Origin: an uncultured Alphaproteobacteria bacterium
Lineage (GTDB): Bacteria; Pseudomonadota; Alphaproteobacteria; SP197
NCBI GenBank assembly: GCA_958295695.1
Contig: OY282363.1
Span: forward strand, 1,738,225-1,802,224
Length of the DNA stretch: 64,000 nt
Reading direction: 5' to 3'
Shown here: positions 1 through 64,000 of the stretch, piece by piece
How the letters are laid out: each line of letters begins with the position of its first letter
Position numbering within the stretch: position 1 is the first letter of the stretch
Notes under the pieces: generated by a model
Database searches by the model: none
The model's input: only the letters and a program-made list of their open reading frames with translations
What the model was told of the DNA's origin: nothing
Position numbers and translations under genes: made by a program

Positions 1-712
1 CAACACCGAGACCAGCACCATGGCGCGGGAATCCGATGTCGTGCTTGCGACGCACGCCGGCCCCGAGATCGGCGTCGCGGCGACCAAGACCTTCACCTGC
101 CAACTCGCCGTCCTCCTGAGCCTCGCCATCGCCGCGGCCCGGGCGCGCGGCGCCCGGTCGGACGAAGAGCTCCGGCGCGCCGCCGCGGCGTTGGCCTCCC
201 TGCCGACCCAGGTGTCGCGCGCGCTGCGCACGGAAGACCGGGCGCGGGCCATCGCCCATGACATCGCCGAGGCGCGCGATGTGCTCTACCTGGGCCGCGG
301 CGCCTCCTATGTCATCGCCATGGAAGGAGCATTGAAACTCAAGGAAATCAGCTACATACACGCGGAAGGTTATGCATCGGGCGAGATGAAGCACGGTCCC
401 ATCGCGCTGATCGACGAGCATGTCCCGATCATCGTCGTCGCGCCCACGGACGCGCTCTTCGACAAGACCATGTCGAACGTCCAGGAAGCCGCCGCGCGCG
501 AGGGGCGCATCATGCTGATCACCGACGAGGAGGGGGCCCGCCGGGCCGGCGACGTGGCCGAGAGAACGCTGATCGCGCCCCGGGCCGATCCGCTGATCGC
601 GCCGGTCGTCTACGCCGTTCCGGTCCAGATGATCGCCTACCATGCCGCGGTCAGGAAAGGCACCGACGTCGACCAGCCCCGCAATCTCGCCAAGAGCGTG
701 ACGGTCGAGTAG
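1..712 (+). CDS. glmS: glutamine--fructose-6-phosphate aminotransferase, C-terminal part (5' end outside window)
   Basis: The frame of ORF 20..712 stays open to the window edge. SIS-domain motifs are present (GPEIGVAATKTFT; EGALKLKEISYIHAEGYASGEMKHGPIALID), as is the family-typical C-terminus DQPRNLAKSVTVE. Confidence 0.93.
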   Translation, partial: NTETSTMARESDVVLATHAGPEIGVAATKTFTCQLAVLLSLAIAAARARGARSDEELRRAAAALASLPTQVSRALRTEDRARAIAHDIAEARDVLYLGRGASYVIAMEGALKLKEISYIHAEGYASGEMKHGPIALIDEHVPIIVVAPTDALFDKTMSNVQEAAAREGRIMLITDEEGARRAGDVAERTLIAPRADPLIAPVVYAVPVQMIAYHAAVRKGTDVDQPRNLAKSVTVE

Positions 713-879
713 AGCGTTGTCGGCGCCGGCATGTCGGACCTGGTTGCGGGCCACCGGCTCAAGCAGGTGGGTCTTTCCTTCACCGTTGTCGAGCGCCGCG
801 CCGAGATCGGCGGAACCCGACTCGACAACGCCTCGCGATACAAGCGTCCGGCGTTTGGCGACCGCGTTCTCCGATCGTC

Positions 880-1241
880 CGCTCACTATCGCCCGCGGGT
901 CCTTCATCAGCAGGAACAGGCGACAGGGATCCGTGGGGCGCGGCTCGAACTCCAGAGCCTCGTACCAAGCCCGCGCCTCGTCGTCCTTGGTGTGGACAGG
1001 AAGCGCCCGGATATCGGCGGCCGCGGCGGTCGAGGATATCCTGGAAGGCCCGCCACCGCCGGTCGTCGATCCGGAACATCCGCCGGGCGACCAAGGTGTC
1101 CTCGGCGGCGGCGACCCCGGCCTCGAGCAGAAACTCCGTGACGTTCTTGTGCGACAAGGCCGCGGCCCGCTGGAGCAACGCCTTCACGCTCGGGGTCGTC
1201 CGAAACTCGATGCGCTACGACTTGTTTTCGGCGATGGCCGT
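880..1241 (-). pseudogene. eroded type II toxin-antitoxin pair: DUF1778 (TacA-like) antitoxin remnant joined by deletion to the last ~45 codons of a GNAT (TacT-like) toxin
   Basis: My minus-strand translation reads TAIAENKS*RIEFRTTPSVKALLQRAAALSHKNVTEFLLEAGVAAAEDTLVARRMFRIDDRRWRAFQDILD, a DUF1778 pattern. It has an in-frame TAG at 1215-1217, and GGAGGA at 1248-1253 is followed by ACG (1239-1241) where ATG is expected. A different frame then reads ADIRALPVHTKDDEARAWYEALEFEPRPTDPCRLFLLMKD, which is GNAT-toxin C-terminal motif. The N-terminal ~120 toxin codons are missing. Confidence 0.6.
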
Positions 1242-1361
1242 GAGCGTTCCTCCGAGAGGATCCGCCGGCGTCCTGTCATACGGATATTGTACGGACAAGG
1301 ACGCATCGACGCCGGATGTCAATGGCGCTCCAACATGCCTCGCACGAGCCCCAGGCGACGA

Positions 1362-1910
1362 CTACTCGGTCGCCGCGGCCTCATCCTCTTCCTTCATCTG
1401 CTTGAGCAGTTCGGCGTTGTCCATCATGGCCTGCTTGCGGGCGCTACAGGAGCAACCGCCGTACTGGGCCCAGGTCACGGGATCGACGAAGGGGCCCGAC
1501 CACATGCCGACGCCGTCCCGTTCGGCGGCCGCGGCGCGCTCGAGATACTCCGCGCCGCGGTCTTCGTCGGGCACGGCAAGCCCGGCGTCGATCATGGCGC
1601 CGGCGAGGTCGCGGCCCGCGGCGCTGCAACGGCCCACGAGGCCCGCGCCCGTTTCCGCGATGTCCGAGCAGACGACCTCGTCGGCGCCGATCGCTTCTTC
1701 GAGATAGAGCGCCGCGTCCCAGCCGCAGGACCAGACGTTGTCCCTGGAACCGCAATTCTGGGTGATGGTCGGCGCGTGTACGCCATGGAGGGTCACCTCC
1801 CGTTCGCCGAACCGCACGGTGTCGCCGTCCATCACCATGGGTTGGCCGGCGAACTCGGCGAACGCCAGAGCGGGCGCCAGAGCGAGGATTGCCGTCAGCA
1901 GACGTTTCAC
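1362..1910 (-). CDS. secreted thermonuclease (SNase-like) family protein
   Basis: This is the C-terminal 182 codons of ORF 1362..2696. A GTG start at 1910 is preceded by GGAGGG. The signal peptide is VKRLLTAILALAPALAFA. An SNase-like core is present (MDGDTVRFG..V.LHGVHAP...GRCSAAGRDLAGAMIDAGLAV). Confidence 0.75.
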   Translation of the reverse strand: MKRLLTAILALAPALAFAEFAGQPMVMDGDTVRFGEREVTLHGVHAPTITQNCGSRDNVWSCGWDAALYLEEAIGADEVVCSDIAETGAGLVGRCSAAGRDLAGAMIDAGLAVPDEDRGAEYLERAAAAERDGVGMWSGPFVDPVTWAQYGGCSCSARKQAMMDNAELLKQMKEEDEAAATE

Positions 1911-1984
1911 GGTGTCCCTCCATCGTGTTTGCCGAGCGACCGGAGTATGGCCCAGGCGCGGGAACCGCGCCAAGAGGCCGGATT

Positions 1985-2788
1985 TCACGTTTCCGCGCGC
2001 CGCAGAACGGCGATGAGCTCGTCTTCGAACGGAACGAGCGCGAGGTCGCGGCCGATGCGGGCGGCCAGCGCTTCGACGTGGCTCCGGTAGGTCTCCCGCA
2101 TGCCCTTCTCCCGGCCGCCGAGCGACCGTGCGGGGTAGGTGACGACCACTTGGGGGACGTCGGCGAGGCGCCGGAGCAGCGCGAGGGACGCGCCGTCGTC
2201 CTGCCGGTCGAGGCAGGGCAGGGTTTTGAGCGCCAACGCCAAGTCCGCGCCGCCGCTCTCGATTCCGCCCAGAACGTCGGCCCACAGGCTTTCGCCCGGC
2301 CGGCCGAGGCGCTTGAGAAGCCGCCCCGTCGCCTCCGCGACGCGGCGGTTCGCCTCCACGGCGCGGTAGCGGGTCGAGGGCGGTAGACCCATGAACGGCA
2401 GCGCGAAACCGTTGAAACCCGCCGCGACATCCAGGATGTGCGCGGGGAACCCGGTCTGGGCCCAGATGGCGGCGTAGAAGGCGTCCAGACGGTCGAGCCG
2501 CTCCGCGCTGGAGCGGTGCAGGCGGAGGACCGCCCGGCATGTCTCGACGATGTCGGCGCCGGTGTCCAGCGCATCGAGCCGGCGTTCGAGCGCGCGCAGG
2601 CTCCCGGGATCGAGGTAGGCGCCGAAAGCCTGATGCAACTTGCGCTTGGCGGCCTTCAACGCCTCGGCGGGCCTCGAATGCCGCTCGATCGCCCATCGCG
2701 CCGTTCGCTCCAGGGCCTCGGGCGCCAGGTCGCGGTACTTCGACGATGACGAGAGGACCCCGACGACCGAAGCGAGGGGATCAGCCAT
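1985..2788 (-). CDS. FmrO/Rmt/Arm-family 16S rRNA (guanine1405-N7)-methyltransferase homologue
   Basis: The 267-aa product is collinear with remembered RmtB/ArmA motifs: SSKYRDLAPEALERT; KLHQAFGAYL; LRLHRSSAERLDRLDAFYAAIW; ILDVAAGFNGFALPFM; DLALALKTLPCLDRQ; VVVTYPARSLGGREKGMRETY. The ATG at 2788 overlaps the upstream stop by 8 nt. Confidence 0.85.
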   Translation of the reverse strand: MADPLASVVGVLSSSSKYRDLAPEALERTARWAIERHSRPAEALKAAKRKLHQAFGAYLDPGSLRALERRLDALDTGADIVETCRAVLRLHRSSAERLDRLDAFYAAIWAQTGFPAHILDVAAGFNGFALPFMGLPPSTRYRAVEANRRVAEATGRLLKRLGRPGESLWADVLGGIESGGADLALALKTLPCLDRQDDGASLALLRRLADVPQVVVTYPARSLGGREKGMRETYRSHVEALAARIGRDLALVPFEDELIAVLRRAET

Positions 2789-3866
2789 CGGCCTCGCTCC
2801 GGCGCATCCTGTCGATCAACCGGGCGTAGAATCCGAGGTTGTGGCGCGTGGCCAGCCGCTCCGCCGCCGCATCGCCGATCTTGAAGAGATGATGAAGGTA
2901 GGCGCGCGAGGGGCCTTCGGGATCGAGGGACGGGTCTAGGGCCGACCGGTCTCGCGAGTGCCGTTCATGCTCCATGTAGAGAACATCATAAGATTTATTA
3001 TTTTTCAATATATTATCACTATTATCTAATGTAATATATAAACGCTTGCGACGAGCGTTGCGAGTGGGCAGGGCGCAGTCGAACAGACGGTAGCCGGCCC
3101 GCCAGGCCGCGAGCATGTTTTCCGGCTTTCCGATGCCGAGCGCATGCTTGGGGGCGTCCGCGGGCAGCAGGTCCGCGGTCATGGCGACCATGTCCGTCAG
3201 CAGGCCGTCGTCGCCGATGGGCCAGCCGCCGAAGCCGAAACCGTCGAAACCCATGCCGGCGAGCTCGCCGGCGCAACGTCTGCGCAGGTCGGGATCGGCG
3301 CCGCCCTGGACGACCGCGAAGAGCAGGGGGCGCCCGGCGGCGGCGGCGCCCGGTTCGCAGCCGGCCCGGGCGACGAATTCGTCGCGGCAGCGCCGCGCCC
3401 AGTCGAGCGTCCGTTCGATCCCGGCCCGCTGCGCCTCGGCGGGATCGTTGGGGTGGGTGCACTGGTCGAGGCAGAACAGGATGTCGGCGTCGAGATCGAG
3501 CTGGCGCCGGATACACTTCTCGGGCGTGAGGAGGCGCTTCCTGGCGCCCTTTTCGTGCCGGTAGACGAAGCCCCTGTCGGTCACGCTGCCGAGGCCCGCG
3601 CCGGACGCGGCCATCGACCACGCCTGGAAGCCTCCGGAATCGGACGCGGCGATGCCGTTCCAGCCCATGAAGCGGTGGACGCCGCCCACGGCCTTCACGG
3701 TCGAGGCGCCCGGCCGCGTGGCGAGATGCAGGCTGTTCACCATCAGCGCCTCGACGCCGCATTCGGCGAGGTCGCGGGAATCGAGACCCTTCACGACCGC
3801 GCGCGTGCCGTCGGGCAGGAACGCCGGCAGGCGGAGCGGGCCGCGGCGGGTGCCGAGGACCTTCAC
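2781..3866 (-). CDS. tRNA-guanine transglycosylase (TGT) fold protein, divergent (no Zn-cysteine cluster)
   Basis: The 361-aa product carries TGT motifs: LPAFLPDGT, SDSGGFQAW, LFCLDQCT, FGFGGW, ALGIGKPEN, LFDCALPTRNARR, SRAYLHHL, RHNLGFYARLI. The CxCxxC zinc motif is replaced by SLDPEG. The GTG start at 3866 overlaps the rsmI stop (GTGA). Confidence 0.85.
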   Translation of the reverse strand: MKVLGTRRGPLRLPAFLPDGTRAVVKGLDSRDLAECGVEALMVNSLHLATRPGASTVKAVGGVHRFMGWNGIAASDSGGFQAWSMAASGAGLGSVTDRGFVYRHEKGARKRLLTPEKCIRRQLDLDADILFCLDQCTHPNDPAEAQRAGIERTLDWARRCRDEFVARAGCEPGAAAAGRPLLFAVVQGGADPDLRRRCAGELAGMGFDGFGFGGWPIGDDGLLTDMVAMTADLLPADAPKHALGIGKPENMLAAWRAGYRLFDCALPTRNARRKRLYITLDNSDNILKNNKSYDVLYMEHERHSRDRSALDPSLDPEGPSRAYLHHLFKIGDAAAERLATRHNLGFYARLIDRMRRSEADG

Positions 3867-4573
3867 GCCCGGCCCTTCGTCCGCGGGAACTTCGGGTTGT
3901 CGCCGGCGATCACGACCGTGACCTCGCCCCTGGGCGTCTCCTCCGAGAACCGCGCCGCGAGGGTCGAGATCCAGCCCCGGGCGGTTTCCTCGAACATCTT
4001 GGTGAGCTCGATGCAGACCGCCGCCCTGCGGTCGCCATAGACCTCCAGCGCGTCGGCCAGCAAGGCGCCCAGCCGGTGGGGCGATTCGAACAGCACCTGG
4101 GTGTGGCCGCTGCCGGTTTCGGCGGCCAGGAAGGTCCGCCGCTTGCCGGCCTTGCGCGGCGGGAAGCCGCGGAACGTGTAGCTCGCCGTCGGCAGGCCCG
4201 AGAGCGCGAGCGCGGTGGCGACCGCCGTCGGTCCCGGAACCGCCTCGACCGCGAAACCCTCTTCGGTGGCCATACGGACCGCGCGAAAACCGGGATCGCT
4301 GAGCCCCGGCATGCCGGCGTCGGTGGCGAGCCCCACCTTGAGACCCCGGCGCAGCAGGCCCGCCATGCGTTCCGTGGCCCGGTCCTCGTTATGGTCGTGG
4401 CAGGAGAAGACCACGGGCGGGCTGCGCAGGCCGAAGCGCTCGTAGAGCTTGCGTGTGCGGCGCGTGTCCTCGCAGGCGAGAGCGTCGAGCGAACCCAGGG
4501 TATCGAGGACCCGCTTCGAAATGTCGTCCAGGTTGCCGATAGGCGTGCCGATCAGGATGAGCGTGCCCGTCAT
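3863..4573 (-). CDS. rsmI: 16S rRNA (cytidine1402-2'-O)-methyltransferase RsmI-like
   Basis: An internal ATG at 4573 in ORF 3863..4714 is preceded by GGAAGG. RsmI pattern: LILIGTPIGNLDDISKRVLDTLGSLDALACEDTRRTRKL...ATDAGMPGLSDPGF...VPGPTAVATALALSGLP...FESPHRL...ELTKMFEE. Confidence 0.85.
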   Translation of the reverse strand: MTGTLILIGTPIGNLDDISKRVLDTLGSLDALACEDTRRTRKLYERFGLRSPPVVFSCHDHNEDRATERMAGLLRRGLKVGLATDAGMPGLSDPGFRAVRMATEEGFAVEAVPGPTAVATALALSGLPTASYTFRGFPPRKAGKRRTFLAAETGSGHTQVLFESPHRLGALLADALEVYGDRRAAVCIELTKMFEETARGWISTLAARFSEETPRGEVTVVIAGDNPKFPRTKGRA

Positions 4574-4632
4574 GCGCCTTCCGTTCTTGACCCCGCGTCC
4601 GCGCCCCGTTTCCATGCCCGCGTTCGGGCGGG

Positions 4633-6729
4633 TTGTCGAGCATGGCGGGTTCGAAGGAGACCCTCGCGGCCCTGGTGGCGCCGCGGCGCATCGCGGTGGT
4701 CGGCGCCACCCCACGCGAGGGCGCGGTGGGCAACCGGGTGATCCGGCATGTCGCCGGGCCGCGCTTCGCCGGCGGCGTCGTCGCGGTCAACCCGGGCTAC
4801 GGCGAGGTGCTCGGCCGCACTTGCCACCCTTCGCTGGAAGCGCTTCCCGACGCCGCCGATTGCGCGGTCATGTGCGTCGGCGACAACCGCGTCGAGGCGG
4901 CCGTCGAGGACGCCGCGCGCGCCGGCGTCAAGGCGGTCGTCCTGCTCGGCCGCCTCTACGATCCGGGCCACGGCGGCCCCACGCTCCCGGAGCGTGTCGC
5001 GGGCCTCTGCCGGGAGGCCGGCATGGCCGCCTGCGGGGCGAACTGCATGGGTGTGTTCAACACCATCGACGATGTGTGCCTGGCCATGAGCCACCTGCCC
5101 GGGCTGGACCGGCCCGGGCGCATCGGCCTGCTGTCCCACAGCGGCTCGACCTGGTCGGGGCTGGGCGGAAATCACCGGCCGTTGCGTTTCGGGATCGGCG
5201 TCTCGATGGGCAACGAGCTCGTGACGGGCCTGGCGGACTATCTCGAGTTCCTCGTCGAACGTCCCGAAACCTCCGCCATCGGTCTCGTGCTGGAGACGGT
5301 GCGCGACGGCGACCGTTTCGTCGCCGCCGCGGAGGCGGCGGACAGGGCCGGCGTCCCCCTCGTCGCCCTGAAACTCGGCAAGACCGAGAAGGCGCGCGGG
5401 TTCGCGCTCTCCCACAGCGGCGCCCTGGCGGGCGACGAGCGGGTCTACGACGCCGTGTTCCGCCGCCGCAACGTCATCGGCGTCGACACGCTCGACGAGA
5501 TGGCGGATACGCTGGAGGCGATGGCCTGCGGCCGCGCGCCCACGGCCGACACGGTTGGAATCCAGACAGATTCCGGCGGCGAGCGGCAGCTCATCGCCGA
5601 TCTCGCCGAGCGCAACAAGGTGCCGCTCGCTGTCTTCGGCGAGGCCACCCGGGCGGCGCTGGCCGGGGTGCTCGATCCGGGCCTGGAGCCCGACAACCCC
5701 GTGGATTACTGGGGCGAGGGAGGTCTTCCCGTCGCGCCCAGGGTCATGGACGCGATCGCGCGGGCGCCGGAGGTCGGGGTCGTGGTCTTCTCCACCAACA
5801 TGGTGTCGGGCCGTGCGCTGCTCAACGCCTCGACCGCCGCGCTCGAGGACGCCCACCGGGCGACGGACAAGCCCTGCATGATGCTGGCGAACATCTCCGA
5901 CGCCGTCGACGCCGGGGAGGCCGCGCGCCTCCGCGACGCGGGAATCCCCGTCCTTTCGGGCACCGAGACCGGTCTCAGGGCGATCGGCCATCTGATCGGA
6001 TGGCACGCGCGCCGGAGAGAGAGCGGAGAGCGCGGCGGCGCGGTCGAACCACCGGATTCCGGGATCGTGGCGTACTGGCGTCGGCGGCTCGAGGACCGCG
6101 CGCCGGCGCCGGAGGAGGCGATCGCCATGGTCGCCGATTTCGGCGTGCCGGCGCCCGAGACCGCGGTGTGCGCGGACGAGCGGGACGCGGTCGCCGCGGC
6201 GGAACGCATCGGATTCCCGGTCGTGCTGAAGACGGCGGACCCTTCGATCCCGCACAAGACCGACGTGGGCGGCGTTGTTCTGGATATCGGGACCGATGAC
6301 GAGCTTCGCGCGGCCTACCGGGCCATGGCCGGCGCGCTCGGATCCCGCGTCCTGATCCAGCCGATGGTCTCCCCAGGTGTCGAGATGCTCGTCGGGATGA
6401 CGTCGGATCCGACCTTCGGGCCGGTCATGACCCTGGCGACGGGCGGTGTCCTGACGGAGGTGCTGGACGACGCGGTGGCGGCGGCGCCGCCGGTGTCGCC
6501 CGGCGAGGCCGCCGATCTGGTCGCCGGCCTCAAGGGTTCGGTCCTGCTCGATGGCGTGCGCGGCGCGCGGCCGGCGGACCGCGACGCGCTGGCCCGGGCC
6601 GTGTCGCGCCTCTCGGCGATGGCGGTGGCGCTCGGCGACCTGATCGGCGCGTTCGACGTCAATCCCCTGATCGTCCACGAGCGGGGCGTGACCGCCGTCG
6701 ACGCGCTGGTGACGCCGCGGGGACCGTGA
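4633..6729 (+). CDS. acetate/acyl--CoA ligase (ADP-forming) family protein (CoA-binding + ATP-grasp domains)
   Basis: The 698-aa product has an N-terminal CoA-binding pattern (RRIAVVGATPREGAVGNRV) and a succinyl-CoA-synthetase-like flavodoxin region. The C-terminal ATP-grasp region contains GFPVVLKTADPSIPHKTDVGGV. The start could be the ATG at 4642 rather than the TTG at 4633. Confidence 0.8.
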   Translation: MSSMAGSKETLAALVAPRRIAVVGATPREGAVGNRVIRHVAGPRFAGGVVAVNPGYGEVLGRTCHPSLEALPDAADCAVMCVGDNRVEAAVEDAARAGVKAVVLLGRLYDPGHGGPTLPERVAGLCREAGMAACGANCMGVFNTIDDVCLAMSHLPGLDRPGRIGLLSHSGSTWSGLGGNHRPLRFGIGVSMGNELVTGLADYLEFLVERPETSAIGLVLETVRDGDRFVAAAEAADRAGVPLVALKLGKTEKARGFALSHSGALAGDERVYDAVFRRRNVIGVDTLDEMADTLEAMACGRAPTADTVGIQTDSGGERQLIADLAERNKVPLAVFGEATRAALAGVLDPGLEPDNPVDYWGEGGLPVAPRVMDAIARAPEVGVVVFSTNMVSGRALLNASTAALEDAHRATDKPCMMLANISDAVDAGEAARLRDAGIPVLSGTETGLRAIGHLIGWHARRRESGERGGAVEPPDSGIVAYWRRRLEDRAPAPEEAIAMVADFGVPAPETAVCADERDAVAAAERIGFPVVLKTADPSIPHKTDVGGVVLDIGTDDELRAAYRAMAGALGSRVLIQPMVSPGVEMLVGMTSDPTFGPVMTLATGGVLTEVLDDAVAAAPPVSPGEAADLVAGLKGSVLLDGVRGARPADRDALARAVSRLSAMAVALGDLIGAFDVNPLIVHERGVTAVDALVTPRGP

Positions 6730-6824
6730 GTGTCCGGTGGCGCGGCCCATGCAGATTTCGCATGGATGGGGCGACGAAATCCCGCTACCGCGCGGGCCGG
6801 CGGAAAACTATCTCGCCCCTCGAC

Positions 6825-6849
6825 GGCCCCGGACGAAGGCGGGCCTTTT
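6825..6849 (+). terminator. possible intrinsic terminator after the acyl-CoA ligase gene
   Basis: GGCCCCG / CGGGCC stem (one bulged C) with loop GACGAAGG, followed by TTTT at 6846-6849. It lies ~100 nt after the stop at 6729. Confidence 0.35.
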
Positions 6850-6868
6850 GCCGGCGAGGAACAAGGCC

Positions 6869-7039
6869 ATGTCCAACATTCTCCGCAAGCTGCGCGCCGA
6901 GTGGCGGGTGAAGAGCATGCGCCGGGAGCTCGCCGGCCTGACGGACGGGCAGCTCGACGATCTCGGCATCCATCGCGGTCAGATCGCCGATCTGGCGCGG
7001 TACTGCCACGGCCTCGGGCCGCGTCCAGACAGCATCTGA
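6869..7039 (+). CDS. DUF1127 domain small protein
   Basis: An internal ATG at 6869 in ORF 6737..7039 is preceded by GAGGAA. The 56-aa product MSNILRKLRAEWRVKSMRRELAGLTDGQLDDLGIHRGQIADLAR has the DUF1127 signature (L..L.D..L.DIGI.R..I). Confidence 0.8.
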   Translation: MSNILRKLRAEWRVKSMRRELAGLTDGQLDDLGIHRGQIADLARYCHGLGPRPDSI

Positions 7040-7197
7040 CATCCGCCCGGCTTCCTCCGGCCCGGAGTATCGCGCGACAGGGTTCCCGAGGCTGGCGTAC
7101 TTCGGACGCCACGACAAACCCTGTCCGCGCCGTCCGAGGCCGATTGCCGCGCGACTCGCCAACCTGTATCGTCCGGCCGGTCAGCCGGAGGCGTCCG

Positions 7198-8358
7198 ATG
7201 AATCCGACCGAGATGTACGGCCCGCTCCCGGGCGGGTTGCACGACGATCCGCGCCGATCCTACACGATGGCCTCGCGCTACTACACCGACCCCGCGGTTC
7301 TCGACGCGGAGATGGACAGGATCTTCGCGCGTTCGTGGCTCTTCGTGGGTCACGAAAGCCGGATCGCCGAACCGGGAAGCTACAGGACGGTCACGGTCGC
7401 CGACGAGAGCCTGGCGCTGGTCCGCGGCCGCGACGGCGAGCTCCGCTGCTTCTACAACGTGTGCCAGCATCGCGCGCACCGCATCCTGACCGGCGAGGGC
7501 GCGCTCAAGCTCACCATGGTGTGCCCCTACCACGGCTGGGCCTACAACCTGGACGGCACACTGAGGACGGCGCGCGGGTGCGAGAACGTCGAGAACTTCG
7601 ACAAGAGCGAATTCGGCCTCGAGCAGGTGCGTGTGGAAACCATGCTGGGTCTGATCTTCGTCAACCTCGACCCCGGCGCGCGGCCGTTCCGCGAACAATA
7701 TGCCGGACTGGAGGAGGACATCCTGCGCTGGATGCCGCGCGCCGACGGGCTCGGCTTCGCCCGCGCGCGGGATTTCACGATCGAGGCCAACTGGAAGGTC
7801 GTGATCGACAACTTCCAGGAATGCTACCACTGCGAGCCGGCGCATCCGGCCTTCGTCGATATGGTGGCGATGCCGACCTACCGCAACAGGACGCACCGGT
7901 TCTGGTCGGCCCAGACCTCGGACAAGCCGAGTTCCAGGAACAGTTCCGCCTACGCCTTCGAGACCGGTGACGTGGATTTCGGCTATGCGGGCTACTTCGT
8001 CTGGCCGAACCTGACGATCTGGCTGATGCCGGGCGAGCCGAACCTCATGACCCTGCAGATGCTGCCGGACGGTCCGGAACGTTGCGTCGAACACCTGCAT
8101 TGGCATTCGCTGGGCGGCGAACTGACCGGGCAGGCCGTGTCCGCCATCGACTATGTCGTCGATGTTCTGCAACCCGAGGACATCTCGATTTGCGAAAGCG
8201 TCCACCTGGGCCTGAAGTCGCGCGGCTACGACCGGGGCCGCTTCATCGTCGACCGCGACCGGAGCCACATCAGCGAGCACGGCGTCCACCACTTCCACAT
8301 GCTGGTGATGCAGGCGCTGGAGGGCGGACCGTCCCCGGCGACACAGGCCGCGGAGTAG
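7198..8358 (+). CDS. Rieske [2Fe-2S] aromatic-ring-hydroxylating oxygenase alpha subunit family protein
   Basis: An internal ATG at 7198 in ORF 6730..8358 is preceded by GGAGG. The Rieske motif is CQHRAH..17..CPYHGW. The mononuclear-iron region is NFQECYHCEPAHP. No reductase partner lies in the window. Confidence 0.85.
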   Translation: MNPTEMYGPLPGGLHDDPRRSYTMASRYYTDPAVLDAEMDRIFARSWLFVGHESRIAEPGSYRTVTVADESLALVRGRDGELRCFYNVCQHRAHRILTGEGALKLTMVCPYHGWAYNLDGTLRTARGCENVENFDKSEFGLEQVRVETMLGLIFVNLDPGARPFREQYAGLEEDILRWMPRADGLGFARARDFTIEANWKVVIDNFQECYHCEPAHPAFVDMVAMPTYRNRTHRFWSAQTSDKPSSRNSSAYAFETGDVDFGYAGYFVWPNLTIWLMPGEPNLMTLQMLPDGPERCVEHLHWHSLGGELTGQAVSAIDYVVDVLQPEDISICESVHLGLKSRGYDRGRFIVDRDRSHISEHGVHHFHMLVMQALEGGPSPATQAAE

Positions 8359-8397
8359 GGGACGCGGGCGGTCCGTCCCGTCCCGGAGGATGGAGGC

Positions 8398-9006
8398 ATG
8401 ACCGCGACCGCCGACTTCTACTACTCCCCGGGAAGCCGCTACTCGTATCTGGCGGCGACCCGGATCGCCCGCATCGAGCGCGGCGCCGGCGCCGTCTTCA
8501 ACTGGTTGCCGCTCCAGAGCAGCCGGCTGATCGGACGCGGCGGCAAGGACCCGTTCGCCGGCGAACCCCTGTCGGGCCAGTACGACTGGGACTTCCGGCG
8601 CCGGGACGCGGAGGCTTGGGCGGCCTACTACGGGGTCCCGTTCCGCGAGAGCCACGGCCGGCTTTCCTTCGACGAGGAGCTGATCGCCCGCGCGGCGCTG
8701 GCGGCCAGGAAGCAGGACGCCGTGGTCGCCATGAGCCTCCGCCTCTTCGCGATGGTTTACGAGGACGACCGGACCGCGTTGGACGCCGACGACTACATCG
8801 CTGCGGCGGAGGCCCTCGGGCTGGATGGGGCGCGCTACGCCCGGGATCTCATGAGCCGGGAGCTCGGGGGCGAGAACACGGCGTCGATCGGGGAGGCCGC
8901 CCGCCGCGGCGCGTTCGGCGTGCCGACCTTCTTCGTGGGCGAACGCATGTTCTGGGGCAACGACCGGCTGCCGCTCGTCGAGGCGGCGTTGCGGGGAGAT
9001 ATTTGA
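8398..9006 (+). CDS. 2-hydroxychromene-2-carboxylate isomerase / DsbA-like thioredoxin-fold protein
   Basis: The 202-aa product has DFYYSPGSRYSYLA at the N-terminus and GAFGVPTFFVGERMFWGNDRL near the C-terminus, which is typical of the HCCA-isomerase family. Confidence 0.8.
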   Translation: MTATADFYYSPGSRYSYLAATRIARIERGAGAVFNWLPLQSSRLIGRGGKDPFAGEPLSGQYDWDFRRRDAEAWAAYYGVPFRESHGRLSFDEELIARAALAARKQDAVVAMSLRLFAMVYEDDRTALDADDYIAAAEALGLDGARYARDLMSRELGGENTASIGEAARRGAFGVPTFFVGERMFWGNDRLPLVEAALRGDI

Positions 9007-9009
9007 AAG

Positions 9010-9056
9010 GGACCGCGCCCGCAGGGGGTGGGAGCCGCTCGGCGGGCGCGCGGTCC
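9010..9056. terminator. GC-rich hairpin between the convergent isomerase-like and dps genes (candidate bidirectional terminator)
   Basis: GGACCGCGCCCGC (9010-9022) pairs with GCGGGCGCG-CG-GGTCC (9042-9056) with a 2-nt bulge. It sits between the stops at 9006 (+) and 9065 (-). There is no clear U-run. Confidence 0.4.
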
Positions 9057-9064
9057 GCGGCCGG

Positions 9065-9535
9065 TCAGCCGATCGAGGCGTTCAGCATCCAGGCCGTCTT
9101 GTCGTGCTCGGTCATGCGGCCGATCATCATGTCGGCGGTGACCTCGTCACCGGCCTCTTGCGCGGCTTCCATCGCGGCCTTGGCCGAAAGGGCGAGCCGG
9201 GCGTGGTCGCGGGCGAGATTCCCGAGCATGACGTCGGCGTCCTCGGCGCCGTCGTCCTCGTCGAGGCTGGAGAGCTCCGCGAAGGCGGCATAGCTCCCGG
9301 GCGCCCGGCGACCGATGGCGCGGATGCGCTCCGCGACCTCGTCGGCGGCGAGGAACAGCGCGTTGTACTGCTCGCCGAACATGGCGTGGAGGCTGTGGAA
9401 GCGCGGCCCGGTGACGTTCCAGTGGTAACCCTGTGTCTTGAGCATCAGGAGGTAGGTTTCGGCGAGCACGGCGCCGAGCTTGGAGGCCACCGCGCCGCAG
9501 CTGTTGGCGGATGTCGTCCGGGTTCCCTGGGGCAA
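9065..9535 (-). CDS. dps: Dps family DNA-protecting ferritin-like protein
   Basis: The 156-aa product carries YLLMLKTQGYHWNVTGPRFHSLHAMFGEQY and DEVAERIRAIG (Dps ferroxidase-site pattern). The TTG start at 9535 is preceded by GGAGAAGAG. Confidence 0.9.
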   Translation of the reverse strand: MPQGTRTTSANSCGAVASKLGAVLAETYLLMLKTQGYHWNVTGPRFHSLHAMFGEQYNALFLAADEVAERIRAIGRRAPGSYAAFAELSSLDEDDGAEDADVMLGNLARDHARLALSAKAAMEAAQEAGDEVTADMMIGRMTEHDKTAWMLNASIG

Positions 9536-9542
9536 GGCTCTT

Positions 9543-9586
9543 CTCCGTTTCCTAGATTAGAATAATTCCAAATATAAGAAACGGAG
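9543..9586. repeat. perfect 9-bp inverted repeat (CTCCGTTTC / GAAACGGAG) enclosing a 26-nt AT-rich loop, immediately upstream of dps
   Basis: Read directly: 9543-9551 and 9578-9586 are reverse complements. On the minus strand the 3' arm GAAACGGAG contains the dps ribosome-binding GGAG. Confidence 0.7.
9556..9572. promoter_or_regulatory. Irr/ICE-like operator (ATTAGAA-TAA-TTCCAAA) in the dps upstream region
   Basis: It matches the remembered alphaproteobacterial iron-control-element consensus TTTAGAA-N3-TTCTAAA at 12 of 14 half-site positions. The centre lies ~30 nt upstream of the dps start. Confidence 0.4.
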
Positions 9587-9642
9587 CCGGCGTTTTCAAG
9601 GATCGAGCGCCGGTTTCGCACATTGCCGCGGCGGCCGGGGAG

Positions 9643-10767
9643 CTACGAGGCGCTGTCGCGGGTCTCGCGGAGGCTCCTTCCCAGCCGCGCGCAGCCCTCC
9701 TCGATCTCGTCGAGGCCGGGAAAGCCGAAGGCCAGGCGGATGAAGGGTCCGGCGTCGCCCCGGACGTGAAAATCCGAGCCGTGGGCGACATCGACGCCGT
9801 TGCGGTTGCCTACGGCCCGGAACGCGCCGGGATCGACATCGTCCGGCAGCCGCACCCAGACGAAAAGGCCGCCGGGGGGATTCGTCACCGCGCACTCGTT
9901 TCCCAGGTGCCGGCGCAAGCCGTCGACCATGGCGTCCCGCTTGGCCCTGAGCGCGACATTCGCCATCTCGACGTGCTCCCAGAGGCGGTCGCGCAGGTAT
10001 TCGTGCGTGACGGCCGAGGCCAACGTGTTCGGGCCGGCGTCCATGCGCTTGGCGACGATCCGCTCCAGCATCGGCGGACGGGCGACCAGATAGCCCAGGC
10101 GGACGCCCGGAGCGAAAATCTTGGAGAGGGAGCACAGGTAGATCTGGCGCGGGTCGTCGTCGAGGGCATAGAGGGCCGGCGGCTTGTCGCCATCGTAATG
10201 CACGTCGCCGTAGCAGTTGTCCTCCACGATCGGGATGTCGTGCTCGCGCGCGAGCTCGATCATGCGCAGGCGGCGGTCGGTGGGCAGCACCGCGCCCGTC
10301 GGGTTCTGGTAGGTCGCCAGCGTGTAGATGAAGCGCGGTTTGCGTCCGTCGTCGGCGAGACGGTTCAGCGTGTCGGCCAGCGCGTCCATCCGCATGCCGC
10401 GTTCGTCGAGCGGCACGCCGACCATCTCGATCCCCGACTCCCGGTACGCCCGGATCGTGCCGACGTAGCAGTACTCCTCCATCACCACGATATCGTCGCG
10501 GCCGTCGCGGAGGGCGTCGGTGGCGAGCATGATGGCCTGCATCGATCCGTTGGTGACAAGCATGTGGCCGGGATCGACCGCGACGCCCTCCCGGTCGAAC
10601 TCGCGCCGGGCCATCAGCATGCGAAGGCCCTCGTGGCCCAGATCGCCCGGATAGGTGTTGAGCCCGACGGTCAGGTCCGAGACGGCGCGCCGGGCCGCTT
10701 CGGCGAAGGCTTCGGTGGGAAAGGTCCCGGGGTTCGTGTTGCCCGTGGCGAAACCGATCGCGTCCAT
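9643..10767 (-). CDS. PLP-dependent aminotransferase (class I/II fold, 2-aminoadipate/AspC-like)
   Basis: An internal ATG at 10767 (MDAIGFATGN) starts the C-terminal 374 codons of ORF 9643..11220. Motifs include YQNPTGAVL and the PLP-lysine motif SLSKIFAPGVRLGY. Confidence 0.8.
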   Translation of the reverse strand: MDAIGFATGNTNPGTFPTEAFAEAARRAVSDLTVGLNTYPGDLGHEGLRMLMARREFDREGVAVDPGHMLVTNGSMQAIMLATDALRDGRDDIVVMEEYCYVGTIRAYRESGIEMVGVPLDERGMRMDALADTLNRLADDGRKPRFIYTLATYQNPTGAVLPTDRRLRMIELAREHDIPIVEDNCYGDVHYDGDKPPALYALDDDPRQIYLCSLSKIFAPGVRLGYLVARPPMLERIVAKRMDAGPNTLASAVTHEYLRDRLWEHVEMANVALRAKRDAMVDGLRRHLGNECAVTNPPGGLFVWVRLPDDVDPGAFRAVGNRNGVDVAHGSDFHVRGDAGPFIRLAFGFPGLDEIEEGCARLGRSLRETRDSAS

Positions 10768-10778
10768 GGGCCGAACCT

Positions 10779-11513
10779 CTATTCGGCGGCGCCACGGACC
10801 GCGTCCAGAGCCGGCGAGGGGCCGAGCCAGCGGTCGATGAAACGGGGCACCCAGACGTCGACCAGACGGTCGTATTTCTCGGCGTTCGCGAGCTGCTCGT
10901 CGGGCTGCTGGGCGCCGCGTTCCTCCAGCAGGTGGGACGCCTCGGTCGTCCAGAACCTGATGATGTCGAGCGTGCATTCGGGGTGGAACTGCACTCCGTA
11001 GACGCTGCCGTCGGTCCGGTACATCTGGTGCGGGAAGAGGCCTGAGACGCCGCGGGCCAGAAGCTCGCAGCCCGCGGGAAGGTCGAAGCCCTCGCTGTGC
11101 CACTGGTAGAAATGGCGCGTGTCGCCCAGGAGATCGTCGCCGGCGCCGGTCGGCGCGATCTCGGTGAACCCGATCTCGTGCCAGCCGTCGTCGTGGGGCT
11201 TCACGGCGGCGCCGAGGCAACGCGCCAGCATCTGCGCGCCGAGGCAGACGCCGAGGAACGGCGTGCCGGCCTCGAGCACCCGGTCGATCCAGGCCAGTTC
11301 CCCGGCGATGAAATCGAGCGTCGAATCGTCGTTGGCGCTCATCGGCCCGCCGAACACGACGGCGCCGGCGACCTCGTCGAAGCTCTCGGGCAGGACGTCG
11401 CCTTCCTTCGCGCAGCAGCGGATCTCCTCGAATCCGCTGTCGCGGATGCCGCGACCGATGCGGCCGGTGTTCGATTCCGCGCCGTGAACGACGCAGATGA
11501 CCTTGTTTTTCAT
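10779..11513 (-). CDS. class I (type 1) glutamine amidotransferase-like protein
   Basis: An internal ATG at 11513 (MKNKVICVVHG) starts the C-terminal 244 codons of ORF 10779..13622. The nucleophile elbow is PFLGVCLGAQMLA and a late GVQFHPE motif is present. Confidence 0.8.
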   Translation of the reverse strand: MKNKVICVVHGAESNTGRIGRGIRDSGFEEIRCCAKEGDVLPESFDEVAGAVVFGGPMSANDDSTLDFIAGELAWIDRVLEAGTPFLGVCLGAQMLARCLGAAVKPHDDGWHEIGFTEIAPTGAGDDLLGDTRHFYQWHSEGFDLPAGCELLARGVSGLFPHQMYRTDGSVYGVQFHPECTLDIIRFWTTEASHLLEERGAQQPDEQLANAEKYDRLVDVWVPRFIDRWLGPSPALDAVRGAAE

Positions 11514-11566
11514 GGCCGCGGAGTGTCGCGATCCGCGGCCCGCCGTCAACCGGCTGTCCCGTGGAT

Positions 11567-12796
11567 TCAGGCGGTCGCCGCGGGGCTCTCGGCTTCGAGC
11601 TGGCGGACCTCGAAGCCCGCGGCCGAAAGCTTGCCCATGATGTCGGCGATGTGGTCCCGGCCGAGCGTCTCCAGCACGACGTCGAGGTCGGCCTGCTTGA
11701 CGGGCAGGCTCGAGAAGGCGCGTTGGTGAAAGACGTCGATGATGTTCGCGTCGCAGCCTCCGATGATGCCGGCGATCCTGGCCAGCGTGCCCGGCGCGTC
11801 GGGAATCTCGATGCGGAGCCGAACCATGCGTCCGTCGCGCACCAGCCCGTGCTCGATCACCGCCGAGAGGATGCGGCTGTCGATGTTGCCGCCCGAAAGC
11901 ACCAGGCCGACCTTCTTGCCGGCGAACCGGTCGGAGTGGGCCAGCAGGGCCGCCAGGGAGGCCGCGCCGCCGCCTTCCGAGACGGTCTTCTCGATTTCCA
12001 GATAGGTCTGCACCGCACGTTCGAGCTGGTTCTCGGTCACGAGGACGATGTCGGAGACGAGTTCCCTGACGATCGGAATGGCGGCCTTGCCGGGCGTCTT
12101 CACGGCGATGCCGTCGGCGATGGTGCGCCCGCCCGCCTTCACGTCGAGCCCCTGGAGCGCCTGGCGCATCGACGGGAACATGGCGGCCTCCACGCCGACC
12201 ATTTCGATGTCGGGGCGCATCGCCTTGGCCGCGGTGGCGATGCCGCCGATCAGTCCGCCGCCCCCGATCGGCGCGACGATGACATCGAGGTCGGGCGCGC
12301 ATTCGAGCATCTCCAACCCGACCGTGCCCTGCCCGGCCATGACTTTCTCGTCGTCGTAGGGATGCACGAACGTCAGGTTCTCGTCGGCCGCGACCTTCCG
12401 GGCGGCGACGGCGGCCTCGTCGATCGTCTCGCCCGAAAGCACGACGCGGGCGCCGAAGCGCCGGGTGTTCTTGACCTTCACCGCCGGCGCGCCCTCGGGC
12501 ATCACGATGGTCGAGGGAATGCCGAGCCGCTGGGCGTGGTAGGCCACGGCCTGGGCGTGGTTGCCGGCCGACATGGCGATCACGCCGCGCGCCCGTTCCT
12601 CCTCGGAGAGCGACGACATCTTGACCAGGGAGCCCCGGTCCTTGAACGAGGCCGTGAACTGCTGGTTCTCGAACTTCACGTGGACCTGGGCGCCGCTGAT
12701 CTCCGAGAGCGTGCGCGACAGCGTGCAGGGCGTCCTGACGATCTGGCCCTCGAGAAGCCGGGCGGCGTCCCGGATGTCGGCGAGCGTCACGGCCAT
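11567..12796 (-). CDS. ilvA: threonine ammonia-lyase (threonine dehydratase) with C-terminal ACT-like regulatory domain
   Basis: The 409-aa product carries KFENQQFTASFKDRG (PLP lysine), MSAGNHAQAVAY and PIGGGGLIGG, with an ACT-like tail (RLRIEIPDAPGTLARI). Confidence 0.85.
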   Translation of the reverse strand: MAVTLADIRDAARLLEGQIVRTPCTLSRTLSEISGAQVHVKFENQQFTASFKDRGSLVKMSSLSEEERARGVIAMSAGNHAQAVAYHAQRLGIPSTIVMPEGAPAVKVKNTRRFGARVVLSGETIDEAAVAARKVAADENLTFVHPYDDEKVMAGQGTVGLEMLECAPDLDVIVAPIGGGGLIGGIATAAKAMRPDIEMVGVEAAMFPSMRQALQGLDVKAGGRTIADGIAVKTPGKAAIPIVRELVSDIVLVTENQLERAVQTYLEIEKTVSEGGGAASLAALLAHSDRFAGKKVGLVLSGGNIDSRILSAVIEHGLVRDGRMVRLRIEIPDAPGTLARIAGIIGGCDANIIDVFHQRAFSSLPVKQADLDVVLETLGRDHIADIMGKLSAAGFEVRQLEAESPAATA

Positions 12797-12886
12797 GACC
12801 GGGCTCCTTGCGAATCGGGCGCGGAGCGTGCCGAAAGCGGGACGCCCATGCGTGCCCGGATGCGACCCGCCGGGGTCGCGGAGAAA

Positions 12887-14506
12887 TCAGGACCTCGCGC
12901 CGGCCAGGGCCTCGGGCGTGTCGATATCGACGAGAACGGAATCGTCCGCCATCTCGACTTCGGCGACGAGGTCCTCGTTCTCGCCGATGAGGTGGCGGGC
13001 GCCGGTGTCGCCCGTGACGGCGGCCATGGCCTCGAAGAACCGTCGGTCCCAGAGAACGGGATTGCCGCGCTTCCCGTCGTGGGTCGGGACCACGATGGCG
13101 CGGCCCTCGACGGGATCGTAGGCGGCGACGAGCCGGGCGATGGCGTCCGCCGCGACCCCGGGCATGTCGCCCAGCGCCACGATGACCGCGTCGATATCGG
13201 CCGGCAGGGCGGCCAGCCCCGTTCGCAAGGACGTGCCGAGGCCGGCGGCGAAGTCCTCGTTGCGGACGACCGTCAGGTCGCGGCCCTCCAGGGCCGCCTC
13301 GACGGCTTCGGCCTCGTGACCGGTCACCGCGGTCACCGTCGCGATCCCGGCCTCGATCAGGGCGTCGACGGTGTGGCGCACCATGGGTCTGCCGCCGATC
13401 TCGACGAGGAGCTTGTTGCGCGATCCCATGCGGCGGCTCTGTCCGGCCGCCAGGACGATCGCGGCGATGCGGGGAGGGCGGCGAGCCCGGTCCCCGGCGT
13501 CCTCGGGCGCGGCGCGCGGCCTCGGCCGCAGCGGGATTTCCTTGAGCAGGCCGCCGACCCCCATGGCCGCGATGTCGCGGCCGGTGACGCGCAGGCCCGC
13601 GGCGATACGCCGCAGGACCCAATCGAAACCGTTGAGCTTGGGCGAGCGGGCGCAGCCGGGAAGGCCGACGATCGTGGTCGTCCCCAGATGTCCCAGCAGC
13701 AGCAGGTTGCCGGGATCGACCGGCATCCCGAGGCGATCGACCGAACCGCCGGCCCGTTCGATGGCCGCCGGGATCACGTCGCGCCTGTCCGCGATGGCCG
13801 ATGCGCCGCAGATCAGGACCAGATCGTGGCGGGCGGTCTCCTCGGCGATCCGGTCGGCGAGGATGTCGGTCCTGTGGTCGATGCGGACCTGGCCGTCCAG
13901 CGCCAGCCCGAGGGCCGCCAGACGGTCGGCCACGACCCCGGCGGTCTTGTCCAGGACACGGTCCTTGACGGCGGCCGTCCGGGTCATGATGAGCGCCGCG
14001 CGGCGGAGCTTGAAGGGCGCGACGCCGATGACGCGGCCGGAGACGCGCGCCGCGACGAGGCAGCGGTCGAGGACGTCGCCCTGGACCGCGAAGGGGATGA
14101 TCTTGACGGTGGCGACCATCCGGCCGGCCGACACCGCCTCGAACGGGGGCAGCGTCGCCACGGTCACGGCTTCGTCCGTCCCGTTGACGGCGTCGATCGC
14201 GGCGGCGTCGATCGCCGCGATACCGGATTCGGTCGCAAGGAGGTTGGCGCGGCCCGTGAAGGGCCGCTGGACCCGGATGGACGGCCCCGCCAGCGCGTCG
14301 GCCAGCATCCGCGCGGCCTCGTCCTCGTGGATATCGCCCTCTTCCAGGCGCGCGACGGTGACCGACTCCACCCCGGCCCGCCGGAGGCCCTCGACATGCG
14401 CGGCGTCCAGACGCAGGCCCTTCTTCAGAGTTTCTCCGCCGTAGCGCGCGCCGTGGACCAGGATCGCCCCAGCGGCCTCGCCCACGGGAATGCCGCCGAA
14501 CTTCAC
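12887..14506 (-). CDS. molybdopterin-binding domain / MocA-like molybdenum-cofactor cytidylyltransferase fusion protein
   Basis: The GTG start at 14506 overlaps the upstream stop (GTGA). The middle region has a MoCF-biosynthesis pattern (LVLICGASAIADRRDVIP...GMPVDPGNLLLLG). The C-terminal NTP-transferase pattern is IVLAAGQSRRMG..NKLL...ALGDMP. Confidence 0.75.
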   Translation of the reverse strand: MKFGGIPVGEAAGAILVHGARYGGETLKKGLRLDAAHVEGLRRAGVESVTVARLEEGDIHEDEAARMLADALAGPSIRVQRPFTGRANLLATESGIAAIDAAAIDAVNGTDEAVTVATLPPFEAVSAGRMVATVKIIPFAVQGDVLDRCLVAARVSGRVIGVAPFKLRRAALIMTRTAAVKDRVLDKTAGVVADRLAALGLALDGQVRIDHRTDILADRIAEETARHDLVLICGASAIADRRDVIPAAIERAGGSVDRLGMPVDPGNLLLLGHLGTTTIVGLPGCARSPKLNGFDWVLRRIAAGLRVTGRDIAAMGVGGLLKEIPLRPRPRAAPEDAGDRARRPPRIAAIVLAAGQSRRMGSRNKLLVEIGGRPMVRHTVDALIEAGIATVTAVTGHEAEAVEAALEGRDLTVVRNEDFAAGLGTSLRTGLAALPADIDAVIVALGDMPGVAADAIARLVAAYDPVEGRAIVVPTHDGKRGNPVLWDRRFFEAMAAVTGDTGARHLIGENEDLVAEVEMADDSVLVDIDTPEALAGARS

Positions 14507-15186
14507 GCGAGCTTTCCCCGCTGCGCGGCGACGACTTCGGCCATGATGGAAAGGGCGATCTCGGCCGCCGTCTTCGCGCCGATGTCGAGGCCGACCGGAC
14601 CCTTGACGCGCGCGACCGCGCCGTCCGGGAATCCGGCCTCCTTCAACCGTTCGATACGCCGAGCATGGGTCCGCTTGCTGCCCAGCGCTCCGATGTGGAA
14701 GACGGGCGCCGAGAGCGCGAAGCGAAGCGCGGGATCGTCGATCTTGGGGTCGTGGGTCAGCGTCACCACGGCGGTCCGGCGATCGGGCCGGAGCTCGGCG
14801 AGCGCGTCGTCGGGCCAGGCGTCGAGCAGGACCGCGCCGGGAAAGCGCTCCGTATCCGCGTAGGCGCGGCGGGGGTCGATCACGGTCACCGCGTATCCGA
14901 CGGCGCGGGCGAGGGCGGCGAGCGGTTCGGCGATATGAACCGCGCCGACGACGATCAGGCGCGGGGGCGGGTTGAAGACGTGGAGGAAGAGAGGCCGGCC
15001 TCCGATCTCGACGCTTGCCGAACGGTCGGACGCGAAGGCTTCGGCCACGGCTTCGGCGATCGCCGCGCCGGGCGCTTCTCCGGGCGCGATCAGCGTTTCG
15101 TCGCCGGTATCGAGCCAAGTGGCCAGCACGACCGGACGTTTGTCGCGCCGCGCGTCGTTGAGCGCCATGAGGGTCCGGGGGTTCAT
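14503..15186 (-). CDS. XdhC/CoxI family accessory protein (Rossmann-like C-terminal type)
   Basis: An internal ATG at 15186 (MNPRTLMAL). Pattern: PRLIVVGAVHIAEPLAALA...VTVIDPR...HIGALGSKRTHARR...GPVGLDIGA. Confidence 0.8.
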   Translation of the reverse strand: MNPRTLMALNDARRDKRPVVLATWLDTGDETLIAPGEAPGAAIAEAVAEAFASDRSASVEIGGRPLFLHVFNPPPRLIVVGAVHIAEPLAALARAVGYAVTVIDPRRAYADTERFPGAVLLDAWPDDALAELRPDRRTAVVTLTHDPKIDDPALRFALSAPVFHIGALGSKRTHARRIERLKEAGFPDGAVARVKGPVGLDIGAKTAAEIALSIMAEVVAAQRGKLA

Positions 15187-15512
15187 CCGACGCGGGACAC
15201 GAAAACCCTGACGGTTCCGCCGCAGGTCAACCCGACCTCCCAGGCCCGCTCGTTGCTGACCGAAAACTCGAGGGTCCGCGCCCTGCCGTCGCCGATGGCG
15301 GCCCGCGCTTCGCCGATGACCGCGCCCTCGATGCATCCGCCGGAGACGGAGCCCCGGAACGCGCCGTCCTCGCGCACGACGAGCTGGCTGCCCACCGGAC
15401 GCGGGCTGGACCCCCAAGTGTGCGTCACCGTCGCCAGGGCGACACGGCGGCCCTCGCCGATCCAGGCCTCCGCGGTTTCGAGCGCGTCGTCGTTCAGGCC
15501 GCTTTCAGCCAC
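15183..15512 (-). CDS. XdhC/CoxI family protein, N-terminal-domain type
   Basis: A GTG start at 15512 (VAESGLNDDALETAEAW). Pattern: VALATVTHTWGSSPRPVGSQLVV..DG...GSVSGGCIEGAV. The stop overlaps the next start (ATGA). The start codon choice is uncertain. Confidence 0.7.
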   Translation of the reverse strand: MAESGLNDDALETAEAWIGEGRRVALATVTHTWGSSPRPVGSQLVVREDGAFRGSVSGGCIEGAVIGEARAAIGDGRARTLEFSVSNERAWEVGLTCGGTVRVFVSRVG

Positions 15513-16699
15513 GCTTCCATCTCCCTGTCCGCGACGCGGTCCGGCCCGGCCAGGGCGTCGGCCAGCTCTTCCAGACTCTTGAGATTGTGGCACGTCCGGA
15601 AGGCGTCCACATGGGGCAACATCGTGCGGATACCCCAGGAACGGGGCTCGAAACCGCGCCAGCGCAGCAGCGGGTTGAGCCAGACGAGCTTGCGGCAGGA
15701 GCGATGCAACAGCGCCATCTCCCGGCCCAGACCGCCGTCGGCGTCGCGGTCGAGACCGTCGGTTACGAGGACCGCGACAGCGCCCTGGCCCAGGACCCTC
15801 CGGCTCCAGAACCGGTTGAACCGATGGAGGCACGCCCCGATGCGCGTGCCGCCGGACCAGTCGTCGACACGCCGGGCGACGAGCGCCAGCGCCTTGTCGA
15901 TATCGCGGTGCCTGAGGTCGCGCGTGATGTTGGTGAGGCGCGTCCCGAAGGCGAAAGTGTGGACGCGATGGCGGTCGTTCGTGAGCGCATGGGCGAAGTG
16001 CACCAGCATTCTGCTGTATCCCGTCATCGAGCCCGAGACGTCGCAGAGGAGAACCAGCACGGGCGGCCGGCTGTCCTGGCGCGCGCGACGGAGCGGGATG
16101 AGGCCGGCGGGGTGGCGTGTCGCGTCGCGCAGGGTCCGGCGCAGGTCGATGCGGTCGCCGGCCGGCGCGGACGCGAGGCGGCGCATCGGGACGCGGTCGA
16201 GATCGAGGCGCATGCGCGCGACGATCCGTTTCGCCCGCTCGATCTCGTCCGCCGACATGTCGTCGAAGTCCATGGCGCGCAGGGCGTCCCGTTCGGAGAA
16301 GGTCATGGTCATGTCGGACTCGACGTCGTCGCGTTCGGGCGGCCTGTCGTTGTCGCCCAGCCCCATCGCGTCCGCGGCGCGGCGGGCGACCGGGGCGCGT
16401 TCGTCCTCGCGCTCCGCGGCCGGCGGCGCCAGACCGAGCAGGCGTTCCAGAAGCTTCGGGTCGCGCCAGAACAGGTGAAAGATCTGGTCGAACAGCGCGC
16501 GCTGCTCGCGCCGGTGAACGAAGAGCGCATGGAGCGTCCAATAGAAATCGTCGCGCCGGTCGAGCCCCGTGAGGCGAACCGCGTCGAGGGCGTCGATCAC
16601 GCCGCCGGGCCCGACGGGCAGGCCCGCCGCCCTCAATGTCCGGGCGAAATGCAGGATGTTGTCGGCCAGACGGCCGCCCGCGTCCGGTTCCGCGCTCAT
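15494..16699 (-). CDS. coxE: VWA domain-containing CoxE-like protein
   Basis: The 401-aa product has the MIDAS pattern VLVLLCDVSGSM, followed by TDGLDRD and LVWLNPL, as in CoxE. Confidence 0.8.
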   Translation of the reverse strand: MSAEPDAGGRLADNILHFARTLRAAGLPVGPGGVIDALDAVRLTGLDRRDDFYWTLHALFVHRREQRALFDQIFHLFWRDPKLLERLLGLAPPAAEREDERAPVARRAADAMGLGDNDRPPERDDVESDMTMTFSERDALRAMDFDDMSADEIERAKRIVARMRLDLDRVPMRRLASAPAGDRIDLRRTLRDATRHPAGLIPLRRARQDSRPPVLVLLCDVSGSMTGYSRMLVHFAHALTNDRHRVHTFAFGTRLTNITRDLRHRDIDKALALVARRVDDWSGGTRIGACLHRFNRFWSRRVLGQGAVAVLVTDGLDRDADGGLGREMALLHRSCRKLVWLNPLLRWRGFEPRSWGIRTMLPHVDAFRTCHNLKSLEELADALAGPDRVADREMEAWLKAA

Positions 16700-17616
16700 T
16701 GCGCGGCGGCCCCGACCGTCATGTCGCGGCGAAGCCGGTCGAGCAGCAGGGCCGCCTCGGTCCCCTTCACGCGCTCGATGTCGTCCTGGTACTTCAGCAG
16801 CACGCCCAGCGTATCGTCGACGATCGCGGGATCGAGCGTCATCGCGTCGAGGTGGACCAGGGCCCGCGCCCAGTCGAGGGTTTCCGCGACGCCCGGCAGC
16901 TTGAAGAGGTCCTTCGCGCGCAGGGCCTGGACGAAGGCCACGACTTCCGATGAAAGCCGCTCGGCGCAGTCCGGCGCCTTGCGCCGCAAGATCTCGAGTT
17001 CCCGTTCGGCGGTGGGATAGTCGACCCAGTGGTAGAGGCAGCGGCGCTTGAGCGCGTCGTGGATTTCACGTGTCCGGTTCGACGTGATGACGACGACCGG
17101 CGGCTCGGCCGCCTCGATGGTGCCGAGTTCGGGAATCGTCACCTGAAAGTCGGACAGCACCTCGAGAAGGTAGGCCTCGAACGGCTCGTCGGTCCGGTCC
17201 AGTTCGTCGATGAGCAGGACCGGGGGGCCGGACTCGTGGGGCTGGAGCGCCTCGAGGATCGGCCGCTTGAGGAGAAAGTCGTTGCTGTAGATGTCGTCCG
17301 CGACGCCCTGGCGGTCGACCGCTCCGCCGGCCTCGGCGAGCCTTATCTCGATCATCTGGCGGGGGTAGTTCCACTCGTAGACGGCGTGCGCGATGTCGAG
17401 GCCTTCGTAGCATTGGAGCCGGATCAGATCGCGCCCGAGCGCCGTGGCCAGGACCTTGGCGGTCTCGGTCTTGCCGACGCCGGCCTCGCCTTCCAGGAAC
17501 AGGGGCCGGGTCATGGTCAGCGCCAGATAGATCGTGCTCGCCAGGCTGCGGTCCGCGATGTAGTCGGCGGATTCGAGCAGGGCCGCGGTGCGGTCGATGG
17601 AACGGGGGAGGGGCAT
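16696..17616 (-). CDS. coxD: MoxR-like AAA+ ATPase (CoxD-like)
   Basis: The 306-aa product has Walker A at LEGEAGVGKTETAK and Walker B at VLLIDELDR. It overlaps coxE by 4 nt. Confidence 0.85.
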   Translation of the reverse strand: MPLPRSIDRTAALLESADYIADRSLASTIYLALTMTRPLFLEGEAGVGKTETAKVLATALGRDLIRLQCYEGLDIAHAVYEWNYPRQMIEIRLAEAGGAVDRQGVADDIYSNDFLLKRPILEALQPHESGPPVLLIDELDRTDEPFEAYLLEVLSDFQVTIPELGTIEAAEPPVVVITSNRTREIHDALKRRCLYHWVDYPTAERELEILRRKAPDCAERLSSEVVAFVQALRAKDLFKLPGVAETLDWARALVHLDAMTLDPAIVDDTLGVLLKYQDDIERVKGTEAALLLDRLRRDMTVGAAAQ

Positions 17617-17649
17617 GAGCCGCCAAGGCCGGAAGCGCCGGGAAGACGG

Positions 17650-18000
17650 CTATTTTTGCACCCAGTCGCCGCTTGCGTCCATGTAGTAGCCGCCGGCGGG
17701 CAGGCTCTGGATGATTTTCTCGCCGGCCACGATCTCGACCGCCCGAAGCGACGCGCCGTTCTTGTCGGCCGGCTCTTCGTATCTGGCGCGGCGCCGCCCG
17801 TTGACGTCGGCCATCGGATCGAGCGCCCAGCCGGGCGCCGAGGGGTCGCGCGGGGCGAGGTAGCCGTCGGGGCGTTCGCCGAGATAACCCGAGGCGCGCG
17901 CCTCGCCGAGGCTCTGCGCCCGGGCCGCGCCGGCGGACGCCAGCATCGCGCCGGCCGCGATGGCGAGGAAGGAACGGCGCGGGAGATCAGAACGACTCAT
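17650..18000 (-). CDS. ydbL: YdbL-like periplasmic protein (DUF1318)
   Basis: The 116-aa product has a signal peptide with an RR motif. It matches the remembered E. coli YdbL pattern (LGEAR.SG.LGE..DGYL ... VN..R...Y ... G.Y....G.WV.K). Confidence 0.75.
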   Translation of the reverse strand: MSRSDLPRRSFLAIAAGAMLASAGAARAQSLGEARASGYLGERPDGYLAPRDPSAPGWALDPMADVNGRRRARYEEPADKNGASLRAVEIVAGEKIIQSLPAGGYYMDASGDWVQK

Positions 18001-18190
18001 CGTCGTCCTCCAGGAGATCTTCGATGTCCTTCTCCAGCTTCACGCGAACCTCCCGCTCGATCTTGACGTTGAGATCGATCACGATCGGGTCCTTGGGCGC
18101 CTCGACGCGAACGGTCGGCTGGAAGGCCGCCATGAACAGCGCGACCAACGCCGCTTGATACGTGGGAAGGGTTCTTCGAGAGGACCGCAT
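17987..18190 (-). CDS. ynbE: YnbE-like small protein (lipobox cysteine absent)
   Basis: In the 67-aa product, VRVEAPKDPIVIDLNVKIEREVRVKLEKDIEDLLE matches the YnbE core (IEV.APKEPI.IN.NVKIEHE). The position of the lipidated Cys reads Phe (AAFQPT). Confidence 0.7.
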   Translation of the reverse strand: MRSSRRTLPTYQAALVALFMAAFQPTVRVEAPKDPIVIDLNVKIEREVRVKLEKDIEDLLEDDDESF

Positions 18191-18221
18191 GACATCGTCC
18201 GTTCGCGGATGGCGACCCTGG

Positions 18222-18229
18222 AACGCGAT
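18222..18229. repeat. target-site duplication, left copy (AACGCGAT)
   Basis: Identical 8-mers lie at 18222-18229 and 19931-19938, each separated from the 23-bp inverted repeat by one base. Confidence 0.8.
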
Positions 18230-18230
18230 C

Positions 18231-18253
18231 GGAATTTCCTAGTTTAGGGTCTT
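18231..18253. repeat. left terminal inverted repeat GGAATTTCCTAGTTTAGGGTCTT
   Basis: It is the exact reverse complement of 19907-19929. Confidence 0.9.
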
Positions 18254-18448
18254 TATATCTGGGCGGTTGACTCTGCGCCGCCAAGGATTCCAAGCTCCCT
18301 CCATCGCCAAACCAACCATGGGACGCCCCTGCGTCGGGCTGCCCGTGAATACAAGACCGTGCGAGCGGGAATCAGCGGGGACCCTGAAACCCATGGTTGT
18401 TTGGCGACCGGCCCGGCACTCCCGCCGGCCGGAACGCTGGAGCGAGTC

Positions 18449-19075
18449 ATGAAGCGGATGATGATTGCGGCCCTCGCGGCACTGCTGAGCGGCGCGGCCT
18501 CGGCTGAGGACTACGAGGAGATGCGTCCCAAGGACAGCAAGCTGCGCCTCGGCGTCCTCGGGGAAGAAGCGGAGGGCTCGTGGTTTCTGGAGGAAAAGAA
18601 ATCGTTTGGGACGTTCCGCTGCGACTACGGTTATTGGGGCTTCGACGACGATCAGCGGAGCAGGGTCAAGGCCCAATACTGCTGGTCGGACAACGTCTCC
18701 TCTTGGGACGACAGTGGCGGCTACACTGGCGAGGAGGCCGACACGGACGAGTTCCTGGAATGGAACGATGAGACACGCCTTGCCGACAGCAGGGACAACG
18801 CCGAGGAAGGCCCTACCATCGAAACCGTCGTCGGAGATGTTGTCGTACACGCCTTCGACGTGGAGAAGGACACGTCTTGGAAGACCTACAGGGAGTGCAT
18901 GGGGTTTCACATGGTCTGGGGCAAGGGGTACGGCGTATCGCGCAAACTCTACGCCAAGTCGCTGACCTTCTACGCCTGCGACAACGCCACCAGCACCATG
19001 TCGGAGGCCAAGCTCCTCCGCATTCTGTCCAGCTTCAGCATCGAAGGTGAGTTCGACGCGCTGGTAGAGAACTAG
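18449..19075 (+). CDS. hypothetical secreted acidic protein (passenger gene of the IS-like element)
   Basis: An internal ATG at 18449 in ORF 18359..19075 is preceded by GGAGCGAG. The signal peptide is MKRMMIAALAALLSGAASA. The mature part is D/E/W-rich with 4 Cys. I recognise no family. Confidence 0.6.
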   Translation: MKRMMIAALAALLSGAASAEDYEEMRPKDSKLRLGVLGEEAEGSWFLEEKKSFGTFRCDYGYWGFDDDQRSRVKAQYCWSDNVSSWDDSGGYTGEEADTDEFLEWNDETRLADSRDNAEEGPTIETVVGDVVVHAFDVEKDTSWKTYRECMGFHMVWGKGYGVSRKLYAKSLTFYACDNATSTMSEAKLLRILSSFSIEGEFDALVEN

Positions 19076-19078
19076 CCG

Positions 19079-19833
19079 TCAGTCTTCCAGCGCGAGCGGA
19101 ATGGTCTTGTTCAGCTTGGGGAAGGCGCGGTTGAGGTCGCCCTTGAAGCGGTTCCAGTTGGGGGCCGCCCGCATGAGCGCCATGACAGCCGCCGAGTGCT
19201 GGTTGAGCTTGACGTGGCCGGGGTCCGGCGTGAACCATTGATGGTGCGTCGTGCGCCGCCGTCCTGTCGGCAGTGTCGGATTGATCCGCTTCAACTCATC
19301 CAGGACGCCGGGCGCCAAGCGTTCGTAGACGAGATCGTTGGTGTAGTGGCCGATGACGGCGGGGCGCTTGTGGCCGTCCGGGCCGGGCCGTCGCCCTTCG
19401 TGCCCTTGCGAGGCTTGCCACCGATAAAGGTCTCGTCCATCTCGACGATGCCGGCCAGAAGCAACCGGTGCTCGGCTTGGGTCATGGCCCGCTTGATCTG
19501 CATGGCGATCCGCCAGGCCGTGTTCTTGTTCACGTCGAGATCGCGGGAAAGCTGGAGCGCCGACAGGCCCTTCTTGGCGTTCAGCATAAGCATGATCGCC
19601 AGAAACCACTTCTGGAGCGGCAGGTGCGTGCGGTGGAAGATCGTCCCGACCGTCACGCTGAACGAGGTCTTGCAGTCGTAGCAGCGATGGCGGCGGCGTG
19701 CGTCGTTGCTGGGAGCGGTGTTGGCCGACCCGCAATAGGGGCACTTCGGCTCGCCCTTCCACCGTGCCGCCTCAAGATGAGCGACGCAGGATTCTTGGTC
19801 GGGAAACCACTCGAAAATCTGTATGATGTTCAT
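19079..19833 (-). pseudogene. IS1595-type transposase N-terminal region (Zn-ribbon + HTH) continued, after a -1 frame change, by a P63C-like phage-type C-terminus; DDE catalytic domain absent
   Basis: From the ATG at 19833 the sequence MNIIQIFEWFPDQESCVAHLEAARWKGEPKCPYCGS...RHRCYDCKTSFSVTVGTIFHRTHLPLQKWFLAI...GLSALQLSRDLDVNKNTAWRIAMQIKRAM...VEMDETFIGGK matches the IS1595/ISXO2 N-terminus. Near 19388-19400 (GGCCCGGCCCGG) the sensible reading moves to the frame of ORF 19079..19762. That frame reads HKRPAVIGHYTNDLVYERLAPGVLDELKRINP...HHQWFTPDPGHVKLNQH...LMRAAPNWNRFKGDLNRAFP. Confidence 0.65.
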
Positions 19834-19906
19834 CGGCAATCCGTCCTTTCGTGGCGCGTTCGATCCGGTGACAGGATGAACATGACCCCCGATTGGGCGG
19901 ATTATC

Positions 19907-19929
19907 AAGACCCTAAACTAGGAAATTCC
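19907..19929. repeat. right terminal inverted repeat AAGACCCTAAACTAGGAAATTCC
   Basis: It is the exact reverse complement of 18231-18253. Confidence 0.9.
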
Positions 19930-19930
19930 A

Positions 19931-19938
19931 AACGCGAT
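19931..19938. repeat. target-site duplication, right copy (AACGCGAT)
   Basis: Identical to 18222-18229. Confidence 0.8.
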
Positions 19939-19942
19939 TGTG

Positions 19943-22900
19943 TCAGAAAACGGACAGGCGTTCTCGGATTTCTTCCGGGAGGCGCCACGCGCCGAGGCCG
20001 TGGAGCAGGATCTCGTCGAGGTCGCCGGCGAGGTTGACGTTGAGTTCGATCGGATAGCCGTCATGAAAGCCCGGATTGGCCCCGGCGATATGGACGCCGA
20101 GTTCCGCCGCGCCGCCCGCCGCGCGGTCGATGTCGATCGCCAGGGCGCTGAACCGGAAGTCCGACAGGACATCGAGCACTTGTTCCATGTTCTCGTCCAT
20201 CGGGCCGAAGGGCGCTGGCCGTCCGTCCGGAATGTAGCGCAGCAGCCCGGCGGAATCGGCGTCGAGCCGGCCGTGCGCGATGACGATGTCGCCGCCCGTC
20301 ATTCGGACGGGAATGGAGCCCGTCAGTCTCGCGTCGGTCTCGATCCATGGAACGTCGAGGTCGTCCAGCAGCGTCGCGAGGTCGACGCCCTGGATGTCGA
20401 GCAGCGCCTCGTTGCCGTCCGGCGCGAGGCGGAGGACCGAGGGGCGGGCCGCGATGCGCCCGCCGGCGAGCCCGGCGGACGCGGCGTCGACGCGCAGGCT
20501 GCCGTCGCCGGGGAGCGCGAGGGTGACCGCGAGGTCGGTCAGGGGAAGGCCGGCATCGAGCCTTTCGGCCGCGAGCGTCTGTTTCGGCGGGGTCGAGAGC
20601 GGATCGACGTTGGAGAACGTCACCTCGCCTTCGAGGCCCTCGATGGCGACGCCGCCGTTCCGGCCTGACAGGCCGAGAAGGGAGAGCGTGAGGTCCGATG
20701 ACGCGACGCCGTCGTCGATCGCGATCTTCCCATGGAGCTCGACGGCGCCGGAGACCTCCTCCAGAAGGCCGCCATAGAGCGGAGACACCTCGTTCGGCTG
20801 GCTCCCGCCGGGCTCGAACCGGATCGGCGGGACGCGGATCAGCGCGCGAAACAGGTCGTCCGACGGCCGGTAGCTCGACTCCACGTTGGCGAGGAAGCGC
20901 CGGTCGCCCATGTGGAGAGTGCCGTTGAAGCGGACATCGTCGCCCAACGGCCAGACCGGCATGACCGCAACGTCGGCGGCCAGCGGCGCGAAACGGGCGG
21001 GTTCGCGGAGGTCTTCGATGACCCGGATGTCGGCGGTGGCCTGCGGCCAATCCGACAGGCCGTTGTTGTACGTGAAGAGGAGCCGGATATCGGCCAGACG
21101 GAGGTCGGGTCCCTCGACGAGGATGTCGCCGCCCTCGGTTTCGACCGTCCCCTGGAGGTGATGGCGGCCCAGGCTGCCGAACCGGACGCCCATCGACGGC
21201 AGAGTTCCGTCGACAGCCGCGATCGTCCCGCCGTCCTCGATCACGTCGAAACGCACTCCGGCCGGGCCGGTCAGCAGGCGCGCGTCCCAACTCCAGTCCT
21301 CGCCGAAGCGTTCCAGGACCAGCAACGGCAGCAGCTCGGCCTCGAGCTTCACGGAGGTCGCGCGATGCGAGCGGAGACGCGGATGCCGGAGGGTCCGGAT
21401 GTCGATCCAGGCGGTGTCGGCTAGGCGGACGTTGAGGCCGTTGTCCACCAGTTCGAAGTCGAGCGGCAGCTCGGCCAGGACCCCCGTGGCGGCCGTATCG
21501 AGGACGGTCACCGTGTCGGCTTGAAAGAGCGCGACGGGGTCGGCCTCCGCGCGCGTCGCCCCGTCCGCATGGCCGATTCTCAGCGGGAGGTCGAGGACGA
21601 TGGCGGTAGCGTCAGCGCCGGCGGCCGAGAGCGTGTCGAGCCTGGCCCGCAGGCTCGCCGCGCCGTCGAACGCGGCGGGCGCGCCCGCGATACCGCCGGC
21701 GACGCGGATGGCGCCCGTCGCGCTCCGGGGCGCGAGCGCGCCCGAGGCGGCGAACTCGAGCGCGGAAACATCGAAGGCGGCCAGCGCGCCATCGGGAGTC
21801 AGCTCCGCGTCGCCGCGGATGGAAAGCCGGCCGTCGAGGTCCCCGCCGCTCCTCAAGGAAGCGTCCAGGGCCGCCGCGATGGCGATCGACTCGCCCGAGA
21901 CGGTCGCGTCGGCGACGATCCCCTCCGGTGGAAGCGTCAGGTCGAACGGACGGTCGAGAGCCGCCGCGACGATCCCGCCCGCCGCCTCGGGCGGAGGCAG
22001 GCGCGCGCCCAGGATCGCCCCGCCCGGCCGCGCGGTCAGGCGCAGACGCCGCCCGTCCGCGGCGATGTCGAATGACAGCGCCGAGGCCTCGACGGAAAAC
22101 CGGTCGGACAGGGACATGGCCCCGGTCTCCAGGTCGATCCGGCCCGTCAGGGCGATGGCGTGGAGGTCGAGCGGCCGGTCGGGTGGAACGAAGGCCTCGA
22201 ACGAGACGTCCAGGCTCGCGGGGCCATGCAGATCGAGCGAATCGACCATGGGCGGGGTCATGGAGTCGCGAACGGCGAACGCGCCCGTCGCGGCGACGCG
22301 GAGCCGATCCCCGGCCATGCCGGAGACGATCGAGACGGCGGCCGAGAGCGGCGCCTCCTCGACGCCGAAACCGATGTCGGCGACGAACGAGCGGCCGTCC
22401 CACGACCCTTCGGCGGTCAGGCCGCCGAGGTCCGGGCCGCCCGCGGCGACCTCGGCCTCGGCGAGCGAAACGACGACCCTGTCGCGGCCCGAGACGGGGT
22501 CGGGTTCGAGGGACAGGACGCCGGACACGTGGCCGAACGCGCCGTCCACGCGCCATCGGCCGGAGCCCGAGACCGATGCGCCGGTCGATTCCAGGGCGGC
22601 GTCGAGCCGTGCGCGGATCGTGTCGAGCGGATGGACAAGGGCGATCTCGGCGTCCTCGATGACGAGGGCCGCGAAGGGGAGCGGTTCGCGGAGCCCGTTT
22701 CCGTCATCGCGCCGGTTCAGCAATCCGGCCAGAGGAGACGCCGGGACGCCGTCCCCGTCGAAACGGATCGCGAGATCGACGCCGGCGAGGCGCACCGATT
22801 CGACCCGCCCGTCGAGAAGCCGCCACGGACGAAAGGACAGTTCGACGCGGCCGACCGCGCCGGCCCCGGGAACGGAGACGCCGGTCAGCACCATGCGGCC

Positions 22901-23086
22901 GGTTTCGACCTCGGTCACGGTGTAGGCGGCGCCGGCCAGGGGCGTCCCGGAGATCCCGAGGCGCACCAGCCGGTCCGCGATCTCGTGGCGCGCGGCGAAC
23001 CAGACCGCCGCGACCGCGACCGCCGCGGCGACCGCCAGGATCGAAAGACGGCGGATCGGCCCCGGGAGAGGGCGGAGGAAGAACAC
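19943..23086 (-). CDS. ydbH: YdbH-like AsmA-family large envelope protein
   Basis: The 1047-aa product has an N-terminal membrane anchor (LSILAVAAAVAVAAVWF) and a long repetitive beta-rich body. The YdbH-type C-terminus reads LRYIPDG...FRFSALAIDIDR...GVHIAGANP...PIELNVNLAGDLDEIL. It is syntenic with ynbE-ydbL as in E. coli. Confidence 0.75.
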   Translation of the reverse strand: MFFLRPLPGPIRRLSILAVAAAVAVAAVWFAARHEIADRLVRLGISGTPLAGAAYTVTEVETGRMVLTGVSVPGAGAVGRVELSFRPWRLLDGRVESVRLAGVDLAIRFDGDGVPASPLAGLLNRRDDGNGLREPLPFAALVIEDAEIALVHPLDTIRARLDAALESTGASVSGSGRWRVDGAFGHVSGVLSLEPDPVSGRDRVVVSLAEAEVAAGGPDLGGLTAEGSWDGRSFVADIGFGVEEAPLSAAVSIVSGMAGDRLRVAATGAFAVRDSMTPPMVDSLDLHGPASLDVSFEAFVPPDRPLDLHAIALTGRIDLETGAMSLSDRFSVEASALSFDIAADGRRLRLTARPGGAILGARLPPPEAAGGIVAAALDRPFDLTLPPEGIVADATVSGESIAIAAALDASLRSGGDLDGRLSIRGDAELTPDGALAAFDVSALEFAASGALAPRSATGAIRVAGGIAGAPAAFDGAASLRARLDTLSAAGADATAIVLDLPLRIGHADGATRAEADPVALFQADTVTVLDTAATGVLAELPLDFELVDNGLNVRLADTAWIDIRTLRHPRLRSHRATSVKLEAELLPLLVLERFGEDWSWDARLLTGPAGVRFDVIEDGGTIAAVDGTLPSMGVRFGSLGRHHLQGTVETEGGDILVEGPDLRLADIRLLFTYNNGLSDWPQATADIRVIEDLREPARFAPLAADVAVMPVWPLGDDVRFNGTLHMGDRRFLANVESSYRPSDDLFRALIRVPPIRFEPGGSQPNEVSPLYGGLLEEVSGAVELHGKIAIDDGVASSDLTLSLLGLSGRNGGVAIEGLEGEVTFSNVDPLSTPPKQTLAAERLDAGLPLTDLAVTLALPGDGSLRVDAASAGLAGGRIAARPSVLRLAPDGNEALLDIQGVDLATLLDDLDVPWIETDARLTGSIPVRMTGGDIVIAHGRLDADSAGLLRYIPDGRPAPFGPMDENMEQVLDVLSDFRFSALAIDIDRAAGGAAELGVHIAGANPGFHDGYPIELNVNLAGDLDEILLHGLGAWRLPEEIRERLSVF

Positions 23087-23190
23087 CCCGTTATTCTAGC
23101 CCGGATCGCGTCCGGTTCCGTCAACCGGAATTCGCGCCGCGAGGTGGACCGTGACGCATTGGCGGGTGGGAACGATCGCGGTCCGCCCTC

Positions 23191-23988
23191 TCAGCCCAGC
23201 GCCTTGGCGACGGCGCGCTTGGCCATCACGGTGACGAGATGGGCGCGGTAGTCGGCGGCGGCGTGGATGTCGCTGTTGAGGCCGTCTTCGGGGATCGCGA
23301 TGCCGGCCACGGCGTCGGGGGAGAAGTCGCGCGTCAGGGCCTCTTCCATTTCGCGCACGCGGAACACGCAAGGGCCGGCGCCCGTGACCGCGACCCTCAT
23401 GCCCGCTCCGGTGTCGGCCACGAACACGCCGACGATCGCGTAACGCGAGGCCGGGTTCGGGAACTTCATGTAGGCGGCGCGGCGGGGCTTCGGGAAGGCC
23501 ACGGCCGTCACGAGCTCGCCCTCCTCCAGCGCGGTCTCGAAGAGATCGGGGAAGAAGCCGTCGGCCGGGACCGCGCGCCTGTCGGTGGTGACTGTGGCCC
23601 CGAGTCCGACCAGGGCGGCCGGATAGTCGGCCGCCGGATCGGCGTTCGCGATCGACCCGCCGATCGTTCCGCGGTTGCGCACCTGGAAATCGCCGATCAT
23701 GCCCGCGAGCTCGGCGAGCGCCGGGATGGCCGCCCCGCACCCGGGCGAGCGCGCGACATCGGCGTGACGCGCGCCGGCGCCGACGACGACCGCGCCGTCC
23801 TCCACACGGACGCCCTTCAGCGCCTCGATGTGGGCGATGTCGATGAGGTCGGTGGGCGCGGCGAGGCGCAGCTTCATCGTGGGCAGGAGCGTGTGGCCGC
23901 CCGAGAGGTAGCGCGGATCCTCGCACTCGCCGAACAGGCGGGCGGCGGCGTCGAGCGTGTCGGGACGGTGGTACCGGAACGCGTACAT
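23191..23988 (-). CDS. coxM: molybdenum hydroxylase (CO dehydrogenase/xanthine dehydrogenase family) FAD-binding medium subunit
   Basis: The 265-aa product carries [41 protein letters not shown] and a CoxM-type C-terminus ([12 protein letters not shown]). Confidence 0.85.
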
Positions 23989-23991
23989 CGT

Positions 23992-24471
<480 letters not shown>

Positions 24472-24540
24472 GGCAAGCTCCCCGATGGCCCCGAGGCCCG
24501 CAGTCTCGAAGCGCGCCGGCCCGCGGTCAAGCCCGCGCGG

Positions 24541-25155
24541 TCACTGCGCGACCGCGCCGGCGACCAGCAGGACGAGGAGCGCCAGGCCGATGAAGCCGAA
24601 CCACAGGTTCTCGAAACTGGCCTCGGCCGGCGCGCCGTAGACGGGCCGCGGAGGCGGACGCCCGTTCGCCGCCGGGGCCTCGGCCGTCGCGGCGGGCTCC
24701 TCCCCGGTCCGCGACGGTTGCGCCACCAGGTCGTCGAGGGCGCCGAAGAAGCGGTCCGCGATCTTGCGCGCGCTGCCTTCGACCAGACGGGCGCCGACCT
24801 GAGCCAGCTTGCCGCCGACCTGGCCTTCGGCTTCGTAGCGCAGGACGGTCGCCGCGCCGTCGGCCTCCAGCGTGACGCGCGCGCCGCCCTTGGCGAAACC
24901 CGCGACGCCGCCCTGGCCTTCGCCCGAGATGGTGTAGGCGTTGGGCGGATCGAGGTCCGACAGGGCGACCCGGCCCCTGAAGGTCGCCGAGACGGGACCG
25001 ATGCGCGCTGTCACCCTGGCGGCGAAGGCGGTGGCGGACTCCTTCTCGATCTCCCGGCAGCCGGGAATCGCCCGCTTGAGCACCTCGGGATCGTTGAGGG
25101 CGCGCCACACCGCCTCGCGAGGAGCCTCGATTCTGTGTTCGCCGGTCAGATTCAT
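24541..25155 (-). CDS. coxG: SRPBCC-fold CoxG-like protein with C-terminal membrane anchor
   Basis: An internal ATG at 25155 is preceded by GGGAGA. Pattern: [33 protein letters not shown]... [11 protein letters not shown]...[11 protein letters not shown]. The tail is hydrophobic ([18 protein letters not shown]). Confidence 0.8.
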
Positions 25156-25178
25156 CGGCGTCTCCCTGGGCGGACGGC

Positions 25179-26876
25179 CTAGCCGCCGCGGATGAGGTGG
25201 ACGATCAGCACGATCGCGAGCACCAGCACGATGGCGAGCGACGCGGCGCTCATCGCGGGGTCGCGCGCAAACAGACCCCGTGGGCCGTTCCAGCGCAAGG
25301 CCAGACCGATCGCGCCTTGGACCAGGTCGTGCGCGGCGGCCCCGAGCGGCGCGCCGGCGTCCGCCAGGAGGCGCCGGCCCCGTCGCGCCAGGCGCGGCAG
25401 CAGCCAGCGGTAGGTCCACTCCGCGTCGATATTCACGCCGGGCAGCTCGGGAGGATAGAGCCGGTGGAGCTTCAGCAGCGTGAAGGCGAGCGCGGAGAAG
25501 AAGAGGAGCTGGCACTGGGTCACCACATGCGGCCACGTGTAGGGCGCGTAGTCCACCGCATGGGGCAGCAGACCGTAGAGGAGATCCGGATAGACGCCGT
25601 TGAAGACGCAGACGAAGGCGGCGACCGCCATGGCGATCAGCATGGCCGGGGGCGCTTCCTTCGGCCGCAGGCCGGAATCGTGGGCGAAGAAGGCGAAGAA
25701 CGGGATCTTGATCCCGGCGTGGTGGAAAACGCCCGCCGAGGCGAACAGCAGCGCCAGCCAGATCCAGTCGTGACCCTCCTCGAGGGCGGCCGCCATGATC
25801 ATGGACTTCGAGACGAAGCCGGAGAACAGCGGGAAGGCCGAGATCGAGGCCGCGCCGACGATACAGAAGCCGGTCGTCATCGGCATGGTCTTGTAGAGGC
25901 CGCCGAGTTCCGAGCCGCCCATCCTGCCGGTGCGGAACAGCACCGCGCCCATGGTCATGAACAGGAGGCCCTTGAAGATCACGTCGTTGAAGGCGTGGCC
26001 GACGGCGCCGTTGATCGCCATCTCCGTGCCGATGCCGATGCCGACCACCATGAAGCCCAGCTGGTTGATCATGCTGTAGGCCAGAACCCGGCGGAGGTCG
26101 TTCTCGATCACGGCGTAGAAGATCGGGAACAGGGCCATCGCCGCGCCGATCGCGATCAGCTCCTCGGTTCCGGGGAACAGGCGGGCGAGCGCGTAGATCG
26201 CGACCTTGGTCGTGAACGCGCTCATCAGCACGGCGCCGGTCGCCGTCGTCTCGGGATAGGCCTCCGTGATCCAGCCGTGAAGCAGCGGGAAGCCGCACTT
26301 GACGCCCAGCGCGAGGAACAGGAGCCAGGCGGCCATGCCGTCGAGCTCGAGCGGAGCGAGGGCGAGGTCGCCGCCCTGCGCCGAAAGCACGACGACGCCG
26401 GCCAGCATCAGCAGGCCCGACGCGACCTGGATGACGAGATAGCGGATCGCCGTGCGTTCCGCCGAACGGGTCCGGCGCGCCAGGATGAGGAAGGCCGAGG
26501 TGAGCGCGAGGCCCTCCCAGAACAGGAAAAGCGCGACGAGATCCCCGGCGAACACCGCGCCGAGGGCGCATCCGGCGTAGGCGAGCGCCGCGGTGTGCTG
26601 CATGCGGTCGCGGGTGTGCAGGCTGTAGAGGCCCGCGATCAGCGCCGCCAGATGGAACAGCCAGCCGAACAGGGACGAAAGACGGTCGACGCTGACGAGG
26701 GTCACGTCGTGCGCGAGGAGCCCGGCCGTCAGGACAACGCCGGGATCGAGGAACCAGAGGTTGACCACGCCCACGACCGGCGTCGCGACCATGACCGCGC
26801 CGCGGACGGAACCGCGGGTGACGGCGGCGAGCGCGGCGCCGGCGAAGAAGACGAGGAAGGGCGCGACGCTAGTCAT
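25179..26876 (-). CDS. mrpD: Mrp/Mnh antiporter subunit D-like (NuoL/M/N family) protein, copy 3
   Basis: The 565-aa polytopic membrane protein has proton-pump family motifs (FLFWEGLALTSAFLI; GFPLLHGWITEAYPE; SMINQLGFMVVGIG). Confidence 0.85.
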   Translation of the reverse strand: MTSVAPFLVFFAGAALAAVTRGSVRGAVMVATPVVGVVNLWFLDPGVVLTAGLLAHDVTLVSVDRLSSLFGWLFHLAALIAGLYSLHTRDRMQHTAALAYAGCALGAVFAGDLVALFLFWEGLALTSAFLILARRTRSAERTAIRYLVIQVASGLLMLAGVVVLSAQGGDLALAPLELDGMAAWLLFLALGVKCGFPLLHGWITEAYPETTATGAVLMSAFTTKVAIYALARLFPGTEELIAIGAAMALFPIFYAVIENDLRRVLAYSMINQLGFMVVGIGIGTEMAINGAVGHAFNDVIFKGLLFMTMGAVLFRTGRMGGSELGGLYKTMPMTTGFCIVGAASISAFPLFSGFVSKSMIMAAALEEGHDWIWLALLFASAGVFHHAGIKIPFFAFFAHDSGLRPKEAPPAMLIAMAVAAFVCVFNGVYPDLLYGLLPHAVDYAPYTWPHVVTQCQLLFFSALAFTLLKLHRLYPPELPGVNIDAEWTYRWLLPRLARRGRRLLADAGAPLGAAAHDLVQGAIGLALRWNGPRGLFARDPAMSAASLAIVLVLAIVLIVHLIRGG

Positions 26877-27117
26877 CGTAATGGTCTTCCCCGCGCATGA
26901 CCGCCTTGCGCAGTTCCTTGGCGGCGAGGACGAGGATGACGCAGGCGACGAGGCCGTAGACCGCGTAGAACCCCGGCAGCGTTTCCCAGGGATGGTCGAT
27001 GTGCCGGTGGACGACGAAATCGGCCGCGAAAACGATGGCGCAGACGGCGTAGAGCGCCCGGATCGCTCGTTTCACGTTCTTCGGGTTGTCGAACAGGTGG
27101 GTTTTCTTGTCGTTCAT
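26869..27117 (-). CDS. small membrane protein within the Mrp operon
   Basis: An internal ATG at 27117 gives an 82-aa product with two hydrophobic helices (ALYAVCAIVFAADFVV; FYAVYGLVACVILVLAA). It overlaps both neighbours by 4-8 nt. I recognise no family. Confidence 0.55.
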   Translation of the reverse strand: MNDKKTHLFDNPKNVKRAIRALYAVCAIVFAADFVVHRHIDHPWETLPGFYAVYGLVACVILVLAAKELRKAVMRGEDHYDD

Positions 27118-28592
27118 GGGCTTGCTCCGGACGGGCCTTCCAGGAGGCCGATCAGCGGGTCGGAGAAGAGGAACAGGGCGAAGCAGCCGAGGGTCGTGAA
27201 CGCGATGGCGGCCAGGCAGGGAAGCGGCGCCTCCCTGACGCCCGGGGCCGCGCCCTCCGGCGGGGCGCGCAGGAAGGCGCGCACGGGGATCGGCAGCAGG
27301 TAGACGATATTGAGCAGGGTGCTCAGGCCGAGCACCGCGACCAGGACGGCCCGGTCGGCCTCGATCGCGCCCTCGACGATGAGCCACTTGCTCAAGATCC
27401 CGCCCAGGGGGGGCAGCCCGACGATGCTGAGCGCGCCGATCGCGAAGGCCGTCATCGTGACGGGCATCGCGCGGCCCAGCCCGTCGAGCTGCGAGACCTC
27501 GGTCTTGTGGGCCGCCACCAGGATGGCGCCGGCGCAGAAGAACAGCGTGATCTTTCCGAAGGCGTGGGTCGCGATATGGAGACCGCCGCCCAGGAACCCC
27601 GCCTGCCCGGCGAGCAGCGCGGCGAGCACGATGTAGGAAAGCTGGCTCACGGTGGAATACGCCAGCCGGGCCTTGAGGTTGTCCTTGGTCATCGCCACGA
27701 GCGAGGCCGCGACGATGGTGAAGGCCGCGCACCACAGCAGCGCGTCGGTCATCGCGAGGTCGCGCAGGAGGTCGAAGCCGAAGATGAACGCGGCCACCTT
27801 GAGAATGGCGAAGGCGCCGGCCTTCACCACCGCCACGGCGTGGAGCAGCGCGCTCACGGGCGTCGGCGCCACCATCGCGGCGGGCAGCCAGCGGTGGAAG
27901 GGCATGATGGCGGCCTTGCCGACCCCGAAGACATAGAGCGCGAGCAGCGCGCCCGCCGCGACGCCGCCGACCTCGCCGTCGATCACGCCGCCCGGCGTGA
28001 AATCGAGCGTGCCCGCGACGGCGTAGGTGCCCGCGATGGCGAGAAGCTGCAGGCCGATGGAAGTTCCCAGCAGGACGCCGAGGTAGGTCCTGGCGCCGCG
28101 CCGCGCCTCCGGCGTGCCGGCGTGGGCCACGAGCGGGAAGGTGGCGAGCGTCAGGGCCTCGTAGAAGACGAACAGCGTCAGCATGTTCCCGGCGAAGGCC
28201 ACGCCCATGGTCGAGGCGATGCTGATGGCGAAGAAGGCGTAGAAGCGCGTCTGGTCGCTCTCGCGGTGAGCGCGCATGTAACCGATGGAATAGACCGTGG
28301 TGACGACCCAGAGCCCGCTGGCGACCAGCGCGAACAGCATGCCGAGCGGCTCGACATCGAGGCTCAGCGGGAGCCCCGTCAGGGGTTCGGCCAGCGTCAG
28401 GCGGATCCGCTCGCCCGCCTCCAGGGCGGCGGCGGCCAGGGCGACGACGCAGAACAGGACGATCCCGCTGGCCAGGCTGACGCCTTCGCGCACGTTGGGC
28501 CGGCGCCGGGCCAGGAGAATCCCGACCGCGCCCGCCAGCGGCGTCGCGATGGCGGCGGCGGCGAGCCAGCCGGGATCGGGGAGGCCGTTCAC
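27114..28592 (-). CDS. mrpD: Mrp/Mnh antiporter subunit D-like protein, copy 2
   Basis: The GTG start at 28592 overlaps the upstream stop (GTGA). Motifs: FVFYEALTLATFPLV; MPFHRWLPAAMVAPTPVSALLHAVAVVKAG; STVSQLSYIV. Confidence 0.85.
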   Translation of the reverse strand: MNGLPDPGWLAAAAIATPLAGAVGILLARRRPNVREGVSLASGIVLFCVVALAAAALEAGERIRLTLAEPLTGLPLSLDVEPLGMLFALVASGLWVVTTVYSIGYMRAHRESDQTRFYAFFAISIASTMGVAFAGNMLTLFVFYEALTLATFPLVAHAGTPEARRGARTYLGVLLGTSIGLQLLAIAGTYAVAGTLDFTPGGVIDGEVGGVAAGALLALYVFGVGKAAIMPFHRWLPAAMVAPTPVSALLHAVAVVKAGAFAILKVAAFIFGFDLLRDLAMTDALLWCAAFTIVAASLVAMTKDNLKARLAYSTVSQLSYIVLAALLAGQAGFLGGGLHIATHAFGKITLFFCAGAILVAAHKTEVSQLDGLGRAMPVTMTAFAIGALSIVGLPPLGGILSKWLIVEGAIEADRAVLVAVLGLSTLLNIVYLLPIPVRAFLRAPPEGAAPGVREAPLPCLAAIAFTTLGCFALFLFSDPLIGLLEGPSGASP

Positions 28593-30064
28593 GGCAGGAC
28601 TCCCAGCATGTCGGCGGCGGAGCCCGCGACCCCGACGGTGAACTCGGTCGCGACGCCGAAGGCCACGCAGAGGACCGTCAACAGCAGGGTGGGCGCCAGC
28701 AGCATGGCGGGCGCTTCCCTGGTCCGCGGGCCGTCGGCCTCCCGGAAGTAGGCGGTCTCGACCACGCGCCAGATGTAGACGATGGCCAGGAGCGAGCTCA
28801 GGACGACGAGCGCGGCCACGGGCCAGAGTCCGGCGTCGAGGGCGCCGACGACGAGGTACCACTTGCTGATGAAGCCGACCGTGAACGGCACGCCGATCAT
28901 CGAAAGGCCGGCGACGACGAAACAGCCCATCGTGACCGGCATGCGCCGTCCCAGCCCGCGGAAGCTCCGCATGTCGGCCTTGCCCAGACGCAGGATGACG
29001 CAGGCCATGACCAGGAAGAGCGCCCCCTTCATCAGGCCGTGGTTGAAGACATGGACGATCGCGGCGATCAGGCCGTCGCGGTTCGCGTAGCCGATGGCCG
29101 CGGCGATGTAGCCGACCTGGGCGACGCTCGAATAGGCCAGCATGCGCTTGAGATCGTCCTGCCAGATCGCGACGAGCGAGCCGACGAAGGCGCCGGCCAG
29201 TCCGAGAGGGATGAGCGCCCAGCCGATCCGCATCTCGCCGAACGCGAAGTCGACGCCGAAGACGTTGAAAATGAACCGGATCAGGATGTAGGCGCCGACC
29301 TTGGTCGCCGTCGCGCCGAAGAACGCCGAGACGAGCGAGGGAGCGTAGGTGTAGGCGTTGGGCATCCAGACGTGCGCCGGGAACACGGCGAACTTGATCC
29401 CCGCGCCAACGACGATGAAGGCCAGCGCGGCCTGCACGGGCGCGGTGTCGCGCGCCTCCCGCAGCCTGACGGCCATGTCGGCCATGTTGAGCGTGCCCGT
29501 CATCATGTAAATCAGCCCGATGCCGATCAGGATGAACATGGCGCCGATGGTGCCCTGGACGAGGTAGTTGAAGGCGGCCGTCGTCGCGCGCCGGTCGGCG
29601 CCCGTGGCGACCAGGGCGTAGCTCGCCAGCGACGAGACCTCGAGAAAGACATAGAGATTGAAGGCGTCGCCGGTGATCGCGATGCCCAGCATTCCCGTCA
29701 ACGCGAGCAGGGCCAGGGTGAAGAACAGCCGCTGCGCGCGCGGCGCGACCTCCACGCCGACGCCGGGCCTTGCCGCTGGCATGACGATCGCGGCCATGCC
29801 CGAGACCAGCACGAGAAGGAGCGCGTTGAGGGGATCGACGGCGTGGCCGATTCCCAGAGGCGGCGCCCAGCCGCCCATCTCGTACAGGATCAGCCCGCGG
29901 TCGAGCACGCGGTGGAAGATCGCGAGCGAGACGGCGAAGGTGGCCCAAGCGGCCAGGGTCGCGAAGAGCCAGGCGATCCGGGGCCTGACCATCATCGCGC
30001 AGAGCGGCGCGGCGAGCAGGGGGACCGCCACCTGAAGCGCGGGCAGATGCTGGACGAGCGACAC
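28589..30064 (-). CDS. mrpD: Mrp/Mnh antiporter subunit D-like protein, copy 1
   Basis: The 491-aa product carries YVFLEVSSLASYALV; FPAHVWMPNAYTYAPSLVSAFF; SSVAQVGYI. Confidence 0.85.
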   Translation of the reverse strand: MSLVQHLPALQVAVPLLAAPLCAMMVRPRIAWLFATLAAWATFAVSLAIFHRVLDRGLILYEMGGWAPPLGIGHAVDPLNALLLVLVSGMAAIVMPAARPGVGVEVAPRAQRLFFTLALLALTGMLGIAITGDAFNLYVFLEVSSLASYALVATGADRRATTAAFNYLVQGTIGAMFILIGIGLIYMMTGTLNMADMAVRLREARDTAPVQAALAFIVVGAGIKFAVFPAHVWMPNAYTYAPSLVSAFFGATATKVGAYILIRFIFNVFGVDFAFGEMRIGWALIPLGLAGAFVGSLVAIWQDDLKRMLAYSSVAQVGYIAAAIGYANRDGLIAAIVHVFNHGLMKGALFLVMACVILRLGKADMRSFRGLGRRMPVTMGCFVVAGLSMIGVPFTVGFISKWYLVVGALDAGLWPVAALVVLSSLLAIVYIWRVVETAYFREADGPRTREAPAMLLAPTLLLTVLCVAFGVATEFTVGVAGSAADMLGVLP

Positions 30065-30068
30065 GGCC

Positions 30069-30434
30069 TCAGTCGCTCTCGCGCTCGCGGATCTCGTCTT
30101 CCTCGATCGAGCCGTAGGCCTCCCGGATGCGGACGATCAGCGCGAGAGCCAGCGAGGTCGTCGCGACCGACACGACGATGGCGGTGAGGATCAGGACATG
30201 CGGCAGCGGGTTGGAGTAGCGCGCCGCCCCTTCCAACACGATCGGCGCCGTGCCGTCCTCGACGTAACCGATCGAGATGTAGAGAAGGAACACGGCGGTC
30301 TGGACGATGTTGAGGCCGACGACCTTCTTGATCAGGTTGCCGCGCGTCATGACGATGTAGAGGCCGGTCATCAGCAGGACGACCGCGCCCCACTGGACCG
30401 CGTGGCCGGACAGGAACGAGAGCGGGTCCGTCAT
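30069..30434 (-). CDS. mrpC: Mrp/Mnh antiporter subunit C (NuoK-like)
   Basis: The 121-aa product has three TM helices and carries GLNIVQTAVFLLYISIG and PLPHVLILTAIVVSVATT. Confidence 0.85.
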   Translation of the reverse strand: MTDPLSFLSGHAVQWGAVVLLMTGLYIVMTRGNLIKKVVGLNIVQTAVFLLYISIGYVEDGTAPIVLEGAARYSNPLPHVLILTAIVVSVATTSLALALIVRIREAYGSIEEDEIRERESD

Positions 30435-30853
30435 CGCCGGCGGCGCTCGGCGAAGGTGTAGAAGACGGCGGTCAGCACCCCGGCGACCGTGACGCCGACG
30501 CCCAGTTCGATCAGGACGATGCCGACATGCTGGCCGTGCACGGGGTCGCGGCTGTCGAGCGCGCCGTAGTCGAGGAAGGCGCCGCCCAGGCCGAGCGCGA
30601 CGAACCCGACCGTCGCGTAGAGCGCGAGGCCCAGCGAGGCCATGGCGGTGACGGCCGCGAACGGCAGCGCCTGGATGGTGCGTCGGACTCCGAACACGAT
30701 GGCGTAGACGATGAAGCCGGTCGCGAAGATCACCCCCGCCTGGAAGCCGCCGCCCGGTCCGTAGTCGCCGTGCAACTGCACATAGAGGGCGAACAGAAGG
30801 ATGAAGGGCGCGAGCATCTTGACGACGACCCGGACGATGACGTTGTCGCTCAT
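30431..30853 (-). CDS. mrpB: Mrp/Mnh antiporter subunit B
   Basis: An internal ATG at 30853 gives a 140-aa product with LAPFILLFALYVQLHGDYGPGGGFQAGVI (MnhB domain). Confidence 0.8.
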   Translation of the reverse strand: MSDNVIVRVVVKMLAPFILLFALYVQLHGDYGPGGGFQAGVIFATGFIVYAIVFGVRRTIQALPFAAVTAMASLGLALYATVGFVALGLGGAFLDYGALDSRDPVHGQHVGIVLIELGVGVTVAGVLTAVFYTFAERRRR

Positions 30854-31395
30854 GGCTCGTCCCTCCGCCAGCGCCAGAGCAGCGCGATCACGCCGATGCC
30901 GGCGGTGAAGATCACGGTGACCTCGCCCAGCGTGTCGTAGCCGCGATAGCTCGCCAGCACGGCCGTCACGATGTTGGGGACGCCGGTGTCGCGCGGTCCC
31001 TCGGCGATGTAGCGGTCGGCGACGTGGTTGTGGATCGGCGCGGCCGCGTCGCCCAGCGCCGGCATGTCGAACGAGGCGTAGACCAGGGCCGCGCCGGCCG
31101 CGAAGGCGACCGCCAGGCCGAGGACGCGCCGCGCCGCGCGCCCGCCAGGCCGGGTCTCGCGCCGGGTCGTCAGGGAGAGGGCGGCCAGCATCAGCGTCAG
31201 CGTGATCCCGGCGCCGACCGCGGCCTCCGTGAAGGCCACGTCGACCGCGTCGAGCAGGGTGTAGACCGCGGCGAGCAGCAGGCTGTAGACGCCCGAGAGG
31301 ATCGCGATCGCCAGCAGATTGCGCATCCTCACCAGCGCGAGCGCCAGCGCGATCATCAACGCGATCAGAAGGACGATGTGAAGTCGTTCCATCAA
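30850..31395 (-). CDS. DUF4040 (MrpA C-terminal / MbhD-E-like) membrane protein
   Basis: The 181-aa product carries AVDVAFTEAAVGAGIT and NIVTAVLASYRGYDTLGEVTVIFTAGIGV. Confidence 0.75.
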   Translation of the reverse strand: MMERLHIVLLIALMIALALALVRMRNLLAIAILSGVYSLLLAAVYTLLDAVDVAFTEAAVGAGITLTLMLAALSLTTRRETRPGGRAARRVLGLAVAFAAGAALVYASFDMPALGDAAAPIHNHVADRYIAEGPRDTGVPNIVTAVLASYRGYDTLGEVTVIFTAGIGVIALLWRWRRDEP

Positions 31396-31736
31396 TCCGG
31401 CGCCTCGTCCCGCCCGTCGCCCGCCCGGTTGGCCGACGGGTCGTCGGGCGAAAGCCCGCCGAGAAGGGCCGAATGGGCGACCGCATGGCTGGCGGTCGGC
31501 GCCGTCAGCGCCAGGACGAGGCCGATGAGGACCAGCTTGACCGTCACGAGATCGAAACCGGTCTGAAGCGCCATGCCGAGCAGAAGAAGTCCGGCGCCTC
31601 CGGTGTCGACGACGCCGGCGGCATGGAGGCGCGTGAAGAAATCGGGCAGCCGGATGAGGCCGAGGGCGCCGATCGTCATCAGCAGGGCGCCGCCGACGAG
31701 CAGGACCCAGCTCGCGATATCCAGCGCGGCGCTCAC
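31392..31736 (-). CDS. mrpG: Mrp/Mnh antiporter subunit G
   Basis: The 114-aa product carries GALGLIRLPDFFTRLHAAGVVDTGG and TAPTASHAVAHSA. Confidence 0.85.
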   Translation of the reverse strand: MSAALDIASWVLLVGGALLMTIGALGLIRLPDFFTRLHAAGVVDTGGAGLLLLGMALQTGFDLVTVKLVLIGLVLALTAPTASHAVAHSALLGGLSPDDPSANRAGDGRDEAPD

Positions 31737-31996
31737 GGTTCCTCGCCCAGATGGCCGTGCCTGAAGAACCGGAGCGCGGCCAGCGTGCCGACGAAGTTCA
31801 GCAAGGCGTAGACCAGCGACAGATCGAGGAAGTCGGGGCGGTCCGTCAGGAATCCGCCGAGCGCGATGAGCAGCACCGTCATCGTGCCATGGACGTTGAC
31901 GGCGAGAATGCGGTCGTAAGGGGTGGGCCCGCGTACGGCCCGGACGAGGGTCGTGGCCATGGCGGCGACGACGAGCAGGGAGGCGACCGTGAACAC
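31733..31996 (-). CDS. mrpF: Mrp/Mnh antiporter subunit F
   Basis: A GTG start at 31996 gives an 87-aa product with RAVRGPTPYDRILAVNVHGT and LVYALLNFVGTLAALRF. Confidence 0.75.
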   Translation of the reverse strand: MFTVASLLVVAAMATTLVRAVRGPTPYDRILAVNVHGTMTVLLIALGGFLTDRPDFLDLSLVYALLNFVGTLAALRFFRHGHLGEEP

Positions 31997-32478
31997 TAGC
32001 GTCGCCCCTCCATGGCGCAGACCCGCCCGTTCATTTCGCCCTCCTTCAACTCTTCCAGCTCGCCGCGCGCCAGGGCGTGAACGTGGATCCTGCCCGGAAG
32101 CGCGGTGAGCGAGACGGTTCCGGGCGTTAGCGTGATGGAGTTGGCGAACGCCACGAGGCCCGCCGTCGTTTTCTGGTTCGCGTCGACCCAGCCCGCGGCC
32201 GGGTCGAGCGCGGCGACGGGCGAGAGGATCGCCCGGACGACCGCGAGGTTGGCGAGGGCGATCCGCCAGACGAGCCACGGAAGATAGGCCGGGAAGCGCC
32301 ACGCGAGCTGGATCGGGTGGCCCTCGCCGTCGATCGCGCCCATGCGGCGCGCGAGCGCCGCGACGAGGGCGGCGGACACGGCGCCGCATCCGAGGAGGAA
32401 CGGATCCCAATGCCCGGACAGCAGCAGCCACGCACCGAACAGGACGACGAACAGACTGAAGGTCCGTGCTGGCGGCAT
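31996..32478 (-). CDS. mrpE: Mrp/Mnh antiporter subunit E
   Basis: An internal ATG at 32478 gives a 160-aa product with FVVLFGAWLLLSG and FANSITLTPGTVSL (MnhE signature). Confidence 0.8.
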   Translation of the reverse strand: MPPARTFSLFVVLFGAWLLLSGHWDPFLLGCGAVSAALVAALARRMGAIDGEGHPIQLAWRFPAYLPWLVWRIALANLAVVRAILSPVAALDPAAGWVDANQKTTAGLVAFANSITLTPGTVSLTALPGRIHVHALARGELEELKEGEMNGRVCAMEGRR

Positions 32479-32706
32479 GACATCTCCCTGACCGGGATTC
32501 GGACCGGAGCCCGCCCTCGCGCGGTTGCGCGCGGAGCTCCGGAACGCGGGCGCCGAGTATGCCCGCCGTTCCGGTTCGGGCAAGCCCGCAGGCGGGTCGT
32601 GCCCTGATTTGAAGCTCTCTCCACGCCGGCCGCGCGGGAGGTGGAGCGTATCGTCGAGCGACATTGGAGGGCGACGGCGCTCGTGCTCCTGTTGTAACCC
32701 GTCGTC

Positions 32707-33231
32707 ATGGACCGAGAGAAAGCTCTTCCCGTTTCCTCGGGGGTGTCCGCGTCGTTCCGCCGTCGCGCGGAGCGCGTCGCGGTCGTCGCGCTGGTCCTGC
32801 TCGCCAGCTTGGGGGCCGCCGGCTCGGGCGCCGACGACACGGTCGTTTTCGCCAGGGATCGTCTGACGATCGAAACGTCCGACGGCCGGAGCCATCGCTT
32901 CGAGGTCGAGTTGGCGGTGACGCCGCGGCAGCGGGCCCGGGGACTGATGTTCCGCCGGGAGATGGCTCCGCACGAAGGCATGCTGTTCGTTTTCGAGGTG
33001 GAAGACCACCGAAGCTTCTGGATGAAGAACACCCTGCTCGCCCTCGATCTGATCTTCATCGACCGCTGGGGCGCCATCGTCGGCGTCGCCCGCGATGCGG
33101 TTCCGCTCGATCCGACGCCCATTCCTTCCGGCGTTCCGGCGGCCGGCGTCCTGGAGGTTCTGGCCGGAACAGTCGACCGCCTGTCCCTCGCCGTCGGGGA
33201 CCGCGTCGTCCACGCCGCGTTCCGCGAATGA
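32707..33231 (+). CDS. DUF192 domain-containing secreted protein
   Basis: The 174-aa product has a signal sequence and carries RARGLMFRREMAPHEGMLFVF...SFWMKNTLLALDLIFID. Confidence 0.8.
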   Translation: MDREKALPVSSGVSASFRRRAERVAVVALVLLASLGAAGSGADDTVVFARDRLTIETSDGRSHRFEVELAVTPRQRARGLMFRREMAPHEGMLFVFEVEDHRSFWMKNTLLALDLIFIDRWGAIVGVARDAVPLDPTPIPSGVPAAGVLEVLAGTVDRLSLAVGDRVVHAAFRE

Positions 33232-33337
33232 AACGGGAGACGGCGCGGTTCCGGGCCGTCGCGGGGGAGGGCGAGGCCCCAGACGCGATCGCCTGTTGAC
33301 GCGGTCGCGGCCGGACGCCACAAGGACCGTCGCCGGT

Positions 33338-33414
33338 CGGGGCGTGGCGCAGTCCGGTAGCGCACCTGCTTTGGGAGCAGGGGGGCGCTGGTTCGAATCC
33401 AGCCGCCCCGACCA
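33338..33414 (+). tRNA. tRNA-Pro (anticodon UGG)
   Basis: I folded the cloverleaf by eye. The acceptor stem is CGGGGCG/CGCCCCG, the anticodon stem-loop is CCTGC-TTTGGGA-GCAGG, and the T arm is GCTGG-TTCGAAT-CCAGC. The 3' CCA is encoded. Confidence 0.9.
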
Positions 33415-33533
33415 TCCGTCCGGGGCGGATGCGGTCGAGGCCGACGGTTCGGAACGGAAGGGGTGCGCGCTTGCGTCCGTCGTCGCGCATGGCGTAATAG
33501 AACGCGCGAGGGCTCGTGCGCCGGAGAGCCGCC

Positions 33534-33830
33534 ATGACCGCACGCATCTACTGCCCGGCCAAGACCGCGATGCAGTCGGGTCGCGCCGGGACCCGTTTTT
33601 GGGTCCTGGACTATGCGTCGTCGTCGGCCAAGACCGCCGATCCCCTGATGGGTTGGACCGGCTCGTCGGACATGAAGGCCGACCAGCTCCATCTCACCTT
33701 CGGAAGCCGCGAGGAGGCGGTGGCCTATGCCGAGCGCAACGGCATCGACTACCGGGTGACGGAGCGCCAAGCCCGCAAGATCGCGCCGAAGTCCTACGCC
33801 GACAACTTCGGGTGGCGGAGACCGGACTGA
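33534..33830 (+). CDS. ETC complex I subunit conserved-region protein (NDUFS4-like)
   Basis: An internal ATG at 33534 gives a 98-aa product with ARIYCPAKTAMQSGRAGTRFWVLDY...DPLMGWTGSSD...FGSREEAVAYAERNGIDYRV. Confidence 0.85.
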   Translation: MTARIYCPAKTAMQSGRAGTRFWVLDYASSSAKTADPLMGWTGSSDMKADQLHLTFGSREEAVAYAERNGIDYRVTERQARKIAPKSYADNFGWRRPD

Positions 33831-33842
33831 TCGTTTCCCCGG

Positions 33843-33919
33843 GCGCCCTTAGCTCAGCCGGATAGAGCAACGGCCTTCTAAGCCGTAGGTCCCAGGTTCG
33901 AATCCTGGAGGGCGCGCCA
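33843..33919 (+). tRNA. tRNA-Arg (anticodon UCU)
   Basis: The acceptor stem is GCGCCCT/AGGGCGC, the D arm is AGCTCAGCCGGATAGAGC, the anticodon stem-loop is ACGGC-CTTCTAA-GCCGT, and the T arm is CCAGG-TTCGAAT-CCTGG. The CCA is encoded. Confidence 0.9.
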
Positions 33920-33973
33920 TGGCTTCCCCGCCGCTTACGGCCTGTCGCCGAGTCCCTCGGGGACGGGCACGCT

Positions 33974-34912
33974 CTAACCGAGACCGTCGCGTCCACCGCC
34001 GCAGACGATGGCGAGCGGGCGCTCGCCGCCGACCGCATGGGTCATGACCGCGGCGACGCTGGCGGCGCCGGCGAGTTCCGCGCCGAGGCCGTATTCGGAC
34101 CAGAGCCAGCGGGCCGCCTCGCGCATCCGGTCGTCGTCGACCAGCACGATATCGTCGACCAGCTCGTCGACGATCCGGAAGTTGAGAGGCTCGCTGCGGC
34201 GGGGGGCGAGGGTGCCCGCGGCGGTCTCGACGACCTCCAGCGTGACCGGTTCGCCCGCCCGCCGGCTGGCGTGGTGGGTCGGGGCGCCCACCGGCTCGAC
34301 GCCGACGACGCGGATGGCGGGATCGATCGCTTTCGCGGCCAGCGCCACGCCGGAGACGAGCCCTCCGCCGCCGATGGCGACGACCAGCGTGTCGGTCCCG
34401 GGCGCCTGTTCGAGGATCTCGAGGCCCAGGGTGCCCTGGCCCGCGATGACCGCGGGATCGGCGAAGGCGTGGACATAGGCGAGGTTCTCCGCGTCGGCGG
34501 CCTCGAGCGCGGCGGCGTTCGAGTCGTCCCAGACCGCACCCTCGATGCGCACGTCCGCGCCCCAGGCGCGAATCTTTCCGGCCTTGTCGGCCGGGGCGCT
34601 CTCCGGCAGGTAGACCACGCTCCCGAGACCCAGGCGGCGGGCGGCGTAGGCGACGCCCAGCCCGTGGTTGCCGCCCGAGGCGGTGATGAGGCCGCGGACG
34701 CCGGCGGGCGCCAGGGTCGTGGCTTTCGAGAGCGCGCCGCGCGGCTTGAAGGAGCCCGTGACCTGAAGCGACTCCAGCTTCAGCATGAGCCGTCCGCCGG
34801 AGACGGCCGTGCGGGCGGGTCGCGCCGCGATCACGGGCGTCGTCCTCAGGAAACCGGCGATGCGCTCGCGGGCCGAGCGGATGTCGTCGAGGCCGGGGCG
34901 AGGATCGGGCAT
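33974..34912 (-). CDS. PLP-dependent serine/threonine dehydratase family protein
   Basis: The 312-aa product carries LKLESLQVTGSFKPRGA (PLP lysine), ASGGNHGLGVAYAA and AIGGGGLVSG. Confidence 0.8.
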   Translation of the reverse strand: MPDPRPGLDDIRSARERIAGFLRTTPVIAARPARTAVSGGRLMLKLESLQVTGSFKPRGALSKATTLAPAGVRGLITASGGNHGLGVAYAARRLGLGSVVYLPESAPADKAGKIRAWGADVRIEGAVWDDSNAAALEAADAENLAYVHAFADPAVIAGQGTLGLEILEQAPGTDTLVVAIGGGGLVSGVALAAKAIDPAIRVVGVEPVGAPTHHASRRAGEPVTLEVVETAAGTLAPRRSEPLNFRIVDELVDDIVLVDDDRMREAARWLWSEYGLGAELAGAASVAAVMTHAVGGERPLAIVCGGGRDGLG

Positions 34913-34937
34913 GGGACCGGGCGTCGCTCGCGCCTTG

Positions 34938-36104
34938 TCACGCCGCGGCGTTCAGCCGGTCGAAGGCGGCCTCGAGTTCGCCGATCAGGTCGTCCGGGTC
35001 CTCCAGGCCCGCGTGGACGCGCAGGAGCTGGCCCTCTTCGGTCCACGGCGCCGCCGTGCGGGCCGGACCGGGGTCGACGGGCACCAGAAGGCTTTCGTAT
35101 CCGCCCCAGGACCAGCCCATGCCGAAGTGGCGGAGCCCGTCCAGCATGGCGGCGAGCCTGCTCTCGTCCACCGGCCGGAGCAGCACGCCGAAGAGGCCGC
35201 TGGAGCCCGTGAAGTCCCGCTTCCACAGGGCGTGGTCGGGGCTGCTCTCGAGGCCGGGATGCAGGACGCGCGCGACCTCCGGTCGTGTCTCCAGCCAGCG
35301 CGCCAGCCGCAGGCCCGTCTCGTGATGGCGGCGGAGCCGGACCGGGAGTGTCCGGACGCCGCGCTGGCCGAGATAGGCGTCGTCGGGCCCGAGGCAGGCG
35401 CCCATGGCGACGAACGCCTTCCACAGGGCCTCGCAGTGGGGTTCGCGCGCGGCGATGAGGCCGCACATGGCGTCCGAATGGCCCACGACGTATTTCGTGC
35501 CCGCCTGCAGCACGACATCGGCGCCGAGCCGGAACGGCTTGCAGAAGTAGCCTCCGGCCCAGGTGTTGTCGGCGACGACGAGCGCGCCCCGGGCGTGAGC
35601 CGCCTCGGCGATCGCCGGGATGTCCTGGACCTCGAAGGTGATGGAGCCGGGACTCTCGGTGTAGACGATCCGGGTGCCGGGCCGGATCAGGTCGGCGATC
35701 CCGCGGCCGATCCGGGGGTCGTAGAAGGTGGCCTCCACGCCGAAGCGCTTCAGCACGTCGCGGGCGAAGGCGCGGGTCGGCTGGTAGGACGAATCGGTGA
35801 TGAGGATATGGTCGCCGGCCTCCAGATAGGCCATGAGCGCGATCGCGATCGCGGCCTTTCCCGAGGCGCAGGCGACGGCCAGGTCGCCGCCTTCGAGCTC
35901 GCGAAAGGCGTCCTGCAGCGCATGGGTCGTGGGCGTCCCGTGGCGCCCGTAGACCACCTTTCTGGGATCGCGCCCGTCGACGGACTTGAGCGCGTCGTAG
36001 CTGGGAAACAGGACCGTCGAGGCATGGTAGACGGGCGGATTGACGATGCCGTGGTTGGCGTGCGGGTCGCGGCCCGCCGCCACGATCCTGGTGTCGTCCT
36101 TCAT
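34938..36104 (-). CDS. metC: cystathionine beta-lyase
   Basis: The 388-aa product carries YGRHGTPTTHALQDAF, DNTWAGGYFCKPF, LQAGTKYVVGHSDAM (PLP lysine) and a MetC-type C-terminus (LLRVHAGLEDPDDLIGELE). Confidence 0.85.
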   Translation of the reverse strand: MKDDTRIVAAGRDPHANHGIVNPPVYHASTVLFPSYDALKSVDGRDPRKVVYGRHGTPTTHALQDAFRELEGGDLAVACASGKAAIAIALMAYLEAGDHILITDSSYQPTRAFARDVLKRFGVEATFYDPRIGRGIADLIRPGTRIVYTESPGSITFEVQDIPAIAEAAHARGALVVADNTWAGGYFCKPFRLGADVVLQAGTKYVVGHSDAMCGLIAAREPHCEALWKAFVAMGACLGPDDAYLGQRGVRTLPVRLRRHHETGLRLARWLETRPEVARVLHPGLESSPDHALWKRDFTGSSGLFGVLLRPVDESRLAAMLDGLRHFGMGWSWGGYESLLVPVDPGPARTAAPWTEEGQLLRVHAGLEDPDDLIGELEAAFDRLNAAA

Positions 36105-36140
36105 GTTCGGAGGCCCCTTCGCCGGCCGGCGCGGAGCCTA

Positions 36141-36169
36141 GAGCGGTTCCGGCCTTGCTGGAACCGCTC
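36141..36169 (-). promoter_or_regulatory. perfect 10-bp stem hairpin in the metC leader
   Basis: GAGCGGTTCC (36141-36150) and GGAACCGCTC (36160-36169) are exact reverse complements with a 9-nt loop. The hairpin lies 37 nt upstream of the metC start and has no U-run. Confidence 0.4.
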
Positions 36170-36382
36170 GCTCCGGGACGCTCGCCGCGAGTGGCGGCCC
36201 TTCGATACGCCCGCCTCCGGCGGGCTACTCGGGATGAGGGGAATGTTGGGTAGGGGCGCGAACGAACATCCCCTCGTCCCGAGGCGGTCCGCAGGACCGT
36301 ATCGAGGGATGGCGCCGTGGCTTGCCTGTCGCTCGCGGCGAGCGACTCCGTGGGCCACGGGTGCGCCGGCAAGCCGGCGGGA

Positions 36383-36940
36383 TCAGACGCCGGCGAAGCG
36401 CTCGGCCGGGACCAGATAGGATTCCTCGCGCCGGACGACCCGGAAGCCGGCCTTCCGGTACATCGCCAGCGCGCGCGGATGATCGCGCGTGTTGGTGTCG
36501 ACCGCGATCTTCCCGATCCCCGGCCGCCACAACGCCTCGATCGCCCAGTCGAGGAAGTAGCCGCCGAGGCCCTGGCCGGTGAAGTCGGGGAGAAGGCCGA
36601 AGAGACCGAGTTCCGCGATGTCGCCGCGCCGGAAGTCGAGCTCCGCGAAGCCCGCCGGCGCGCCGCCGGCGTGGAGCACGTGGATCTCGACATCCGCGTC
36701 GTGAATGGTCTCGATGAGCCTCTCCTCGGTCCAGGACAGCCGGTCGGTCCAGTGGAAGCCGCCGCCGACGGCGCGGTAGAGCCGGAGATAGAAGCCGGGC
36801 GGCGGCCGTTCGGCGCGCTGAATGGCGAGACCGCGCCGGGGCGCGGCCCGCCGCGGCCGCGGCGGGCGCCGGGCCATCTCCAGGAAGGTGATGACGGTGC
36901 GGAGGGTCCGCGCGCCGTCTTTCCCGAAGACTTCGGCCAT
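36383..36940 (-). CDS. GNAT family N-acetyltransferase
   Basis: The 185-aa product has an acetyl-CoA-binding pattern (LLPDFTGQGLGGYFLDWAI) and ALAMYRKAGF. Confidence 0.8.
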   Translation of the reverse strand: MAEVFGKDGARTLRTVITFLEMARRPPRPRRAAPRRGLAIQRAERPPPGFYLRLYRAVGGGFHWTDRLSWTEERLIETIHDADVEIHVLHAGGAPAGFAELDFRRGDIAELGLFGLLPDFTGQGLGGYFLDWAIEALWRPGIGKIAVDTNTRDHPRALAMYRKAGFRVVRREESYLVPAERFAGV

Positions 36941-36947
36941 CGACGGA

Positions 36948-37799
36948 TCAGGCGGGGCCGGTTTCCACCGGGGTGTCGTCGCGGCCGCCCCACTCGGTCC
37001 AGGACCCGTCGTAGACCGCGACCTTGCGGACGCCGATCAGGTCCAGCGCCAGGGCCAGGAAGCAGGCGCTGACGCCCGAGCCGCAGGTGGCGGCGACCGG
37101 CTTCGACGGATCGACGCCGAGATCGGCGAAGGTCGCGCGGATGGCGTCGTCGGGCTTGACGGTGGCGTCGTCGTTCAGGAGAGACGAATAGGGAAGGTTG
37201 CGGCTTCCGGGAATGTGGCCGCCGCGCAGGCCGGGCCTGATCTCGGGTTCCTCCCCGGTGAAGCGCCCGGCGCCGCGGGCGTCGACGACCTGCTCGCGTC
37301 CGCCCGCGATGTTGGCGAGCATCTGCCGCCGGTCGCGCACCAGGAGCGAGTTCGTGCGCGCGGTCAGATGACGTTCGCGCGGGATGACCGGCTCGTCGTC
37401 GACGGGACGCTCCTCCGAGAGCCATTTCGCCAGCCCGCCGTCGAGCACGGCGATATCCTCGTGGCCGAACACCCGGAACATCCACCAGACCCGCGCGGCC
37501 GCCATCATGTTTCCGCCGTCATAGACGACGACGCGGACGCCGTCGCCCAGCCCCAGCTTGCGCGCGCGGCCGGAAAACGTCTCCGGCGACGGCAGCATGT
37601 GGGGCAGGTCGGTCCTGTCGTCGGAGATGCCGTCGATGTCGAAGAAGACGGCGCCGTGGATGTGGCGCTCGGCATACTCGGCCTCGGGATCGCGTCCCTC
37701 GGTCGGGAGGTACCAAGACCCGTCAACGATCCGGATGTCGGGCGCGGCCATGTTGTCGGCCAGCCACCGGGTGGAGACGAGGCTCTTGCCGCGGGTCAT
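36948..37799 (-). CDS. sseA: 3-mercaptopyruvate sulfurtransferase (tandem rhodanese)
   Basis: The 283-aa product carries LVSTRWLADN, HIHGAVFFDID, GHIPGSRNLP and the active-site loop ATCGSGVSA. Confidence 0.85.
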   Translation of the reverse strand: MTRGKSLVSTRWLADNMAAPDIRIVDGSWYLPTEGRDPEAEYAERHIHGAVFFDIDGISDDRTDLPHMLPSPETFSGRARKLGLGDGVRVVVYDGGNMMAAARVWWMFRVFGHEDIAVLDGGLAKWLSEERPVDDEPVIPRERHLTARTNSLLVRDRRQMLANIAGGREQVVDARGAGRFTGEEPEIRPGLRGGHIPGSRNLPYSSLLNDDATVKPDDAIRATFADLGVDPSKPVAATCGSGVSACFLALALDLIGVRKVAVYDGSWTEWGGRDDTPVETGPA

Positions 37800-37810
37800 G
37801 GCGTACTCCG

Positions 37811-38518
37811 TCAGTCGAGCAGGACGACGTTGACGCGCCGGTTCCGCCTGCCCTTGTTCTCGATCTTGGAGACCGCGACCTTGCCGAGGTGGCCGGTGCG
37901 GGCCACGTGCGTTCCGCCGCAGGGCTGCAGGTCGACGCCTTCGATCTCCAGCAGCCGCACCCTGCCGAGACCGCGCGGCGGCGCGACGGACATGGTCCGG
38001 ACCAGTTCGGGCCGTGCGTCGAGCTCCTCGTCGGTGATCCAGACGGGTCTTACGGGGCGGTCGGCGGCGACGATCTCGGCGAGTTTCCCGGTCAGGTCGT
38101 CCCTGGTCATGTCGGGCTCGGGCCAGTCGAGGTCGATCCGGCTCTTCTCCGCGCCGACCGAGGCGCCCGTGATCTCCGCGTCGACGAGAGCGCAGATCGC
38201 GTGGAGCGCGGTGTGCATCCGCATGTGGCGGAATCGCCGGTCCCAGTCGATCTCGGCCGTCACCGCCGCGCCGGGGGCGGGCAGGCCGGCGCCGTCGGCG
38301 GCGACATGGACGACGTCCTCGGGACGGTCGCCCTTGACCGTGTCCACGATCGCGACCGTGTCGCCGTCGCCGAGCACGAGACGGCCCGTATCGCCCGGCT
38401 GTCCGCCGCCGGTGGGATAGAACACCGTGCGGTCGAGGCGGATACGCCCGTCTCCGGCCCGGATCACCGTGGCCTCGCAGGATCTGGCGTAGGCGTCGTC
38501 GCGGAACACGAGCTCCAT
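37811..38518 (-). CDS. AlaX-type alanyl-tRNA editing protein (tRNA synthetase second additional domain)
   Basis: The 235-aa product carries FYPTGGGQPGDTG, RMHTALHAICAL (HxxxH zinc motif) and QPCGGTHV. Confidence 0.8.
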   Translation of the reverse strand: MELVFRDDAYARSCEATVIRAGDGRIRLDRTVFYPTGGGQPGDTGRLVLGDGDTVAIVDTVKGDRPEDVVHVAADGAGLPAPGAAVTAEIDWDRRFRHMRMHTALHAICALVDAEITGASVGAEKSRIDLDWPEPDMTRDDLTGKLAEIVAADRPVRPVWITDEELDARPELVRTMSVAPPRGLGRVRLLEIEGVDLQPCGGTHVARTGHLGKVAVSKIENKGRRNRRVNVVLLD

Positions 38519-38519
38519 G

Positions 38520-39521
38520 TCAGCTCATCCAGGGCGGCGTCGGTAGGTTGCGCTCCCGGAGGAACCCGGGATTGAAGATCTTGCTCTGGTAACGGGTGCC
38601 GACATCGCACAGGATCGTCACGATCGTGTGTCCCGGACCCATCTCCTCGGCCACCTTGACGGCGCCGGCGACGTTGATCCCGGTCGATCCGCCGACGCAA
38701 AGTCCCTCGCGCTCGAGCAGCTCGTAGATCGCCTCGAGCATCTCCACGTCGCTGATCCGCAGCGACATGTCTATGGGGCCGCCCTCGATGTTCTTCGTCA
38801 CCCGGCCCTGGCCGATGCCCTCCGAGATGGAGCTTCCGTCCGACTTGAGTTCGCCGGTCTGGAACCAAGTGTGCATGCACGAACCGAAGGGGTCGGCGAG
38901 CACGATCCTGACGTTCTCGTCGCGCTCCTTGAGCGCCATGCCGACGCCCGCGAGCGTCCCGCCCGTGCCGATGGCCGACACGAAGGCGTCGACCTTTCCA
39001 CCGGTCTGCTCCCAGATTTCGGGACCGGTGCTCTCGATGTGGGCCCGGCGGTTGGCGATATTGTCGAACTGGTTCGCCCAGATCGCGCCCTTGGGCTCCC
39101 TGGCGGCGATTTCGGCCGCCATGCGTTCGGATGTCCGGATGTAGTTCCGCGGATCCTTGTAGGGCTTGGCGGGCGTAAGGTGGAGATCGGCGCCGAGCGC
39201 GCGCAGGGTGTCCTTCTTCTCCTGGCTCTGGGTCTCGGGCATCGCGATGACGCAGCGGTAGCCCAGCGCGTTGCCGACGGTGCAAAGCCCGATCCCGGTG
39301 TTCCCGGCCGTGCCCTCGACGATGACGCCGCCGGGCTGGAGCTCGCCCCGCGCCTCGGCGTCCCGGATGATCCAGAGCGCCGCCCGGTCCTTGACCGACT
39401 GCCCCGGATTGAGGAATTCGCACTTGCCGAGGATCTCGCAGCCGGTCTTCTCCGACGGCCCGCGCAGCTTGAGCAGCGGCGTGTTCCCGACAAGCGAAAT
39501 CAGGCTGTCGTGAGTCGTCAT
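38520..39521 (-). CDS. cysteine synthase / cystathionine beta-synthase-like PLP enzyme
   Basis: An internal ATG at 39521 gives a 333-aa product with GNTPLLKL, EFLNPGQSVKDRAAL (PLP lysine), EGTAGNTGIGL and GTGGTLAGV. Confidence 0.85.
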   Translation of the reverse strand: MTTHDSLISLVGNTPLLKLRGPSEKTGCEILGKCEFLNPGQSVKDRAALWIIRDAEARGELQPGGVIVEGTAGNTGIGLCTVGNALGYRCVIAMPETQSQEKKDTLRALGADLHLTPAKPYKDPRNYIRTSERMAAEIAAREPKGAIWANQFDNIANRRAHIESTGPEIWEQTGGKVDAFVSAIGTGGTLAGVGMALKERDENVRIVLADPFGSCMHTWFQTGELKSDGSSISEGIGQGRVTKNIEGGPIDMSLRISDVEMLEAIYELLEREGLCVGGSTGINVAGAVKVAEEMGPGHTIVTILCDVGTRYQSKIFNPGFLRERNLPTPPWMS

Positions 39522-40425
39522 GGCGGATGGGTCCCGATCGTACGGTCGCGGGCTGGGGCGCACCCTAGGCTTGCCGGATAGGGGGATCAAGGGAACGTCC
39601 CGGTTCGGGATACCGGCGACGGCGGGGGCTTCCGGGCAAGGCGACGGACCGAGGTTTGTCCGCCAGGGGCCCGGGCGCGGTCCGACGATATCGAACCCGT
39701 CGACAATGGAATTGCGACATCGGATCGTCGGGCGGCCTTGTTGCCGCCGCCGGCGCGTTTGCCGGGTGGCTCGGTCGGTGCGCGATCCGACGGCTTCTCA
39801 TGGGCATGAAGGGCGTCATCGACCCCCGGCCGGATACTTCCGGCGCATCCTGGAGATCTGCGAACGCCGCGGCGTTCCGGTCGTCGCCGGATTCCGTCGT
39901 CTGGGCGAGTTCCTCGCCTCCGATTCCCCGTTCGATATGGCCCCGGACCCGATCGCCCGCGCCAGGGGACCGACGTCGGGCTATCCGCCGATGGGCGCCA
40001 TGCCGATGTCGCGCGAGATTTTCGAGGTCGTCGGCAAGCCCATCCAAACCGGCGCCATGTTCGCCCACGCCCTCGCCCGTTCGGGCCATCCCGTATGCCG
40101 GTCGCCGGCGATGTCCGCGGCCGGAAGTTTGCGATCGGCATCGAGAGGGGAGATCGGGGAGCTACCGCCGTTGGACATCGCGCATCGAACCGTGCCAGAG
40201 AGCTCGGCCTTATCCCGAGGCTCCTGGGACATCTTGACGCCTTGCCCGCTCCTGGAGCGTGAACGGATCGACCGGACGGTCGACATTCCGCGCTGGAGCC
40301 CGCGGCGCACGCGGGACGATCTCGTGCGCGAGGACCCTTGGAAGGGTTGACGCCGGCGGCCGGTTCGCGCCGCCGTCGGGCAAGCGGGAGGTCAATAGGT
40401 CTCCGAACCTGGATGGGAGGATGAC

Positions 40426-41523
40426 ATGGAACGACTGGCGGAACGGCCCACCGAGAGCGTGGGGTTCCGACGGCGTGCGGTCGCGGCGTGGTTTGGCGCG
40501 CTTGCCGCTGCTCTGACGACCCTCGCCGTCTCTCCGGCGACAGCGATGGCCGAGGAAGCCATGCTCTACACACGGTCGGGCTACGACATGGACGGCATGC
40601 ACGGCGCTTATGTCGGAAAGCACGGCGTGAAGCCGGAGTTCACGTTCTTCCCCGACGAGGATGCGGCGTTCGCCAAGGTGCGAGCGGGTTTCACCCCCGA
40701 TGTTTCCACGATCTGCTCCTATGAGATCTCGCGGTGGCGCGACGCGGATCTGCTGCAACCCATCGACGAAAGTCGGCTCGGCAATTTCCCGGAGCTCATC
40801 GGTTCCCTGAAGAAGGTTCCCGATTCGGTCGTCGACGGCGAGCGTTGGTGGGTGCCGCTGGATTGGGGCAAAACGTCGGTCACCTATCGGACGGATATGG
40901 TCGACATGGAGGAGGAGAGTTGGGGTCTGCTCTGGGATCCGCGCTACGAGGGCCGCCTCGGCATGTGGGACGACGTGGTCGACGGCATGGCCATCGCGCC
41001 GATCTACATGGGGATCGATCCCTACCGCATGACGCCCGATCAGGTTGCCGAGGTGCGCGACCTTCTCATCGAGCAGCGACCGCTTCTGCGCTTCTACTCC
41101 AGCGACAGGCCCGGCATCGAGCGGGCCCTGGCGGCCGGCGAGCTGGTCGCCGCCGTCACGGCGACCGATTCCTACGTGAAGCTGAAGTCGGAAGGCGTGC
41201 CGGTCGCCTTCCTCAATCCGAAGGAAGGCGTCATGACGTGGTCCTGCGGGTTGGTCCTGATGAAGGACGCGCCGAATGTCGACAAGGCCTACGACCTGAT
41301 CGACGGCATGATCGGCGAGGAGGCCGGAGCGACCGAAATGCGCACCTTCGGGTTCGGCCACGCCAACGCCATGGCCTTCCAGATTCTCGAGGACGGGGAG
41401 CTGGAGGCGATCGGCCTGCCCCGCGATCCCGAAACCCTGCTGAACGGCGGCGTACTGCAGCGGGCTTTCGAGAACCGCGAGGAGCTGGTCGAGATGTACG
41501 AGGAAGTGAAGTCCGGCTTCTAG
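40426..41523 (+). CDS. periplasmic solute-binding protein (PotD/PotF-like), no transporter partners adjacent
   Basis: The 365-aa product has a signal peptide and the general PotD-type two-lobe pattern (WWVPLDWGKTSVTYRTD; AAGELVAAV; GVMTWSCGLVLMKDAPN). Confidence 0.65.
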   Translation: MERLAERPTESVGFRRRAVAAWFGALAAALTTLAVSPATAMAEEAMLYTRSGYDMDGMHGAYVGKHGVKPEFTFFPDEDAAFAKVRAGFTPDVSTICSYEISRWRDADLLQPIDESRLGNFPELIGSLKKVPDSVVDGERWWVPLDWGKTSVTYRTDMVDMEEESWGLLWDPRYEGRLGMWDDVVDGMAIAPIYMGIDPYRMTPDQVAEVRDLLIEQRPLLRFYSSDRPGIERALAAGELVAAVTATDSYVKLKSEGVPVAFLNPKEGVMTWSCGLVLMKDAPNVDKAYDLIDGMIGEEAGATEMRTFGFGHANAMAFQILEDGELEAIGLPRDPETLLNGGVLQRAFENREELVEMYEEVKSGF

Positions 41524-41669
41524 CGGTCTCCGCGCGGGAATCCTTGTCGCCGGAGGCTTCCTCGGTCGCGAGGGGGCCTCCACGCGGTCCGGCCGCTTGG
41601 CGCGTCCGGCCATGTCCCGGCGGTCCCGGTCGCCACGGCCCGCTCGGCCTTTCCGCGCCGGCGCGGTCT

Positions 41670-41978
41670 TCAGTCCGTCCGAAGCGGGCGGTCCTTGAAC
41701 TCGACCTCGACGAAGCGGAACTCGCGGTCGTTGGCGTTGATGACGTTGTGCTCGACTCCGGCTTCGCGGGAGTAGGAGATCCCGCGGCGAAGCTCCGCGA
41801 CGGTCTCCCCGCCGTCCTTCGTCTCGATCCGCAGCGCGCCGTCGAGCATCGGGACGACCACATAGTTGTAGCGGTGGATGTGCCAGCCGGTTTCCGCGCT
41901 TGGCGCGAAGCGCCATTCGGTGACGCGCGTGAAGTCGTTGTCGTCCTGGACGGTGGGAACGGCTTGGGGTCGGCTCAC
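41670..41978 (-). CDS. cupin domain protein
   Basis: The GTG start at 41978 is preceded by GGGAGAGAG and overlaps the upstream stop (GTGA). The 102-aa product has GWHIHRYNYVVVPMLDG...GVEHNVINAN (a two-motif cupin). Confidence 0.7.
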   Translation of the reverse strand: MSRPQAVPTVQDDNDFTRVTEWRFAPSAETGWHIHRYNYVVVPMLDGALRIETKDGGETVAELRRGISYSREAGVEHNVINANDREFRFVEVEFKDRPLRTD

Positions 41979-42767
41979 GATCTCTCTCCCGTTCGGACGC
42001 CGCGGCCGAATCCGCCCTCGGCCGGAATGTTCCGGCCGGCAATGTAGACGGCTTCGTGGAACAACGGGAAGGCCCCCATGCGCGCCGGTTCGTCCGAATC
42101 GGCCGGCCGGGCGCATGGGGGAGGGCGTCGAGTTGCTCCCGGCTCCAAGTGAAGTTGCCGACCGGCCCGGGAGACACCGTGTTCATGTGGATGCCGTCGC
42201 GGGCGTGGCGGTCGGCGTACAGCTTCACGTAGCCGTCGAGCGCGCGCCGGATCGTGGAGCTGCTCGGGTAGGCGGCGTGCGGTTCCTTCGAGGCCATGGC
42301 CGAGATGTTGACGATGGCTCCCTTGCCTTGGGCCCACATGACCGGCGTCAGCTGTCTCGCCAGACGGACGACGTACGTGAACTACAGGTCGAACATGTCG
42401 CGCCGGTAGATGTCGTCGTGGTCGACGATGCTTCCCGTTCCCCGATGTCGAAGAATTTGCCGTCGCAATCGCCCCGGTCGCGCGACAACCCGGTGTTCGC
42501 GACCACGGCGTCGACCCGGTCGTGGGACGTCATGGCGCGATCGACGAGGCGAACCGGATCTTCGACCTTGGTTGACGTCCCTTGGACCGCGTCGGCCCCG
42601 ACCCCGGCGGCGACATCCTGAATGGAGTCCGAGCGGGCCATGATCGTCAGCCTGTAGCCGCGCCGCGCGAGTTTGCGCGCGCGGGCCGCTCCGATGCCCT
42701 TACCGGCGGCGGTCACCGCGGCCGCCGGCCCATCGCCTCCATCGCTGGATGCCCCTTGCTCGCTCAA
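41975..42767 (-). pseudogene. short-chain dehydrogenase/reductase gene disrupted by frameshifts and an in-frame stop
   Basis: The SDR modules lie in three different minus-strand frames. The first is VTAAGKGIGAARARKLARRGYRL...VDAVVANTG. The second is DDIYRRDMFDL*FTYVVRLARQLTPVMWAQGKGAIVNISAMASKEPHAAYPSSSTIRRALDGYVKLYADRHARDGIHMNTVSPGPV, with a TAG at 42382-42384. The third is EPARMGAFPLFHEAVYIAGRNIPAEGGFG. Confidence 0.75.
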
Positions 42768-42973
42768 GGCGGGCCGAATATCCTGACGACGTTCGCACCT
42801 CCCGTGGTCCCCCCGCAAGGGACGCGCGACGGGCCGGGGTGGGAGACCGGGCCCGGGGACCGCCGCGGCGCCGGTCTCCGGAAAAGTGTCGGTCGGCCGC
42901 CGGTCGGCCGGCGCCGGCGCGGGGGCCATGGCGCCTCGCGCGCCGTCAACCGCAAACGACACACAGGTGCAAC

Positions 42974-44368
42974 ATGCGACACAACTTCCGTTACGACGTG
43001 GATGACCTGCTGGCCAAGGACAAGGCCCACGCCATGCATCCCTGGCACGAGTTCGGCCGCTCCGACCACACACTGCTCGCCGATTCGGAAGGCATCTACG
43101 TCTACGACGGCGCCGGCAACAAGTACATCGACGGCATCGGCGGCATGTGGGCCGTCCAGCTCGGCTACGGCAACGAGGAGATGGCGCGGGCCATCTCCGA
43201 CCAGGTCCGGAGCATGGTGTACTACTCGCCCTGGTCGATGGCGACGCCGCCGCACGCGGAGGTCTCGGCCAAGCTGGCCACGCTGACGCCTGGCGACCTC
43301 AACCGCTTCTTCTATTCCACCGGCGGCTCGACCGCGAACGACGCCGCGGTCCGGTTCGTCCACTATTACTGGAACGTGATGGAGCGCTCCACGAAGAAGC
43401 ACATCATCACCCGCGCCGACGCCTATCACGGCAGCACGTACCTGGCGGATTCGTTGTGCGGCAAGCCGGGCAACGACACGCGCATGGAGCGCGTGACCGA
43501 GTGGATTTCGCACGTCTCGTCGCCCAATCCGTACCGCAAGCCCGACGGCATGACCGACGGGCAGTTCCTCGACCATCTGATCGACGAGCTCGAGGGCAGG
43601 ATCGAAGAGCTCGGCGCGGAGAACGTCGCGGCCTTCATCGCCGAACCCGTGCTCGCCTCGGGTGGCGTGATCGTGCCGCCGGACGGCTACCAGAAGCGCT
43701 GCCTCGAGGTCTGCCGCAAGCACGATGTGCTCTACATCTCCGACGAAGTGGTGACGGGCTTCGGCCGCATGGGCCACTTCTTCGCCTCCGAACCGGTGTT
43801 CGGCATCGTTCCGGACATCATCACCGCGGCGAAGGGCTTCACGTCCGGCTACATCCCGGCGGGGCTGACGGCGATCTCCGAGAAGCTCCACCGGGACATC
43901 GTCGACAAATCCGGCGATTCCGCGACATTCTCGATGGGCTTCACCTATTCCGGCCATCCGGTGGCGATGGCGGCGGCGCTCAAGAACATCGAGCTCATGG
44001 AGCGCGACCGCATCATGGAGCACGCCCGCGCCACCGGCGACTACTTCCAGGATCGCCTGCGTTCGCTGGCGGACCTGCCGATGGTCGGGGACGTGCGCGG
44101 CGTGGGCCTGATGGGCTGCGTCGAATGCGTGAAGAGCAAGACCGGCAAGGAGCCGTTCGAGGAGAGCCTTTCGGTCGGCAAGAGGATCGACAGGAAGTGT
44201 CAGGAGTATGGGCTCATCCTGCGCCCGATGTGGCACCTCTGCGTGTTCTCGCCGCCGATCATCATCTCGGAGGGGCAGGTCGACGACATGGTCGGGATCA
44301 TGGAGAAGGCGATCCGGGAGGTCGCTGACGACATGATCCGCGAAGGCTCGTGGGACGGCAAGGAGTGA
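42974..44368 (+). CDS. class III (omega) aminotransferase
   Basis: An internal ATG at 42974 gives a 464-aa product with STGGSTANDAAVR, ISDEVVTGFGRMG and TAAKGFTSGYIP (PLP lysine). Confidence 0.85.
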   Translation: MRHNFRYDVDDLLAKDKAHAMHPWHEFGRSDHTLLADSEGIYVYDGAGNKYIDGIGGMWAVQLGYGNEEMARAISDQVRSMVYYSPWSMATPPHAEVSAKLATLTPGDLNRFFYSTGGSTANDAAVRFVHYYWNVMERSTKKHIITRADAYHGSTYLADSLCGKPGNDTRMERVTEWISHVSSPNPYRKPDGMTDGQFLDHLIDELEGRIEELGAENVAAFIAEPVLASGGVIVPPDGYQKRCLEVCRKHDVLYISDEVVTGFGRMGHFFASEPVFGIVPDIITAAKGFTSGYIPAGLTAISEKLHRDIVDKSGDSATFSMGFTYSGHPVAMAAALKNIELMERDRIMEHARATGDYFQDRLRSLADLPMVGDVRGVGLMGCVECVKSKTGKEPFEESLSVGKRIDRKCQEYGLILRPMWHLCVFSPPIIISEGQVDDMVGIMEKAIREVADDMIREGSWDGKE

Positions 44369-44373
44369 GCGGC

Positions 44374-45444
44374 ATGGGCGAGGAACGCTCTCCGGGGCCG
44401 GCTGCTGCTGCGGCGCGGCTCCGCCGCGCCGCTCTCGCGGCGCTGGTCTGCTGGGCGTGCGCGGGCCTGTCCGCTCCGGCCTCGGCCGGACAGGCCTGCG
44501 CGGAGGACGGCCGGACGCTCCGGGTCGGTTTCTACGCCTTCTTCGCGCCGGTCAGCTACAGCGCCGATCCGGATCCGGAGGCCGCCGGGTTCCATGCCCA
44601 TCGTGGCTATGAGGCGGATCTTCTGACCGCGCTGGAGGCGATGGACGGCGCCGGCCTGTCGTTCTCGCGCGCGGCGATCGCCGCCTGGGACGACATCTGG
44701 TTGCTCTCGGCGGGCCCGGACTACGATATCGTCGGCGGCGGCATCACCATTCTGGACTCCAGGACCGGCGACGCCGCGGGCGAGCGCCGGGTCGCGTTCA
44801 CCGCCGGCCATATCGCGTTCCGCCAGTCGCTGCTGGTCCGCGCCGCCGATGCGCAAAGGCTCGCGAGCTACGATGCGTTGACCGGCGACGTGCGCGTCGG
44901 CGTGCTCGCCGGCACGACGGGCGAGGCCCGCCTTCTGCAACTGACCGGGCTCGCCGACGGCGACGGCGTGCTCGCCGCCGGCGCGCGGATCGTCACGCCG
45001 GAAGGCGAGGCGGTGGCCGACGGCGGCGCGGATTTCGTCATCGCGGCCGCCGGCGCGTCGCCCGGCCTGGAGAAGCGGCTCGCCATGCGCCCGCCGGCTG
45101 ACACCATGCCGCAAGTGATCTATCTGGGCGGCGAGATGGGCGAGGCCGAACTGCTCGATGCGCTGCGCGACGGCGATATCGACGCGGTCGCCCGGGGCGA
45201 GCTCGGCAACCGCGAGGCGGCTCACCGGGCCGGCGGCGCCTTCGCGGTCGCCGCGCTCGACGCGCGGGTCGAGCACGGCGGTTTCACCGTCGCGGAAGGG
45301 CGGGACGACCTCGTCGCCTGCCTGGATGAAAAGATCGACTGGCTGACCGACGGGCGGCGGATCGGCTACGCCGCGTGGCTGGACAATCCCTCTGTGTTCC
45401 TCGACCGCGCCAGGCTCTGGAACGAGGAGGACAACCGCTCCTGA
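44374..45444 (+). CDS. periplasmic substrate-binding domain protein (amino-acid-binding family 3-like)
   Basis: It has a signal peptide (LAALVCWACAGLSAPASA). LRVGFYAFFAPVSY...YEADLLTALEAM resembles SBP_bac_3. The start could be 44350 or 44374. The family call is tentative. Confidence 0.5.
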   Translation: MGEERSPGPAAAAARLRRAALAALVCWACAGLSAPASAGQACAEDGRTLRVGFYAFFAPVSYSADPDPEAAGFHAHRGYEADLLTALEAMDGAGLSFSRAAIAAWDDIWLLSAGPDYDIVGGGITILDSRTGDAAGERRVAFTAGHIAFRQSLLVRAADAQRLASYDALTGDVRVGVLAGTTGEARLLQLTGLADGDGVLAAGARIVTPEGEAVADGGADFVIAAAGASPGLEKRLAMRPPADTMPQVIYLGGEMGEAELLDALRDGDIDAVARGELGNREAAHRAGGAFAVAALDARVEHGGFTVAEGRDDLVACLDEKIDWLTDGRRIGYAAWLDNPSVFLDRARLWNEEDNRS

Positions 45445-45517
45445 CCAGCGCGACCGGGACCGGCGCCGTTTCCCGTTGTCCGAAGAGCCGGGCCGGATTC
45501 ATCCGTCCGGGCCGGAT

Positions 45518-47056
45518 CTAACCGGTGGCCTTCCGGTCCGCGGTCGTCAGGCCGCCTGTCGTCGCGATCTCGACCGGCGCGTTCAGAGCGCGCGCGAGGG
45601 AGGCGGCGTAGCGCTCCACCTTGTCGAGCGTGGCGACCGCCGCGTCCGGGCCGATGGCGAGCCGCAGGCCGTCGCCGGACCGCTCGACCGGCGTCTTTTC
45701 GAGCGCGAGTTCCCGGCCCGCGCAGAGCTCGAACGCAAGGCGAAGCGCCTTGCCGAGCGTCTTGGCCTCGGCGGCGGCGTCCTCGTTCAGGAGGCGGCGG
45801 CAGACCGACGCCGCGTCCGAACTCGAGGAGCCGCCGTAGCGCGCGAACACGGCGAGAGCGAGAAAGGCGCGCTGGGCGTGGTCGAGGACGGACCACGGCA
45901 TACGAAGGACCCGGTCGAGCGACTGTTCCGCGCGGTATTCGGGGTGCTCGCCCCAGCCCGTGTCGGCCAGGATGCAGGCGGCCCGGACCATGCGCGCGTC
46001 CGCTTCGACGAAGCGCTCGGCGACGGGCCGGAGCCACGCCTCGAGCGTCCCCGACATATCCGGGAACCGGCGGCGCCGGCCGGCGAGTTCGCTGCACGCC
46101 GAGAGCAGGGGATCGTCGGACCGGGCCGGCCGGTCGAGCATGCGGAAATGATGGCCTTCGCGAAGCCCGTGGGCCGAGAAGATCAGCTCGCCGGGCCCGA
46201 GCGCCGCCATGATCCGGTCCAGGGCGACGGCGCCCCAGGGCAGGGTTTCCGCGCGCTTGGGCGACACGGCGCGGATCCGCGCGATCGTCTCCCGGCCCAG
46301 ATGCTCCAGCATGCCGGTGAAGTCGCGCGCCTCGCGGCGGGCCATGCGATAACCGTGGACGACCCGCAGAGGGTAATCGTGCTGCGCCATGTGCAACCGC
46401 GCGATCGCGCGCCAGACGCCGCCGACGGCGTAGAACGACAGGCCGCGCCAGTCGCGGAGCCACGTCACGTCCCCGAGCGCCCTGTCGATGACTCGTGCGG
46501 CGTCCTTCAGGACCCCACCGGTGCGGCCGATCAGGCGCAACGGCCCGATGTCGAGCGAGGTCCGTTCGGCGATCGCGCCATCGCGCAGGGCGACGAGTTC
46601 CAGGCTGCCGCCGCCGAGGTCGCCCACCACGCCCGTGAGATCCGGCACGGCCGAGACGACCCCCATCGCCGACAGGCGCGCTTCCTCGTCTCCGCTCAGG
46701 ACCGTAACGCCGCGGCCGGTCTTGGCCTCGACCGTACGGCAGAAATCGACGCCGTTCTCCGCGCCGCGCACGCCCGCCGTCGCCAGAAGCGCCAGATCGT
46801 CGACCGGGACGTCGCGGGCGATGCGCACGAGGGCTTCCACGGCGTCGACCGCCCGCCAGAACGATGAATCGCCGAAGCGGCCGAGCCGCTCGACATCGGT
46901 TCCCAGGCCGACCACCGCCTTGCGGTTGACGATGGGGAGCGGCGCGCGGCTCAGCCGGTCGTAGACGACGAGGCGGATGGAGTTCGAGCCGATGTCGACC
47001 ACGCCGAGGCGATGGCTCGCGCCACCGACCAGCTCGGGCGTGAACCGCGAACTCAC
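45518..47056 (-). CDS. ppx: exopolyphosphatase (Ppx/GppA family)
   Basis: The GTG start at 47056 overlaps the ppk stop (GTGA). Pattern: [15 protein letters not shown]...GVRGAENG...[15 protein letters not shown]...DLGGGSLEL. Confidence 0.85.
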
Positions 47057-49248
47057 GCCCGGCCGCCGGCCGTCACGTTGCCCTTGCGGATCTGTTTCTC
47101 CAGCGCGCTTCCGCGGCCCGAAAGGCTGGGATTGGTCATGAAGAACCGGTGTGCGCTGAAGGCGTTTTCGGAACTGGCCGGCCGCCGGTAGACGCCGTCC
47201 TCGTCGAGCGTCCAGGACTGCTCGACATCGCGCAGGTTGGCGACCATGATCTGGTCGAGCACCTGACGATGCACCGTGGCGTTGCCGATCGGCGCCATGG
47301 TCTCGACGCGCCGGTCGATGTTGCGCGGCATCCAGTCGGCCGAGGAGACATAGACCTTGGCGCGCGGCGAGGGCAGGGCCTGTCCGTCGGCGAAACAGAA
47401 GATGCGCGAGTGCTCGAGAAAGCGGCCCACGATGCTCTTGACGCGGATGTTCTCCGACATCCCCGAGACGCCGGGCCGCAGGCAGCAGATGCCGCGCACG
47501 ACGAGATCGATCCGCACGCCGGTCCGGGACGCCTCGTAGAGCAGGTCGATGAGCTCGGGATCGACGATGGAGTTCATCTTGGCCCAGATGGCCGCGGGCT
47601 TGCCGCCGCGCGCGTTCTCGGTCTCCTTGCGGATGAGGCGCGCGAGCGTGTCGCGCATCGTGAGCGGCGCCATGGCGACCGCCTCGAGGTTGCGGGGCCG
47701 GATGTAGCCCGTGAGGTAGTTGAAGAGCCGGTTGGCGTCCCGGCACAGCGCGGGATCGGCGGTGAAGAGCGAGAGGTCGGTATAGATCTTCGCGGTGATC
47801 GGATGATAGTTGCCGGTGCCGTAGTGCACGTAGCTGGCGAGACGCCCGCCTTCGCGGCGCACCACGAGCGACGCCTTCGCGTGGGTCTTCAAATCGACGA
47901 AGCCGTAGACCACCTGGGCTCCGGCGCGTTCCAGGTCCCTGGCCCACCGGATGTTGGCTTCCTCGTCGAAGCGGGCCTTGAGCTCGACCACGGCGGTGAC
48001 CGACTTGCCGGCTTCGGCCGCCTCGATCAGAGCCTTCACGATGGGCGAGCCCTCGCTCGTCCGGTAGAGCGTCTGCTTGATGGCGACGACGGCCGGGTCC
48101 AGCGCCGCCTGCTCGAGGAACTGCACCACCACGTCGAAGCTCTCGTAGGGGTGGTGGACGATGATGTCCTTGGCGCGGATGGCGTCGAAGCAGTTGCCGC
48201 CGAAATCCCGGATGCGCTCCGGAAAGCGGACCGCGTAGGGAGGGAACAGCAGGTCCGGCCGGCCGCCCACGATGAGCTGGTCGAGATCGGCCAGGCCCAG
48301 CTCGCCGTTCACCTCGGTCACGTCGCCGGGGTCGATCCGCAGCCGGTCCATGAGAAGGCCCCGGAGCTCGGCGGGCATGCCGGCGTCGACGACGAGATCG
48401 ATCACGCTGCCGCGGCGACGCCGCTTCAGGGCCGATTCGAAGTGGCGGACAAGGTCCTCGGATTCCTCGTCGATCTCGATCTCGCTGTCCCGCACGACCC
48501 GGAAACAGCCCAGTCCGAGCAGGCGGAAGCCCGGGAACAGCCGCTTGAGATGCACCCGCACGGCTTGCTCGAGCGGAAGGAAGCGATGCGCGTCTCCGGG
48601 CAGGCGGATGAAGCGGTCGGTCTGCTGCGGCAGGCGGATGATCGCGTGGACCGGCTCGTCCTGTCCGGCGCGGCGCAGCTTCAGGACGAGGCCGAACCCG
48701 AAGTTCGGAATGAAGGGGAAGGGGTGGGCCGGGTCGATCGCCACCGGCGTCAGGAGCGGAAGGATCTCCATGTCGAACCAGCCGGCGAGCCAGACCTGCT
48801 CCTCGTCGGTCAGCTCCCGCTCTCCGACGAGGACGACGCCCTCGTTGTCGAGCTGTTCGCGCAGATCGCGCCAGGTTTCGTACTGTCGGGCGATCAGCCG
48901 GTTGGAGCGATCCTTGATCTCCCGGAGCTGTTGAACGGGCGTCAGTCCGTCGATGCTGGGCGTGGTCACGTTCGCGTCGACCTGCGCCTTGAGGCCCGCG
49001 ACGCGCACCATCTGGAACTCGTCGTGGTTGTTGGCCGAAATCGACAGGAAGCGCAGGCGCTCCAGAAGTGGGTGGCGCCGGTTCCGCGCCTCCTCGAGGA
49101 CCCGCATGTTGAAGGCCAGCCAGCTCAGTTCCCGGTTGATGTAGCGGCCGCGCGCCGGCGCTTCGGCCGCCGCCGGAGGCGCGGAACCGCCCGCCGCCTC
49201 GCTCGCGGGCCAGGCGTCGGACTCGGCGCGCAGGTCTTCCTCGACCAT
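47053..49248 (-). CDS. ppk: polyphosphate kinase 1
   Basis: An internal ATG at 49248 gives a 731-aa product with [61 protein letters not shown] and [13 protein letters not shown]. Confidence 0.92.
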
Positions 49249-49384
49249 GGGAACTCCCGGTTGTCGCGCGGTTGTGCTAGAGCTACGGCGCTGAACGGCG
49301 GAACCATTATAGCAGCGATCGGTCCGGATTTGGACGGTCGCGGCTCCGGCCGGCGAACTCACCCGATCCGAAGGAAGCGCAGAG

Positions 49385-49897
49385 GTGCCGAACACGCTTT
49401 ACCTGCTTCGCCACGCCAAGTCGAGTTGGGCCGACGCCACGCTCGACGACCACGACCGTCCGCTCCAGGCCAGGGGGCGCCGGCGCGCAGGCGAGCTCAG
49501 GGTCTGGATGGAGGACCGCGACATCGGCTGCGACCTCGTGTTGTGCTCGACCGCGCTGCGGGCGCGCCAGACGCTCGATGTCGTACTCCCGGCGCTCGGC
49601 GGTCCCGATGTGCGCCACGTCCCGCGGATCTATGGGGCCGGGGCGGACGGCATCATCGAGATGCTGAAAGACGCCGACGAGGGGATCGAGCGGATCATGG
49701 TCGTGGGGCACGATCCCGTGCTGCGGCAGACCGCCATCGCGCTCGCCATGACGGCCAATGGCGACGCCATGGACCGCCTCAAGCGGAAGTATCCGACGGC
49801 GGCTCTTGCGGCGCTGACGTTCGGTTCGGCCGGCTGGCGAGCGCTGGCGCCGGGCGTGGCCCATCTGGAACTATTTTTTGCGCCGTCCGACCCCTGA
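49385..49897 (+). CDS. histidine phosphatase family protein (SixA-like)
   Basis: The GTG start at 49385 is preceded by GAAGGAAG. Pattern: [11 protein letters not shown]....RPL..RG...A and MVVGHDP. Confidence 0.75.
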
Positions 49898-49949
49898 GCG
49901 GGGTTAGCATGGCCGGGGATGCGACGGCCGGAACGCGGGAGGTCGTGCG

Positions 49950-50474
49950 ATGCGCTGGTTCGCGGGCTGGCTTTGCTTCCTCGGGGGAGTCGCGGCGGTC
50001 CTCGGCGTCGTTCTCTACGCGACCAACACGCCCGATGTTCCGGACGAAGACGAGCTCGTCTGGTTCGAGGGGTTCCTGATCGCGATCCGGCTCGAGTACG
50101 ACCTCGACGCGACCCACATCGTCTACCTGAAGTTCCGCGATCACGACAGGCTCTACCGCTATCTTTCCCGGCTCCCGAAGTATGTCGAGGTGCGCGACCG
50201 CCTCGGAATCTATCGACAGGTCGACGTCCTGATCGACCCGGACGCGGAGCCCGGTCTGGACGGCGCCTACGACATATGGGGCTTGGTGGAGCATCATCCG
50301 TATCGCGCGGGCGCGGTGGTGACCTACGGGGAAGTCTACGACGAGGTCACCGAAGCAGGCCGGTCGTGGCAGAACGTCGGCCTCTACACCCTCGCGGGCG
50401 GCGCGCTCGCCCTCGCGACCGGCTTCGGCATCCGCCGGACCGTGCCCTACGCGCCGAGGGAGCCCACCGCCTGA
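49950..50474 (+). CDS. hypothetical membrane protein
   Basis: The 174-aa product shows strong G/C third-position bias. It has N- and C-terminal hydrophobic helices (WFAGWLCFLGGVAAVLGVVLY; VGLYTLAGGALALATGF). I recognise no family. Confidence 0.6.
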   Translation: MRWFAGWLCFLGGVAAVLGVVLYATNTPDVPDEDELVWFEGFLIAIRLEYDLDATHIVYLKFRDHDRLYRYLSRLPKYVEVRDRLGIYRQVDVLIDPDAEPGLDGAYDIWGLVEHHPYRAGAVVTYGEVYDEVTEAGRSWQNVGLYTLAGGALALATGFGIRRTVPYAPREPTA

Positions 50475-50478
50475 CCTC

Positions 50479-51123
50479 TCAGGTCAGCAGGGCGTCGCCG
50501 GTGGAGACGATCACGCCGGCGTCCCGCATCGCCGTCATGGCCCGGTCGAGCGACCCGGCGAGGTCGATCGCGCGGCAGCCGTCCTCGACCACGACCGCGC
50601 CGAAACCCTCGCGCCGCGCATCCATCGCCGTGAAGTGGACGCAGAAATCTGTCGCCAGGCCGACCAGCACCACGCGGCCGAAGCCGCGGGTCCCGAGATA
50701 GCCCGCAAGCCCGGTCGGGGTCGTCCGGTCGTTTTCGTAGAAGGCGGAATAGGAATCGACCGCAGGGTCGGACCCCTTGCGGATGATGAGGTCCGCGGAC
50801 CCGGTTTCGAGTCCGGCGTGAAACGCGGCGCCGGAACTGTCCCGCACGCAATGGTCCGGCCTGAGAGTCTGCGGACCGTAGCTCATCTCCATCGTCGAGA
50901 ACGGCTCGGTGCCCTCGTGGCTTGACGCGAAGGAGCTGTGGCCCTCGGGATGCGAGTCCTGCGTGAGAACGACGTTGGCGAAGCGTCCGATCAGGTCGTT
51001 GGCGACCGGAACGACGGCGTCGCCATCGGCGACGGCGAGAGCGCCGCCGGGGCAGAAGTCGTTCTGGATGTCGATGACCAGCAGGACGTCCGTCCCCCGG
51101 TCGATCCGAACTACTTCGGTCAT
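50479..51123 (-). CDS. pncA: nicotinamidase/pyrazinamidase (isochorismatase family)
   Basis: The 214-aa product carries LLVIDIQNDFCPGGALAV, LTQDSHP.GH, IIRKG....DSYSAF and LVGLATDFCV (catalytic Cys). Confidence 0.85.
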   Translation of the reverse strand: MTEVVRIDRGTDVLLVIDIQNDFCPGGALAVADGDAVVPVANDLIGRFANVVLTQDSHPEGHSSFASSHEGTEPFSTMEMSYGPQTLRPDHCVRDSSGAAFHAGLETGSADLIIRKGSDPAVDSYSAFYENDRTTPTGLAGYLGTRGFGRVVLVGLATDFCVHFTAMDARREGFGAVVVEDGCRAIDLAGSLDRAMTAMRDAGVIVSTGDALLT

Positions 51124-51136
51124 GGCGTCCGCCCCG

Positions 51137-52279
51137 TCAGCGAAGCGTATAGATGCGGTTGCTGTTCCCCGTCGCGATCATGGCGACAATCCGGTCGGCC
51201 TCGGCGAGGTTGCAGTCGCCGTCGGCGATCCAGCGGTCGAGATGCCGCTTGAGCGTCCGGCGGAACTGCAGTTGGCCGAGATAATGGAGCTCCGAGAGGC
51301 CGAAGGCGTCCGAGCTGTAGAGCTGCTTGAAGAACGGCCCCATCTCGAGCGCCTCGCCCATGATGCTGGCGGCCTGCGGCCCGGCGAAGTTCAGGATGAC
51401 GCCGACATCGTAGTAGACGTTCTGGAAAACCTCGGCGAGCCAGGCCGCCTCGCGCTGGAAGGGGTAGTTGTGGAGCAGCGTGCAGGGTACCCGCCACTCC
51501 TCCATCGCGCGAAGGTAGTCGGTGAAATGGGTCGGATCGCAGGCGTGCATGTAGATGTCGGGATCGCCGAAGCCGACATGGATCTGCAGTGGCAGCCCGA
51601 GATCGCGGCAAAGCTCGGCGCCGGCCCAGAGGCCGTGGCGCACGACGTCGACATCGTCCAGCCGGACCCTGCCGGCCGCCATGTTCGCGCCGTACCAGCG
51701 GTCCGCGCCTCTCGCGACCTCGCGCCGGTCCGGGGGCGTCTGATCGATCGCGAAGGTCGCGCGGTAGGCCACGATGGTCTTGAGCGCCACGGCGGTCCGG
51801 GCGCGTCTGGCGAGCTCGTCGGCGAAGGCTTGGGGAAACTCCGCGGCGCTCGCGCCGCCGCGCGCGACCTGCTCGGCCACGGCTTCGATGCGGACGACCT
51901 CGTGCGCGGGCCGTCCGCCGAGCGCGGCCATCTCGGGCACGTTCGCGATCGAGTCGCCGCGGTGGCCCGTGTCGATCAAGAGGCTGTCGAGGCCGCAGGC
52001 GCCCAGAAAGCGCCGGTTGACCTCCTCGGCGCCCAGGTCGCCGCGCCGCTCGACATAGGCCGCGCCGGACGGGAACGGCGCGAGGTCGAGCAGCGGCGCG
52101 CAATGGCGGCGCACCAGGAGGCCGAGGGGCTTGTCGAACTGCGACGCGCCTTCGGGCGCAGGCCGGTAGCTTTCGCTCATCAGGGCCTCGAAGGCGCGCC
52201 GGTCGAGATTCCGGGGAACGACGCCGTGACAGTGGTGGTCGATGAGCGGAACGCCGACGGAGGGTCCGTCAGTAGGCAC
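51137..52279 (-). CDS. amidohydrolase family protein (metal-dependent hydrolase, TIM barrel)
   Basis: The 380-aa product carries PLIDHHCHGV at the N-terminus, LPLQIHVGFGD in the middle and SSDAFGLSELHY near the C-terminus. It overlaps the GS-like gene. Confidence 0.7.
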   Translation of the reverse strand: MPTDGPSVGVPLIDHHCHGVVPRNLDRRAFEALMSESYRPAPEGASQFDKPLGLLVRRHCAPLLDLAPFPSGAAYVERRGDLGAEEVNRRFLGACGLDSLLIDTGHRGDSIANVPEMAALGGRPAHEVVRIEAVAEQVARGGASAAEFPQAFADELARRARTAVALKTIVAYRATFAIDQTPPDRREVARGADRWYGANMAAGRVRLDDVDVVRHGLWAGAELCRDLGLPLQIHVGFGDPDIYMHACDPTHFTDYLRAMEEWRVPCTLLHNYPFQREAAWLAEVFQNVYYDVGVILNFAGPQAASIMGEALEMGPFFKQLYSSDAFGLSELHYLGQLQFRRTLKRHLDRWIADGDCNLAEADRIVAMIATGNSNRIYTLR

Positions 52280-53582
52280 GGGCGTACCTTTCGCACATGC
52301 GCCCGGGCGTCGACGCGGCGTAGGTCTCGGCTTCGAGACGCTTGAGCGAGGTGTAAGCCTCGAGCATCGTCGGCGTGAACCAGCCGCGGGCGGTCTCGTC
52401 GGCCGTCAGCGCGTCGAGAGCCGCGGCGAGCGACGAAGGCAATTCCTTGACGCCGAGTTCGGCGCGTTTGCCGGCGCCCATTTCGTCGGGATCCTCGTCG
52501 ATCATCGTCGGCGCCGGGAGGCTCGCGCGAATGCCTTCGAGCCCCGCCCTTGCGACGGCGCCGACCGCGAGGTAGGGGCTGGCCGTCGCGTCGGTCGCGC
52601 GGATTTCGATGTTGAAGGCGTCGGCCCGCGTGGCGGGCGCGGGGTCGGGCGAGGGACAGATGCGGATCGCGGCCTCGCGGTTCTGCACGCCGACCGCGTC
52701 GTAGCCGCAAGCCCAGTGGTGCGGACCGAGGCGCAGGTAAGACACCGGACTCGGCGCGGTCAGCGCGGCGAGCGCCGGAAGGTGGCGCTGAACGCCGGCC
52801 ACGAATTGCGCCGCCACCGGACTGAGCTGGCCGGGGCCGTCGGGATCGAAGGCGGCCGCTTGGCCTTTCCCGTCCCACAGGCTGAGGTGGAGGTGGCAGC
52901 CGTTGCCCACGGCGTCGGGCGCCGGCTTCGGCGTGAAGCTCGCGCGCAGCCCGCACTGTCGCGCCGCCTCGCGCACGGTCTCGCGCGTGATCACGACCCG
53001 GTCCGCGCCGGACACGCCGGTCGCCGGCCCGCAACTCACTTCGTACTGCCCGACGCCGTATTCCGGCTCGAACGTCTCGAGGCCCACGTCGGCGTCGAGC
53101 AGCGCGGCGGTGCAGAGATCGGCGAAGGGCGCCACCCGTCGAATCGAGTCGACGGAAAACGGCGCGGCCCATTCCATTCCCTCGCCGGTGAGGAGGAACT
53201 CGTTTTCGTAGGCGATGTGGAGCCGAAGACCGGTCTCGGCCTCGAGATCGGCCAGCGCCCGCCGCATGAAGCCGCGGGTGCAGCATTCCCAGGGCGCGCC
53301 GTCGGCGTTGAGACTGTCGCACAGGACAAGGTGAAGCGGCGGCAGGTTCTCGGTGAACCCGATCCTGCGGCGGGTGCTGTCGTCGGGCGTCTGGCGCACC
53401 TCGTCCATGGGACCCCAGGGATTGGGCGCGATGTCCTCGAAGGGCGTCAGCGACTGGCCCGCGAGCGCCCAGCCCAGGCCGTGGGAGCGGCGGCGGTCGT
53501 ATTCCGAGACAGGCACGCCGCGGGTGCGGGAGAGCCCGACCAGGTCGTTCCAGACGAGCAGGATCAGTTCGCCGCCGGTCAT
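52269..53582 (-). CDS. glutamine synthetase family protein (gamma-glutamyl-amine ligase-like)
   Basis: An internal ATG at 53582 is preceded by GAGGGAG. The 437-aa product carries FEPEYGVGQYEVS, SFTPKPAPDAVGNGCHLHLSLW, RLGPHHWA and NIEIRATDATASPYL. Confidence 0.8.
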   Translation of the reverse strand: MTGGELILLVWNDLVGLSRTRGVPVSEYDRRRSHGLGWALAGQSLTPFEDIAPNPWGPMDEVRQTPDDSTRRRIGFTENLPPLHLVLCDSLNADGAPWECCTRGFMRRALADLEAETGLRLHIAYENEFLLTGEGMEWAAPFSVDSIRRVAPFADLCTAALLDADVGLETFEPEYGVGQYEVSCGPATGVSGADRVVITRETVREAARQCGLRASFTPKPAPDAVGNGCHLHLSLWDGKGQAAAFDPDGPGQLSPVAAQFVAGVQRHLPALAALTAPSPVSYLRLGPHHWACGYDAVGVQNREAAIRICPSPDPAPATRADAFNIEIRATDATASPYLAVGAVARAGLEGIRASLPAPTMIDEDPDEMGAGKRAELGVKELPSSLAAALDALTADETARGWFTPTMLEAYTSLKRLEAETYAASTPGRMCERYARAY

Positions 53583-53970
53583 GGTTCGATCGCTCCCTCT
53601 GCGAACGGAAAGGCCCGGCCGTCCCAGGCGCGCCCCTCGCGCGGACATTCGAGGCTGTGTCGCGCCGCCAGCGTGTCGCGCATCGGCCGTCTCCGTCAAC
53701 GCCGGCCTCGCGCGCCCGTCGCCGGCCCAGCGGACCTTCCCGGCATCGTTCGCGTCGCCATGCCGGTGCTTTTCGCACCTGCCCGGACCCGGGGGCGGAA
53801 GCGCGTCGCCGAATCGATCGTCTCCGGATCGTCCGGGCCGCCCGCGTTTCTGGAGAAGAACCCTCCCGGATTGAATCGCCCGCGATCCGCTCTAAGCTCC
53901 CGCACCGATGCGTTCCCGGGATACGGGATCGTCCTGAAGGCGGGAAAGACATGCCGGAGACGCGCCCGAC

Positions 53971-55821
53971 ATGGCGGGGCCGGTCGTGATCGGCCGGATC
54001 CTGACGCCGGACACCCTGGCCGGAAGCGCGCTGCTGTTCGTCCCGATCGCGGCCGTTTCGCTGGTCGCCTGGCAGACGGTCGGGCCGGCGCCCCAGGGCA
54101 CCGTCACCCACTACCTGATCCTCACCGTCGCCGTGCTGGCGTTCAGCACCTTCACCGGCAATTCCGGCATCCTGAGCTTCGGCCATGTGGCGTTCATGGG
54201 ACTCGCGGCGCACATCAGCGGCCTTCTCACTATTCCGCCGGCCCAGAAGGGGGTCTTCCTGCCCGATGTTCCGTCCTGGCTCGCCGGGACCGACATGCAC
54301 GTCCTCGTCGCGGGCCTGATCGCCGTGGCTCTGGTGACGTCGATCGGCTTCCTGGTCGGGATTCCGATTTCGCGTCTCGGCGGCGCGTCGGCCGCCATCG
54401 CGACCCTGGGGCTGCTCATCATCGTCTATGGCGTCATCGTCGGCGCGCGGGATTTCACGCGCGGCAGCCAGGCGCTCATCGGGGTGCCGAAGACCGTCGA
54501 CATCCCCACCGCGCTCGTCTTCGTCGCGGTCGCGATCCTGCTCGCGCGCCTGTTCCGGGACTCGCTCTCCGGACTCGAGCTGCGCGCCGCGCGGGAGGAC
54601 GAACCGGCCGCCAGCGCCATCGGCGTCAACGCGCCGGGGCGCCGGTTGTTCGCTTGGACGGTCAGCGCGGCCATCGCGGCCGTCGCCGGCGTCCTGCTGG
54701 CCCACTACCTCGGGGTCTACTCGCCCCGGGAATTCTATTTCCAGATCACGTTCGCCATTCTCGCCATGCTGATCGTGGGCGGCATGACGAGCGTGTCGGG
54801 GGCCGTCGTCGGCGCGGTCCTCGTCACGGTGCTGATCGAGGTTCTGCGCGGCGCGGAGGAACGCGTCAACGCCGCTTTCTTCGACGAACCCACGGTTTTC
54901 GGCCTGACCGACATCGGTCTGAGCCTCGCGATCCTCGGCGTGCTGTTCTGGCGCCGCAACGGCCTGTTCGGCTACTGGGAGATCGAGGAGCTCGCCGGAG
55001 GATGGCGCCGGTGGACCGGGTTCGAACGGGGGCCGCCCGCGGCCGATGCGGTCGTGGAACGCGTCTCGGGAGAGGGAGCGCTCGAAATCGACGGCGTCGT
55101 CAAGTCCTTCGGCGGCCTGCGCGCCGTCGACGGCGCGAGCCTCGCGCTCCGGCCGGGCGAGATCCTCGGTCTGATCGGTCCGAACGGGTCGGGCAAGACC
55201 ACGCTCTTGGGCTGCGTTTCGGGCGCTCTCGACGTCACGGCGGGACGGGTCGGCCTCGACGGCGCCGATATCACGGCCATGCCGGCCCACATGATCGCTC
55301 GCAGCCGGGTCGGACGGACCTTCCAGAACATCCGTCTGTTCGCCAACCTGACCTGTCTCGACAACGTCAAGGCCGCCTTGGCCGCAAGCGGCGCGCGGCG
55401 GCCGGCGAACGGCATGGAGGCCCGCGCCTTGATGGCCGAGCTGGGCGTCGAGGACTACGCGGAGCGGCGCGCCGGCGCCTTGGCCTACGGCCTGCAGCGC
55501 CGGCTCGAGATCGCCCGCGCGCTGGCGCTGGAGCCGCGCTACCTCCTGCTCGACGAGCCGGCCGCGGGCATGAACGAAACCGAATCCGACGAACTGCTGG
55601 GCATTCTGGCCGGGCTCCGCGAGAGCCGCGGCCTGGGCCTGCTGATCGTGGATCACGACCTGCGCCTGATCATGCGTCTGTGCGACCGCGTGGTCGTGCT
55701 GAACAAGGGGCGGGTCATCGCCGAGGGAACGCCGGGGGAGGTGCAGTCCGATCCCGACGTGATCGAGGCTTATCTGGGCCAACGTCGCGCGGCCAGGAAG
55801 GCCGCCGCCCATCAACCCTAG
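53971..55821 (+). CDS. branched-chain-amino-acid-type ABC transporter, fused permease (LivM-like) and ATP-binding (LivG-like) protein
   Basis: In the 616-aa product the N-terminal ~340 aa are polytopic (GILSFGHVAFMGLAAH; AAREDEPAASAIGVN). The C-terminal part has Walker A at GLIGPNGSGKTT, the signature motif in YGLQRRLEIARAL and Walker B at LLLDEPAAG. Confidence 0.85.
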   Translation: MAGPVVIGRILTPDTLAGSALLFVPIAAVSLVAWQTVGPAPQGTVTHYLILTVAVLAFSTFTGNSGILSFGHVAFMGLAAHISGLLTIPPAQKGVFLPDVPSWLAGTDMHVLVAGLIAVALVTSIGFLVGIPISRLGGASAAIATLGLLIIVYGVIVGARDFTRGSQALIGVPKTVDIPTALVFVAVAILLARLFRDSLSGLELRAAREDEPAASAIGVNAPGRRLFAWTVSAAIAAVAGVLLAHYLGVYSPREFYFQITFAILAMLIVGGMTSVSGAVVGAVLVTVLIEVLRGAEERVNAAFFDEPTVFGLTDIGLSLAILGVLFWRRNGLFGYWEIEELAGGWRRWTGFERGPPAADAVVERVSGEGALEIDGVVKSFGGLRAVDGASLALRPGEILGLIGPNGSGKTTLLGCVSGALDVTAGRVGLDGADITAMPAHMIARSRVGRTFQNIRLFANLTCLDNVKAALAASGARRPANGMEARALMAELGVEDYAERRAGALAYGLQRRLEIARALALEPRYLLLDEPAAGMNETESDELLGILAGLRESRGLGLLIVDHDLRLIMRLCDRVVVLNKGRVIAEGTPGEVQSDPDVIEAYLGQRRAARKAAAHQP

Positions 55822-55834
55822 GGAGGGACGAACC

Positions 55835-57007
55835 GTGAGGTATCCGAAACTGTTGACCGTTTCCGCCACGGCCGCGCTGATGGCGGGCGCGGTGGCCGTC
55901 TCCGGCCCCGGCGAGGCGGAGCATCACGAACTGAAGATCGGCTATGCCGGCGGCTTCACCGGCTATCTGGCGCCCTATGACCAGCCGTCGCTGAAGGGCG
56001 TGCAGCTCGCCATCGACCAGCTCAACGCGGCCGGTGGCGTGATGGGCATGGAGGTGCGGCTCGTCGTGAAGGACACGCGCTCGGACACGGCCCAGGCCGC
56101 CACCGTGGCGCAGGAGCTGGTGGACGAGGGCGTGGCCGCCATGATCGTCTCGTGCGACGTGGACCCGGCCGTGGCCTCGGGCGTGATCGCCCAGGCGGCC
56201 GAGATCCCGGCGGCGAGTTCCTGCGCCTCGACGCCGACTCTTCCGGCGGCCGTGGGCCCCTACATGTTCTCGAACTACACGGCCGACAACCTTCAGGGCG
56301 CCGTGCTCGCGCAGTACGCCCGGGAGCAGGGCCACGAGAACGCCTACATCCTGCTGTCGCGCGACACGCCCTACACCGAGAAGCTGCCGGAGTACTTCGG
56401 CGAAGCCTTCGAGGGAATGGGCGGCAATGTCGTCGCGGTCGGCGAATACACCATGGGCCAGCAGGATTTCTCGGCCGAGGTGACCAACATCAAGGGTCTC
56501 GATCCGCGGCCCGACATCATCCAGACCTCGGCCTACGAGCCCGACTTTCCGGCCTTCATCAAGCAGCTTCGCGCCGCCGGCATCGACACGCCGGTGCTGG
56601 GCAGCGACGGCATCGACAGCCCGACCACCTTCGGTCTGGGCGACGTGGCCGAGGGCGTGGTGTTCTCGAACGCCGGCTTCGCCTCGCCGGGGAGCGCGCT
56701 CGCGGCCTATGAAATGGCCTACGAGGAGAAGTACGGCGAGCCGAACGACACCATCTTCACCGCCACGGGCTACGACCTGATGATGGTGATCGCCGCGGCG
56801 GTCGAGGCGGCCGGCTCGACGGACGGCTCCGCCATTCGCGACGCCTGGGACGGTCTCGAGAGCGTCCAGGTCGCCACGGGCGTCATCACCTACAAGGGCC
56901 AGGGCCGCGTTCCGGTCCGTGTCGTGGCGCTCAACATGGTGTCGGGCGGCGAGCGGGTCCATGTCGGCGATTTCTCGCCCGATCCCTCGGCGATCCCGGC
57001 TCCGTGA
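55835..57007 (+). CDS. ABC transporter substrate-binding protein (LivK / type I PBP family)
   Basis: The GTG start is preceded by GGGAGGGA. It has a signal peptide and carries LKIGYAGGFTGYLAPYD and GVQLAIDQLNAAGGV.G..V.L...D. Confidence 0.8.
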   Translation: MRYPKLLTVSATAALMAGAVAVSGPGEAEHHELKIGYAGGFTGYLAPYDQPSLKGVQLAIDQLNAAGGVMGMEVRLVVKDTRSDTAQAATVAQELVDEGVAAMIVSCDVDPAVASGVIAQAAEIPAASSCASTPTLPAAVGPYMFSNYTADNLQGAVLAQYAREQGHENAYILLSRDTPYTEKLPEYFGEAFEGMGGNVVAVGEYTMGQQDFSAEVTNIKGLDPRPDIIQTSAYEPDFPAFIKQLRAAGIDTPVLGSDGIDSPTTFGLGDVAEGVVFSNAGFASPGSALAAYEMAYEEKYGEPNDTIFTATGYDLMMVIAAAVEAAGSTDGSAIRDAWDGLESVQVATGVITYKGQGRVPVRVVALNMVSGGERVHVGDFSPDPSAIPAP

Positions 57008-57729
57008 CGGACGGAACGGCCCTTCTGGCGATCGAGGGGCTCGCGGTCCGCTATGGTGCCATCGACGCCGTGCGGGGCGCGAGCCTCGAGGTCCGCAAGG
57101 GCGAGATCGTGACTCTTCTCGGTGCCAACGGCGCCGGGAAGAGCTCGATCCTCAACGCGGCCATGGGGCTCGTTCCGGTGGCCGCGGGGCGCGTCGTCCT
57201 GGAAGGCGAGGATGTCGCGGGCCGCGCGCCGGAACGCATTGTCCGGCGCGGCATGACGCTTTGTCCCGAAGGTCGGCGCGTCTTCGCCAACCTCACCGTG
57301 GCGGAGAACCTGACGCTCGGCGCCGCCGCGCGTCGCGCCGCCGGCGGCGCGGAGGCCGCGCGGGCGGACATGTTCCGGCTGTTTCCGATCCTTGCCGAGC
57401 GCGGCGGGCAGATGGCGGGCACGCTGTCGGGCGGCGAGCAGCAGATGCTCGCGATCGCGCGCGCCATGATGTCGTCCCCCAGGATCGTGCTGCTGGACGA
57501 GCCGTCGCTCGGTCTGGCGCCGCGGATCGTCGACACGATCTTCGAACTCGTCGTGCGCCTGCGCGACCGCGGCGCGACCGTTCTTCTCGTCGAGCAGAAT
57601 GTCGATCTCGCATTGGAGATCGCCGATCGCGGCTATGTCCTGGCGACGGGCGCCATCGCGCTCTCCGGCCCGGCCGCGGACCTGCGCGCCTCGGGCAATG
57701 TCGAGCGCGCCTACCTGGGCGCGCACTGA
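57004..57729 (+). CDS. livF: branched-chain-amino-acid-type ABC transporter ATP-binding protein (LivF-like)
   Basis: The 241-aa product has Walker A at LLGANGAGKSS, the signature LSGGEQQMLAIARA and Walker B at VLLDEPSLGLAP. The GTGA overlaps the upstream gene. Confidence 0.85.
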   Translation: MTDGTALLAIEGLAVRYGAIDAVRGASLEVRKGEIVTLLGANGAGKSSILNAAMGLVPVAAGRVVLEGEDVAGRAPERIVRRGMTLCPEGRRVFANLTVAENLTLGAAARRAAGGAEAARADMFRLFPILAERGGQMAGTLSGGEQQMLAIARAMMSSPRIVLLDEPSLGLAPRIVDTIFELVVRLRDRGATVLLVEQNVDLALEIADRGYVLATGAIALSGPAADLRASGNVERAYLGAH

Positions 57730-57738
57730 GACCGCGGC

Positions 57739-58623
57739 GTGGAGGTTCTCTTTCAGCAGTTCGTCAACGCGCTGGCGCTGGGCGGCACCTATGCCCTCCT
57801 GGCCCTCGGTCTCGCCATGGTGTTCAGCGTTCTGGGTCTCATCAACTTCGCCCATGGCGAGCTGATGACGATCACGGGCTACGCCATGTTCTTCGCCATG
57901 GCCGGGGGCATTCCGTTCCCCGTCGCCGTCGTCCTCGGCGTCGCCGCGGCGACGCTCGCCGCGCTCCTGATGGAGCGTGTCGCGTTCCGGCCCGTGCGCG
58001 ACGCCAACACGGCGACCATGCTGCTCACCAGCTTCGCCGTCAGTACGATCCTTCACATGCTTTTCCAGAACCTGATCTCGGCGCGGCCCAAGGCGATTCC
58101 CGTACCCGGCTGGATGGCCGGCGCGCTCGACCTGGGTGGATTGAGCATCGGCGTGATCCAGGCGCTTTCGATCGCCGCGACGGCGCTCCTGCTCTTCGGT
58201 CTCACGGTCTTTCTCAAGCGTTCGATCCTGGGAATCGCCATGCGCGCCGCGGCGTTGGACTTTCCCGTCACGCGCCTGATGGGCGTCAACGCCAACGCCG
58301 TGATCGCGACGGCGTTCGGCCTCTCGGGCCTGCTCGCCGGCGTGGCGGGCGTCCTGTGGCTCGCCCAACGCGGCTCGGTCGATCCCCTGATGGGCTTTCT
58401 GCCGGTGCTGAAGGCCTTCATCGCCGTCGTCCTGGGCGGATTGGGCAGCCTTTCGGGCGCGGTGGCCGGCGGTTTCGCGCTGGCCTTCATCGAGGTCGGA
58501 CTGCGCGCCTTCCTGCCGGAGACCTTTCTTCCCTTCCGTGAATCGATCACGCTGACGCTCGTGATCGTCCTGTTGTTGGTTCGCCCCGAAGGTCTCCTGG
58601 GGCGCGGGGAAGCGGCTCGATAG
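57739..58623 (+). CDS. livH: branched-chain-amino-acid-type ABC transporter permease (LivH-like)
   Basis: The 294-aa product carries MEVLFQQFVNALALGGTYALLALGLAMVF...INFAHGE (LivH N-terminal signature). Confidence 0.85.
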   Translation: MEVLFQQFVNALALGGTYALLALGLAMVFSVLGLINFAHGELMTITGYAMFFAMAGGIPFPVAVVLGVAAATLAALLMERVAFRPVRDANTATMLLTSFAVSTILHMLFQNLISARPKAIPVPGWMAGALDLGGLSIGVIQALSIAATALLLFGLTVFLKRSILGIAMRAAALDFPVTRLMGVNANAVIATAFGLSGLLAGVAGVLWLAQRGSVDPLMGFLPVLKAFIAVVLGGLGSLSGAVAGGFALAFIEVGLRAFLPETFLPFRESITLTLVIVLLLVRPEGLLGRGEAAR

Positions 58624-58631
58624 GAGGAGGC

Positions 58632-59951
58632 ATGGCGAACTCGTTGCTGGAACGCGATGCGCGGGTCCTGGCCGGGATCGGCAAGTTACGCACCTATCCG
58701 CTCACCATCCGGAACGCCCGGGGCAACCGCCTGATCGAGGAGGACGGCCGCGAGGTGCTCGACATGTCCGGCGCGGCCGGCGCCGCCTTGCTCGGCTACG
58801 GCCATCCCGCCGTCATCGAGGCGGCCCGCCGCGGACTGACCGAGTGCGCCGGCGCGTCGGACATGTTCGGCGCTTCGGAATCGGCCGTGGCGCTCGCCGA
58901 ACGGCTGCTCTCGATCGTGCCGGAGGCGACGGACCACAAGGTCTGGCTCGGCCACAGCGGATCCGACGCCAACGACACGGCCATGCGCGCGATCGCCGCG
59001 GCGACGGGCCGGCGCCGCTTCCTCAGCTTCTACGGCGCCTACCACGGCGGCGTGTCCGGCTCGATGTCGGTCTCGAGCCACCCCTCGCAGCGGCACACGC
59101 TGCCGCGCGCCGGACTGGCGCAGATCCCCTACGCCAACCCCTACAGGCCGGTGTCGGGAGGCGACGCCGCCCAGGCCGTGTTCGACTATCTCGAGTTTCT
59201 CTTCGCCTGCGGCTGTCCGCCCGACGACATCGGCGCGGTCTTCATCGAGCCCCTGCAGTCCGACGGCGGCATGTTGGTGCCGCCGCAGGGATTCCTGAAG
59301 GAACTGGCGGAACGTTGCCGCAAACACGGCATCCTCGTCGTCAGCGACGAGGTGAAGGTGGGCCTCGGCCGGCCGGGACAGTGGCACTGCTACCAGGCGG
59401 AAGGTTTCACGCCGGATGTCGTGACCTTCGGCAAGGGCCTGGGCGGCGGCGTGCCGGTCTCCGCCATCGTGGCGCCGCGCGGCGTCATGGATTTCCAGGA
59501 GGCCTTCGCGCTCATCACGACGACCGGCAACGCGGTCTGCGCCTCGGTCGCGCTGGCGGTTCTGGACACCGTGGAGCGCGACGGCCTGATCGCCAACGCG
59601 GCGGCGCGGGGCCGGCAGATCGTGGAAGGGCTCCGCGCCCTTCAGGACAGGCACGGTCTGATCGGCGACGTCAGGGGCAGGGGGCTCGCGGTCGGTTTCG
59701 AGCTGGTGCGCGACCGCGAGACCAAGGAGCCGGCGACGGTCGAGGCGGCCAAGGTGGTCCTGCGCGGCTATCAGCTCGGCGTCGCGTTCACCTATGTCGG
59801 CATGTTCTCCAACGTGCCGGAGCTGACTCCGCCGCTGACCCTTTCGGAGTCCGAGGCGGACGAGGCCCTGGCGGCGATAGGGCAGGCGCTCTCCGACGTG
59901 GAGAACGGACTCGTGAGCGACGACGATGTCGCCCGCTTCGCGGGATGGTAG
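58632..59951 (+). CDS. class III aminotransferase (acetylornithine/GABA aminotransferase-like)
   Basis: The 439-aa product carries HSGSDANDTAMR, VVSDEVKVGLGRPG and TFGKGLGGGVPVSA (PLP lysine). Confidence 0.85.
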   Translation: MANSLLERDARVLAGIGKLRTYPLTIRNARGNRLIEEDGREVLDMSGAAGAALLGYGHPAVIEAARRGLTECAGASDMFGASESAVALAERLLSIVPEATDHKVWLGHSGSDANDTAMRAIAAATGRRRFLSFYGAYHGGVSGSMSVSSHPSQRHTLPRAGLAQIPYANPYRPVSGGDAAQAVFDYLEFLFACGCPPDDIGAVFIEPLQSDGGMLVPPQGFLKELAERCRKHGILVVSDEVKVGLGRPGQWHCYQAEGFTPDVVTFGKGLGGGVPVSAIVAPRGVMDFQEAFALITTTGNAVCASVALAVLDTVERDGLIANAAARGRQIVEGLRALQDRHGLIGDVRGRGLAVGFELVRDRETKEPATVEAAKVVLRGYQLGVAFTYVGMFSNVPELTPPLTLSESEADEALAAIGQALSDVENGLVSDDDVARFAGW

Positions 59952-60741
59952 GCGCGTGCTGGGGCCCAGGGATCCGCCGCCGTTCGAGTTGGCGAACCCC
60001 GAAGGCCGGGGACCCTGCCTGATCGTCTGCGACCACGCCTCGCACATCATCCCGGAATCGCTCAGCGACCTCGGCGTCGCGCCCGGTCACCGCCGCGAGC
60101 ACATCGCCTGGGACATCGGCGCTTCCGTCATGGCGCGCCGGCTCGCCGAACGTTTCGACGCGCCGGCGGTTCTGGCGGGCTATTCGCGCCTTGTGGTGGA
60201 CTGCAACCGCTATCTCGACGACCCCGCGGCCTTCGCGCATGTCAGCGACGCCGTCGCCGTTCCCGGAAACGCGACGATGACCGACACGGAACGGGCGCGG
60301 CGGGTCTCGAGCATCTATCGGCCGTATCACAACGCCATCCACGACCGGCTGGAGGACTTCGAGGACAGAGGGATCGCGCCTGTCGTGATCGCCTGCCACA
60401 CCATGACCCGTCGCCCGCGCGGAAAGGACCCCCGGCCCCAGGAGTTCGTCGTGTGCTGGGACCGGGACGACCGTCTCGCCGGGCCGGTCCTGGACCGGCT
60501 CGGCGCCCGGGACGACATCGTCGTCGGCGACAACGACCCCTATGCCCTCAACCTCGGCGAGGACTACACCATTCCGGAGCACGCCATGCGCCGGGGCCTG
60601 CCGCACCTTCAGTTCGAGGTCCGCCAGGATCTGGTCGCCGCCCCCGGCGACGCGGTGCGCTGGGCCGATTTCGTCCACGACCTCACGGCCGATCTTGTCG
60701 CCGATGCGGAACTGCGTACCGTGAAGCTCTACTGGCCCTGA
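59926..60741 (+). CDS. N-formylglutamate amidohydrolase family protein
   Basis: Pattern: LIVCDHASHIIP...HIAWDIGA...SRLVVDCNR...YRPYH..I...IACHTM. The start could instead be the GTG at 59956, just after the upstream stop. Confidence 0.75.
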   Translation: MSPASRDGRRVLGPRDPPPFELANPEGRGPCLIVCDHASHIIPESLSDLGVAPGHRREHIAWDIGASVMARRLAERFDAPAVLAGYSRLVVDCNRYLDDPAAFAHVSDAVAVPGNATMTDTERARRVSSIYRPYHNAIHDRLEDFEDRGIAPVVIACHTMTRRPRGKDPRPQEFVVCWDRDDRLAGPVLDRLGARDDIVVGDNDPYALNLGEDYTIPEHAMRRGLPHLQFEVRQDLVAAPGDAVRWADFVHDLTADLVADAELRTVKLYWP

Positions 60742-60751
60742 GGAGTCCGCG

Positions 60752-61900
60752 ATGGCGCCGCCGCTCGACCGCCGCCCGAACCATGCGCTCATCGGCGCGC
60801 CCGGCTCGCGCGAACGGCTGGCCACGCCGGCGCTCGTGCTCGATCTCGACGCCTTCGAGGCCAACGTGGGCGCCATGGCCGGCTGGGCCGGGGAGCACGG
60901 CCTCGGCCTTCGCCCCCACGCCAAGACCCACAAGAGCTCGATCATCGCCCGGAAGCAGGTCGAGGCCGGCGCCTTGGGAAACTGCGCCGCCACGCTGGCC
61001 GAGGCCGAGGTGCTCGTCGATGCGGGCATCCCCGGCGTCCTGATCACGTCCACCGTGGTGACCGGTGCCAGCATCCGGCGTCTGGTCGAACTCAACGACA
61101 GGGCGGAAGGTCTGATGGCGGTCGTGGACGATCCGTCGAACGTCGACGCCCTCGACGCGGCGGCGGGCGACGGCGGGAACCTCCTGCGCATCCTGGTCGA
61201 TGTCGAAGTGGGCGGCGGGCGGACGGGAGCGGCGACGCCGGCGGCGGCGGTCGACCTGATTGACCGGATTACCGCAAGCCCCAACCTGCGCTTTGGCGGC
61301 GTCCAGGCCTACGACGGCGGCGTGCAGGCGATCGCGGACTTCGGCGCGCGCCGCCGGGCCGCCGCGACCGATATGGAACCGTTGCGCCAGACGATGGCGG
61401 AGACGCGGCGGCGCGGCGTCGTCGTGCCGCTGGTCACGGGCGGCGGCACCGGCACCCACGACATCGACCGGATCGACGGCCTCTTCACGGAGATCCAAGC
61501 GGGCTCCTACATCGTCATGGATGCGATCTACAACGCCTGCGACCTTCGCGGCGCCGGCGCGGTCGTGTTCCGGACGGCGCTGTTCGTCAGGACGACGGTG
61601 GTCAGCACGGCCAAGGAGGGGTATGTCACGACCGACGCCGGCCTCAAGGCCTTCAGCGTGGGCGCGGGCGATCCGGTCATCGCCGGCGGCGCGCCCCGGG
61701 GCGCGGTCTATACCTTCATGGGCGACGAGCACGGCCGGATCGCCTTCGCCGAAGAGGGACACGGCATGGCGCTGGGCGATCAGGTGGAGTGCGTGACGCC
61801 CCACTGCGACCCCACCATCGCGCTCTACGATTGCTACCATGCGGTGCGCGGCGATACGCTGGTCGACATCTGGCCGATCGACGCGCGCGGCCATTGGTGA
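60752..61900 (+). CDS. DSD1-family PLP enzyme (D-threonine aldolase / D-serine dehydratase-like, alanine-racemase N-terminal fold)
   Basis: The 382-aa product carries TPALVLDLDAFEANV, LRPHAKTHKS (PLP lysine), VQAYDG and GGGTGT, with a C-terminal CVTPHCDPT. Confidence 0.75.
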   Translation: MAPPLDRRPNHALIGAPGSRERLATPALVLDLDAFEANVGAMAGWAGEHGLGLRPHAKTHKSSIIARKQVEAGALGNCAATLAEAEVLVDAGIPGVLITSTVVTGASIRRLVELNDRAEGLMAVVDDPSNVDALDAAAGDGGNLLRILVDVEVGGGRTGAATPAAAVDLIDRITASPNLRFGGVQAYDGGVQAIADFGARRRAAATDMEPLRQTMAETRRRGVVVPLVTGGGTGTHDIDRIDGLFTEIQAGSYIVMDAIYNACDLRGAGAVVFRTALFVRTTVVSTAKEGYVTTDAGLKAFSVGAGDPVIAGGAPRGAVYTFMGDEHGRIAFAEEGHGMALGDQVECVTPHCDPTIALYDCYHAVRGDTLVDIWPIDARGHW

Positions 61901-61921
61901 CCGGTACTGGGGGAGAACGGG

Positions 61922-62500
61922 ATGTCCGTCGCGGTGGAACGCAACAAGGCGATCGGGGAGGCGCTCGACAAGGTCCGCGCCATCGAGGCCGAGCAGGGCG
62001 TCACCCGGGCGGCGCTCGACGACATCCGCGAGGTCATGATCGGCTTGGCCAGCCGCACGGAGCTCTTTCCCGAAGAGGACTTCCCGGTTCCCGAAGACGC
62101 CGGCGGCGAGGGGTTCGACGTGTTGTCGGTCGACGACGACGGCCGCTTCGAGCTCTACATGGAGGTCGCGAACAAGCATGTGACCACGCCGCCCCACAAC
62201 CACACGACCTGGGCCGTGGTGGCCGGGATCCGCGGACTCGAGCTCAACCGGATCTACGAGGGCGTCGGCGGTCCGATGGGCGAGGCCCCGCCGAGGGTCG
62301 CGCGCGAGGTCGAGGTGAAGAAAGGCGCGGGCGTCTGCCTGATGCCCGACGACTACCACTCGATCCACATGGAGCCCGGCGAACTCAACATGCACCTCCA
62401 TCTCTACGGTCTGGGTTTCGCGCATCTCAAGGGCCGGAAGATGTACGACGAGGATAGCGGCGCGTACCGCGGCTTCGACTCCGCGCTGCCGGATGAATGA
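61922..62500 (+). CDS. cysteine-dioxygenase-like cupin (COG5553-type metal-dependent beta-helix protein)
   Basis: The 192-aa product carries TTPPHNHTTWAVVAGIRG and DYHSIH, a three-His cupin arrangement. Its stop overlaps the start of the downstream rhodanese gene (ATGA). Confidence 0.6.
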   Translation: MSVAVERNKAIGEALDKVRAIEAEQGVTRAALDDIREVMIGLASRTELFPEEDFPVPEDAGGEGFDVLSVDDDGRFELYMEVANKHVTTPPHNHTTWAVVAGIRGLELNRIYEGVGGPMGEAPPRVAREVEVKKGAGVCLMPDDYHSIHMEPGELNMHLHLYGLGFAHLKGRKMYDEDSGAYRGFDSALPDE

Positions 62501-64000
62501 GCGCCCCGCGTCTCGGGTCGGCGGCGCTGAGGGAGCGCCTTCTCGAAGGCGGCGAATTCGCTCTCCTCGATGTTCGTGAATCCCGGCCGTTCGCGGCCGG
62601 GCACATCCTGACGGCCAACAACGTCCCCCTGTCCCGGCTGGAACTGCGCATCGGCCCTCTCGTTCCGCGCAAGGCGACCGCGATCTGCCTCACCGACGGC
62701 GGCGATGGCCATGCCGACCGGGCGGCGCCGGCGCTGACGGGTCTGGGCTACACGGATCTGGCCGTCCACGACGGCGGCGCGCCGGCGTGGACGGCGGCGG
62801 GATTCGAGCTCTTCGAAGGCGTCAACGCGCCTTCCAAGGCGTTCGGCGAGGCGGTCGAGGCGGTCTGCCGCACGCCCGCGCTCGACGCCGCGGAGGTCAA
62901 GGCGCGGATCGACTCGGGCGAGGACCTCGTCGTTCTCGACGGCCGGCCATGGGACGAATACCGCGAGTTCAATATTCCCGGCGGAATCGACTGTCCCAAC
63001 TCGGAGCTGGCCTATCGCGTGCGCGACCTCGCGCCCGATCCGGAGACGACCATCGTGGTCAACTGCGCCGGCCGCACCCGTTCGATCGTCGGGGCCCAGA
63101 CCCTGCGCAACGCGGGCGTGGCCAATCCGGTCTTCGCGCTGCGCAACGGCACGATCGGTTGGGAGTGGGCGGGGTTCGATCTGGAGCGCGGTGCTACGCG
63201 GCGCTACGGCGCCGTATCGGACGCCGCGCGCGCGTGGTCATGGAAACGGTGCGACGCGCTGGCGCGGCGGGCCGGTGTCGAAACGATCGGGCTCGACACC
63301 CTGGCCCGGTGGCGCCGCGAGGCCCACGCCGCGACGCTCTACATCTTCGACGTCCGAGACCCCGAGGAACATGCGTCCGGAACCCTGCGCGGCGCGTCGT
63401 CGGCGCAGGGCACGCAACTCGTGCAGGCGACGGACGACTGGGTCGCGGTGCGCGACGCTCGCATCGTCCTGGTCGATGACACGGGCGTCAGGGCGCGCGT
63501 GACCGCCCACTGGCTCAAGCAGTTGCTCTATCCGAACGTGGCCGTGCTGGACGCCGATGTGCGCGACCGCGCCGAGGCCGTTCCGGAACGGCGGCGGCCG
63601 GATGCGCCCGCCATCGCGCCGTCCGAGGCCGCCGGTCGCCCGATCCTCGATCTGTCCTCGTCGCTCTCCTTTCTCGCGGCGCACCCGGCGGGCGCTTTCT
63701 GGGGCCTGCGTTCGCGGCTGGACGACGTCGCGGCGGGTCTTCCGCCCGGCCGCCCCGTCGCGCTGCTGGACGACGAGGGCGGCCATCTGTCCTCGCTCGC
63801 GCTGCCCGAGCTCGGGGCGCGCGGGATCGAGGCGGCGCTCCTCGACGGCGGGCTTGCCGCATGGAAGGCGGCTGGGCTGGCCCTGGCGCCGGGACGGGAC
63901 GGTATGCTGTGCGCCATGGACGATGTGGCCGACGTCCCGTTCGAGCTGGCGGACGATCCCGAGGCGGCCAAGCGCCGCTATATCGAGTGGGAGCTGCAAC
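62497..64000 (+). CDS. multi-rhodanese-domain sulfurtransferase (3' end outside window)
   Basis: This gene is not in the ORF track because no stop is reached. I translated it by hand from the ATG at 62497: MSAPRLGSAALRERLLEGGEFALLDVRESRPFAAGHI... with the active-site loop VVNCAGRTRSIVGAQTL. Further rhodanese-like repeats follow (LYIFDVRDPEEHASGTLRGA). The frame is open to 64000. Confidence 0.8.
   Translation, partial: MSAPRLGSAALRERLLEGGEFALLDVRESRPFAAGHILTANNVPLSRLELRIGPLVPRKATAICLTDGGDGHADRAAPALTGLGYTDLAVHDGGAPAWTAAGFELFEGVNAPSKAFGEAVEAVCRTPALDAAEVKARIDSGEDLVVLDGRPWDEYREFNIPGGIDCPNSELAYRVRDLAPDPETTIVVNCAGRTRSIVGAQTLRNAGVANPVFALRNGTIGWEWAGFDLERGATRRYGAVSDAARAWSWKRCDALARRAGVETIGLDTLARWRREAHAATLYIFDVRDPEEHASGTLRGASSAQGTQLVQATDDWVAVRDARIVLVDDTGVRARVTAHWLKQLLYPNVAVLDADVRDRAEAVPERRRPDAPAIAPSEAAGRPILDLSSSLSFLAAHPAGAFWGLRSRLDDVAAGLPPGRPVALLDDEGGHLSSLALPELGARGIEAALLDGGLAAWKAAGLALAPGRDGMLCAMDDVADVPFELADDPEAAKRRYIEWELQ

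What the first reader, a model, noticed from the sequence alone, without database searches (positions are those of the whole stretch)
2976..3044. 69-nt AT-rich, rare-codon patch embedded in-frame in a GC-rich gene
Positions 2976-3044 contain 13 G/C out of 69 nt by my count, in a window where coding DNA is overwhelmingly G/C at third positions.

- The patch is in-frame in the TGT-like gene and encodes RLYITLDNSDNILKNNKSYDVLY.
- That peptide still aligns with the Tgt segment LFVTDGVVKIRNAKYKSD, so it is not a foreign insertion at the protein level.
- 19 of 20 consecutive codons end in A/T, including two TTA Leu codons and one ATA Ile codon.

Possible meanings:
- gene-conversion from a low-GC homologue;
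- a rare-codon translational brake, similar in spirit to TTA/bldA control in high-GC actinomycetes;
- an internal promoter for the downstream methyltransferase (TTACAT-16 nt-TATATT is readable on the coding strand);
- an AU-rich RNase E or nucleoid-protein site.
Basis: seen in the sequence. Interest (0 to 1): 0.6.

Follow-up and report, generated by a model that had tools for sequence, protein, structure and literature searches.

The report
Conserved AT-rich island inside Tgt-like gene
A 69-base AT-rich, rare-codon stretch inside a GC-rich enzyme gene is real and has kept its odd base composition, but not its sequence, across a whole group of marine alphaproteobacteria, so selection probably maintains it as an expression control point just upstream of a ribosomal-RNA methyltransferase gene.

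Summary
Positions 2976-3044 hold 13 G/C in 69 nt in a 69.8% GC window, and this is the only such stretch in 64 kb. An independent assembly carries the same patch, so it is not an artefact.

The patch is in frame, at codons R275-Y297 of a Tgt-family gene. That gene sits in a conserved operon: rsmI-like, then tgt-like, then rmt/fmrO-like.

The key result is comparative:
- In 13 codon-aligned orthologues from alphaproteobacterial MAGs (69-85% amino-acid identity), the same codons are AT-rich at all three codon positions. Clade GC3 is about 0.35 there, against about 0.82 elsewhere.
- The peptide and the DNA sequence turn over quickly.
- One nested lineage has lost the patch and three have partly eroded it.
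- Homologous operons in other phyla, and the tgt genes next to rmtG, rmtB2 and rmtD2 on plasmids, lack it.

This excludes recent gene conversion and argues for long-term selection on base composition. No conserved RNA structure, Rfam family or fixed promoter motif was found.

The mechanism is unresolved. I favour an intra-operon nucleic-acid element, namely an internal promoter or RNA-polymerase-binding island. The rivals are an AU-rich RNase E entry site and a rare-codon translational pause. Interest is moderate.

The parts
2976..3044 (-). AT-rich, rare-codon patch (13/69 G+C), covering codons R275-Y297 of the Tgt-like gene. The maximal AT-scoring segment is 2974-3042.
   Evidence: an independent assembly (L175) carries it
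2976..3041 (-). Codons 276-297, a beta-hairpin. The AlphaFold model has strands at 275-279 and 293-297 and a low-confidence tip loop at 280-292. It lies between the last barrel strand, which carries the catalytic Asp263, and the C-terminal subdomain.
   Evidence: this is the most variable peptide segment in the clade
2781..3866 (-). Tgt-family gene (361 aa). It is divergent: GGWPIGD replaces the canonical GGLAVGE, and the CxCxxC zinc site is missing.
1985..2788 (-). FmrO/Rmt-family gene, 16S rRNA (guanine1405-N7) methyltransferase-like. Its ATG overlaps the tgt-like stop codon by 8 nt.
3863..4573 (-). RsmI-like gene, 16S rRNA C1402 2'-O-methyltransferase. The ORF runs to 4714, but the 236-aa homologues point to a start at 4573. 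Its stop codon overlaps the tgt-like start.
3007..3035 (-). The only sigma-70-like match in 1900-5000: ATTACA, 17 nt, TATATT, on the coding strand inside the patch.
   Evidence: not positionally conserved in orthologues
3041..3059 (-). Terminator-like hairpin AACGCT-CGTCGCA-AGCGTT, followed by TATATATT, at the 5' edge of the patch.
   Evidence: only a 3-bp stem survives in the clade consensus
2792..2800 (-). Shine-Dalgarno-like GGAGCGAGG just upstream of the fmrO-like ATG. Most orthologues have GAGGAGG here, so the downstream gene could be translated without coupling.
   Evidence: for the sequence; alignment A3

Best explanation
The patch is an ancient AT-rich island that selection maintains. 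It has been accommodated in the one part of the Tgt-like protein that tolerates almost any residue, the tip of a flexible beta-hairpin. What is conserved is base composition, not the peptide, a DNA motif or an RNA fold.

I infer that it works at the nucleic-acid level, as an expression control point inside the rsmI-like, tgt-like, rmt-like operon, about 190-260 nt upstream of the rmt-like start codon. The concrete mechanism I favour is AT-rich DNA that recruits RNA polymerase. This would act as an internal promoter, giving the rmt-like gene (which has its own Shine-Dalgarno sequence) and the gene after it expression that is independent of rsmI and tgt.

What is shown:
- the patch is real;
- it is ancestral to the clade;
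- AT enrichment holds at all three codon positions and at synonymous sites of conserved residues;
- the sequence turns over quickly;
- some lineages have lost or eroded it.

What is inferred:
- selection acts on composition (my estimate about 0.85);
- the target is nucleic acid rather than ribosome speed (about 0.6);
- the specific role is a promoter (about 0.3).

The confidence value given for this explanation refers to the specific promoter mechanism.
For: **Comparative composition.**
- In 8 genome-derived orthologues, the equivalent 60 nt have GC 0.22-0.47, against 0.63-0.70 for the rest of the gene. About 70 outgroup Tgt-like genes show almost no drop.
- In the clade codon alignment, GC3 is about 0.35 over residues 272-305 and about 0.82 elsewhere.
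- GC1, GC2 and GC3 are all depressed.
- At conserved 4-fold sites the AT fraction is 0.65 inside the patch and 0.13 outside. At 2-fold sites it is 0.73 against 0.30. Third-base entropy is similar inside and outside, so the constraint is on composition rather than on a motif.
- The patch is the most AT-rich 60 nt in 11 of 14 clade loci of 3.5-9 kb, intergenic DNA included.

**Evidence that the composition is actively maintained.**
- Against the nearest species (L161), nt identity is 0.90-0.91 outside the patch and 0.59 inside. Seven of the eight purely synonymous differences are A/T in the window and G/C in L161.
- The window's patch is nearer to distant clade members than to L161. So erosion is fast once constraint lapses, and retention elsewhere implies selection.

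**Evidence for the promoter reading.**
- The only sigma-70-like site in 3.1 kb is in the patch, on the coding strand.
- Weak matches in orthologues favour the sense strand, 16 against 6.
- The rmt-like gene has a conserved GAGGAGG-type Shine-Dalgarno sequence.
- Recoding GC-rich mycobacterial genes with rare codons created intragenic transcription starts (PMC10055193).
Against: - There is no direct transcript evidence.
- The -35/-10 hexamers are not positionally conserved. Five of 13 patch-bearing orthologues have no match of 8/12 or better.
- Ordinary promoter regions in this window are not AT islands. The operon's own upstream intergenic region (4573-4633) is 62-68% GC, and no other 69-nt stretch falls below 40% GC. 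The patch is therefore far more AT-rich than a promoter needs here.
- The tgt-like and rmt-like genes overlap by 4-8 nt, so they are likely to be translationally coupled and an internal promoter is not required.
- Every observation is also compatible with an RNase E site, a nucleoid-protein site or a rare-codon pause.
Confidence: 0.3

Rival explanations
1. Rare-codon translational pause. The 22-30 codons are the slowest to decode in the gene. They would stall ribosomes after the (beta/alpha)8 barrel has emerged, so the barrel can fold before the C-terminal subdomain is made. That subdomain has lost its zinc site in this clade. Alternatively, the pause tunes coupled translation of the rmt-like gene.
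For: - It is the rarest-codon 22-codon window in 64 kb and holds 2 of the 3 TTA codons in about 15,800 codons.
- Position is conserved while sequence is not.
- The length matches typical rare-codon clusters.
- It sits on the hairpin right after the last barrel strand and before the C-terminal subdomain.
- The clade with the patch is the clade that lost the CxCxxC zinc site.
Against: - Synonymous changes alone would be enough for a pause, yet GC1 and GC2 are also strongly depressed. The amino acids themselves were driven to AT-rich codon families.
- High-GC outgroups with the same fold have no patch.
- L168 lost the patch, and L161, L170 and L006 eroded it, without regaining a zinc site.
- TTA and ATA codons are not positionally conserved.
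Confidence: 0.25
2. Intracistronic AU-rich RNase E entry site, of the kind found in the puf operon. The patch is the only long single-stranded AU-rich stretch in a highly structured GC-rich polycistronic mRNA. Cleavage there would set the half-life of the operon mRNA, or separate the rsmI-tgt segment from the rmt segment.
For: - The patch has the highest predicted accessibility in the 2.85-kb operon mRNA. For a 20-mer, P(unpaired) is 0.16, against 0.05 or less elsewhere.
- The patch is unpaired in the clade consensus structure.
- RNase E needs composition rather than a motif, which fits conservation of composition alone.
- There is a precedent in GC-rich alphaproteobacteria: rate-limiting RNase E cuts at AU-rich sequences inside the pufQ and pufL coding regions create segmental stability differences (PMC6238624).
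Against: - No RNA-end data are available.
- 66-90 nt is much more than one cleavage site needs.
- A cut inside the tgt-like ORF destroys that message.
- The genes look translationally coupled, which argues against a need for different segment stabilities.
Confidence: 0.2
3. Binding or nucleation site for an AT-preferring nucleoid-associated protein of alphaproteobacteria, such as MucR or GapR. Binding would silence or roadblock the operon, which carries an aminoglycoside-resistance-type methyltransferase.
For: - AT content is about 80% against a genome value of about 30%.
- Conservation is of composition only.
- The patch is restricted to an alphaproteobacterial clade, although the same operon exists in many phyla.
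- MucR prefers AT-rich DNA irrespective of motif (PMC9410896).
Against: - The operon is syntenic and vertically inherited, not a foreign island.
- There is no second AT-rich partner nearby for DNA bridging.
- TpA steps and A-tracts are not enriched across the clade.
- Whether these genomes carry mucR was not checked.
Confidence: 0.1
4. A neutral relic. A low-GC segment was acquired once by the clade ancestor, for example by conversion from a low-GC homologue, and is slowly ameliorating. Alternatively, the segment escapes GC-biased gene conversion because it is too divergent to recombine.
For: - Erosion is greatest in the genomes with the highest GC3 (L170, L006, L161), and the patch is completely lost in L168.
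- The peptide is weakly constrained.
Against: - Clade members are only 69-85% identical in protein, so silent sites are saturated, yet patch GC3 stays at 0.23-0.33 in most.
- L161 shows that erosion is fast relative to flank divergence.
- The peptide has turned over repeatedly but keeps AT-rich codon families.
- The other variable loop, at residues 168-180, is GC-normal.
Confidence: 0.07
5. A sequencing or assembly artefact, or a chimera with a low-GC organism.
For: None beyond the oddity of the composition.
Against: - An independent assembly carries the same patch with one synonymous difference.
- The patch is in frame, and its length is conserved.
- It is present in 13 of the 14 codon-aligned genes from different samples and assemblers.
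Confidence: 0.01

Closest known systems
AU-rich intracistronic RNase E sites of the puf operon (Rhodobacter capsulatus and R. sphaeroides)
   Same: Both are AU-rich stretches embedded in coding sequence of a polycistronic mRNA in a GC-rich alphaproteobacterium, and both depend on composition rather than a motif (PMC6238624).
   Different: No cleavage is demonstrated here. The patch is much longer (66-90 nt), and it lies near the 3' end of a middle gene that overlaps its downstream neighbour.
Positionally conserved rare-codon clusters (co-translational folding pauses)
   Same: Both are clusters of the host's rarest codons, conserved in position but not in sequence among orthologues, near a domain boundary. 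This comparison rests on established knowledge of rare-codon cluster studies, not on a test run here.
   Different: Here the amino acids themselves are shifted to AT-rich codon families, with GC1 and GC2 depressed. The feature is confined to one clade although the fold is shared widely.
Intragenic promoters created by AT-rich or rare-codon sequence in GC-rich bacteria
   Same: AT-rich codons in a GC-rich ORF generate -10-like elements and internal transcription starts (PMC10055193). A sigma-70-like match lies in the patch.
   Different: Those promoters were artificial or spurious. This patch has been maintained over long evolutionary time, and its hexamers are not conserved.
TTA/bldA control in Streptomyces
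   Same: Both involve a very rare TTA Leu codon in a high-GC genome.
   Different: TTA is not conserved in position or even in presence across the clade. The whole patch is AT-rich, not just one codon. No bldA-like regulated tRNA is known here.
Xenogeneic-silencer targets (MucR in alphaproteobacteria; intragenic Lsr2 sites in actinomycetes)
   Same: Both are AT-rich DNA far above the genome average, recognised by composition.
   Different: The patch is not part of a horizontally acquired island. It is only about 70 bp long, with no nearby partner site.
Modification-tunable transcripts (Q34-dependent decoding of TAT/TAC; V. cholerae tgt)
   Same: 9 of the 22 patch codons are NAU codons read by GUN-anticodon tRNAs, which are the substrates of canonical Tgt (PMC11703503).
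   Different: Codons for other amino acids are equally AT-shifted. The enzyme here has an altered base pocket, so it may not make Q34 at all.

Membership tests
Tgt family (queuine/preQ1 tRNA-ribosyltransferase, PF01702) | Significant match to the family profile over the full length | tested here: met
   PF01702 at E = 5.6e-79; TIGR00449 superfamily score 249 bits against a cut-off of 47.6
Tgt family (queuine/preQ1 tRNA-ribosyltransferase, PF01702) | Equivalog-level score for bacterial tRNA-guanosine(34) transglycosylase | tested here: not met
   TIGR00430 scores 255.8 bits, below the cut-off of 306.75
Tgt family (queuine/preQ1 tRNA-ribosyltransferase, PF01702) | Catalytic aspartates (Z. mobilis D102 and D280) | tested here: met
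   DSGGFQ (D76) and LFDCALPTR (D263) align with the Z. mobilis motifs
Tgt family (queuine/preQ1 tRNA-ribosyltransferase, PF01702) | Zinc site CxCxxC...H, and the GGL[AS]VGE base-pocket motif | tested here: not met
   The three Cys are absent in the whole alphaproteobacterial clade. GGWPIGD replaces GGLAVGE.
Conserved rare-codon cluster / translational pause | Local cluster of codons that are rare in the host genome | tested here: met
   Lowest 22-codon mean ln w in 64 kb (-2.33, against a median of -0.26)
Conserved rare-codon cluster / translational pause | Positional conservation among orthologues | tested here: met
   GC3 trough at residues 272-305 in 13 of the 14 codon-aligned genes of the clade
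Conserved rare-codon cluster / translational pause | Measured ribosome pausing, or a folding defect on recoding | not testable with these tools
   Needs ribosome profiling or recoding experiments
Intragenic sigma-70 promoter | -35/-10 hexamers with correct spacing | tested here: met
   ATTACA-17-TATATT, 9 of 12, at 3035..3007 on the coding strand
Intragenic sigma-70 promoter | Conservation of the hexamers in orthologues | tested here: not met
   Matches of 9/12 or better in only 5 of 14 sequences, with no fixed register
Intragenic sigma-70 promoter | Mapped primary transcription start | not testable with these tools
   No transcript data for these uncultured organisms
puf-type intracistronic RNase E site | Single-stranded AU-rich segment in a polycistronic mRNA | tested here: met
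   Highest predicted unpaired probability in the operon mRNA; unpaired in the consensus fold
puf-type intracistronic RNase E site | RNase E-dependent 5'-monophosphate ends | not testable with these tools
   Needs TIER-seq or an equivalent method
Xenogeneic-silencer (MucR/H-NS-like) target | AT content well above the genome average | tested here: met
   81% AT against 30%
Xenogeneic-silencer (MucR/H-NS-like) target | Lies in horizontally acquired DNA | tested here: not met
   The operon and its flanks are syntenic across the clade, and the patch is not an insertion
Recent gene conversion from a low-GC homologue | Patch absent from close relatives, with an abrupt foreign-like segment | tested here: not met
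   The patch is ancestral to the clade. The window's patch resembles those of other clade members.
TTA/bldA-type codon control | Conserved TTA codon(s) in the regulated gene | tested here: not met
   TTA occurs in 8 of 13 patches at differing positions and is absent from 5
Structured cis-regulatory RNA (Rfam family or conserved fold) | Covariance-model hit, or a consensus structure with covariation | tested here: not met
   No relevant Rfam hit at E <= 10. RNAalifold gives -3.45 kcal/mol with a covariation term of +0.07.

The most novel reading that the evidence does not exclude
The patch could be a codon-level sensor that links the Tgt-like enzyme to its own product. In the window, 9 of the 22 patch codons are NAU codons (10 counting the single NAC, TAC297). 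These encode Asn, Asp and Tyr (His belongs to the same group) and are read by GUN-anticodon tRNAs, the substrates of canonical Tgt. Translation of the Tgt-like gene, and of the coupled Rmt-type 16S rRNA methyltransferase gene, would then depend on the wobble-modification state of those tRNAs. That would make it a self-tuning, modification-tunable transcript in an aminoglycoside-resistance-type module.

The evidence does not exclude this reading:
- The N/D/H/Y fraction in the patch is 0.35, with 63% U-ending. Outgroups show 0.25 and 38%.

The evidence gives it no specific support either:
- Codons for other amino acids are equally AT-shifted.
- The enzyme's base pocket is non-canonical.
Probability: 0.04. 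Interest if true: 0.8.

Novelty: new member of a known kind. Interest (0 to 1): 0.45.

Why it matters
This is a clean natural example of selection on base composition alone inside a coding sequence. The peptide, the DNA sequence and the RNA fold all drift, yet about 70 nt stay 70-80% AT in 63-73% GC genes across a deep clade. The AT-rich state erodes quickly where constraint lapses.

That makes it a convenient test case for separating three roles that are often confused for AT-rich or rare-codon patches in high-GC bacteria: an internal promoter or protein-binding site, an RNase E entry site, and a translational pause. A single recoding experiment could tell them apart.

The setting adds interest. 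The patch sits directly upstream of an Rmt/FmrO-type 16S rRNA m7G1405 methyltransferase gene, in the chromosomal counterpart of the tgt-rmt modules found with rmtB, rmtD and rmtG on clinical plasmids. How such modules are expressed in their natural hosts therefore has some relevance to aminoglycoside resistance.

Tried and rejected
- **Exact-protein look-ups.** Look-ups of the window protein and of P0001 found no contig on record. The near-identical P0121 did find one.
- **Rfam.** A permissive search found only a chance snoRNA hit outside the patch.
- **RNAalifold.** The patch-to-fmrO region shows no conserved structure.
- **Motif-level conservation at synonymous sites.** Third-base entropy is 1.17 inside the patch and 1.08 outside, so there is no motif.
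- **Conserved sigma-70 hexamers.** Not found.
- **TpA-step, A-tract or strand-skew signature of a DNA-bending or silencer site.** No consistent signal.
- **Terminator-like hairpin at 3059..3041.** Present in the window but not conserved.
- **Plasmid tgt genes beside rmtG, rmtB2 and rmtD2.** They have no patch, so published work on those contexts cannot inform on it.
- **NAU-codon specificity.** Not separable from the general AT enrichment.
- **Other low-GC windows in clade loci.** L002:1040-1190 and L006:~8800 are, respectively, intergenic or gene-disrupting, and intergenic. Inspection of their sequences shows nothing resembling the patch.
Full report
**1. The observation**

Positions 2976-3044 hold 13 G/C in 69 nt, in a window that is 69.75% GC. 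The binomial probability of so few G/C is 3e-18. No other 69-nt stretch of the 64 kb has fewer than 28 G/C.

The stretch lies in frame on the minus strand, in a 361-aa ORF (2781..3866). It encodes RLYITLDNSDNILKNNKSYDVLY, residues 275-297.

I built a codon table from 44 window genes (about 15,800 codons). TTA makes up 0.2% of Leu codons, and two of its three occurrences are in the patch. The patch is the rarest-codon 22-codon window in the whole 64 kb.

An independent assembly from another sample (L175) is 99.6% identical over the gene. It carries the same patch with a single synonymous change.

**2. Context**

The ORF matches Pfam TGT at E = 5.6e-79 but scores below the NCBIfam equivalog cut-off for bacterial Tgt. 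It keeps both catalytic aspartates. It has GGWPIGD where canonical enzymes have GGLAVGE, and it lacks the CxCxxC zinc site.

The gene is the middle one of a tight operon on the minus strand:
- an RsmI-like 16S rRNA C1402 2'-O-methyltransferase upstream (3863..4573);
- an FmrO/Rmt-like 16S rRNA m7G1405 methyltransferase downstream (1985..2788).

The stop and start codons of neighbouring genes overlap. Relatives show the same order and the same divergent acyl-CoA synthetase neighbour.

The patch aligns without a length change to Z. mobilis Tgt at about residues 292-312. In an AlphaFold model (mean pLDDT 86), it is a beta-hairpin with strands at 275-279 and 293-297. The tip loop has the lowest confidence of any internal segment of the protein. 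It follows the last barrel strand and precedes the C-terminal subdomain.

**3. The decisive comparison**

Relatives of the protein fall into two groups:
- an alphaproteobacterial clade (64-86% identity, no zinc site);
- many outgroups from other phyla (55% identity or less, zinc site kept).

*Composition in the clade.*
- In eight genome-derived clade loci, the equivalent 60 nt have GC 0.22-0.47, against 0.63-0.70 for the rest of the gene. About 70 outgroup genes show essentially no drop.
- With more clade loci added, a codon alignment shows a GC3 trough of about 0.35 over residues 272-305, against about 0.82 elsewhere.
- GC1, GC2 and GC3 are all depressed.
- At conserved 4-fold sites the AT fraction is 0.65 inside the patch and 0.13 outside. 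At 2-fold sites it is 0.73 against 0.30.
- Third-base entropy is the same inside and outside, so composition is conserved rather than a motif.
- The patch is the most AT-rich 60 nt in 11 of 14 clade loci, intergenic DNA included.

*Sequence turnover.* The peptide is the most variable part of the protein. Patch nt identity is below rest-of-gene identity in 77 of 78 pairs.

*Loss and erosion.* An NJ tree built without the patch columns places the one clade member that lacks the patch (L168, GC3 0.83) inside the clade, so that is a secondary loss. L161, L170 and L006 are partly eroded, with GC3 about 0.6-0.7.

*Elsewhere.* The tgt genes next to rmtG, rmtB2 and rmtD2 on clinical plasmids have no patch.

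**4. Why this implies selection**

Clade members are only 69-85% identical in protein (the frameshifted L009 copy is 64%), so silent sites are saturated. Even so, patch GC3 stays at 0.23-0.33 in most of them.

The nearest species (L161) is 90-91% identical in nucleotides outside the patch but only 59% inside it. Seven of the eight purely synonymous differences are A/T in the window and G/C in L161.

The window's patch is closer to those of distant clade members (0.67-0.68) than to L161's. So L161 eroded quickly while the window kept the ancestral state.

Comparison with other clade members suggests that two synonymous changes in the window lineage went from G/C to A/T, against the genomic bias. 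Erosion is fast where constraint lapses, so long retention elsewhere argues for purifying selection on base composition.

Recent gene conversion and artefact are excluded. An ancient neutral relic is unlikely.

**5. What the selected property is**

*Negative results.*
- No Rfam family matches.
- No RNA fold is conserved.
- No sigma-70 hexamers are conserved.
- No TpA-step or A-tract signature is present.
- The terminator-like hairpin at the patch's 5' edge is not conserved.

*Positive but non-discriminating results.*
- The only sigma-70-like match in 3.1 kb lies in the patch, on the coding strand.
- Weak matches in orthologues lean towards the sense strand, 16 against 6.
- The rmt-like gene has its own conserved Shine-Dalgarno sequence.
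- The patch is the most accessible stretch of the operon mRNA.
- It is the rarest-codon stretch in the window.

All three codon positions are shifted. The amino acids were pushed into AT-rich codon families, although a pause would need only synonymous change. For that reason I think a nucleic-acid-level target is somewhat more likely than ribosome speed.

Among nucleic-acid roles, I favour an RNA-polymerase-binding island, that is, an internal promoter for the rmt-like gene. Rare-codon recoding of GC-rich mycobacterial genes has been shown to create intragenic transcription starts (PMC10055193).

The case against is that normal promoter regions in this window are not AT islands and that the genes look translationally coupled.

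The other candidates remain serious:
- an AU-rich RNase E entry site has a direct precedent in the puf operon of GC-rich alphaproteobacteria (PMC6238624);
- MucR-type proteins bind AT-rich DNA by composition (PMC9410896);
- a rare-codon pause at the boundary between the barrel and the C-terminal subdomain.

My rough split is:

| Explanation | Weight |
|---|---|
| Internal promoter | 0.3 |
| Rare-codon pause | 0.25 |
| RNase E site | 0.2 |
| Nucleoid-protein site | 0.1 |
| Neutral relic | 0.07 |
| Other | remainder |

**6. Comparison with known systems, and novelty**

Each candidate mechanism is a known kind of element. This instance has not, to my knowledge, been described, and the plasmid tgt-rmt modules in the literature lack the patch.

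It fails the membership tests for three of the families considered:
- a bldA-type TTA switch, because TTA is not conserved;
- a structured RNA;
- a recent conversion tract.

I file it as a new member of a known kind: a conserved intragenic AT-rich, rare-codon island.

The most novel reading not excluded is a sensor made of NAU codons read by Tgt-substrate tRNAs. These are 9 of the 22 patch codons (concept from PMC11703503). Codons for other amino acids are equally AT-shifted, and the enzyme's base pocket is non-canonical, so I give this about 4%.

**7. Verdict**

The patch is real, statistically extreme, ancient, and maintained for its composition. The mechanism is unresolved but can be tested with one recoding experiment or with metatranscriptome mapping. 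Interest is moderate (0.45).

Noticed in passing
window 1985-4573 (minus strand); loci L010-L100, L171-L173: The divergent Tgt-like subfamily (42% identity or more to the window protein) is almost always followed within 0-150 nt by an FmrO/Rmt-family 16S rRNA m7G1405 methyltransferase gene. It is often preceded by RsmI or RsmH. This holds across many phyla (Latescibacterota, Chloroflexota, Planctomycetota, Armatimonadota, Nitrospiraceae). It also holds on clinical plasmids: RsmH-Tgt-RmtG, Tgt-metallophosphoesterase-RmtB2 and Tgt-RmtD2. Canonical Tgt genes (41% identity or less) have no such neighbour. This suggests an uncharacterised functional link between a guanine-exchange enzyme and modification of helix 44 of 16S rRNA.
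   Followed up: partly
window 2781-3866, residues 213-219 and 311-320: The alphaproteobacterial clade has lost the three zinc-binding cysteines of Tgt. It carries GGWPIGD in place of the GGL[AS]VGE base-pocket motif while keeping both catalytic aspartates. Its substrate base or RNA may therefore differ from preQ1 and tRNA G34.
   Followed up: partly
L002:1040-1190: In the complete MAG chromosome OZ242015.1, a stretch of about 150 nt with 8-20% GC interrupts the acyl-CoA synthetase gene that is divergent from rsmI. The ATP-grasp part of the gene appears to be missing. This is a second extreme AT island in a clade genome, and it shows nothing resembling the tgt patch.
   Followed up: partly
L009:4001-5089: The Tgt-like gene of MAG A_MB180 has frameshifts and stop codons between about residues 95 and 170. 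It is either a pseudogene or an assembly error. It still has the AT-rich patch, with GC 0.27.
   Followed up: no
L168:5781-8883; L169:1-270 and 5977-7326: In two clade members the rsmI-tgt-fmrO operon is flanked by transposase genes (Transposase_31, rve, DDE_Tnp_1). L168 is also the member that lost the AT patch. This may bear on how rmt modules get mobilised.
   Followed up: no
window 9553-9581: This is the second most AT-rich segment of the window (TAGATTAGAATAATTCCAAATATAAGAAA, 29 nt). It looks like an ordinary regulatory region, but its genic context was not checked. It shows that normal AT-rich signals here are no more than about 30 nt long.
   Followed up: no
window 3041-3059 (minus strand): A terminator-like hairpin, AACGCT-CGTCGCA-AGCGTT, runs directly into the U/A-rich patch. 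It is encoded by the invariant NARRKR residues. Only a 3-bp stem is kept in the clade.
   Followed up: partly
window about 1362-1910 (minus strand); L162:5958-6530, L164:5958-6527, L170:5970-6536: A conserved gene of about 182-190 aa follows the fmrO-like gene in most clade loci. Pfam gives only a faint SNase hit (in L170), and the window copy starts with a stretch that looks like a signal peptide. It may belong to the same transcription unit.
   Followed up: no
protein P0122 (cluster of P0001): A 309-aa variant is identical to the window protein through the patch. It diverges and ends right after residue 306, which suggests a contig break or frameshift just downstream of the AT-rich stretch in another assembly.
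   Followed up: no
window 33338-33414 and 33843-33919: These are the only tRNA genes in the window: tRNA-Pro(TGG) and tRNA-Arg(TCT). The latter reads the rare AGA codon. No tRNA-Leu(UAA) or tRNA-Ile gene lies in the window.
   Followed up: no

Follow-up and report, generated by a model that had tools for sequence, protein, structure and literature searches.

A recent IS1595-family insertion that has lost about 1 kb, including its catalytic domain, separates ydbH from ynbE-ydbL in an alphaproteobacterial genome

The closest described relatives of the element reported here belong to the IS1595 family of insertion sequences, which Siguier, Gagnevin and Chandler reportedly set out in 2009 (ISfinder) and which includes passenger-carrying 'transporter IS' such as ISNha5. 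The ISNha5 subgroup has ends of the form CGGnnTT, a pattern that the CGGAATT ends of our element would presumably fit. Our element shares with this family the ~24-nt terminal inverted repeats (IRs), the 8-bp duplication, the growth in size through passenger genes and, in its intact relatives, a transposase with a zinc ribbon and a DDE (ISXO2-like) domain; it differs in that the copy analysed lacks the DDE domain and in that the conserved partner within its clade is a P63C-domain protein. One report names ISNha5 as a transporter IS of the IS1595 family that carries a transcription regulator as its passenger (PMC11891212). A search of 72,556 plasmids with the whole element (megablast and blastn) returned no match, and at the protein level the plasmids held relatives of ≤41% (transposase) and ≤44% (P63C) identity; no named IS was matched, the nearest annotated IS1595 transposase on a plasmid being only 41% identical. 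Miniature elements (MITEs) and other deleted IS derivatives also resemble our copy in having intact ends and a target-site duplication (TSD), no functional transposase and a need for a helper in trans, but at 1.7 kb our copy is far larger, keeps an N-terminal transposase stub and a cargo gene, and is the only copy known.

Within the element, the leader that precedes the cargo gene recalls sRNA-Xcc1 (RF02221) of Xanthomonas, which is carried by integrons, transposons and plasmids upstream of symE (bioRxiv 10.1101/2025.06.18.660453). Both are ~90 nt long, borne by mobile elements and located directly upstream of a small ORF, and they share an AAUACAA loop and a GUCGGGCUG/CGGCCCGGC outer stem; however, the genes that follow the leader of our element type are not symE, and the thermodynamically best fold of the leader is another, mutually exclusive long stem. 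The genes on either side of the element correspond to those of the Escherichia coli operon ydbH-ynbE-ydbL, which encodes an AsmA-like intermembrane lipid bridge; there, the amount of YdbL relative to YdbH/YnbE matters, and YnbE is an outer-membrane (OM) lipoprotein that is needed for YdbH function and anchored by a conserved lipidated cysteine (PMC11126948). The same three families occur in the same order at our locus, but here 1.7 kb of foreign DNA lies between ydbH and ynbE-ydbL, and YnbE lacks the lipidated cysteine.

In the window, by which we mean the whole 64-kb stretch of DNA analysed, the 23-nt sequence GGAATTTCCTAGTTTAGGGTCTT occupies 18231-18253, and its exact reverse complement is found at 19907-19929 (Table 1). 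The inverted pair gave 0 matches in 100 shuffles, and no further match to GGAATTTCCTAGTTTAGGGTCTT was found in the window when up to three mismatches were allowed. Because the ~40 termini found in other genomes all start with C-GGAATTTCC, we set the IR at 24 nt and the element at 18230-19930 (1,701 bp). The two IRs are thus complementary at 23 of 24 positions, the exception being the tip base, which is T at the transposase-proximal end and C in other copies. A sequence-only reading of this DNA had given perfect 23-bp IRs with an 8-bp duplication lying one base outside them; the 23 exact nucleotides and the position of the duplication stand, but the true repeat is 24 nt with a mismatched tip, and the intervening base belongs to the element. 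The duplicated 8-mer, AACGCGAT, occupies 18222-18229 and 19931-19938, one base beyond each 23-nt repeat. It occurs six times in the window where 3.9 are expected, so that its rarity is not the argument; being common by chance, it counts through the position of its copies. The GC content of the element (61.7%, against 70.7-71.7% in the flanks) marks its composition as foreign. Its placement between the ydbH stop and the ynbE start in the earlier reading is borne out: 4 nt separate the ydbH stop codon (19943-19945) from the duplication, and 39 nt separate the element end from the ynbE ATG (18190).

Table 1. Coordinates of the element, its parts and the flanking genes in the window
Feature	Position	Strand	Remarks
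ydbL-like gene (DUF1318), 116 aa	17650..18000	-	PF07027; overlaps ynbE 3' end
ynbE-like gene, 67 aa	17987..18190	-	PF13617
TSD, left copy AACGCGAT	18222..18229	.	single copy at L009/L010 empty site
Whole element, 1,701 bp	18230..19930	- (transposase remnant)	carries cargo; derived by internal deletion from a two-gene (tnp-P63C) element of the IS1595 family
IRL, 24 nt CGGAATTTCCTAGTTTAGGGTCTT	18230..18253	+	cargo-proximal; terminal C common to ~40 foreign termini
Conserved leader, ~130 nt, upstream of cargo gene	18296..18425	+	~80% identical in L005, L017
Cargo ORF, 208 aa	18449..19075	+	N-terminal signal-peptide-like segment; convergent with transposase remnant
GC-rich hairpin between convergent ORFs	19057..19094	.	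no U-tract after it; not called an intrinsic terminator
P63C-domain gene remnant, C-terminal ~104 codons	19079..19393	-	Pfam P63C positions 35-93 of 93, 55 bits
Truncated transposase ORF, 180 aa (P0163)	19291..19833	-	IS1595 zinc ribbon and HTH, first ~22 DDE positions, 30-aa out-of-frame tail; NF033547 positions 1-85 of 215
Junction of the internal deletion, with microhomology (two GGCCCGG motifs that overlap)	19378..19389	-	~1.0 kb missing relative to L001, L005, L019
IRR, 24 nt	19907..19930	-	transposase-proximal; 23/24 complementary to IRL
TSD, right copy AACGCGAT	19931..19938	.	
ydbH-like gene, 1,047 aa, intact	19943..23086	-	PF11739, 194.8 bits

Conspecific loci were reached through the protein-cluster members P0006 and P0007, exact-protein look-ups of YdbL and of an identical YdbH (P0001) having returned no record. 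Two conspecific assemblies (L009 and L010), whose flanks are 99.3% identical to those of the window, have the exact site unoccupied, AACGCGAT being present once in a ydbH-ynbE spacer of 43 nt. Window positions 26000..19931 align to L009 5087..11156 and positions 18229..12000 to L009 11149..17378; because these alignments overlap by exactly the 8 nt of AACGCGAT, the 8-mer is the TSD, both copies of which are perfect, as the sequence-only reading had claimed. A precise empty site is also present in a syntenic relative of 70% identity, so that the prediction of empty sites in relatives holds at both distances. Because the conspecifics carry the exact site with a single 8-mer, the insertion is a recent one, confined to this strain.

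The assignment to the IS1595 family, also made from the sequence, was confirmed by a zinc-ribbon domain (Zn_ribbon_IS1595; PF12760/NF050000, with PF12760 scoring 42.2 bits at residues 36-81 of a 205-aa ORF; cut-off 25.4), by NF033547 (83.9 bits; cut-off 75) and, across 151 residues, by 79-84% amino acid identity to the intact transposases of L001 and L005; at the nucleotide level, the element and its relatives are 78-79% identical over ~570 nt, IR included. The implication that it is a functional IS was not upheld. The match to the DDE domain (PF12762, DDE_Tnp_IS1595) is incomplete, covering only positions 2-22 of 153 at 15.4 bits (cut-off 27), and the reading frame runs on into a P63C gene of which only the last third remains; this remnant is 62-71% identical in amino acid sequence to residues ~190-300 of the intact L001 and L005 P63C proteins. 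At the junction, codon ~155 of the transposase meets codon ~190 of P63C, which lies one frame off; the P63C gene has lost its first two thirds, and the DDE catalytic domain is gone entirely. We considered a programmed -1 frameshift joining the stub to the P63C fragment and rejected it, the region having neither an X_XXY_YYZ heptamer nor a homopolymer of ≥6. Because the DDE catalytic domain is deleted, we regard the window copy as a descendant of the IS1595 family that, judged from its coding content, is non-functional as an IS.

What the copy has lost can be read from its intact relatives. These measure 1.9-3.9 kb, are flanked by 8-bp duplications and encode an IS1595 transposase of ~295 aa followed directly by a P63C-domain gene of ~300 aa, an order seen in L001, L005, L019, L036 and L037. 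In L001, L005 and L019, PF12762 scores 106-122 bits, with NF033547 at 209 bits in L019, and the full P63C domain of the intact relatives scores 103-112 bits; in L026, a P63C remnant adjoins an IR. The same IR bounds foreign copies with 8-bp TSDs, as the earlier reading had expected of other copies: the TSDs are perfect at L023, L034 and L036 and match at 7/8 at L001 and L037. MITEs of the same family, 167 bp long and with perfect 8-bp TSDs, are present in L023 and L034, and in one metagenome the ends of at least 12 contigs fall 107 nt inside the IR; these MITEs and contig ends show the family to be active elsewhere. Neither a transposase nor P63C was found within the examined stretches near the 'solo IR' loci L002, L003, L004, L006 and L007, and the inner sequence of L002 matches the cargo end of L001.

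The cargo gene and its leader, which make up half of the element, had been overlooked by the sequence-only reading. The cargo gene apparently is intact and would encode a secreted protein. The 208-aa product matches no Pfam or NCBIfam family; its homologues form only four clusters (57-67% identity), in chromosomal or island contexts that have neither the IRs nor the leader, and an AF2 model built from five sequences is unusable (pLDDT 41.6). The leaders in L005 and L017 precede unrelated small ORFs for secreted or membrane proteins. The leader folds more stably than its shuffles on the plus strand (z = -3.6, 0/200 shuffles; z = -1.1 on the minus strand); covariation across three sequences amounts to two compensatory pairs, equalled in 101 of 500 shuffles. 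Membership of Rfam RF02221 was rejected, the match at 18333-18425 scoring 31.5 bits in the window and 30.4 bits in L005, below the gathering threshold of 53. The hairpin between the convergent ORFs has a predicted energy of -22.5 kcal/mol (z = -2.3 on the minus strand).

We conclude that, very probably, an element of the two-gene IS1595 clade inserted into the ydbH-ynbE spacer and that the copy now there, short of ~1 kb, is a non-autonomous relic. The insertion with its boundaries and its recency, the deletion and the architecture of the family are shown by the comparisons above. The ancestor would have had the layout of its clade, namely IRs of 24 nt (CGGAATTTCC...), a transposase of the zinc-ribbon/HTH/DDE type, an adjoining P63C-domain gene and an optional cargo gene by the far IR. 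Its entry into the 43-nt spacer would have been an ordinary event of DDE transposition, cut-and-paste or copy-in, that duplicated the 8 bp AACGCGAT; the ~1 kb missing from the present copy would have been lost by recombination at the GGCCCGG microhomology. Left behind are a DNA-binding stub of 180 aa, a dead fragment of P63C and the convergent 208-aa cargo gene, apparently intact, behind its structured leader. With the DDE domain and most of P63C lost, the copy cannot move by itself, and any movement would depend on transposase supplied in trans from an intact relative.

Several other histories were weighed against this one. That the locus is an ancient fixed feature or an assembly chimera would agree with the single copy in the window, but we consider it extremely improbable in view of the exact empty sites in two assemblies of 99.3% identity and in a more distant relative, the occurrence of the same IRs around 8-bp-TSD elements in unrelated genomes, and the position of the element inside a 3.4-Mb contig. 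Only slightly less implausible is an intact, autonomous IS1595-type insertion sequence; the perfect IRs and TSD and the zinc-ribbon ORF adjoining one IR would suit it, and the score of NF033547 exceeds its cut-off, so that a pipeline would label the stub a transposase. Yet the coverage of both domain models ends early (DDE positions 2-22 of 153; NF033547 1-85 of 215), the frame runs into its out-of-frame tail past residue ~155, ~1 kb is missing by comparison with five intact relatives, and there is no slippery heptamer or homopolymer to restore the frame and nothing catalytic downstream. A more serious contender, if a less probable one than our own, reverses the order of events: the deletion would have come first, and a 1.7-kb non-autonomous form (a large MITE or 'transporter' derivative) would have been mobilised in trans by an intact relative since lost or too divergent. 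The family does mobilise non-autonomous derivatives, among them the 167-bp MITEs, and the IRs and TSD, still perfect, leave little time since insertion. On the other side, the junction-bearing product is unique, its tail being absent from all the others of the best 120 homologues and its cluster lying on one contig only, and no near-identical intact transposase was seen on the source contig (3,415,685 bp) among the best 120 of 999 matches, where the only product from that contig is the window's own 180-aa protein and the next-best homologue, 83% identical, lies elsewhere; the 64-kb window likewise has one transposase match. This absence of a helper is drawn from a protein-database listing (best 120 of 999), and more distant IS1595 transposases could exist in that genome. 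Insertion followed by deletion in situ is slightly favoured, and because no intact twin was found in the source genome among those best 120 of 999 protein matches, the copy, itself non-autonomous, is probably stranded.

The consequences for the host depend on the operon. The three families are contiguous in L008, L009 and L010, with a spacer of 41-43 nt and an overlap between ynbE and ydbL; in the window their order is kept but the element interrupts it, and the distance between ydbH and ynbE has grown from 43 nt in the empty-site assemblies to 1.75 kb. The ribosome-binding region of ynbE is untouched, and with ydbH and ydbL intact the system is not grossly degraded. In addition, the lipobox cysteine of YnbE is replaced by phenylalanine (C23F; G>T at 18123), a single base call in one assembly: the codon at 18122-18124 is TTC here and TGC in the relatives, which gives FMAAF|QPTVRV in the window against ...AAC|QPTVRV in L008, L009 and L010. 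The cysteine is present in 145 of 150 YnbE family representatives and in all three relatives. We also considered that ynbE-ydbL had decayed faster after the insertion. The two genes differ from the conspecific at 17 of 541 nt, where the background is 0.56% (Poisson 2e-8), and nonsynonymous changes there outnumber synonymous ones (12:5; elsewhere 25:46; Fisher p = 0.013). However, when polarised by L008, nine changes are derived in the window and eight in L009; the hot spot is present in both lineages and is therefore not attributable to the IS, and faster decay was rejected.

Whether the insertion is felt by the cell was considered on this basis. By its position, the element would uncouple ydbH from ynbE-ydbL in transcription, or leave them coupled only by read-through of 1.7 kb across an antisense gene and a hairpin, and the suggestion, already made from the sequence, that ynbE-ydbL would depend on such read-through or on an outward promoter is reasonable. 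Consensus scans of 17600-20200 for sigma-70 promoters and intrinsic terminators found zero of either, a result that is uninformative for an organism of 70% GC. With no terminator-like site found in the element, transcription could read through from ydbH or from the transposase promoter, and the insertion might then be phenotypically silent, with ynbE-ydbL expressed by read-through or from an element promoter and the system working. The transposase remnant points the same way as ydbH and ynbE, the start region of ynbE is intact, and ydbH and ydbL are full length, all of which would suit this reading; we nevertheless think it unlikely. Transcripts would have to pass the antisense cargo gene with its leader and the -22.5 kcal/mol hairpin, the same scan found no sigma-70-like outward promoter, the amount of YdbL relative to YdbH/YnbE matters in E. 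coli, and YnbE has lost the residue that serves as its OM anchor (PMC11126948). Because of that loss, the YdbH-YnbE bridge is probably impaired in this strain, and the split operon and C23F together would leave it compromised.

As such, the insertion is routine, but the comparison of the locus before and after it is unusually clean. The filled site, its exact empty counterpart and the dated deletion together document the passage of an IS1595-family element to a stranded, cargo-only relic, and they carry a warning, in that the stub would still pass for a transposase in annotation pipelines. The locus also suggests a tnp-P63C clade in which swappable cargo follows a conserved leader. We speculate, with considerable doubt, that the tnp-P63C elements might form an undescribed IS1595 subgroup, in which P63C, a protein predicted to bind DNA, would obligatorily accompany the transposase when the element moves, and the sRNA-Xcc1-like leader would be a portable expression or regulation module for swappable small secreted or membrane proteins. 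If so, the window copy, with its catalytic module deleted and its leader-cargo module kept, would be a natural dissection of the tnp-P63C system, and the split operon and lost lipid anchor of YnbE would amount to a natural knock-down of the YdbH-YnbE bridge in a free-living alphaproteobacterium-like organism. The strain pair itself, 99.3% identical and differing by the insertion and the loss of the YnbE cysteine, could be used to probe how far the bridge is dispensable outside E. coli.

The sequence-only reading had proposed that a mobile element inserted between ydbH and ynbE-ydbL and left a clean transposition footprint, and comparison with empty sites upholds this. In the window, GGAATTTCCTAGTTTAGGGTCTT at 18231-18253 has its exact reverse complement at 19907-19929, and the 8-mer AACGCGAT lies at both 18222-18229 and 19931-19938, as that reading had recorded; with up to three mismatches allowed, no further copy of GGAATTTCCTAGTTTAGGGTCTT was found in the window, and none occurred in 100 shuffles. 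A protein search with YdbH recovered the identical protein on the 3,415,685-bp contig, one 70 % relative and two proteins of other assemblies that fall into the same 90 % cluster. The loci of these last two, L009 and L010 in conspecific assemblies, match the window at 99.3 % identity in both flanks. L009 5087..11156 aligns without gaps to window 26000..19931 and L009 11149..17378 to window 18229..12000, the two alignments sharing exactly 8 nt, ATCGCGTT. The ydbH-ynbE spacer is 43 nt at the empty site of L009/L010, and 41 nt in L008, the syntenic locus of the 70 % relative, where the site is also empty. From the empty-site alignments we therefore deduced an element of 1,701 bp and a duplication of 8 bp. 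The GC content of the element is 61.7 %, against 71 % in the flanks. Judged from sequence, the insertion postdates the ~0.7 % divergence of the window strain from L009/L010.

A search with the first 20 nt of the inverted repeat (IR) returned 7 loci among genomes taken one per species and 20 in a metagenome scan. About 40 of about 40 termini from other loci begin with C-GGAATTTCC, and the IR is therefore 24 nt long: the 23-bp repeats recognised earlier are present, and the single base thought to lie between them and the target-site duplication (TSD) belongs to the IR. At the transposase-proximal tip of the window copy (19930), this base is T (A on the + strand) as against C in the other termini. 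Because L036, which carries an intact relative, also has a variant tip beside a perfect TSD, the T tip need not disable the element. Perfect 8-bp TSDs were found at L023 and L034 as well, and 7/8 matches at L001 and L037. The element end CGGAATT would fit the ISNha5-type end CGGnnTT. The same 24-nt IRs bound two MITEs of 167 bp, whose perfect 8-bp TSDs are TAATTTTC and AAAAAATT, and one of 195 bp.

Coordinates of the element, its flanking genes and related features
Feature	Locus	Position	Strand	Remark
Element	window	18230-19930
Cargo half	window	18254-19078		208-aa ORF convergent with transposase remnant; signal-peptide-like N-terminus
Leader, ~130 nt, ~80 % conserved	window	18296-18425	+	beside cargo-proximal IR (IRL)
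Leader	L005	3060-3183	-
Leader	L017	1027-1146	-
YdbH-like	window	19943-23086	-	PF11739, 195 bits
YnbE-like	window	17987-18190	-	PF13617
DUF1318/YdbL	window	17650-18000	-	PF07027
167-bp MITE	L023	3488-3654
167-bp MITE	L034	767-933
195-bp MITE	L024	1170-1364
Degenerate IR-like sequence	L001	3086-3105
124-aa signal-peptide ORF	L001	3106-3480
Second IS1595-type transposase gene	L005	3471-4407
Fragmented second IS1595 gene	L037	7140-8076
Contigs ending 107 nt inside IR	L016, L018, L020-L022, L028, L029, L031-L033, L035			metagenome Ga0209568

The ORF adjoining the transposase-proximal IR retains the IS1595 zinc ribbon, with the DDE domain cut to profile positions 2-22 of 153, and a second frame encodes the final 59 positions of a P63C domain. 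Intact relatives at L001 (2,913 bp), L005, L019 (a complete copy the size of its contig, 1,938 bp), L036 (3,870 bp) and L037 (2,463 bp) each encode a transposase of ~295-309 aa with a full DDE domain (106-122 bits; NF033547 209 bits), directly followed, mostly with overlap, by a ~300-aa P63C-domain gene. The window copy matches their transposase residues 1-151 at 79-84 % identity and P63C residues ~190-300 at 62-71 %; the ~1 kb separating these parts is absent. In its nucleotides the window copy tracks the transposase gene up to ...GGCGACGGCCCGG and then takes up P63C at the homologous sequence (T)GGCCyGGCCCGGACGG, which places the breakpoint in a GGCCCGG microhomology (19378-19389). The two parts are offset by one frame, no slippery site was found, and the product, P0163, is a 180-aa stub including a 30-aa nonsense tail. 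The window copy thus has no catalytic domain. Read from sequence, the element belongs by descent to the IS1595 family, as first proposed, but it lacks the DDE transposase on which functional membership chiefly turns, so the interpretation given in the sequence-only reading holds in part. The most fitting description is a cargo-bearing, non-autonomous derivative with an internal deletion. It matched no named IS, the nearest annotated plasmid transposase being 41 % identical. 'Transporter IS' with regulator passengers, such as ISNha5, belong to this family (PMC11891212).

When did the deletion occur? An already deleted form may have moved in by trans-mobilisation. Among the best 120 of 999 homologues, however, the truncated product is the only transposase match on the 3.4-Mb source contig, the next best (83 % identical) comes from another assembly, and no other protein contains the junction; the 64-kb window holds no second transposase. 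This unique junction and the lack of an intact twin slightly favour deletion in situ, whereby an intact, cargo-bearing copy of ~2.7 kb would have inserted at the ydbH-ynbE spacer and then lost ~1 kb to give the present 1.7-kb form. The best 120 homologues of the transposase N-terminus (P0164-P0282) all fall short of ~295 aa, at 137-265 aa, and their out-of-frame tails are of many kinds, reflecting either a mostly decayed clade or frameshifts from long-read assemblies. A second IS1595-type gene, ~30 % related, adjoins the L005 element, whose far IR was not found, and a fragmented one lies near the L037 element.

The cargo ORF received no family assignment, and its predicted structure was too low in quality for use. 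Its few homologues occupy unrelated chromosomal or island contexts, with similarity beginning only past the signal peptide. The leader precedes a different, unrelated small secreted/membrane ORF at each of its three loci. It folds far better than shuffles in the sense direction (z = -3.6; antisense z = -1.1), with mutually exclusive alternative stems, CGCCAAAC..CCAYGRG/CYCRTGG..GTTTGGCG or GUCGGGCUG/CGGCCCGGC; the covariation test covered three sequences only. Scores against sRNA-Xcc1 (RF02221) were 31.5 and 30.4 bits, below the gathering score of 53, and kinship would be a lead only. sRNA-Xcc1 is described upstream of symE in integron cassettes (bioRxiv 10.1101/2025.06.18.660453), and Chen et al. 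2011 call it, in their title, transposon- and plasmid-transferred. Within the L001 element, an extra degenerate IR-like sequence directly precedes a signal-peptide ORF, which suggests that this cargo module was added through a nested or one-ended event.

Domains of the flanking genes confirm that the insertion separates ydbH from ynbE-ydbL. In E. coli these form a single operon, YdbH function requires YnbE, an outer-membrane lipoprotein anchored via a conserved lipidated Cys, and the YdbL:YdbH/YnbE ratio matters (PMC11126948). In the window (12000-26000) the three genes are flanked by a coxG/coxS/coxM-like set on one side and moxR/coxE/xdhC accessory genes on the other, and L008, L009 and L010 keep this order, so that the neighbourhood is conserved and differs from that in E. 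coli. The spacer has grown from 43 nt to 1.75 kb; an antisense gene lies in it, as does a hairpin of -22.5 kcal/mol lacking a U-tract. Consensus scans of the element region found neither promoter nor terminator, so any polarity on ynbE-ydbL is one that we infer.

YnbE itself has changed: the window reads FMAAF|QPTVRV where L008, L009 and L010 read ...AAC|QPTVRV, a single G>T at 18123 having turned codon 23 (18122-18124, - strand) from TGC to TTC and the lipobox Cys into Phe. Because this Cys is conserved in 145/150 family representatives, the window YnbE should not be lipidated. The ynbE-ydbL coding sequence differs from L009 at 17 of 541 nt, against 0.56 % elsewhere, mainly non-synonymously (N:S 12:5), with 18 differences across 17691-18218. 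Polarised with L008, the changes split 9:8 between the window and L009 lineages, and the hot spot (17650-18229) thus belongs to the locus rather than to the insertion. It could stem from recombination or from selection, either relaxed or diversifying.

At least 12 contigs of metagenome Ga0209568 end 107 nt inside the IR, at the identical transposase-proximal end, with AT-rich flanks. This multicopy-repeat signature points to a highly multicopy, active copy of this IS in a low-GC organism, and hence to horizontal spread over very different hosts. On these contig ends and the 167-bp MITEs with perfect TSDs, the element family is active elsewhere. The insertion described here is of an ordinary kind and is itself well documented.

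Follow-up and report, generated by a model that had tools for sequence, protein, structure and literature searches.

The apparent fusion of an IS1595 transposase to a P63C domain in this DNA is, with a probability of about 0.9, a defective copy of a two-gene insertion sequence (IS) of the IS1595 family, made by one deletion at a microhomology, and would represent ordinary decay. Here, the window denotes the whole stretch of 64,000 nucleotides that was analyzed. We propose that the intact parent consisted of a terminal inverted repeat (IR), about 95 nt of DNA, a transposase gene (tnp; Zn ribbon, HTH and DDE, about 295 aa), a P63C gene (about 300 aa), a variable cargo, and a second IR. The start of its P63C gene would have overlapped the tnp stop, as ATGA or TGATG, placing P63C in the -1 frame, and its insertion would have produced 8-bp target duplications. 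A single deletion of 1035 bp between direct repeats GGCCCGG, reaching from tnp into P63C, would then have taken all of the catalytic DDE domain together with some 195 codons at the P63C start, presumably by replication slippage or microhomology-mediated joining. What looks like a domain chimera would thus be the scar of a deletion and not an invention. Of the three readings offered when only the sequence had been inspected (a recently decayed copy, a derivative mobilized in trans, and a recombinant recruited to another function), the first fits best.

The current open reading frame, P0001, is composed of 150 transposase residues followed by a 30-residue out-of-frame tail (Table 1). In a domain scan its residues 11-56 match Pfam Zn_ribbon_IS1595 (PF12760, E 6.3e-11), and residues 68-148 match NCBIfam transpos_IS1595, although at profile positions 1-85 of 215 only; both matches bear out the IS1595 Zn-ribbon/HTH head that the sequence-only reading had recognized and that runs on the minus strand from 19833 to about 19389. 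When protein P0003 was compared with the window by tblastn, its residues 1-153 aligned at 88% identity. The DDE domain had been reported as absent, and it is: DDE_Tnp_IS1595 matches the window ORF at profile positions 2-22 only, below threshold, and the frame-corrected product at positions 2-42, while a lenient tblastn search (E ≤ 50) with full-length queries found no further remnant of transposase or P63C in the 64-kb window (next best E 1.2). With the catalytic domain gone, the element is unlikely to transpose by itself, as had been proposed; it would be non-autonomous, moving only with transposase provided in trans by a full-length relative. In the -1 frame, the stretch from about 19389 to a stop at 19079-19081 gives a Pfam P63C match (E 2.6e-15) at profile positions 35-93 of 93. 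A P63C-like tail, suggested earlier with low certainty, is therefore present, but the domain is incomplete, its first 34 profile positions being gone. Unlike in the OrfAB arrangement of the IS1/IS3 type, this -1 frame codes for P63C and not for DDE.

The reading frames show that the predicted product of the locus is now only a Zn-ribbon/HTH fragment of 180 aa with a nonsense tail of 30 residues; the P63C remnant is probably untranslated. As a weaker corollary, the fragment could still bind the IRs and damp the transposition of full-length relatives. NCBIfam transpos_IS1595 gives the truncated P0001 83.9 bits; since this exceeds the cut-off of 75 bits, annotation pipelines will call the 180-aa ORF an "IS1595 family transposase" despite its missing catalytic domain.

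Table 1. Features of the element and its insertion site in the window
Feature	Coordinates	Strand	Size or extent	Basis or remark
Whole element	18230-19930		1701 bp	IR to IR
Left target-site duplication AACGCGAT	18222-18229	.	8 bp	Identical to right copy
Right target-site duplication AACGCGAT	19931-19938	.		Identical to left copy
Cargo-side terminal IR CGGAATTTCCTAGTTTAGGGTCTT	18230-18253	+		Also bounds L002, L094 and ~30 other loci
Transposase-side terminal IR	19907-19930	-		Perfect core, outermost base mismatched
Conserved sub-terminal segment	18254-18302	.		L094 and L079 alignments
Cargo gene P0242, signal-peptide-like N-terminus	18449-19075	+	208 aa	ORF; convergent with P63C remnant
P0001, current ORF	19291-19833	-	180 aa	ATG at 19833, stop at 19291-19293
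IS1595-family transposase 5' remnant	19383-19833	-	Codons 1-150	Zn ribbon, HTH, first ~25 DDE residues including VEMDET
P63C gene 3' remnant, without own start codon	19079-19389	-	Codons ~197-298 of 298, plus stop	Pfam P63C; L094 DNA
Deletion junction, one remaining copy of direct repeat GGCCCGG	19383-19389	-	7 nt	L094 comparison
YdbH-like gene	19943-23086	-		PF11739, E 5e-57
YnbE-like lipoprotein gene	17987-18190	-		Domain scan
DUF1318/YdbL-like gene	17650-18000	-		Domain scan

The deletion can be read directly against a close relative. The 90%-identity cluster of P0001 has one other member, P0241, a transposase of 298 aa that covers NCBIfam transpos_IS1595 completely (positions 1-215 of 215). 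Its gene belongs to an element of 2814 bp at locus L094 (5905-8718, target duplication ATTCGGAT), which carries tnp and an overlapping P63C gene of 298 aa; L094 comes from another assembly and is 4-5% divergent from the window copy. Two blocks of DNA align, window 19929-19364 with L094 5906-6468 at 95.1% identity and window 19394-19078 with L094 7475-7791 at 96.2%. The heptanucleotide GGCCCGG occurs in L094 both in tnp (6445-6451, codons 149-151) and in P63C (7480-7486, codons 196-198), at a spacing of 1035 nt or 345 codons, and the match between the two sites extends to 11 of 12 nt, GCGAYGGCCCGG. At the switch point L094 tnp reads ...CAGGGCGAC GGCCCGG ACGGCCAGCAC... and L094 P63C reads ...AAGCGAT GGCCCGG CCCGGACGGCCACAAGCGCCCC..., and the window reads ...AAGGGCGAC GGCCCGG CCCGGACGGCCACAAGCGCCCC..., its junction sequence being AAGGGCGACGGCCCGGCCCGGACGGCCACAAG. 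Relative to L094, the change from tnp to P63C thus falls inside GGCCCGG with zero bases added or lost. The missing segment corresponds to transposase residues ~151-298, that is, all of DDE beyond VEMDETFIGGKPRKGTKGDGP, and to P63C residues 1 to about 195-196, of 298. In more distant relatives, too, the parental sequences are present at each of the two sites. An in-register join at the longer match GGCCCGGACGGC, followed by a duplication of 5 nt, would yield the same sequence by a less parsimonious route.

The same comparison accounts for the change of frame. In L094 the P63C start lies 893 nt past the tnp start, natively in the -1 frame, and a loss of 1035 nt, being divisible by three (3 × 345), leaves the P63C remnant at this native offset. 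The native offset together with a deletion of a multiple of three means that no sequencing error or frameshift mutation is needed. The sequence-only reading was right about a -1 change at a G/C run, but misplaced it at 19388-19400, the run GGCCCGGCCCGG lying at 19378-19389; a frameshift mutation or sequencing indel as the cause does not survive, since the window passes at the junction from the tnp sequence of L094 straight into its P63C sequence, without a base gained or lost.

These observations bear on the possibility that the locus encodes a functional chimera, in which an IS head was newly recruited and the two parts are joined by programmed -1 frameshifting or belong to an in-frame gene hidden by a sequencing indel. 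The -1 frame is indeed open across the junction, and an in-frame protein with both Pfam domains is known: P0002, of 282 aa, joins an IS1595 head to a complete P63C domain and is 59% identical to the frame-corrected product over 100% of its length. Nevertheless, we regard a functional chimera as very improbable. The native gene offset and the multiple-of-three deletion fully explain the shift, with a junction that equals L094 and holds no indel. Read directly, positions 19378-19395 contain no slippery heptamer of the form X XXY YYZ, frame 0 across the junction being GAC GGC CCG GCC CGG. The P63C tail has 195 of its 298 residues missing, and with them the first 34 positions of the domain profile. 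Finally, the junction of P0002 (LLTGII|ALVDEATGY, breaking at GII|ALVDE) is unlike that of the window, so that P0002 represents an independent deletion in another lineage. The P0002 gene adjoins a serralysin/RTX-like gene, and on a second contig, L093, a homologous gene holds the same position, which suggests that both lie at the same chromosomal site; in L093 the fusion has in addition lost its Zn ribbon, and on the predicted proteins this is the behavior of a decaying remnant and not of a conserved new gene. The earlier suggestion of a recombinant recruited to another function is therefore disfavored, given the loss of 195 of 298 P63C residues, the absence of a start codon, and the decay of the P0002-type fusion in L093.

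Least probable of all, in our judgment, is an artifact of assembly or consensus, the real genome having a full element of 2.7 kb. The junction does lie in a short G/C-rich repeat, which is prone to indels on some platforms, but a repeat of 7 nt cannot collapse 1 kb in an assembly, the frames need no indel, and on either side the alignment runs cleanly as far as the repeat. Moreover, the identical 180-aa protein is recorded by both NCBI and ENA for a contig of 3.4 Mb.

The comparison of the two genes yielded some side observations. P0241 (L094 6001-6897) has VEMNET at a place where DET (e.g., VEMDET) stands in the window and in the other relatives inspected, and the L094 copy, otherwise intact, may be inactive should this Asp be the first of the catalytic residues. 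The transposase and P63C proteins share two short patches in the same order, GI[IV]..DE[AT] and GPDG(Q)HKR, the latter with 21 of 24 nt alike in L094 (6438-6468 versus 7475-7505). Two independent tnp::P63C deletions used one patch each, namely that of the window and that of P0002 (residues 120-135). Common ancestry of P63C and the N-terminal part of DDE (GIVEMDET versus GIIALVDEAT; GPDGQHKR versus GPDGHKR) was considered as a working idea and rejected, because an AlphaFold2 model places the P63C patch within one long helix of an all-alpha fold; the shared patches are probably due to chance and G/C-rich codons.

The boundaries of the element are well defined. The 23-nt IR core GGAATTTCCTAGTTTAGGGTCTT is found at 18231-18253 (+) and 19907-19929 (-) with 23 of 23 positions identical, and occurs exactly twice in the 64-kb window, where 0 occurrences are expected by chance (shuffled sequences gave none). 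The ends had been described as perfect, and for the core this holds; the outermost bases differ, with C at 18230 and a plus-strand A at 19930 where the IR complement has G. The transposase-side end of the window copy is accordingly TGGA, in place of the CGGA seen in nearly all relatives. One base beyond each core stands a copy of the 8-bp duplication AACGCGAT, which the sequence-only reading had left unmentioned. Inside the cargo-side IR, window 18228-18302 is 84% identical to L094 8647-8720, and window 18296-18419 is 80% identical to L079. The GC content of the element is 61.7%, versus 69.8% for the window. A scan of the element for promoters and terminators found none.

The host site is the short spacer between a ydbH-like and a ynbE-like gene. 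As the 8-bp duplication is intact, the unit between these IRs is shown to have transposed into this spacer. The genes ydbH, ynbE, and ydbL form a conserved operon in other bacteria. The element splits this set, and its insertion may be polar on both small genes.

A related question is whether the deletion preceded the insertion, the DDE domain having been lost first and the derivative then placed at ydbH-ynbE by the transposase of a relative. Such mobilization in trans would agree with the perfect IR cores and duplication, with the existence of short IR-bounded derivatives without tnp at loci L033 and L067, and with the abundance of full-length copies in related communities. However, an intact duplication is equally expected from a deletion in place, the window holds one copy of the element and no source of transposase, the junction-specific 180-aa protein comes from that single contig among ~15 billion proteins, and a junction-specific pattern of 31 nt has zero matches in JGI metagenomes. 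We consider this order of events unlikely, if still worth bearing in mind.

Other defective members of the family show comparable losses. At L033 (843-1753) an element of 911 bp is without tnp and keeps the last 34 P63C codons, with 7 of 8 positions of its duplication matching; at L067 (6656-7403) an IR pair spans 748 bp with neither gene; at L064 (283-2673) the 5' four fifths of tnp are missing; and at L013 (7791-7845) two IRs abut head to head within ~52 bp. The predicted proteins P0199 (tnp C-terminus::P63C) and P0225 (GPP34::P63C) are further debris of the same kind. The window copy thereby resembles internal-deletion IS derivatives and MITEs, in which the IRs and target duplication are kept while a deletion with short direct repeats at its ends has cost the transposase its catalytic region. 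It differs from these in its length of 1.7 kb, with half of the transposase gene and an ORF in the cargo slot still present, and in that no amplification was found in JGI metagenomes or protein records.

In the full-length relatives, the transposase gene is constantly paired with a P63C gene. When the frame-corrected product was used as a protein query, thousands of IS1595 transposases of ~295 aa were retrieved, the best of them 70-83% identical over the head. The best full-length match, L002, encodes on one strand tnp, then a P63C gene of 297 aa, then a DUF3800 gene, between IRs that have the same core with one mismatch and are flanked by the 8-bp duplication AAATATAT. L005, reached from the P63C side, has the same layout. 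A search for the IR core, four of its positions being degenerate, in a single genome from each GTDB species produced 85 blocks, from which merging of adjacent ones left 32 IR pairs to tabulate. Perfect 8/8 duplications accompany 20 of the 32 pairs, as well as L094, in the geometry of an 8-bp repeat, one base, and the IR core. A P63C gene lies directly behind a complete tnp on the same strand in all IR-bounded elements that have one (27/27), and again in L094. All full-length relatives therefore have P63C as a second gene belonging to the element itself, which contradicts the initial description of this part as a foreign, phage-type module. Element sizes range from 1968 bp, with the two genes only, to 5623 bp, and are set by the cargo after P63C.

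The two genes are tightly arranged. In 19 elements (including L002, L094, L016, L024, L058, and L061) the tnp stop and the P63C start overlap by 1, 4, or 8 nt, mostly as ATGA or TGATG, and in 18 of these 19 P63C is in the -1 frame relative to tnp. The overlap suggests that the two genes may be translationally coupled. In 23 elements neither gene is interrupted. The median dN is 0.42 for P63C and 0.19 for tnp, so that P63C evolves at roughly double the rate. Its omega values, 0.13 and 0.26, come from the only 2 of 253 pairs with unsaturated dS and so thinly sampled are consistent with purifying selection. In keeping with the constant pairing, the usual stop/start overlap, the 23 intact ORFs of ~300 aa, the omega of 0.13-0.26, and the spread over phyla described below, we tentatively propose, at somewhat less than even odds, that P63C is an integral second component of the element (a transposition cofactor, a regulator, or a target-selection factor), co-translated with the transposase and distinct from cargo, and that these elements would form an undescribed kind of IS1595 member.

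The blocks are found nearly all in metagenome-assembled genomes (MAGs) labeled Acidobacteriota, Binatia, Dehalococcoidia, Alpha- and Gammaproteobacteria, and Nitrospinales; further labels are Gemmatimonadota (Longimicrobiales), Poriferihabitaceae, Spongiihabitans, and others, so that the labels span no fewer than seven or eight phyla or lineages of phylum level. This clade of IS1595 elements with a constant P63C partner, in many phyla of uncultured bacteria, is a more interesting by-product of the analysis than the window copy itself. Several of the MAG names point, as names only, to sponge-associated lineages. The same 23-nt IR core is present in these lineages (L006-L090) with at most one or two changes. 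Many uuid-labeled MAGs may come from related sampling projects. The distribution suggests that one IS lineage may have spread horizontally, and recently, within a shared community.

The segment between the P63C gene and the far IR behaves as a cargo slot. Its limits are the P63C stop on one side and, on the other, a point ~73 nt inside the far IR, and its content differs between elements: window 18303-19077, L094 7792-8646, L002 7841-8494, and L003 6620-8062. In the window it holds P0242, which has no match in Pfam, NCBIfam, or PADLOC and no homolog in the other loci compared. L094 carries another ORF there, which has a hydrophobic stretch resembling a signal peptide, and its cargo is unrelated to window 18303-19077; in L002 the slot is occupied by the DUF3800 gene; and in L003 an N6_N4 methyltransferase-HNH protein adjoins a rearranged copy. 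As their cargo segments are unrelated, the elements of the window and L094 differ by more than the one deletion.

The family can be set against what has been described for IS1595. For this family PMC8101967 describes a single transposase gene and target duplications of 8 bp, and the literature searched adds a zinc finger at the N-terminus. According to PMC11891212 and PMC8101967, which cite Siguier, Gagnevin & Chandler (2009), some IS1595 members, termed "transporter IS" (tIS), carry passenger genes, and the passenger of ISNha5 is given as a "transcription regulator" in PMC11891212. The elements studied here share with the IS1595 family the Zn ribbon and HTH, the IRs, the 8-bp duplications, the DDE_Tnp_IS1595 domain in full-length relatives, and extra genes in some members. 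They differ from the family as described in that this clade always has a second gene, of the P63C family, which stands before any variable cargo and mostly overlaps tnp; the window copy differs further in being itself without a DDE domain. The family is a further example of IS elements blurring into small transposons. The ISNha5 subgroup, which has ends CGGnnTT and comprises large elements with passenger genes such as transcription regulators, would accommodate the element ends CGGAATT, a likeness of ends and description only.

To our knowledge, the P63C domain has no known function. In full-length relatives the domain is complete (profile positions 1-93), and the full-length IS-borne protein matches phrog_2384, a phage family of unknown function, end to end (E 1e-99). 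An AlphaFold2 model built on an alignment of 42 sequences is all-alpha, with a pLDDT of 79 and a pTM of 0.45. The protein has no match in PADLOC or NCBIfam; a role as a defense gene had been considered and was rejected on the lack of a PADLOC match. The IS-borne protein is thus like the P63C proteins of phages and plasmids (PF10546; phrog_2384), although the plasmid homologs appear to stand alone. The latter are 25-44% identical and annotated as "P63C domain-containing protein", and the two plasmid genes inspected adjoin methyltransferase, ATPase, or integrase genes, with no IS1595 gene adjacent. The plasmid collection holds no relative of this transposase above 42% identity, the IS1595 transposases there reaching ≤41%. 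In the literature searched we found no paper covering both P63C and IS1595, and the pairing of tnp with P63C offers an experimental handle on the role of P63C. In L091 (Methylorubrum populi pMPPM01, 3423-7268) and in L003 (6001-8062), two contexts unrelated to each other, a large DNA methyltransferase gene is immediately preceded by a stand-alone or rearranged P63C gene. This adjacency may point to some connection with restriction-modification or anti-restriction functions.
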